From positions 96,286,001-96,350,000 of the forward strand of contig OX597822.1 of the NCBI GenBank assembly GCA_951406725.2: a stretch of 64,000 nt of DNA. Reading direction: 5' to 3'. The position numbers and the translations under genes are program-made. Under the pieces are notes generated by a model, which saw nothing but the letters and a program-made list of their open reading frames with translations, was not told the origin of the DNA and ran no database searches. Numbering within the stretch: the first letter of the stretch is position 1; each line of letters starts with the position of its first letter. Below are positions 1 to 64,000 of the stretch, one piece after another. This DNA is from Octopus vulgaris. Taxonomy: Eukaryota.

Positions 1-31989: not shown

Positions 31990-32284
31990 TGTTCCTTCTC
32001 GAGCCATGCCTGGCACATAAAGGCCGGTTTCCCGGTTTCCTTGGCGTATAGGTTCCCCACCTGGACGGGACGCCGGTCCGTCGCAGGTGAGCTGCAAGAT
32101 GAGGAAAGAGTGAGAGAAAGTTGTGGCGAAAGAGTCAGCAGAAGTTCGCCATTACCTGCTGCCGGAGCCGCGTGGAGCTTAGGTGTTTCGCTCATAAACA
32201 CACACATCACCTGGTCTGAGATTCGAACCCGCAATCCCTCGACCGCGAGTCCACTGCTCTAACCACTAGGCCATGTGCCTCCAC
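31990..32284 (-). mobile_element. SINE family 1, alternative tail
   Basis: TSD cccttattatat; matches 1044-1340. Confidence 0.88.
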
Positions 32285-32419
32285 CCCTTATTATATAATG
32301 AGCATTATTTTTTCATAAAGTGATGTGTTTTCAGTTATTCCATGCGAGTTTTGCATATTATCATCCGAGCTATGTGAAGTGTGGTCAAAAAAGGGATATC
32401 AAAAGCTCTTTTCATTAAA

Positions 32420-33097
32420 TGAAGTTCTGTTGTGTCTGGGGAGAGTCATTCTCTTTTAGGGCCTTATTATTTAACACACTCACCGGGAAAATTTCCACTT
32501 ATTTCTTATTTTTATTCTCTAAAATTTTCGTTGCGTGTTGCAACCTTTTCACGAGGGTCAGCACTATTGAAAAGGTTGCAACACGCAACGAAAATTTTAG
32601 AGAATAAAAATAAGAAATAAGTGGAAATTTTCATGGTGAGTGTGTTAAATCCTAAAAAAAGACTCCGCCGGTTACGACGACGAGGGTCCCAGCTGATACG
32701 ATCAACGGAACAGCTTGCTCGTGAAATTAACGTGCAAATGGCTGAGCATTCCACAGACACGTGTACCCTTAACGTAGTTCTCGGGGATAATCAGCGTGAC
32801 ACAGAGAGTGACAAGGCTGACCCTTTGAAATACAAGTACAACTCATTTTTGCCAGCTGAGTGGACTGGAGCAACGTGAAATAAAGTGTCTTGCTCAAGGA
32901 CACAACGCGTCGCCGGGAATCGAACTCACAACCTTACGATCATGAGCCGAATGCCCTAACCACTAAGCCACGCGCCCTCACAGTGTGTTAAATAATAAGG
33001 CACTAAAAGAAAGTGACTCTCCCCAGACACAACATAATATGCTTCAACACACGAACTCATATAAAGAATCTTGCAAACCAAATCCGAAAAACGAAAT
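32420..33097. mobile_element. Penelope-like repeat as an inverted pair with a UUGAAAA hammerhead-like motif (32564-32600)
   Basis: 32420-32550 is the reverse complement of 32569-32650 plus 32982-33035; same family as the 44.7-47.4 kb array. Confidence 0.65.
32662..32981 (-). mobile_element. SINE with family 4 head and family 1 tail
   Basis: TSD agtgtgttaaat. Confidence 0.85.
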
Positions 33098-33262
33098 TAA
33101 ATGAAGTTGTTTTCGTTTTATTGTATTTTCCTGTGTGGTTTCAGTGCTACTCCGATTTGTCATTCTGTTTTGTTGTGGTGTATGTCTGTAGTATTAGAAT
33201 ACTGTTGGGAAGTGTAGCATTTGTTCCATGATGGAAATGGGTGTGGGTAAAGTGGATAGTTT

Positions 33263-33650
33263 GGAAGCACTCTGTCGGTTACGACGACGAGGGTTCCGGT
33301 TGATCCGGTTGATCAACGGAACAGCCTGCTCGTGAAATTAACGTGTAAGTGGCTGAGCACTCCACAGACACGTGTACCCTTAACGTAGTTCTCGGGGATA
33401 TTCAGCGTGACACAGAGAGTGACAAGGCCGGCCCCTTGAAATACAGGTACAACAGAAACAGGAAGTAAGAGTGAGAGAAAGTTGTGGTGAAAGAGTACAG
33501 CAGGGATCACCACCATCCCCTGCCGGAGCCTCGTGGAGCTTTTAGGTGTTTTCGCTCAATAAACACTCACAACGCCCGGTCTGGGAATCGAAACCGCGAT
33601 CCTATGACCGCGAGTCCGCTGCCCTAACCACTGGGCCATTGCGCCTCCAC
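33263..33650 (-). mobile_element. Full-length SINE family 1
   Basis: TSD aaagtggatag. Confidence 0.92.
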
Positions 33651-33754
33651 AAAGTGGATAGCACTTCAATGGGATTCAAGTTAAAATTTTCCTCACCAAA
33701 AACTAAATAAAGAAATAAGTGAAAATTATCTCCGTCACTTACTTTATTAATTCT

Positions 33755-34200
33755 TTCTACCGTGAGAACAAGGTCTAAAATTTTGGGAGAGAGGAATAGT
33801 CAGTTACATTGACCCCGTCTTTGACCAGTTCATATTTCATCGGTGGAGTCGCAATGGCCCAGTGGTTAGGGCAGCGGACTCGCGGTCGTAGGATCGCGGT
33901 TTCGATTCCCAGACCATATTTCATCAACCCCCCCCCCCCCCACCACCACCAATGGATGAAATGAAAAGTCCACTGCGGCAGAATTTGAACTCAGAACGTA
34001 AAGCTAAATAAATACCGCCAAACACTCCTCCTGACGAACTAACGATTCTGCCAGCTAATCGCCTTAGACAATTTTTTCTAACTTCTGGTACAAGGCCAGC
34101 GATTTTGGGCGGCGGGGCAGACGTCGATAATAACTACCCCAGCGATTAACTGGTACTTATTTTATCGATGAAGGGCACAAAGTCGATTTCGGCAGAATTT
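33755..34200 (-). mobile_element. Cluster of diverged family 3 SINEs with a family 1 head fragment (33843-33915, +)
   Basis: Consensus fragments. Confidence 0.7.
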
Positions 34201-34229
34201 GGAGTCTGCTCGTATACGTACTTGTCTCA

Positions 34230-34488
34230 ACGCCCGGTGTATTAGGGTGGAGCGGTGCCACCGGGGCCGCCGGGTAACTGAGCCGCCCACCGGTTCGACG
34301 CATCAGTGGATTCCGGGCTCCTACGTGGCCGCCCCCTTTTCGAAGCGCAAGGCAACTCGAGACGGCCTTGCCCGGCTTTCAACGCTTTAACGGATCTCGG
34401 GCGACGGTCCCTCTCACTCTCCTCCGGCGCCAGGTGGCCGGGTCGCATGCCGCAGGATGCCCCGGCCGGTCACCCCGCGGGGTGGGAT
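34230..34488. other. GC-rich, CpG-rich island of unknown origin
   Basis: Roughly 70% GC with abrupt borders in an AT-rich context. Confidence 0.6.
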
Positions 34489-34584
34489 TTTACTACACTT
34501 CCCAACACTATTCTAATACTACAGACATACACCACAACAAAACACAACAATTCTACCAGCACGCCTCCTCATCTGCTTTAATAA

Positions 34585-35732
34585 TCTTTTCTACTCTAGG
34601 CACAAGGCCGAAATTTTTGGGGAAGGGGCTAGTCGATTAGATCGACCTCAGTACGCAACTGGTACTTAATTTATCGACCCCAAAAGAATGAAAGGCAAAG
34701 TCGACCTCGGCGGAATTTGAATTCAGAACATAAAGATAGACGAAATACCTATTTCTTTACTACCCACAAGGGGCTAAACACAGAGGGGACAAACAAGGAC
34801 CGACAAACGGATTAAGTCGATTATATCGAACCCAGTGCGTAACTGGTACTTAATTTATCGACCCCAAAAGGATGAAAGGCAAAGTCGACCTAGGCGGAAT
34901 TTGAATTCAGAACGTAACGACAGACGAAATACCTATTTCTAATTCTTTACTACCCACAAGGGGCTAAACACAGAGAGGACAAACAAGGACAGACAAACGG
35001 ATTAAGTCGATTATATCGACCCCAGTGCGTTACTGGTACTTAATTTATCGAACCCGAAAGGATGAAAGGTGTAGTGACGTTATACAACAGTGCGCGCGCG
35101 CAACGTCATTTTCAGTGTGCGGGTGCGGAACGTCCTTCTTCAGTGTGCGTGTGCGGGGTTGGAGCCTTCTGGAAAGGCAGAAGGGAAGTGCTCTCTCGGA
35201 TATGCGCGAAGACTGAAGAAGGAATTGCTGGTGTGGCATTAGCTGATAGGCGAGGGACAGCGTTCCCTTAACAAGGACACAGAGAGACACGCATAGCAGC
35301 AGTAGCAGAACGCCTTCATACGAGATTGTGGCAGACCTATTTTTCTCCGCTGTCTCTGGACGCTAAGATTTGACCTGCTCTGTTTTGCTGCTGAACTTGT
35401 TGTAAGATTCTTACAAGTGTTAAAGTTCAGCCTTGCCACACCAGAACCAAGTGGATACCTATATACCACCTTACTTCTTTCTGTGAATAAGAAAATAAAG
35501 AATATATATATTTTTAAGGTTGCGTTCGTGTTCCTTGACTGGTAGATTCTGGAAATTAAAGAACGGAAATTGTGTTGCACCTGAGTTGCACCCCAAAAGT
35601 GTAAGAAGCAACGAGTTCCCGTTACAAAGGCAAAGTCGACCTCGGCGGAATTTGAACTCAGAACGTAACGGCAGACGAAATACGGCTACGCATTTCGCCC
35701 GGCGTGCTAACGTTTCACCCAGCTCGCCGCCT
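34585..35732 (-). mobile_element. SINE family 3 multimer interrupted by a solo LTR
   Basis: One 17-bp TSD, tcatctgctttaataat, encloses the whole multimer. Confidence 0.9.
35070..35626 (+). mobile_element. Solo LTR, 557 bp, probably Gypsy type
   Basis: TGTA...TACA ends, 4-bp TSD aagg, splits the SINE motif gatgaaagg|caaagtc; AATAAA near 35494. Confidence 0.8.
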
Positions 35733-35901
35733 TCATCTGCTTTAATAATGAGAAGACAAAACAGTGTGTACACCTATATAATTCTTTTCTTTTTTCTTCG
35801 CCGTGGTTTTCACCAAATTTAATCCAAATTAAAATTAAACATAGTAATTTGTCAACCTCGTTTTCAGTTCTTATAGCCTCCAGCATTCTACATGAGAACC
35901 G

Positions 35902-36286
35902 AGGAGGCGCAATGGCCCAGTGGTTAGGGCAGCGGACTCGCGGTCGTAGGATCGCGGTTTCGATTCCCAGACCGGGCGTTGTGAGTGTTTATTGAGCGAA
36001 AACACCTAAAAAGCTCCACGAGGCTCCGGCATGGGGTGGTGGTGATCCCTGCTGTACTCTTTCACCACAACTTTCTCTCACTCTTACTTCCTGTTTCTGT
36101 TGTACCTGTATTTCAAAGGGCCGGCCTTGTCACTCACTGTGTCACGCTGAATATCCCCGAGAACTACGTTAAGGGTACACGTGTCTGTGGAGTGCTCAGC
36201 CACTTACACGTTAATTTCACGAGCAGGCTGTTCCGTTGATCGGATCAACCGGAGCCCTCGTCGTCGTAACCGACGGAGTGCTTCCA
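35902..36286 (+). mobile_element. SINE family 1
   Basis: TSD atgagaacc. Confidence 0.92.
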
Positions 36287-36500
36287 CATATGAGAACCAG
36301 TGACCATTTTTATAACTTTCAGATTTTTTTACCCGCAGTGTTTACGAATGGTGACATTTATTATTAGCTACTCTTAGTCTGGTTTCTACCGCTAAATATA
36401 CATATTAATTGTCATAATTATGTATGCATGCATATTCTATTTCGTTCCCATAATAAAACCCAATATAGATTAATTCATTGTATACAATAGTAGAATTAGT

Positions 36501-37370
36501 TTAATATTATATTTGAATTGTTAGGAGTCAAAGGACTAGAGTGGGATCTTTTCCTTTTGAACGGCATATGTCAACACAATTTCTAGTTAACTAAACACTT
36601 TTAAACTTCGTATACTGGTAGAATGTGTTTATAAAACACCGATTTTTCTTTTAAACTTCCTATACTGGTAGAATGTGTTTATAAAACATCATTTTCTCTT
36701 GGTTTTATTGAGAAAATTCTATAGTTTGTAAGATATTTCGTCTGAAAATCCGAGCATTTCGGCAATTTTAATATTATATTTGAATTGTTAGGAGTCAAAG
36801 GACTAGAGTGGGATCTTTTCCTTTTGAACGGCATATGTCAACACAATTTCTAGTTAACTAAACACTTTTAAACTTCGTATACTGGTAGAATGTATTTATA
36901 AAACATCGTTTTTTCTTTTAAACTTCCTATACTGGTAGAATGTGTTTATAAAACATCATTTTCTCTTGGTTTTATTGAGAAAATTCTATAGTTTGTAAGA
37001 TATTTCGTCTGAAAATCCGAGCATTTCGGCAATTTTAATATTATATTTGAATTGTTAGGAGTCAAAGGACTAGAGTGGGATCTTTTCCTTTTGAACGGCA
37101 TATGTCAACACAATTTCTAGTTAACTAAACACTTTTAAACTTCGTATACTGATAGAATGTGTTTATAAAACATCGTTTTTTCTTGGCTTTATTGAGAAAA
37201 TTCTGTAGTTTGTAAGATATTTCCACTTTAAAATCGAGCATTTCGGCAATTTTAACCAATCAAATACGTCCATTTAGGTAAACAACATTCCGTGCTGTAT
37301 GAATATGTCCCTCGTTTAAGAAACAGATTGGGTTTATTTACATTTGCGAAGAAAAAAAGATACCCTTAAC
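36501..37370. repeat. 267-bp tandem triplication of flank plus GGATC-MITE left end
   Basis: Units start at 36501, 36768 and 37035. Confidence 0.9.
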
Positions 37371-37549
37371 CCATTATTTTGCAAGTACATAACTATATAA
37401 TCTGATGTGATAGATTTTTAGTTACAAATTCTTCTGTCTGTTATATCAGCATATATTCAATTGTAGAGCAATGTAGAGAAAGCATAAAATATTAAGATAG
37501 TAATTACAGTGATGCATACAGTATGACCTGCTGCTGGGTTATGATGGAT

Positions 37550-37937
37550 GGAAGCACTCCGTCGGTTACGACGACGAGGGTTCCGGTTGATCCGAATCAA
37601 CGGAACAGCCTGCTCGTGAAATTAACGTGTAAGTGGCTGAGCACTCCACAGACACGTGTACCCTTAACGTAGTTCTCGGGGATATTCAGCGTGACACAGA
37701 GAGTGACAAGGCCGGCCCTTTGAAATACATGTACAACAGAAACAGGAAGTAAGAGTGAGAGAGAAAGTTGTGGTGAAAGAGTACAGCAGGGATCACCACC
37801 ATCCCCTGCCGGAGCCTCGTGGAGCTTTTTTATGTGTTTTCGCTCAATAAACACTCACAACGCCCGGTCTGGGAATCGAAACCGCGATCCTATGACCGCG
37901 AGTCCGCAGCCCTAACCACTGGGCCATTGCGCATCCG
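37550..37937 (-). mobile_element. SINE family 1
   Basis: TSD ctgggttatgat. Confidence 0.92.
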
Positions 37938-38090
37938 CTGGGTTATGATAACCGAGCTAGAAAGCAATACTTGGATTAATATCAGTTAGTTCACTGAATG
38001 TATCGAAGGCGATGAAACCGAGGCTGTTCTAAAGTTGTCCGGTTCTACGTCTTCAGTAGTCTTATCCCTACCTGAAGGCTGCGGAGTATT

Positions 38091-38345
38091 ACCTATTTCT
38101 TTATTACCCACAAGGGGCTAAACACAGAGGGAACAAACAAGGACAGACATAGGTATTAAGTCGATTACATCGACTCCAGTACGTAACTGGTACTTAATTT
38201 ATCGACCCCGAAAGGATGAAAGGCAAAGTCGACCTCGGCGGAATTTGAACTCAGAACGTAACAGCAGACGAAATACGGCTACGCATTTCGCCCGGCGTGC
38301 TAACGATTCTGCCAGCTCGCCGCCCTAACGATTCTGCCAGCTCGC
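38091..38345 (-). mobile_element. SINE family 3 monomer
   Basis: TSD ctgcggagtattac. Confidence 0.9.
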
Positions 38346-38467
38346 TGCGGAGTATTACTATTTAGCTCTTGCATTGCATAATAGTGATTTTGTAACAAGA
38401 GAGAGAAGGCTTGTTTGTGAACATTATTTATTGTTACATTAATATAGAAGGTATTCATGCGATACAT

Positions 38468-38883
38468 AGAGAATACCAAACGAGTTCCCTATGGATACCG
38501 TATTTATTACAACTCGTGGCTTGTAAACGTATCTAACTCGCTTTCGCTCGTTAGATACGTTTATTAGCCACGAGTTTTAATAAATACGGTATCTATAGGG
38601 AATGAGTTTGGTATTTTATTTATTACACACGAATAAACGACCATATTTTATTAACCCAATAACTAAATTCTTCACGTTTAGTTGTAACTTATGAATGACA
38701 AAAGTAGTGCTGTCACCGTGACCTCAGGTCATCACCATGGATTGACCAATCAGAAGCAGCGCTGTCACCGTGACCTCGGGTCATCACCATGGATTGACCA
38801 ATCAGAAGCAGCGCTCGCAGTATCTGACCTATGTTAGATACCAAAAATATCTCAAAGTGTTCTCACTCACATGTGTGTAATAA
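38468..38883 (-). mobile_element. Palindrome-bearing non-autonomous DNA element, Crypton-like
   Basis: About 140-bp hairpin centred on ctcgctttcgctcg; internal tandem unit with ccaatcag; inverted twin at 47403-47822. Confidence 0.55.
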
Positions 38884-38967
38884 CGTTAAAGAAATATTCA
38901 GATGAAAAAAATGTATGACAAATGCAGAAAGTTTTCATTAGAAAATCAACATTAGAAAATCAAAAAG

Positions 38968-39372
38968 ACGTAGGGAGTGGCTGTGTGGTAAGTAGCTTGC
39001 TTACCGACTACATGGTTCCGGGTTCAGTCCCACTACGTGGCACCTTGGGCAAGTGTCTTCTACTATAGCCTCAGGTCGACCAAAGCCTTGTTAGTGGATT
39101 TGGTAGACGGAAACTGAAAGAAGCCCGTCATATATATGTATATATATGTATGTGTGTGTATGTGTTTGTCCTCCCAACATCGCTTGACAACCGATGCTGG
39201 TGTGTTTACGTTCCCGTCACTTAGCGGTTCGGCAAAAGAGACCGATAGAATAAGTACTAGGCTCTTCCAAAGAATAAGTCCCGGGGTCGATTTGCTCGAC
39301 TAAAGGTGGTGCTCCAGCATGGCCACAGTCAAATGACTGAATCAAGTAAAAGAGTAAAAGAGTAAAAAGAGT
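38968..39372 (+). mobile_element. SINE family 2
   Basis: Consensus match. Confidence 0.9.
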
Positions 39373-39952
39373 ATTCGGCCTAATTTTTACACATCAATTC
39401 GCATTCTCGTTGCCGTAGCGTGTCTTCTTCTTCGATCGTTCCAGGTTAAATATATTATCTGTGAAAACAGCTACGTGTGGAGAGTGAACGCCACCAGGAA
39501 CCGGACCACTCTGGAGTTTTGGCGCTCAAATGAGCTATATTTGTAGGCCGTGAACAACAGCCATCGACTGGACAACAACTGGGTTTTGTGCACATGGTCA
39601 TATTGTGAATTCCATATGGAAAAATCTGGGATCGAATCCAATTGTTACAATATCATAGAGGCGGACTTCTTCACAGCGAAGAAATACTCCATTATCGTAT
39701 TATTGAAGTAAAATTATTTGCAGATCCTTGTTACGGTTCACTTTCGGTATGTCTATCTCTCCCTCATGCGGAAGGAAATTAGTAAAGAATTTAACAGTTT
39801 TTTTCCTTGTTTTGATATCCCCGTTTTTCATATGGCGAAAATTTCGATTCTGAGAGGATTTTCGTCCAAAGGTTTTAGTGTCTTTTTATATATTTTTACC
39901 CTCCAGTTCCTTGCCCTTTGCCTTCCTCATGAGGTAGTGATAGCTATACTGA

Positions 39953-40366
39953 AGGCGGCGAGCAGGCCGAAACGTTAACACGCCGGGCGAAATGCGTAGC
40001 CGTATTTCGTCTGTCGTTACGTTCCGAGTTCAAATTCCGCCGAGGTCGACTTTGCCTTTCATCCTTTCGGGGTCGATAAATTAAGTACCAGTTAAGCACT
40101 GGGTTCGATATAATCGACTTCATACCTATGTCTGTCCATGTTTGTCCTCTCTGTGTTTAGCCCCTTGTGGGTAATAAAGAAATACGTATTTCGTCTGTCG
40201 TTACGTTCCGAGTTCAAATTCCGCCAAGGTCGACTTTGCCTTTCATCCTTTCGGGGTCGATAAATTAAGAACCAATTATGCACTGGGGTCGATGTAATCG
40301 ACTTAATACCTATGTCTGTCCTTGTTCGTCCCCTCTGTGTTTTGCCCCTTGTGGGTAGTAAAGAAT
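39953..40366 (+). mobile_element. SINE family 3 dimer
   Basis: TSD tatactgaa. Confidence 0.9.
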
Positions 40367-40667
40367 TATATACTGAAACACCGCCTCTGTAATTATACGA
40401 TGAAAAACTATAAACACGCATGTCGGGTTGCTTACAAATACACAGGGAAGTCTCACGTTTGGTCCGTCATAAAAAAAACAACAAAAAAAAATGTTATGAA
40501 CATTAGATTTATTTAGGAATGAGGTTCACGAACTTTGTGGTCCTGGACATGTACATGTATAGTACAGCAACGCCCCTCGACGTTCTGTGCCCTGTAGACC
40601 GGTTTCATGTATGACAATTTTTCCGCGTAACGAGACATCAGGCGCAAAACATGACACAATAAAGTAT

Positions 40668-41070
40668 CCTCTGTGTGAAAAGTCTGGTTGCATACACGTT
40701 AGCATATGTCTGGTGCATACACGTTAGCATATGTCTGGTGCATACAATTGACAACACAGTTAATTAAGATTTATTCAGTGAGTTCTATTCAACACATGTT
40801 TACATTAGATGAAGGCATTTACAAAGTTTTGGCCGATAAAGTTGAACTGAAAAACCCTACAACGAGGCATGAATTGCACGAAGCCGTCTTGCAGTCTTGG
40901 GAAGAGCTATCTGAGCAGAAAATTCGTGGATGTATTCAACATCAAACTAGTGTTTGTCGTCAAATAGTTGACTGTCGTGGTGGTAACAGATTTGTGTAAT
41001 AAATTTTGTGTTTATTTTTGTTTCATAATATATATTTTTTTCGGATGCAGCCAGACTTTTCACATAATAT
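40668..41070 (+). mobile_element. Internally deleted Tc1/mariner element retaining the transposase C-terminus
   Basis: TIR tgtgaaaagtctggttgcat / atgcagccagacttttcaca; LADKVELKNPTTRHELHEAVLQSWEELS...IVDCRGG. Confidence 0.75.
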
Positions 41071-41109
41071 ATAATTTAATTACTACATATATTAATATAA
41101 TAGATATCT

Positions 41110-41850
<741 letters not shown>

Positions 41851-41976
41851 ATATGAATATTAAATATATAAAGCAAAATTACCCTGCAGACTTCGTTAGT
41901 CAGTAGAACAGGAATAAAATTTCAAAATTTATTCTGTGCCAATTGATCCACACCTCGGTGTTTGGGGACTTCTGCA

Positions 41977-42379
41977 GGATATTTTCGCTTGAAACGGCAG
42001 TTTTTAACATAATTTCTAGGTGACTAAACACCTTTAAACTTCGTATACTGGTAGAATGTGTTTATAAAACATCTTTTTCTCTTGGCTTTCTTGAGAAAAT
42101 TCTATAGTTTGTAAGATATTTGTTGTTGTTTTTTTCCTTCAATTTCTGCAATTTCAACCAATCAATGACGTCCATTGAGGTAAAAAAAACATTCTATGCC
42201 GTATGAATATGTCCCTCGTTTAAGAAACAGATTGGGTTTATTTACATTTCTGAAGAAAAAAAAGATACCCTTCCCCCCATCCCTTACCCTAACCCTAAAA
42301 CAGATTGAAATGCAATAGATCGATACTAGGGTCATAATTATGGGTGACAATTTCATATGACACCGCTAGAAAAAGATTC
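41977..42379. mobile_element. GGATC-family MITE with a damaged right TIR
   Basis: Matches the 24002 copy; TSD cttctgca. Confidence 0.85.
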
Positions 42380-43521
42380 CTTCTGCATTACAGTATTTTT
42401 GCGGATGACTGAGCATATTTAAGGTTAAAGAGACCAAACATCATCCGATTCATCTCATCTGCGCACCAGAAGCTAAGCGCTACGCATTTTAATTTTCTAT
42501 CCTATGACTTATTGAAAACTCGGCTGTTAAACACACTTGAACAGCTTTGCTATACATGCTACAGGTTAGTTGCCAGAGTAGTTGTCTTTTTTTTTTCTCT
42601 CTCTCAAAAAAGTTTTAGTCGTATACACAGGACAAAAATTCACATAATTAGCATTTTTAACCCACTTGAGCAATATGTCGTAGTTTGTGTTAGTATGACC
42701 TTGTATACACAATGACTAACACAGTTTGAGCAATGTGGCTTAACATAGCTTTTTTTGTGTAGGACAGCTTTTATCTACGAGAAATTTTATTTATCCTGTG
42801 ACTTTAGTTTTTAAGCTGGTTTATCATTATATTCTTTAATGAGAAATTGCTATGACGCGTCTAAATTAGGTTTGAAAATGAATGTATAGAATATTTGATG
42901 CGTGGGTTGTTCCAGGCCTGGAAACATGAAACATGAACGAATGTGACGTGGAAATCATGCGTAAATGGCTCATTTCCCCGGGAAAGGAACGATTTGACTG
43001 CTATTTCTTGCACGCTCTACTACTTCGTAATAGGTATTTCGGGTCCTTTATCGCAAATAGGTGTTACGTGGTAGCAGGGTGTGCCAGAAATAGCAGCCAA
43101 ACTTTGGAGGTGAGATACGTTGAATGCACTCGAAAAAAATCTATAGAAAAAAACCATTTAACACCGAGGTTACGAACGGGTCTTTTACTAAATATTTTCT
43201 AAATATGCCAAAAAAATTTTTGTAATTGTATTCACTTGAAAATAAGTTTAAAAAAACATAAAAATATTGTCTGTTTAAAGAAAGCTAAAATATGAATACT
43301 TACTGTACAAACTACTTACATTTTTGAAATCACATTCACTTAAAAATATTTCTGAATGATTAAAATATTACGGAGATGTATTTGCATAGCAAGTGACTTG
43401 ATCTGAGATCGTATGCTGAAACAAAACAAAAAAAAAAACATTGCAGCGTGGAAGATGTTTGTAGGCCATTTAAGAACACACAAAAACTGTTAGTTTCATT
43501 TCAACATTTAAATCTAAATTG

Positions 43522-43568
43522 TGTCAAAATATTTTCGTCGCTTTGCAACAGCGACCTGTTCACTGGCA
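43522..43568 (-). ncRNA. Hammerhead-like motif with a swapped G3:C8 core
   Basis: UGCCA GUGAACA G GUCGCU..AGCGAC GAAA AUAU UU UGACA. Confidence 0.55.
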
Positions 43569-44022
43569 AAACTTCATGTTGTGTTTAACAAAAGAGAAAA
43601 TAGAAGCATTCTTTCTCTTTTGTTTTTCTCCGTCACAACATATGAATGAGAATGGAAGGAGTGAAACTTAACGTAATTTTTTTCTTAGAGAGTGAGAGAG
43701 AGAGCATGACTATGAGTGTGTATATGTCACAGATAGCGTACGGGTGTTTGTGTTGATTCACATGCCATGACATTCATTATATGTGTGTGTGTTTTGTATG
43801 TGTGCTGACGTCAGGGAAGCCATATTTATTTTTCGTCAAGAAATAACAAACAAAAATTGTGGTTAATCGTTTTCATTAATAAACAGAGGTCCAGATATCA
43901 CAAAACATCGTACTGCACTGCATAAAGTAAGTATGAAAATAAATATGTAAAAACAATTAAGATAAAATATACTGTTTCTGAGATATTTTGGTAACAAACG
44001 AACATCTTGAGTTTTAGTATTA

Positions 44023-44407
44023 TCTCTCTCTATATAAACGGCAGTTTGTCTGTGCGTGTTTCTGTGTGTCTGTCAGGTTGTACCCTCACCCTGACAACGG
44101 CTTTCAACCGATTCTGATGAAACTTGACACACACATAGCCCAATGTCATAATTCAAAACTAACGCAGCGAAAATTTTGAAAAGTTCCCCCAGTTCTGAAA
44201 AAAATCGATAAATTCGACATGGGGTCGAGAATCAGAAACACAAACCACAAACTGTCTAGGGGACGCAACTCCACCTTTTTTAACACTCAAAAAAAATTTA
44301 CCATAATTTTTTTTCCATTTTTTTGCTATTTTTTGGCTATAACTCTCTAAAAATGCTTTATAGTTATTTCCCTTACAAACCTGAGCAACGCCGGGCGATA
44401 CTGCTAG
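44023..44407 (+). mobile_element. Helitron family B
   Basis: A|TC...CTAG|T. Confidence 0.85.
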
Positions 44408-44499
44408 TTAAGATTTAAAATGTCCGCAAGGCCCTACAGGTTATAAAACAGTTGATTAATGCAAATGAATAGGGATCATCAATTATAGTTTCCCATCGC

Positions 44500-44703
44500 T
44501 GTAGAGGATCCAATATCGATTTTTTAAAAAATCTAAGTAGCCTGTGTTCGGGGCTGGGATATGAAGCAGCTGTGTATAAAGTTTTAAAGAAATCAGGTGA
44601 AAGATGTAGAAGTTATTGAGGTACATCAATTTTTTGTACAGAGAGAGAGAGGGGGACGGACAGACGGAGAGAGAAAGAAAGCTTCAATTTTATAGATATT
44701 AGA
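44500..44703 (-). mobile_element. 5' part of another Helitron-like element, repeated at 46165-46340
   Basis: Minus-strand start tctaatatctataaaattgaag followed by a (tctg/tccg) tract, like the other Helitron 5' ends. Confidence 0.55.
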
Positions 44704-47262
44704 TATATGTAAAACTATTGTCAAAACTATTGAAAAGGTTGCAACACGCAACGAAAATTTTAGGAAAATAAAAATAAGAAATAAGTGGAAATTTTATAGA
44801 TATTAGATATATGTAAAACTATTGTCAAAACTATTGTCAAAACTATTGAAAAGGTTGCAACACGCAACGAAAATTTTAGGAAAATAAAAATAAGAAATAA
44901 GTGGAAATTTTATAGATATTAGATTAGATATATGTAAAACTATTGTCAAAACTATTGAAAAGGTTGCAACACGCAACGAAAATTTTAGGAAAATAAAAAT
45001 AAGAAATAAGTGGAAATTTTATAGATATTAGATATATGTAAAACTATTGTCAAAACTATTGAAAAGGTTGCAACACGCAACGAAAATTTTAGGAAAATAA
45101 AAATAAGAAATAAGTGGAAATTTTATAGATATTAGATATATGTAAAACTATTGTCAAAACTATTGAAAAGGTTGCAACACGCAACGAAAATTTTAGGAAA
45201 ATAAAAATAAGAAATAAGTGGAAATTTTATAGATATTAGATATATGTAAAACTATTGTCAAAACTATTGAAAAGGTTGCAACACGCAACGAAAATTTTAG
45301 GAAAATAAAAATAAGAAATAAGTGGAAATTTTATAGATATTAGATATATGTAAAACTATTGTCAAAACTATTGAAAAGGTTGCAACACGCAACGAAAATT
45401 TTAGGAAAATAAAAATAAGAAATAAGTGGAAATTTTATAGATATTAGATATATGTAAAACTATAGTCAAAACTATTGAAAAGGTTGCAACACGCAACGAA
45501 AATTTTAGGAAAATAAAAATAAGAAATAAGTGGAAATTTTATAGATATTAGATATATGTAAAACTATTGTCAAAACTATTGAAAAGGTTGCAACACGCAA
45601 CGAAAATTTTAGGAAAATAAAAATAAGAAATAAGTGGAAATTTTATAGATATTAGATATATGTAAAACTATTGTCAAAACTATTGAAAAGGTTGCAACAC
45701 GCAACGAAAATTTTAGGAAAATAAAAATAAGAAATAAGTGGAAATTTTATAGATATTAGATATATGTAAAACTATAGTCAAAACTATTGAAAAGGTTGCA
45801 ACATGCAACGAAAATTTTAGGAAAATAAAAATAAGAAATAAGTAGAAATTTTATAGATATTAGATATATGTAAAACTATAGGCAAAACTATTGAAAAGGT
45901 TGCAACATGCAACGAAAATTTTAGGAAAATAAAAATAAGAAATAAGTAGAAATTTTATAGATATTAGATATATGTAAAACTATTGTCAAAACTATTGAAA
46001 AGGTTGCAACACGCAACGAAAATTTTAGGAAAATAAAAATAAGAAATAAGTGGAAATTTTATAGATATTAGATATATGTAAAAGTATTGTCAAAACTATT
46101 GAAAAGGTTGCAACACGCAACGAAAATTTTAGGAAAATAAAAATAAGAAATAAGTGGAAATTTTTTAAAAATTAAGATAGCCTGTGTTCGGGGCTGGGAT
46201 ATGAAGCAGCTGTGTCAAAACTATTAAAGAAATCAGGTGAAAGATGTAGAAGTTATTGAGGTACATCAATTTGTACAGAGAGAGAGAGGGGGACGGACAG
46301 ACGGAGAGAGAAAGAAAGCTTCAATTTTATAGATATTAGATATATGTAAAACTATTGTCAAAACTATTGAAAAGGTTGCAACACGCAACGAAAATTTTAG
46401 GAAAATAAAAATAAGAAATAAGTGGAAATTTTATAGATATTAGATATATGTAAAACTATTGTCAAAACTATTGTCAAAACTATTGAAAAGGTTGCAACAC
46501 GCAACGTTTTCAATAAAGTTAAGAAATAAGTTTTGACAATTTTATAGATATCTAGATATATATAAATTTTTATTTTTATTTTCTAAAATTTTCGTTGCGT
46601 TGAAAAGGTTTCAAGTTTTGACAATAGTTTTAGGATATATCTAATATCTATAAAATTGAAGTTTTCTCTCTCCGTCTGTCCGTCCCCCTCTCTAAAACTA
46701 TTGTACAAAAAATTGATGTACTCAATAACTTCTACATCTTTCACCTGATTTCTTTAAAACTTTATAAGAAATAAGAAATAAGAAATAAGTAGAAATTTTA
46801 TAGATATTAGATATATGTAAAACTATTGAAAAGGTTCAAAACGGAAATTTTAGGAAAATAAAAATAAGAAATAAGTATAGTCAAAACTATTGAAAAGGTT
46901 GCAACATGCAACGAAAATTTTAGGAAAATAAAAATAAGAAATAAGTAGAAATTTTATAGATATTAGATATATGTAAAACTATTGTCAAAACTATTGAAAA
47001 GGTTGCAACACGCAACGAAAATTTTAGGAAATAAAAATAAGAAATAAGTGGAAATTTTATAGATATTAGATATATGTAAAACTATAGTCAAAACTATTGA
47101 AAAGGTTGCAACATGCAACGAAAATTTTAGGAAAATAAAAATAAGAAATAAGTGGAAATTTTATAGATATTAGATATATGTAAAAGTATTGTCAAAACTA
47201 TTGAAAAGGTTGCAACACGCAACGAAAATTTTAGGAAAATAAAAATAAGAAATAAGTGGAAA
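44688..47262 (+). repeat. 104-bp tandem array, each unit with a UUGAAAA-core hammerhead-like motif
   Basis: Period 104 (45021, 45125, 45229...); about 19 motifs; scrambled inverted patch at 46500-46870; runs into the parent repeat up to 47390. Confidence 0.9.
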
Positions 47263-47402
47263 TGTTACCGGTGAGTGAGTTAAATAATAAGGCACAAAAC
47301 GAAAATGTCTCTCCCCAGACACAACAGAATATGCTTCAACACACGAACTCCTATAAAGAATCTTGCAAACCAAATCCAAAAACGAAATAGATATATGTAT
47401 AT

Positions 47403-47822
47403 TCATTACACACATGTGAGTGAGAACACTTTGAGATATTTTTGGTATCTAACATATGTCAGATACTGCGAGCGCTGCTTCTGATTGGTCAATCCATGGT
47501 GATGACCCGAGGTCACGGTGACAGCGCTGCTTCTGATTGGTCAATTCATGGTGTTGACCCGAGGTCACGGTGACGGCACTACTTTTGTCATTCATAAGTT
47601 ACAACTAAACGTGAAGAATTTAGTTATTGGGTTAATAAAATATGGTCGTTTATTCATGTGTAATAAATAAAATACCAAACTCATTCCCTATGGATACCGT
47701 ATTTATTACAACGAGTGGCTTGTAAACGTATCTAACTCGCTTTCACTCGTTAGATACGTTTACAAGCCACGAGTTGTAATAAATACGGTATCCATAGGGA
47801 ATGAGTTTGGTATTCTCTCTAT
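47403..47822 (+). mobile_element. Crypton-like palindromic element, second copy
   Basis: Near-identical reverse complement of 38468-38883. Confidence 0.55.
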
Positions 47823-48659
47823 ATCTTTAAAGGCAATGGCAAACCACCCCAATATCTCTTGCTTAGAAGACACTATGAATAAGTCAGAACGAGATAACGC
47901 CACGACTTCATTCCATGGGAGACCTCACGCTTAATCTGGAAAACTTTCGTCGTAGTGTCATTAACGCGTTGCAATAGCGTACGATGCATGACGTCGACGG
48001 GGTAAGAATTTCTCTGTCTGAAGAATTTCTAAAAAGAAATTCCTCACATGTCTATCTAACATGTAAAACTTTGTTATTCCTATCAGCAAATGAAACACGT
48101 GTAATGGTGAATAAATAACACCCAAAAAATCCCCCCCTTCCTGTTTTGTTACACAATAACTCTGCAAATAATGTTTCCATTATTCTCAATTTTAATGTTT
48201 CGTTTGCCTAACATCCAGCAGGCAGCTGGGACCACATATTGGATTTTAATAATGGAATAAGCAGATGTGCTTCAAGAGGAAACAGCTGGAATTTACCCGA
48301 ACTATATAACCAACTGGTGGAAGATCTGCCTAGGGTTAAATAAGTAGTAACATGGAACATCCACTTTGATATGGCGATATATATAGAGCTATATATATAT
48401 AGTCAATAATAATAAAGAGTAAAATTAATTAATTAGTAATTAATAATTAATAATAATAAATAATTAATAATAATAAATATATATAATAATATATAATATA
48501 TAATAATAAATAATTAATAATAATAAAGGGTAAAATTAATTAATGAATTAGTAGAGGAAATAGCTAAATTCTTTGGCTGCTATTTCTAAAAGTTCGGTAT
48601 GTGGTAAAGCAAATTTTTTTGCTGAACCCTAATTATATAAAGTAATATATATATATATA

Positions 48660-49043
48660 TATATAAACGGCAGTTTGTCTGTGTGTGTTTCTGTGTGTCT
48701 GTTTTCTCGTACCCTCACTCTGACCACGGCTTTCAACCGATTCTGATGAAACTTGACACACGCATAGCCCAATGTCATAATTTAAAACTAACGCAGCGAA
48801 AATTTTGAAAAGTTCCCCCAGTTCTGAAAAAAAAATCGATAAATTCGACATGGGGGGTCGAGAATCAGAAACCCAAACCGCAGACCGTCTAGGGGACGCA
48901 ACTCCACCTTTTTTAACTCTCAAAAAAAATTTACCATCATTTTTTTTTTCCATTTTTTTTGCTATTTTTTGGCTATAACTCTCTAAAAATGCTTTATAGT
49001 TATTTCCCTTACAAACCTGAGCAACGCCGGGCGATACTGCTAG
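48660..49043 (+). mobile_element. Helitron family B in a TA tract
   Basis: 3' hairpin and CTAG|T. Confidence 0.85.
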
Positions 49044-49115
49044 TATATATATATTTGTTTTTGTTTTTTTCCAGTTTCAGCTCTTGAGCTGTGGCCATGC
49101 TGGGGCACCGCCATT

Positions 49116-49278
49116 GTGGTGAAAGAGTACAGCAGGGATCACCACCCCCTGCCGGAGCCTCGTAGAGCTCCCTAGGTGTTTTCGCTCAATAAACACACAC
49201 AACGCCCAGTCTGAGAATCGAAACCGCGATCCTGCGACCGCGAGTCCGCTGCCCTAACCACTAGGCCATTGCGCCTCT
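49116..49278 (-). mobile_element. SINE family 1 5' fragment
   Basis: Head rc ccattgcgcctc. Confidence 0.85.
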
Positions 49279-49299
49279 ATAAAGAGGAAAACAATTATT

Positions 49300-50252
49300 T
49301 TTTAAATCTCTGAGCGAGAAGCAGTAACAGTACTACAGAGTAAAATCTATTTCCCAGCGTAAATTGACAGTCCTGATTAGGACGATATTACTACCTTTCT
49401 TAGACACTGGAAAACATTTTTTCCTGCTGGCTACCGACGCACAACTGCATCCTTATACCTTGAGCAAGGGACCTAATGTCCCTACTCAGTCTCAAACGGT
49501 AGCTGCGGACGGCGGTTTCTGGGTTATTTCCCTCCATCGGCTCAGAATAACCGTTGACAAGAGATGACAGCACTAGGCCTTGTTCGACGTACTGTTACTA
49601 CTTACTTCTCGCTCAGAGATTTAAAACCAATGGTTTTTATCCTCTTTACGAGATCAATGGCTGTGTGTCACTTTAAAAGTATATACCTCGAACAAGGCCT
49701 GGTACTGCTATCTCTATCTCTAGCCAACGGTTATTCTGTGCCGATGAAGAGACATAACCCAGAAACCATGGTTCGTAGGTACCGTTTAAGGCTGAGTGGG
49801 GACATTAGCTACCTTGTTCGAGATATAAGGACGCAATTGTAAGTCGGTAGACAGCTAGAAAAGATGTTTCCCTGTGCTAAAAAAAAGGTAGTAACATCGT
49901 CCTACCTTACGTTGGCAAATAGATTTTACTCAGTAGTACTGTTACTACTTCTCGCTCCGAGATTTCAAACTAATTGTTTTCCTCTTTACGAGATCAATGA
50001 CTTTATGTTACTTTGAGAGTATGTACCTCCAGCATCTTTAGCCAACGGTTACCCTGTGCCGATGGAGAGACATTACCCAGAAACCATGGTCCGCAAGTAC
50101 TGTTTAAGGCTGAGTAGGAACATAAGCTCCCTTGTTCAACGTATAAGGACGCAATTGGGCGTCGATAACCTGCTGGAAAAGCTGTTTTCTTGGGGCTAAA
50201 AAAGGTAGTAAAATCGTCCTAATCAGGACTGCCAATTTACGTTGGCAAATAG

Positions 50253-50259
<7 letters not shown>
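49300..50259. mobile_element. Retrozyme/Penelope-like array: one inverted and two direct units of 325-347 bp
   Basis: Units at 49589 and 49936 (+) and 49300-49588 (-); decayed hammerhead motifs at 49736-49778, 50054-50096 and 49503-49545. Confidence 0.65.
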
Positions 50260-50283
<24 letters not shown>

Positions 50284-50292
50284 TCTCTTTGA

Positions 50293-50324
<32 letters not shown>

Positions 50325-50596
50325 ATATATATATAGTGTGTGTATATGTGTGTGTATGTATGTATGTATGTATGTATGTATGTATGTATGTATGTATGTA
50401 CGTACGTACGTATGTATGCATGTAGGTAGGCAGGCAGGTAGGTAGGTAGGTAGGTAGGTAGGTAGGTTGGTAGGTAGGTAGGTAGGTAGGTAGGTAGGTA
50501 GGTAGGTAGGTAGGTAGGTTGGTAGGTAGGTAGGTTTGTAGGTAGATAGGTAGGTAGGTAGGTAGGTAGGTAGGTAGGTAGGCAGGCAGATAGGTA
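50260..50596. repeat. Compound (CA)(CT)(ATGT)(GTAG)n microsatellite
   Basis: Seen directly. Confidence 0.97.
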
Positions 50597-50867
50597 TGAG
50601 TCACCTATCGCCTGCAAACGTGTGTGACTTTGTAATATGCAACTTGTCAGCTGTTTCAGGTGCCTAATGTAGTCGCTATGTAGCCTGCCTTCGTCTTCAG
50701 GACGAGGTTACTTTTGAAGTCTTCTTTGAACAGCCACATGTCAGTGTACGTGTAAAACAAAACAATGCAGTTACTAATGAGAGTTGGAATCAATGCATGC
50801 AAGATTTCACAGCTCTGGCACCACCTTCATGGTCAGCCTATGGACCTTTCAGCGCCCACCCTCGTCT

Positions 50868-50902
50868 ATGTGTGTGTGTATCTGCATGTCTGTGTGTTCG
50901 TA

Positions 50903-50935
<33 letters not shown>

Positions 50936-50948
50936 TTGTGTGTTCGTA

Positions 50949-50981
<33 letters not shown>

Positions 50982-51120
50982 GTGTCTGTGTCTGTGTCTG
51001 TGTCTGTGTGTGTGTGTGTGTCTGTGTCTGTGTGTGTGTGTGTGTGTGCGTGTGTGTGTGTGTGTGCGTGTGTCTGTGTGTCTGTGTGTGCGCGTGCGTG
51101 TGCGTGTCTGTGTGTGTCTG

Positions 51121-51174
<54 letters not shown>

Positions 51175-51222
51175 GTGTGTGTGTGTATGTGTCGTATGTG
51201 TCGTGTGTGTGTGTGTGTGCGC
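50868..51222. repeat. Imperfect (GT)n microsatellite
   Basis: Seen directly. Confidence 0.97.
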
Positions 51223-51406
51223 GCATAAATTTGCTGTTTTTAATTAATTTCATTCTTGTCAAATTTACACTGAGAAACGACTGTCCGAAAGTTTGGCTTT
51301 TCCGTTCGTCACAGCTAGTTCACTGTAAGATTTTTTAGCGATTTTACAATATAATATAATTCTTGCCGACCAGCACTAGCAACAGCAACAGCCTTTATAA
51401 AGTCAT

Positions 51407-51443
<37 letters not shown>

Positions 51444-51730
51444 CTAAAACGAATGATTGAAAGCAGAACATTTGGAAGATTTTCGTTTCTTATTCTTCCA
51501 CATATTTTGCTTTGGTATTTATAAGTAAATATAATAGTAGATATGCATCGATGCTGTAGGTGGACTAAGTTATGAACATTAGATTTATATTTAGGAATGA
51601 GGTTCACGAACTTTGTGGTCCTGGACATGTACATGTATATTACAGCAACGCCCCTCGACGTTTTGTGCCCTGTAGACCGGTTTCATAGACTATAATAACT
51701 ACCCTAAAGTTCAACCCTTCCTCAAAGCGG

Positions 51731-52020
51731 TAGGGTGGTATAAACGAGCAGTGTCAGAGCTATGCCGTCGGGAACTTCGGTTCCTGGTAAGGGCCACCCA
51801 AGGCGGATTGGTCTGGCACCGAGCGGTATTAGGGCCTCAGCCTGGCCAACGGGGTTCTGGTGAAAATTCCAAGAGGCGTTTGATCGGCAACCGGCGGCTT
51901 CGAGGTCGTTCTGTCCCTGCGTCACTCGGGATATGCATGCGGGATGTCGGGGACCGCTTGTGAATTCAATATTCCCACGAAATATTCTTCTCAGAGAAGA
52001 AGCCGGCTCAGCCCACCCTG
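51731..52020 (+). other. GC-rich segment with features of a structured RNA, unidentified
   Basis: Closing stem agggtgg/ccaccct; hairpins ggaac-TTCG-gttcc and cgg-caa-ccg. Confidence 0.4.
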
Positions 52021-52319
52021 GCTAAGTGCCGTCACAAGTACAAGTAAGTACATAGACTGTAATAGTAGGAGGAGTAGGTACATCAGGGTCTATGTTGACA
52101 AACAAATTAGACTACACAAGAATGAATGGTTGTTAGCAGCAGACGAAATACACACACATATGCTGGGTGTGCTGGCTAAATTTGACGGTTTGCTCAGTAG
52201 GAAAAGGAAACGCAATGTCCTAACCAGAAATAAAAGTATTTTAAAAAATCAAAAAAAAAAAATCGACTACAAGGGGAAAACAAAAATCATCCGCACTTTC
52301 ACCATAACATATCTTTATC

Positions 52320-52918
52320 TATTTCTTTATTGCCCACAAAGGGCTAAACATAGAGGGGACAAACAAGGACAGAAAAAGAGATTAAGTCGATTACATCGAC
52401 CCCAGTGCATAACTGGTACTTTATTTATCAACCCCGAAAGGATGAAAGGCAAAGTCGACCTAGGCGGAATTTGAATTCAGAACGTAACGGCAGACGAAAT
52501 ACCTATTTCTTTACTACCCACAAGGGGCTAAGCACATAGGGGACAAACAAGGACAGACAAACGGATTAAGTCGATTACATCGACCCCAGTGGGTAACTGA
52601 TACTTAATTTATCAACCCCGAAAGGATGAAAGGCAAAGTCGACCTTGGCGGAATTTGAACTCAGAACGTAACGGCAGACGAAATACCTATTTCTTTACTA
52701 CCCACAAGGGGCTAAGCACAAAGGGGACAAACAAGGACAGACAAACGGATTAAGTCGATTACATCGAACCAGTGCGTAACTGGTACTTAATTTATCGACC
52801 CCGAAAGAATGAAAGGCAAAGTCGACCTCGGCGGAATTTGAACTCAGAACGTAACGGCAGACGAAATACGGCTACGCATTTCGCCCGGCGTGCTAACGTT
52901 TCTGCCAGCTCGCCGCCA
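52320..52918 (-). mobile_element. SINE family 3 trimer
   Basis: One 16-bp TSD, cataacatatctttat. Confidence 0.9.
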
Positions 52919-53492
52919 TACATAACATATCTTTATTGTCACAGTGCCTTCTGCGCATGCATGCTTATAGTTGGTACTATTGTGGTCACGTGCTCGAAAT
53001 TTGAGCCTGATCGCACCATTTGTCTTTCTGGCTTTACAGTGTAAGCGTTGTCGTTCCACTAGCAGTGTGCACCAAAGAAGAACAAAGAACAGTGATCCGA
53101 TTTCTCTGGAGATTAAGAATTTTAATGGGGGTTCCTTCCCTCTTTACATACACTAACAAAAATTCTAATCATGACATATTTATCCCATACTACTCATCTT
53201 TATGCCCAGGTTCCAAAATCCAAATCTTATAAAACCCATTCAAAGATTTTTGCTCCTGAAAATTAGAACATATGGAGCTCTAAAATGTGGGAGTTAAGGC
53301 CCCTATGTGGGTCTTAATGTGGAAGTTAAGGTGTGTCAGGGGCTGAAATTCATCGGAGGCTTTTGGCACAATACGGAGACAGTGCACTATCGTGTAGAAG
53401 TGTGTATGAGTGGATCGAGAAGTTTAAGAGTAGCCAGACAAGCGTGACGCACGAAGTGGAAGCAGAACACCCGTGAACTTCCTGGACTGGAC

Positions 53493-53871
53493 TGGAAGCA
53501 CTCCGTCGGTTACGACGATGAGGGTTCCGGTTGATCCGAATCAACGGAACAGCCTGCTCGTGAAATTAAGTGTAAGTGGCTGAGCACTCCAGACACGTGT
53601 ACCCTTAACGTAGTTCTCGGGGATATTCAGCGTGACACAGAGAGTGACAAGGCCGGCCCTTTGAAATACAGGTACAACAGAAACAGGAAGTAAGAGTGAG
53701 AGAAAGTTGTGGTGAAAGAGTACAGCAGGGATCACCACCATCCCTGCCGGAGCCTCGTGGAGCTTTAGGTGTTTTCGTTCAATAAACACACACAACGCCC
53801 GGTCTGGGAATCGAAACCGCGATCCTATGACCGCGAGTCCACTGTCCTAACCACTGGGCCATTGCGCCTCC
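53493..53871 (-). mobile_element. SINE family 1
   Basis: TSD ccgtgaacttcc. Confidence 0.92.
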
Positions 53872-54184
53872 CGTGAACTTCCAACCACTGACGAGAATAT
53901 TCAGCTAACTCGAGAGATGGCAATGGTGAACCGGTTCATCATTACCATCTCTCGGATCACTGCTCTTTGTTATCTTTGGTGCACATTGCTAGTGGAGCGG
54001 CCATGTAAAGCCAGAAAGAAAAAAATGGCACGATCAGGCTCAAACTTCGATCACGTGACCACAATAGTACCAAATATAAGCACGCATGCGTAGAAGGCAG
54101 TGTGACAACAATATGGATATGGAATAACGAAAGTGAGGATAACTTTTGACTTCCCCTCGTACGTTATGACTGGGAGATAACAGT

Positions 54185-54887
54185 TTACTGAAAGTAGCTG
54201 TCTTCAACTTCCTCCACAGCCTCATGATGGTTCTGAAACCTGGCGCGTGCGTTCCTCGCCGTATCCCTGGGAATAATTTCGAACACTTCATTGATCTTGG
54301 CTACCAGCTCGGGTCTTAGTGTTGCATGCAAAGTGGTTGGTCTCTTTCTCACCGCGCCCTACACACAGTAAGCTATGGGATTACAATCGGGGGGATTAGG
54401 GGGCCCGGAAATTGGGGCTGGTGAAGCTGCAGAAATTCTCCCACAACGACTACTGACTCTTTCTGAAGGTATGGTAAAGGACGCCAAATCCTGCTGCCAC
54501 ACATATGGTCTGGCCTTCCAGCAACAACTTTCTCCAGTCAGGGTTTGACGACAGCCTCTGGTAGCTTCACATAGTCGTCGGAATTGAGCCTTAGATCTTC
54601 TTCAAGAGTGTTGGGATGAATTCAGGTAAGAGGACGCAGTCAGAATGCCTGTTGTGCCCCCTCCTGTTGGTCACGGTTTTGTAGCCTCCGTTGCCGCTGC
54701 CCATGTTACATTTTACAGCAATTACGGTGTCAACAGAGCATTGAGTAGTAGTCATGACGTCGGCATTTTGATACCCGGTACGAACCATCATGATACGGGT
54801 AACTCTTTTCCAGTATTCAGATGGCTTCCAGTTCTCCATGTCAGCTAACTTTTTCACAACTTCAACTTTAATTTTTATGCTCTCCAA
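54185..54887 (-). pseudogene. Internally deleted Tc1/mariner-superfamily transposase, DD37D/maT-like
   Basis: N-terminal HTH-like ORF, then GRPYVWQQD and SPDCNPIAYCV*GAV motifs with stops. Confidence 0.75.
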
Positions 54888-54953
54888 CGCCGTTGACTGT
54901 TCACCAAATATATCAAGCTGTTCTTGAAAAAGAGAAAATAAAATATATTCAAA

Positions 54954-55355
54954 CTAGCAGTGTAGACCAACGTAGCTCGGGCTTGTTTTCTTTTCGACCA
55001 TTTACAATTGGAATTTTTGTAAAGTAAAAATCTTGCATTACGTATCATGTTATTCTCTTTAAGTGAACATTTTTCTGGTTGAAATACACCGAAAAATAGC
55101 GACACAGCAGTCAAAAAATCGTAAAAAAATAGGGATTTTCATAGAAAAAAACGCACCTTTATGATGTAAATAATTTTTGGTGTTAACATGGTCCGATTTG
55201 AATTTTTTCTTCTACAGAATGAAGAGCAAGCCTTCTTCTATTATACTCTCAAATTTGGTCAACTTGCGCCGCAGGGTCTCGGAGGAGATAGTGTTAGTTG
55301 AAGGCTACCAAACCTGCCATACACAGAAAACTTCAGCTTTATATATAGAGAGAGA
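54954..55355 (-). mobile_element. Non-autonomous Helitron, family C
   Basis: Minus-strand TC...CTAG at an A|T site; decayed hairpin cccgagctacgttgg. Confidence 0.75.
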
Positions 55356-55972
55356 TTTAGCCCGAATACCCTGCATAATCACTAACATTTATCCTACCAC
55401 CACACACACACACACAAACACACATACCGCCACCACCACCACCATCATTACCAATACATATCCTCACACTCTTACAGACATACACGCGCCATATACATCA
55501 CCCCTCAATGCACTTAGAACACTAACACTCGTACGCACACGCACACATACGCTTATATACCAGCAACCTTGTACAGTTACAATCAATACATAACATAAAC
55601 ACACGCAGAGATGCATAATCACATCTAATAATACTATTCTCAACTAACAGCAAGACACATAACCAGCTGCAACACTTGAATCAATAAAAACTTAAATTAA
55701 CTGTAGTTAATGACCAACTAAGTAAAGTTTCACTTTAATATTTCAATATATAACTCGAGTTGATTCAATAAAACCAGTCGTAAACGAAGTAATGCATTAT
55801 TGTATTATAACAAGTTATAGTAATGAACTAGTTGACACTAGTACTCACTGTCTGCCCATCAGCTGAAAGCATTAGTATCAGATATTGCTGAATAGTCTAG
55901 ATTTGTTTTTAAATATTTATTCTACAAGACTGAATATTTGAAATGTTATTCGAAACATAGCTTTAAAAATCA

Positions 55973-57500
55973 CTTGCAGAGATACCCGGCGTTGCCCGTG
56001 TCACATGAATTGAAGAATTTGACTTTTCTTTTATATTTTCTCTAATGAACTGGAATACATATGATTCGAATTTCATCAAAACTGGAGATTAAGAATTTTA
56101 ATGGGGGTTCTTTCCCTCTTTACACACCCTAACAAAAATTCTAATCATAACATATTTATCCCATACTACTCACCTTTATGCCCAGATTCTAAAATCCAAA
56201 TCTTATGAAACCCATTCAAAGATTTTTTTTTCTCCTGAAAAATAGAGCACATGGAGCTCTAAAATGTGGGAGTTATTAGGGGGGTCTTAAAGTCAACCAG
56301 AGAAGTTGAATTGTTGGGAATCTTTTTTAACTTGTGCTTTATATCTATTGTTCAAATTTGTTTGATACCTGAAATATATGAATGTTCACTGGGTTTGTAA
56401 AAGAGAGCAAGCTACAGGAAACCAAAAGACGAATGATTACAATAAGCAGTTAGCTACCCTATCCTAGTCGTTACCACTTCCCAATTCCTCACAATACAGG
56501 TGACTGGCACAGCCATAAGATGCATTACGGATCTAAAGCAATTGGGAGTTTAACCCCACTGAAACAAACATTAACAATTGTGTGACATGAGGGCTAAGGG
56601 GAAATGAATGTGTCACCTCTGGAGTTTGCCAATGATCACTATGCCGATAGGTAACCGAACAGAATAAATTTGCAATCTATAAATCTCTTTGAATGGCCAA
56701 TCACTTACCTGGAAAGGCCTTGAAATAAACGTTGCCATCTGGGAACTATCTCTGACTCAATGATGATAAAAGACTCAAAGAGGTCTCCAACCAAATAACT
56801 TTACTCAAAATAACACTTTGCAACTGAATCAGTGAAGGCAAAGATGCCTCTCCTTTACTTGACAATTTATGCACCACATTACAGAAGTCACAATCTAAGC
56901 ATATCTCAAAGCAAAGTCTTACACTGTTGTACCATTGAATTACAAATAACGCTCATCTTGTATGCTCGGGTGACTCAACAGCTTCCAAGACTACAAGTGT
57001 ATTCGCCTTGGCTTGGGGAAAATGACTAAATTGTTGGGGTTAAGCCCCCATTAAGAAGTCTTACAAGCCTCCTAAGTAGTTGAAGCTTTAAGAATATCAC
57101 TTCATTCGTGTTTATTATCTATGGTTAAAATTTCATCAACAGCAAAAATATATGAATTTTCATGGGGGTTATGGTCTCATTTATGCCACCCTCGCTTTCA
57201 AACATATACTGCATTACATCCGCCCTTATGCATTAGAATATAATTTCCAAATTTCATGAAGTTCCATTCCGTACATTTAGCTTTGTTTTGGATCATAAAA
57301 AATGACTAAAATTTGGAAGTTAAGGCCCCCATTAGGGGGTCTTAGAATCCTCATGAGAAGCAGAAACTTTGGGAAATTTTTTTTTTTTACAGTTCCATTG
57401 ATAGACTGGATCTGTAGTCTTCGAATTAGCTTTCTCTTTTCTGTTTTTTAGAAGCCTAATTTCTCAAAATTTATTTAGGCAGTGTGTTACATATCCCAGG
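55973..57500 (-). mobile_element. Old composite Helitron-like element, boundaries uncertain
   Basis: 3' hairpin rc acccggcgttgcccg; internal repeats ccccattag..gggtctta; 56082-56290 is copied at 53106-53330. Confidence 0.45.
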
Positions 57501-57509
57501 ACCCCAATA

Positions 57510-57512
57510 ATG

Positions 57513-57544
<32 letters not shown>

Positions 57545-57911
57545 TGTATGTATGTATGTATGTATGTATGGGGAGGTTTACGAAAATAAATAAAAGACGA
57601 AGGCAGGTAGTATGGCGCTCAGGAATAGAAATAGAACAAGTCTTTTACGTTTCGAGCCTACGCTCTTCGACAGAAAGATACACAGAAAAGAAACAAGGAG
57701 AGAAAAAATGTGTGTAGGAGCTAACAGTCCATTATGATGTATGTATGTATGTATGTATGTATGTATGTATGTATGTATGTATGTATGTATGTATGTATGT
57801 ATGTATGTATGCATGCATGCATGTATGTATGTATGTATCTATGTATGCATGCATGTATGTATGTATGTATGTATGTATGTATTTATGTATGTATGTATGT
57901 ATGTATGTATG
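57510..57911. repeat. Two (ATGT)n tracts flanking a Penelope-like fragment
   Basis: Seen directly. Confidence 0.9.
57642..57677 (-). ncRNA. Hammerhead-like motif with CUGUCGA core (A6U), probably inactive
   Basis: CUUU CUGUCGA A GAGC guag GCUC GAAA CG UA AAAG. Confidence 0.5.
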
Positions 57912-58200
57912 TGAGGACGCATGGCCTAGTGGTTAGGGTGCTACACTCACGATCGCGAGATCGAAGTTTCAATTCCCAGACTGAGTGGTGCGTTGTACAA
58001 AATACTTCTTCTCACCTTGCTCTGCGTTCACTTCGACACCTAACGCGTGGTACACCGTACACTCGTTTGGGTAAAGTCGATTTGATAGCGGGAGTGAGCT
58101 AATGCACAGCAATACATTTGATCATTATAAATAAATCATTTGTGCAGGTAGTTTGGCAAAAACTGAACGCCCGTATGTCGTCTTCGACGAATGAGTCTAT
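57910..58200 (+). mobile_element. Diverged tRNA-derived SINE
   Basis: tggcctagtggttaggg A box; gtttcaattccc B box. Confidence 0.7.
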
Positions 58201-59056
58201 TACCATCGTCGTCATATATATGTGTATGTATGCATGCATGTATGGAATGAAGAAATGTATTCATACGCAGGAAATGTAGGAGAATTTGTATTGGGGTTTC
58301 AAAATGCACCTCCATCTCAAAACATCTAGTCGTTTTAAAATTCTATTATTGATTTTATAAAAATACCAAACCGGTTTCAACAATTTTTGTTTATCAATGG
58401 TAAAATTAAAAGCTAAATTAGAAAAGGTTTTAAGAGAGTTTAAAGTTACAAGGGAAAATTCGGGAAAAACATTATTAAATGTATGTATGTATTTTTAATT
58501 ATATTTTGCAGGAAAAGCCATCGAATTTTTTGAATTTTTATGATTTGAAATCTGATAGCAAAAACAAAAGAAAATAATTAATTAGAGTTAGTGAATTTTT
58601 TATGTTTGCTTTCTTCTTTTTAATAAATGCATTTATTTAATGAATATAGGAAAAGTACTTTTATTTCTTGCATATAAATTTATTTTTTTTAAAGTTGATT
58701 CATTTCATTTGTCAGAATGTCTAATTACAATTTTATCTTTAATGAACAGAAATTGTTTTATTTTGTTTGTTTTGTTTTTTAGTTATTTGAAAGAAAGAAT
58801 TTAATAAAAGAACGTATTAATAAAAGAAAACATTTATTTCGAAAACCAATGCGGCTTCAGTGAAATTGTTGATGATATTGCTAGTAATATCATTAGTAAA
58901 GGTGACTCGAAAAATGTGGAGTCAGTCACCTTTTTGTATATACAAAACAAGGCTTCGTTCCTGTTATCAATTTTTATTTTTTAATTATCAGCTATTTTTC
59001 AAATGAGAATAGAACATTACAAGCCCACACATGTGCACCCCTCCCTAGACTTTGTT

Positions 59057-59127
59057 TTCTCGCATAGCTCAGTCGGTAGAGCATCAAACTTTTATAGGTC
59101 AACCTTAGAGGTAATCTGAGGGTCGCA
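59057..59127 (+). pseudogene. Intron-containing tRNA-Lys(TTT) pseudogene, 3' truncated and fused to a SINE
   Basis: tagctcagtcggtagagcatca..ctttta[taggtcaaccttagaggta]atctgagggtc; 19-nt insert at position 37/38. Confidence 0.7.
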
Positions 59128-59402
59128 CTGGGGTCGATATAATCGACTTAATCCGTTTGTCTGTCTTTGTTTGTCCTCTCTGTGTTTAGCTCCTTGTGGG
59201 TAGTAAAGAAATAGAAATAGGTATTTTGTCTGTCTTTACGTTCTGAGTTCAAATTCCACCGAGGTCGACTTTGCCTTTCGTCCTTTCGGGATCGGTAAAT
59301 TAAGTACCTGTTACGCACTGGGGTCGTTCTCAACTTAATCCGTTTGTCTGTTCTTTTTTGTCCCCTCTATGTTTAGCCCCTTGTGGGCAATAAAGAAATA
59401 AG
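59124..59402 (+). mobile_element. SINE family 3 headless multimer
   Basis: gaaatag|gtattt junction. Confidence 0.85.
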
Positions 59403-59832
59403 AAATGAGAATATAGATATTTCAGGGTACTGGCACACAGAAGTAATGTGCAAGGCGTACATCCACAAGTGTAATTATTCACACATGCCGACGTTTGTTT
59501 TCTTGTAATTTTAAGAAATAAGACTAGTTTTTAATGAAATTTTCTACATATGTATTTCAGATGAGGTAGATTCCAGTTATATCGGAATTTGTTATGAAAA
59601 ATTATTTCTTTAGAGGGGAGGGGGGATTGGGAAAATTTACTTGAGTCGGGTTTGTTTCCTCATAACTTGCAGAAAATTGGATATTTTCTAATGAAATTTT
59701 CTACAAATACCTTTCGGGTAGTGTACATTAGGATTATTTCTGAATTTAATGTGGAAGGACAAAAAAAAAAAAAAAATGGTTGAAACGTACCCACCTACAT
59801 GCTGACACACATCACATATTGTACACACACAC

Positions 59833-60075
59833 ACGGTGGATGCTGAAGAGTTCCTGTAATAAAGAAATAATGAAGAGTTCCTAACTTTAAGGGTATTGCG
59901 AAAAGCCTGATTGGAGGCCCAGCCTTCCGAGATATTTTACAGGGTTTAGGAAAAACTGAAGAACCGCTGCAATAAGTGTGTGAATCTGAAACAGGAATAC
60001 GTTTGAGTAAAATCATAACTGATCCTCCTGTATTTTCTTTTACCCAAAGCCAGGAACTTTTCAAGGAACCCGTCG
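59833..60075. mobile_element. Old mariner-type MITE inside a larger decayed inverted-repeat element (about 59500-60410)
   Basis: gatgctgaagagttcctg / caggaacttttcaaggaacc imperfect TIRs. Confidence 0.55.
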
Positions 60076-60474
60076 TATATATAAATACATACATACAAAA
60101 TGAGATTTGAAATTTAAAAAAGAAATTGTGATGTATGTCAGTGTATACGCGTACATACTATTTTTTCGCATTAAATTCCGATATAATCGTACCGAAACCA
60201 TCTGAAAGATATTTGTATAAGACTTCATTAAAAATTACGGATTTTTTTTCTGGAACTTATGAGAAAATAAAGCCGATTTGTGTGATTTAAAAAAAAATCT
60301 CTTGTTTCCATTCTCAGAAAAACTGTTCGCAATAAATTTCAATATAAATAGAATTTACACAATTCGAAGCGCTTACGTAGAAAATTTGACTGAAAACTAG
60401 CAATTTGTTTTTCTTTTCCAGTTTCACCTAAAGAGCTGCGGCCATGCTGGGGCATTACCGTTAAAAGAATATAA

Positions 60475-60552
60475 ATCAGCAGAGGGACTCGAACCTGCGA
60501 CCCTCAGATTACCTATAAAAGTTTGATGCTCTACCGACTGAGCTATGCGAGA
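60475..60552 (-). pseudogene. tRNA-Lys(TTT) pseudogene with a 6-nt intron remnant
   Basis: A and B boxes intact; acceptor, anticodon and T stems mismatched. Confidence 0.7.
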
Positions 60553-60832
60553 AAACAAAGTCTAGGGAGGGGTGCACATGTGTGGGCTTGTAATGTTCTA
60601 TTCTTGTTCTCTACACTCCGAAGTGTAGTCAGAGGGGGGGGGTCAAAAAGCTTAGAAGATCTTTGTGGTCATCCTGGTTTTCAGAAACATAACGACAATC
60701 ACTGATTCTTGTTTTATGCCAGAGCAATCACATATAATATCAATAAACATGGAATCTTCAACATTTTTTGTGATCTCATATAGGATGTTATGAGTATACG
60801 CCTCTAGGATTTCATTTTGTATGGTATCAGAT

Positions 60833-61360
60833 GTGGAGGCGCAATGGCCCAGTAGTTAGGGCAGTGGACTCGCGGCTTCGATTCCCAGACCGGGCGTTGT
60901 GAGTGTTTATTGAGCGAAAACACCTAAAGCTCCACGAGGCTCCGGCAGGTGGGGTGTGGTGGCGATCCCTGCTGTACTCTTTCGTCGCAACTTTCTCTCA
61001 CTCTCTCTTCCTGTTTCTTGAGTAACGCTGTGATGGACTGGCGTCCCGTCCAGCTGGGGGTGGGGGACACATGCGCCACAGAAACCGGGCCCATGAGCCT
61101 TATTTCTTTACTACCCACAAGGGGCTAAACGTAGAGGGGACAAACAAGGACAGACAAACAGATTAAGTCGATTACATCGACCCCCAGTGCGTTACTGGTA
61201 CTTAATTTATCGACCCCGAAAGGATGAAAGGCAAAGTCAACCTCGGCGGAATTTGAACCCAGAACGTAACAGCAGACGAAATACGGCTACGCATTTCGCC
61301 CGGCGTGCTAACGATTCTGCCAGCTCGCCGCCCTATGAGCCTGGCTGGGCTTGAAAAGGG
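60833..61360 (+). mobile_element. SINE family 1 variant with a nested family 3 SINE (61100-61332, -)
   Basis: TSD atgagcct around the nested copy. Confidence 0.85.
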
Positions 61361-61693
61361 CGCGAGAGAGATGGTATCAGATATGAAATTAACTCGTCGT
61401 TTAAGCTGCTGACTTATTTCGGCACCACATTTTCTGGCAAGTTTTATTAAATATACAAAGTTCCCTGTGGCGTGTGTTAACTTTCTCTTCGAAGATGGAA
61501 CAAGTAACTTCTTTTATCTTTTACTAAAAATATTCCTTGATCCTTCAACAATGGAACTGCGAAATGCTATTATCTTTTACTATGGATTTCCTTAATTCTC
61601 TAATCGTAAAAGTGCTAACCACTATTATCTTTCACTAAGTATGTTCTTTAATTCTTCGATGAACTGGTAACTACTAATATCCTTTATTGAAGA

Positions 61694-62080
61694 CTAGCAG
61701 TATCGCCCGGCGTTGCTCGGGTTTGTAAGGGAAATAACTATATAAGCATTTTTAGAGAGTTATAGCAAAAAAATGCATTAAAAACGGAAAAAAATTATGG
61801 TAAATTTTATTTTAAATCGTTGACTCATCGTAGACATTTTTAGAGAGTTACTTCCCTTATTTAATAGCGAAAAAAATGCATTAAAATGGAAAAAAATGAT
61901 GGTAAATTTTTTTTTTAATCGTAGACTCATCGTAGACGCGCGCTAATACCCAGAAGGGCTCGATATGAATCACGACTATAAGATACCCGGTTTTGGTTAA
62001 ACTGCACCGCAAAATGTGGGAGTAGTTAGGAATCTAAATCGTAGGAGACAGACACACAACTTCACTTTTATATATAAAGA
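61694..62080 (-). mobile_element. Helitron family A flanked by a 163-bp direct duplication
   Basis: 61531-61693 and 62081-62243 differ at one base. Confidence 0.88.
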
Positions 62081-62624
62081 TATTCCTTGATCCTTCAACA
62101 ATGGAACTGCAAAATGCTATTATCTTTTACTATGGATTTCCTTAATTCTCTAATCGTAAAAGTGCTAACCACTATTATCTTTCACTAAGTATGTTCTTTA
62201 ATTCTTCGATGAACTGGTAACTACTAATATCCTTTATTGAAGATATTCCTTAATTCATTCTCTCTAAAGACGGTGCAGTTGGCTTAGATGGAAAGCTTTG
62301 TTCAATGACATACGATCCACACGCTCAGTTAGTCTAGAAACAACTGTGGAAACTTTACTCATTATTTCTTAATCCCTTATTTACTCTAACAACTCTGCAA
62401 TTATGCTTCAATTATAAATTAAGCGCTCTAAAGAGACACCACATGTTTTACTTGATAATTTGAGTGGCCTGTCATCAGGAGGACAGTAGGTAATTAATGC
62501 CAATGATCAAATTGAGGTCAATCAACATGCATTAATAGTATATCGCACACTGTGTTGGAGTGGGAGAGGATGAAGATCGCTGTTTCTCCTTATTTCGGTA
62601 TTCTGTAGTCAGTTCTGAGTGGAT

Positions 62625-62974
62625 GGAAGCACTCCGTCGGTTACGATGACGAGGGTTCCGGTTGATCCGAATCAACGGAACAGCCGGCTCGTGAAATTAA
62701 CGTGTAAGTGGCTGAGCACTCCACCTTAACGATATTCAGCGTGACGCAGAGAGTGTACCTTTGAAATACAGGTACAACAGAAACAGGAAGTAAGAGTGAG
62801 AGAAAGTTGTGGTGAAAGAGTACAGCAGGGATCACCACCATCCCTGCCGGAGCCTCGTGGAGCTTTTTTAGGTGTTTTCGCTCAATAAACACTCACAACG
62901 CCCGGTCTGGGAATCGAAACCGCGATCCTACGACCACGAGTCCGCTGCCCTAACCACTGGGCCATTGCGCCTCC
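62625..62974 (-). mobile_element. SINE family 1 with small deletions
   Basis: Consensus match. Confidence 0.9.
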
Positions 62975-63300
62975 AGTCAGTTATGAGTAGTATATAACCT
63001 GACATACGTACTTCCGCATCCAATATGTCTGGGATCAGGTGCGTTTCACTTAGTGCTACACATATTGTCTTTGCTCGCTGTACAAGGTCTCTCTCGTTGC
63101 GATATGATATTTTTGTTCGATTTGTGAAGTGTGAAAGACCTTCTCCATTCGGTATTATTATTGAGCTGAATTTATGGGTTAATGACAGGAATGGTGTGGT
63201 TATGCACAAGAGTAATAGCAGTGGTTGGTGCTGTGTGAGAGCCAGAAGTTTTTTTTTTTTTTTATTTTGCTAGATTCATTATCGCTGAAAAAAGAATTTT

Positions 63301-63704
63301 GGATCTTTTCGGTTTGACCGGCAGTTTTTAAAAATAATTTCTACGTAACTAAACACTTTTAAACTTCGTATACTGGTAGAATGTGTCTATAAAACATCTT
63401 TTTCTCTTGGCTTTATTGAGAAAATTCTATAGTTTATAAGATATTTGTTGTTTTTTTTCTTCAATTTCTACCAATCAATGACGTCTATTGGAGGTGAAAA
63501 CATTCTGTGCCGTATGAATAATATGTCCCTCGTTTAAGAAACAGATTGGATTTATTTACAATTCTGAAAAAAAAAGATACCCTTCCCCCACCTCTAACCC
63601 TAAAACAGATTGAATGCAATAGATTGATACTAGTGTCATAATTATGGGTGACAATTTCACATGACACCGCTAGAAAAAAACTGCCGGTCAAACTGAAAAA
63701 ATCC
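63301..63704. mobile_element. GGATC-family MITE
   Basis: Matches the 24002 copy. Confidence 0.85.
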
Positions 63705-64000
63705 AATTTTTCTAGTATTGAAGAGTGACTTTCAATGCTGATCTTGTTGTTGTTATTGTTTAGTTGTGGTAAGGTCAGTAGCAATAGAACATGATGGGTC
63801 ACTTGTGGTATTCCGGGGAAATGAGGAAGTGGATAGCAGAATGGATACCTCTTGATTATGGAGTTCATCAATTGTGCTATTATTAATATTAATTTTAAGG
63901 TTGAAGATGCTTTAGTTCAGTAATGTATTTTTCTAGGAATTTGGCGGCTCTTTTTTTTAAAATTTATTTTAGTTCTTTGTTCTTATTTTGTGAAGAAACC

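Follow-up and report, generated by a model that had tools for sequence, protein, structure and literature searches.

The 104-bp tandem array found in this octopus DNA is best read, with moderate confidence, as a by-product of a retrotransposed insert: the end of a Penelope-like element (PLE), carrying a hammerhead motif with a U3:A8 core, would have inserted, the 104 bp spanning its 5' junction would have been duplicated by slippage and expanded, and the ribozyme would be a passenger that is probably weak or silent. The motif itself is real and of a known type, multiplied by a local tandem duplication that is partly mis-assembled in the sequence available. What is new here is that the array lies inside one retrotransposed insert with a 12-bp target-site duplication, and that a second copy of the same family has a 13-bp duplication and an inverted head. 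All coordinates refer to the window, the whole 64-kb stretch of DNA that was analysed.

Layout of the array and its parent insert

Tandem Repeats Finder placed a 104-bp period with 96% matches in two blocks: 44686-46179, with 14.2 copies, and 46876-47267, with 3.8. A descriptor scan, which accepted either hammerhead core, a stem II of at least 4 bp, a palindromic stem III region and a stem I of at least 3 bp, found 19 intact motifs in the array between 44727 and 47237 (14 in the first block, one in the middle and 4 in the last block), which count as one event and not as 19 independent observations. Outside the array, on either strand of the window, the same scan found one intact motif only, at 32564-32600, and the 104-bp unit occurs at one locus within the 64 kb. 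The features are listed below.

32414..33108, no strand assigned: second independent insertion of the same family, with its own 13-bp target-site duplication
44021..44408, plus strand: Helitron-like non-autonomous element 1, with 5' TC, a 3' hairpin and CTAG/T
44410..44703, minus strand: 5' portion of element 2, tentatively Helitron-like, with its tip A/TC running from 44703 downwards
44686..46158, plus strand: clean array block of 14 units, of which 12 measure 104 bp and the other two 116 and 109 bp
44700..44711, plus strand: left target-site copy, 12 bp, contained in every unit
44790..44796, plus strand: first tandem junction, a 7-nt microhomology common to the Helitron-like tip (44686-44692) and the insert
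45056..45092, plus strand: example of a candidate minimal hammerhead, by comparison with the published consensus, with the predicted cut after 45089
46161..46876, no strand assigned: suspect segment, in which the left flank and units 1 and 2 are repeated, once forward and once inverted
46877..47262, plus strand: second array block of about 4 units, the last being the same 30C>G variant unit that ends the clean block
47263..47387, plus strand: remainder of the Penelope-type insert, downstream of the last unit, with the same 3' end as the copy at 33095
47388..47399, plus strand: right target-site copy, 12 bp

Each unit opens with 26 bp of upstream target DNA and goes on with 78 bp from the 5' end of the insert. 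The target part combines the tip of the minus-strand Helitron-like element, which accounts for the unit's initial 18 bp, with the left target-site copy. An earlier note on this DNA had described a unit in which microhomology links the tip of a Helitron-like element with a Penelope-like fragment, and this description holds; the shared word is AATTTTA, 7 nt long and not the aatttt given there, when judged against the family's usual continuation in public contigs, and in the last unit a G at 47264 leaves a match to it at 6 of 7 positions. What that account had passed over is the 12-bp target-site duplication bounding the whole insert: its two copies (44700-44711 and 47388-47399) enclose the array and the tail together, and at least 12 shared letters were found in 11 of 20,000 random pairs of 30-mers. 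The tail also has a donor-like G/GTGAGT at 47270-47276, a consensus match only.

The second insertion carries its 13-bp duplication at 32414-32426 and 33096-33108 (8 of 20,000 random pairs shared at least 13 letters). An inverted, 5'-truncated arm (32427-32551, minus strand) stands ahead of a forward arm that begins at 32557 and holds the intact motif at 32564-32600, and a further insertion, about 340 bp long and with its own 12-bp duplication, breaks the copy. The resemblance between the two window copies stops at the same 3' letters, and a target-site duplication with a fixed 3' end is present in 2 of 2. No reverse transcriptase (RT) or GIY-YIG frame was seen by eye in the list of open reading frames of the window, both copies being short, and when the 44-residue open frame in the tail served as a protein query, 1 candidate came back and nothing was significant; membership of the PLEs therefore rests on non-coding hallmarks, which make a PLE end, brought in by retrotransposition, the likely identity of the insert. 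The window as a whole is microsatellite-rich animal DNA, in which no long coding frame was recognised by eye and ARAGORN found no tRNA genes; elsewhere it holds unrelated local tandem duplications of 184, 267 and 52 bp.

Contigs of four public runs, out of 24 listed, were compared with 44330-44900 only (571 of about 3,200 bases in the region); individual runs are called X1, X2 and so on. The parent segment is very abundant in all four. The summed contig depth of 44720-44796 ran from 1e5 to 2.7e6 across the runs, which is not a copy number, and in X1 it was about 1e6, whereas contigs that differ from the flank at 0-3 positions reached about 10, a gap of several orders of magnitude. In each of the four runs, 44720-44796 normally continues into the insert tail and not into the Helitron-like tip (42-190 contigs per run, at an agreement of 0.76-0.87). 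Among the joints listed, many of opposite strand fall at 44720-44727 in contigs of all four runs, and joints that go back from 44795 to 44726 or 44734, and from 44791 to 44726, occur in X2 and X3. An earlier description of an abundant U3:A8 family in octopus or other cephalopods was not found in a search that stopped short of subscription papers and repeat libraries, and this abundant parent element with its minimal hammerhead is the more useful by-product of the analysis.

Two Helitron-like elements precede the insert. The first, at 44021-44408, which we take to be Helitron-like from terminal features of the kind described for the group, resembles copies at 12579 and 48650 with a mean column identity of 92%, and it ends the recognisable part of the second, cutting it off at 44409. 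The second has its 5' TC after an A (44702-44704) and diverged relatives in public contigs of X1-X3; neither a 3' hairpin nor a CTRR end was seen in the portion left by the truncation, and its Helitron label is tentative.

The suspect segment and the growth of the array

The stretch from 44688 to 47262, which the earlier note had treated as a single continuous array, is in fact interrupted at 46161-46876 by forward and inverted re-runs of the left flank. Beyond unit 14 the flank starts again from 44521 and units 1 and 2 recur (104 and then 116 bp), and the segment holds one intact motif (46364-46400), one that is broken and one that is both inverted and broken. Both re-runs are overwritten in place by unit words of 12-13 nt: in the forward one, four substitutions turn the flank into a 13-nt unit word with its length unchanged, and in the inverted one a plus-strand unit word stands in place of part of a microsatellite, while 46507-46660 is pieced together from stretches of 9-19 nt whose strand alternates. 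The segment looks mis-assembled, in a pattern that fits majority-vote polishing with misplaced array reads; a real rearrangement by template switching is possible, and we think it the less likely of the two by some distance. The second array block is likely a second rendering of the array's end, because it ends with the same 30C>G variant as the clean block, and the last four units look redundant. The figure of about 19 copies thus survives as the number of intact motifs that the descriptor finds and fails, given the suspect segment, as a true copy number. The true array would be near 14 units in size, with 46161-46876, and probably the last block too, being products of assembly or polishing.

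Pushed further, the same doubt would make the array mostly an assembly artefact, in a genome with one or two units. The marks of a bad consensus in 46161-46876 (same-length overwriting, a wrong-strand word, alternating patches) favour this, as do the double appearance of both the start and the end of the array and the sampled words of 44300-47500, of which a fraction of 0.43 at most was found in any run. The clean block, on the other hand, has variants that are few, recurrent, CpG-type and nested, with no scattered errors, and polishing with unit words itself implies many unit reads. Contig depth in the bin just behind the tandem junction (44810-44829) was 429 in X2, several times the 26-111 of that run's longest listed pieces, and 47 in X3; these depths suggest that the tandem junction exists as DNA, and X2 might be the source sample. 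In the same bin the depth was 1.63 in X1 and 0 in X12, which by our guess is an RNA run; this gap would fit a polymorphic array or filtered records, and a hole in contigs proves nothing. Among the contig pieces and joints listed, none spanned the tandem junction with 31 letters to either side, which makes the X2 and X3 depths indirect evidence. No RNA run was among those listed as containing the sequence, a result that says nothing about expression. An array that is largely artefactual is, in our judgement, improbable.

The clean block carries a record of how the array grew. The array is colinear, with the flank on its left, the insert tail on its right and target DNA inside the units, and this colinearity on both sides indicates growth on the spot and not the arrival of a concatemer of free units; the make-up of the unit, target plus insert closed by the 7-nt microhomology, argues for the same. 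Insertion of a ready-made concatemer of a free unit was rejected because the units hold target DNA of their own site. Identical units make up 8 of the 14 in the clean block, in keeping with the earlier view of a young array in which most units are identical. Units 11 and 12 have three changes in common, one of which also occurs alone in unit 8; slips at the junction amount to 12 nt in unit 2 and 5 nt in unit 3, and a 12-mer is doubled at the 5' end of the insert. Mutations common to neighbouring units indicate that earlier copies were themselves copied, through slippage or unequal exchange. In the account that we prefer, an insert of about 200 bp, bounded by the 12-bp target-site duplication, lies beside the tip of the Helitron-like element, and its motif would belong to the pseudo-LTR of a PLE family; the first duplication may have been a slippage or a template switch at the 7 shared letters, and later expansion would have proceeded by slippage or unequal exchange.

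An alternative to growth after insertion is that the array was written during it, by a telomerase-related PLE RT that looped between target and template through the 7-nt microhomology. The enzyme would reach the 5' end of the template, run onto 26 nt of target DNA, re-anneal and repeat the loop. Such looping would account for an array that stands exactly at the 5' junction of the insert, within one outer target-site duplication, and for the left target-site copy in every unit, and it would accommodate the small slips in units 2 and 3 and the doubled 12-mer. The joints in X2 and X3 that go back show other copies of the family repeating their 5' part, and template jumps have been proposed for PLEs in the literature available to us. 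The nested shared mutations, in contrast, point to the copying of copies and not to one template re-read, and the other local tandem duplications in the window (184, 267 and 52 bp) are unrelated to the insert family. We consider it unlikely that looping by the RT wrote the array, and slippage after insertion is preferred; the two processes could also both have acted in turn. The target-site duplication, the microhomology and the order of insertions are all readable at this one locus, and with boundaries that can be read in this way the slippage and RT-looping models are distinguishable with alleles.

The hammerhead motif and its predicted folding

The motif CUA...UAG is present at 45056-45092 exactly as first described. 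It comprises a 3-bp stem I, the U3...A8 A9 core, one extra G, a 5-bp stem II closed by G10.1-C11.1 and capped by a 5-nt loop, GAA, the palindromic AAUU and U17 (a UUU site). Its reading as a minimal hammerhead-type motif with a U3:A8 core, in which stem III is possible only between two copies (through the AAUU palindrome), was borne out. The U3-A8 core is present in 20 of 20 intact window motifs, which are identical save for one loop C>T present in 4, and all 14 clean units keep an intact motif. The caveats originally attached to it, a 3-bp stem I and a poor UUU site, name features that are indeed both present, and both are common in the published alignment; published motif rows contain them, which makes them typical of the class, and the proposal that they disqualify the motif was rejected on the same ground. 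The U3:A8 core as something new was likewise rejected, being already in Cervera & De la Pena 2014.

Among dinucleotide-shuffled versions of the unit, 2 of 20,000 contained a minimal hammerhead with one or the other core, and 0 of 20,000 contained one with a 5-bp stem II plus the extra base; shuffles of the rest of the window (n = 20) gave 1 motif in total. The motif folds at -6.0 kcal/mol, with a z-score of only -1.9. No match to the Rfam hammerhead families was found at E <= 10 within 40000-52000, which says little because minimal motifs lack stem III. Exact-pattern scans for relatives of the motif in metagenome contigs gave 0 matches, and the contig tables of public runs consist of single columns only, from which no paired changes are readable.

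Folding was predicted with ViennaRNA, which ignores the tertiary contacts of the core, and the figures stand without a positive control. In transcripts of 2 and 3 units, stem II had a predicted probability of 0.99 and the inter-copy stem III of at most 0.005. Forcing the dimer was calculated to cost 3.3 kcal/mol for stems II and III, 7-8 kcal/mol with one stem I added and 11.8 kcal/mol with both, and a forced dimer with the core held open would lie 14-16 kcal/mol above the ensemble; the dimer fold is, on these estimates, predicted to be unfavourable. For the same fold, 18 of 60 shuffled spacers were predicted to be as good as or better than the natural spacer, which therefore bears no mark of having been selected for dimer formation. 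The circular monomer (104 nt, 23% GC) was predicted at -4.8 kcal/mol, a value that 40 of 200 shuffles equalled, and in the copy at 32557 stem II had a predicted probability of 0.0, being sequestered by the inverted arm. Lunse et al. 2017 reportedly worked on PLE hammerhead dimers.

These predictions bear directly on whether the array is a newborn retrozyme, that is, whether it is transcribed and its motifs cleave as cis dimers to release 104-nt monomers or circles, as the earlier note had supposed. The intact motif in every clean unit, the short spacing in cis and the high predicted probability of stem II are what such a system would have. The array also falls within the working definition of Li et al. 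2026 as given in the accessible text (at least two consecutive motifs, below -5 kcal/mol), with 14 consecutive motifs at -6.0 kcal/mol when that definition is applied with our own descriptor and not theirs. One PLE hammerhead, from an anole, has been reported to cleave, only with the element's protein added; in the same report, as far as its available part goes, this hammerhead was unneeded for insertion in vitro and no RNA read ended at its site (PMC11167929). Rare core variants, for their part, have a lower rate and are presumably still active (PMC7151607, seen in part). Intact motifs, however, are expected in any young array; the predicted probability of stem III is negligible, and the full active fold would lie 12-16 kcal/mol above the ensemble, again as computed without a positive control. 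The putative circle would be poor in GC and fold no better than its shuffles, whereas the circles of retrozymes are 170-400 nt long and highly paired. In the published experiments available to us, minimal dimers and trimers cleave weakly in vitro (Cervera & De la Pena 2014, PMC4209133), and among predicted frog retrozyme dimers 1 of 9 was cleaved and 8 of 9 were not (Li et al. 2026, bioRxiv 10.64898/2026.07.22.740005). Predicted folding, together with the fact that comparable dimers cleaved little or not at all in vitro, disfavours 104-nt monomers or circles, and we give a newborn retrozyme little credence. We regard the array as probably no new ribozyme system but a repeat that is carried along as a passenger: in a read-through transcript two motifs could come together in cis, and any cleavage would be slow without a helper protein. 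Should 104-nt circles be found, they would be among the smallest retrozymes, with a birth datable to a single insertion.

That the motif is a chance hairpin in the A-rich end of a repeat, and no hammerhead, is very unlikely. The blank Rfam search, the ease with which a U3:A8 box arises in A-rich sequence, the modest z-score of the fold and the variation of the window motifs at one loop position only, with no covariation seen, are all compatible with chance; the rarity of the motif among shuffles of the unit, the match of three features outside the core boxes and the location in a retrotransposed element of PLE-type structure are not. Very improbable too is a retrozyme caught at birth, in which RT looping wrote U3:A8 tandems at a spacing of 104 nt that cleave with protein help into 104-nt circles, the parent being a very large undescribed cephalopod family.

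Comparison with known systems

The closest published motifs are the minimal type I hammerheads in the pseudo-LTRs of metazoan PLEs, which have no stem III and fold only as dimers (PMC4209133). In the available part of that source, the core boxes are YUGANRA and GAAA, with positions 3 and 8 paired as C-G or U-A, and four features emerged unasked: covariation, an extra base between 9 and 10.1, a G10.1-C11.1 pair and a palindrome at 15.2-16.2. The U3-A8 core is recorded there with about 1,300 matches in Schistosoma mansoni, where Cercyon elements carry it. In its figure S3, a stem I of 3 bp goes together with U3-A8 and U17 in row S. mansoni 4; an oyster row has a 3-bp stem I, a 5-bp stem II, a 5-nt loop, an AU palindrome and U17. 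The octopus motif resembles this set in its U3-A8 core, extra base after A9, G10.1-C11.1 pair, palindrome, 3-bp stem I and U17, and in its high copy number, opposite-strand pairs and dimer model. It differs in that the extra base after A9 is G here and H in the consensus (G in 1 of the 56 rows, as we read them), in its octopus host (that alignment, as seen, has no cephalopod), in motifs that are only 104 bp apart, and in having no linked RT frame at this locus. This 2014 paper is the only one in which we found U3-A8 in the literature searched, and the available text of the O. vulgaris repeat paper (PMC13282606) makes no mention of ribozymes and contains no sequences.

Canonical retrozymes and hammerhead satellites are known from coral, mussel, axolotl and newt satellite 2 (PMC7229834, PMC6155905, PMC6765202, each available in part). 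The array shares with them a tandem arrangement, one type I hammerhead per unit, low GC and, in principle, cleavage as a dimer. Canonical non-LTR retrozymes, as described in the accessible text of Cervera 2020 (PMC7229834), have canonical motifs, highly paired monomers of 170-400 nt, many loci and demonstrated circles. Here, in contrast, the motif is minimal, the 104-nt monomer is poorly paired and the array is known from DNA alone; the array unit lies outside the class as delimited there by a canonical motif and a highly self-paired monomer of 170-400 nt.

Penelope insertions, in the portions of the literature at hand, are characterised by end repeats of about 200 bp, inverted heads and duplications of 8-10 bp (PMC3846280; bioRxiv 10.1101/2021.04.23.441226), with an optional tail of 30-40 bp (Arkhipova et al. 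2013; Craig et al. 2021). The two window copies are like them in the end repeat of about 200 bp, the inverted and 5'-truncated head, the short target-site duplication and the AT-rich target, and unlike them in duplications of 12-13 bp and in having no coding part. The opposite-strand joints in public contigs, and those that go back, agree with the inverted heads and partial tandems of PLEs.

The nearest counterpart to the array itself is in Li, Clavereau & Pollet 2026 (bioRxiv 10.64898/2026.07.22.740005), who, in the text available, describe PLE-derived tandem hammerhead repeats of 51-972 bp, with coelacanth units of 98 bp on average, and propose that a PLE end is locally amplified into a tandem hammerhead repeat. 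The U3-A8 core, the logic of dimer folding and PLE-derived tandem repeats of this size range were thus already in print, and the novelty that had been seen in a ribozyme satellite falls away. Like those retrozymes, the octopus array has one hammerhead per unit, derives from a PLE end and was locally amplified; unlike them (vertebrates, insects and a coral in the part seen), its unit is chimeric with target DNA and one locus is known. The locus is accordingly a tidy case of the route already proposed, from a Penelope end repeat to a local tandem repeat that bears a hammerhead.

Possible head-to-tail form of the parent element

The 11 letters that close both window copies at their 3′ ends (47378-47388 and 33086-33097) recur upstream of the hammerhead segment in the contig-end consensus of X12, a public sequencing run, although this consensus was built from 12 contig ends (loose end before window position 44720) with an agreement of only 0.54. 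This recurrence hints that the parent, a putative Penelope-like element (PLE) end repeat, may also be present as a head-to-tail monomer of ~215 nt, which would itself be an abundant retrozyme-like unit.

Predicted fold and interruption of the inverted-pair copy

In the predicted fold of a read-through transcript of the inverted-pair copy (around 32540-32581), both arms join in a long hairpin and stem II is abolished, and inverted-pair copies are thus predicted to be inactive. This second hammerhead element is also interrupted:

32639-32993, ~340-bp insertion bounded by a separate 12-bp target-site duplication

Sequence resembling the insertion is found again at 33276-33450.

Neighboring elements and local repeats

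Compared with the array flank, a contig from a second public run, X1, shows 3 differences in 167 bases, plus 61 further letters unlike Helitron-like element 1 (44021-44408, + strand). As these extra letters do not fit element 1, the comparison suggests either that the element is missing in X1 at 44408-44409 (a polymorphic insertion) or that the contig represents a close paralogue.

Mobile elements in local tandem form are common within the window, as evidenced by six runs:

17046-17480, 22375-22907, 34631-35069, 40001-40365 and 52319-52869, five distinct runs, each with 2-3 tandem copies of a single 184-190-bp repeat
36500-37184, 267-bp tandem run

Immediately right of the Penelope-type insert lies a further repeat, likely a small foldback element; its microRNA matches in Rfam are weak and below threshold:

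47679-47806, long near-perfect inverted repeat

Donor-like site past the predicted cut

A splice-donor-like G|GTGAGT is present in all three window arms, ~40 nt from the predicted cut:

47270-47276, array insert tail (consensus match only)
32479-32485, − strand, inverted arm of the second insertion
32624-32630, forward arm of the second insertion

The motif lies just beyond the end of the 104-bp unit. The family's usual continuation likewise carries it ~40 nt past the predicted cut, and 5′ introns have been reported for PLEs.
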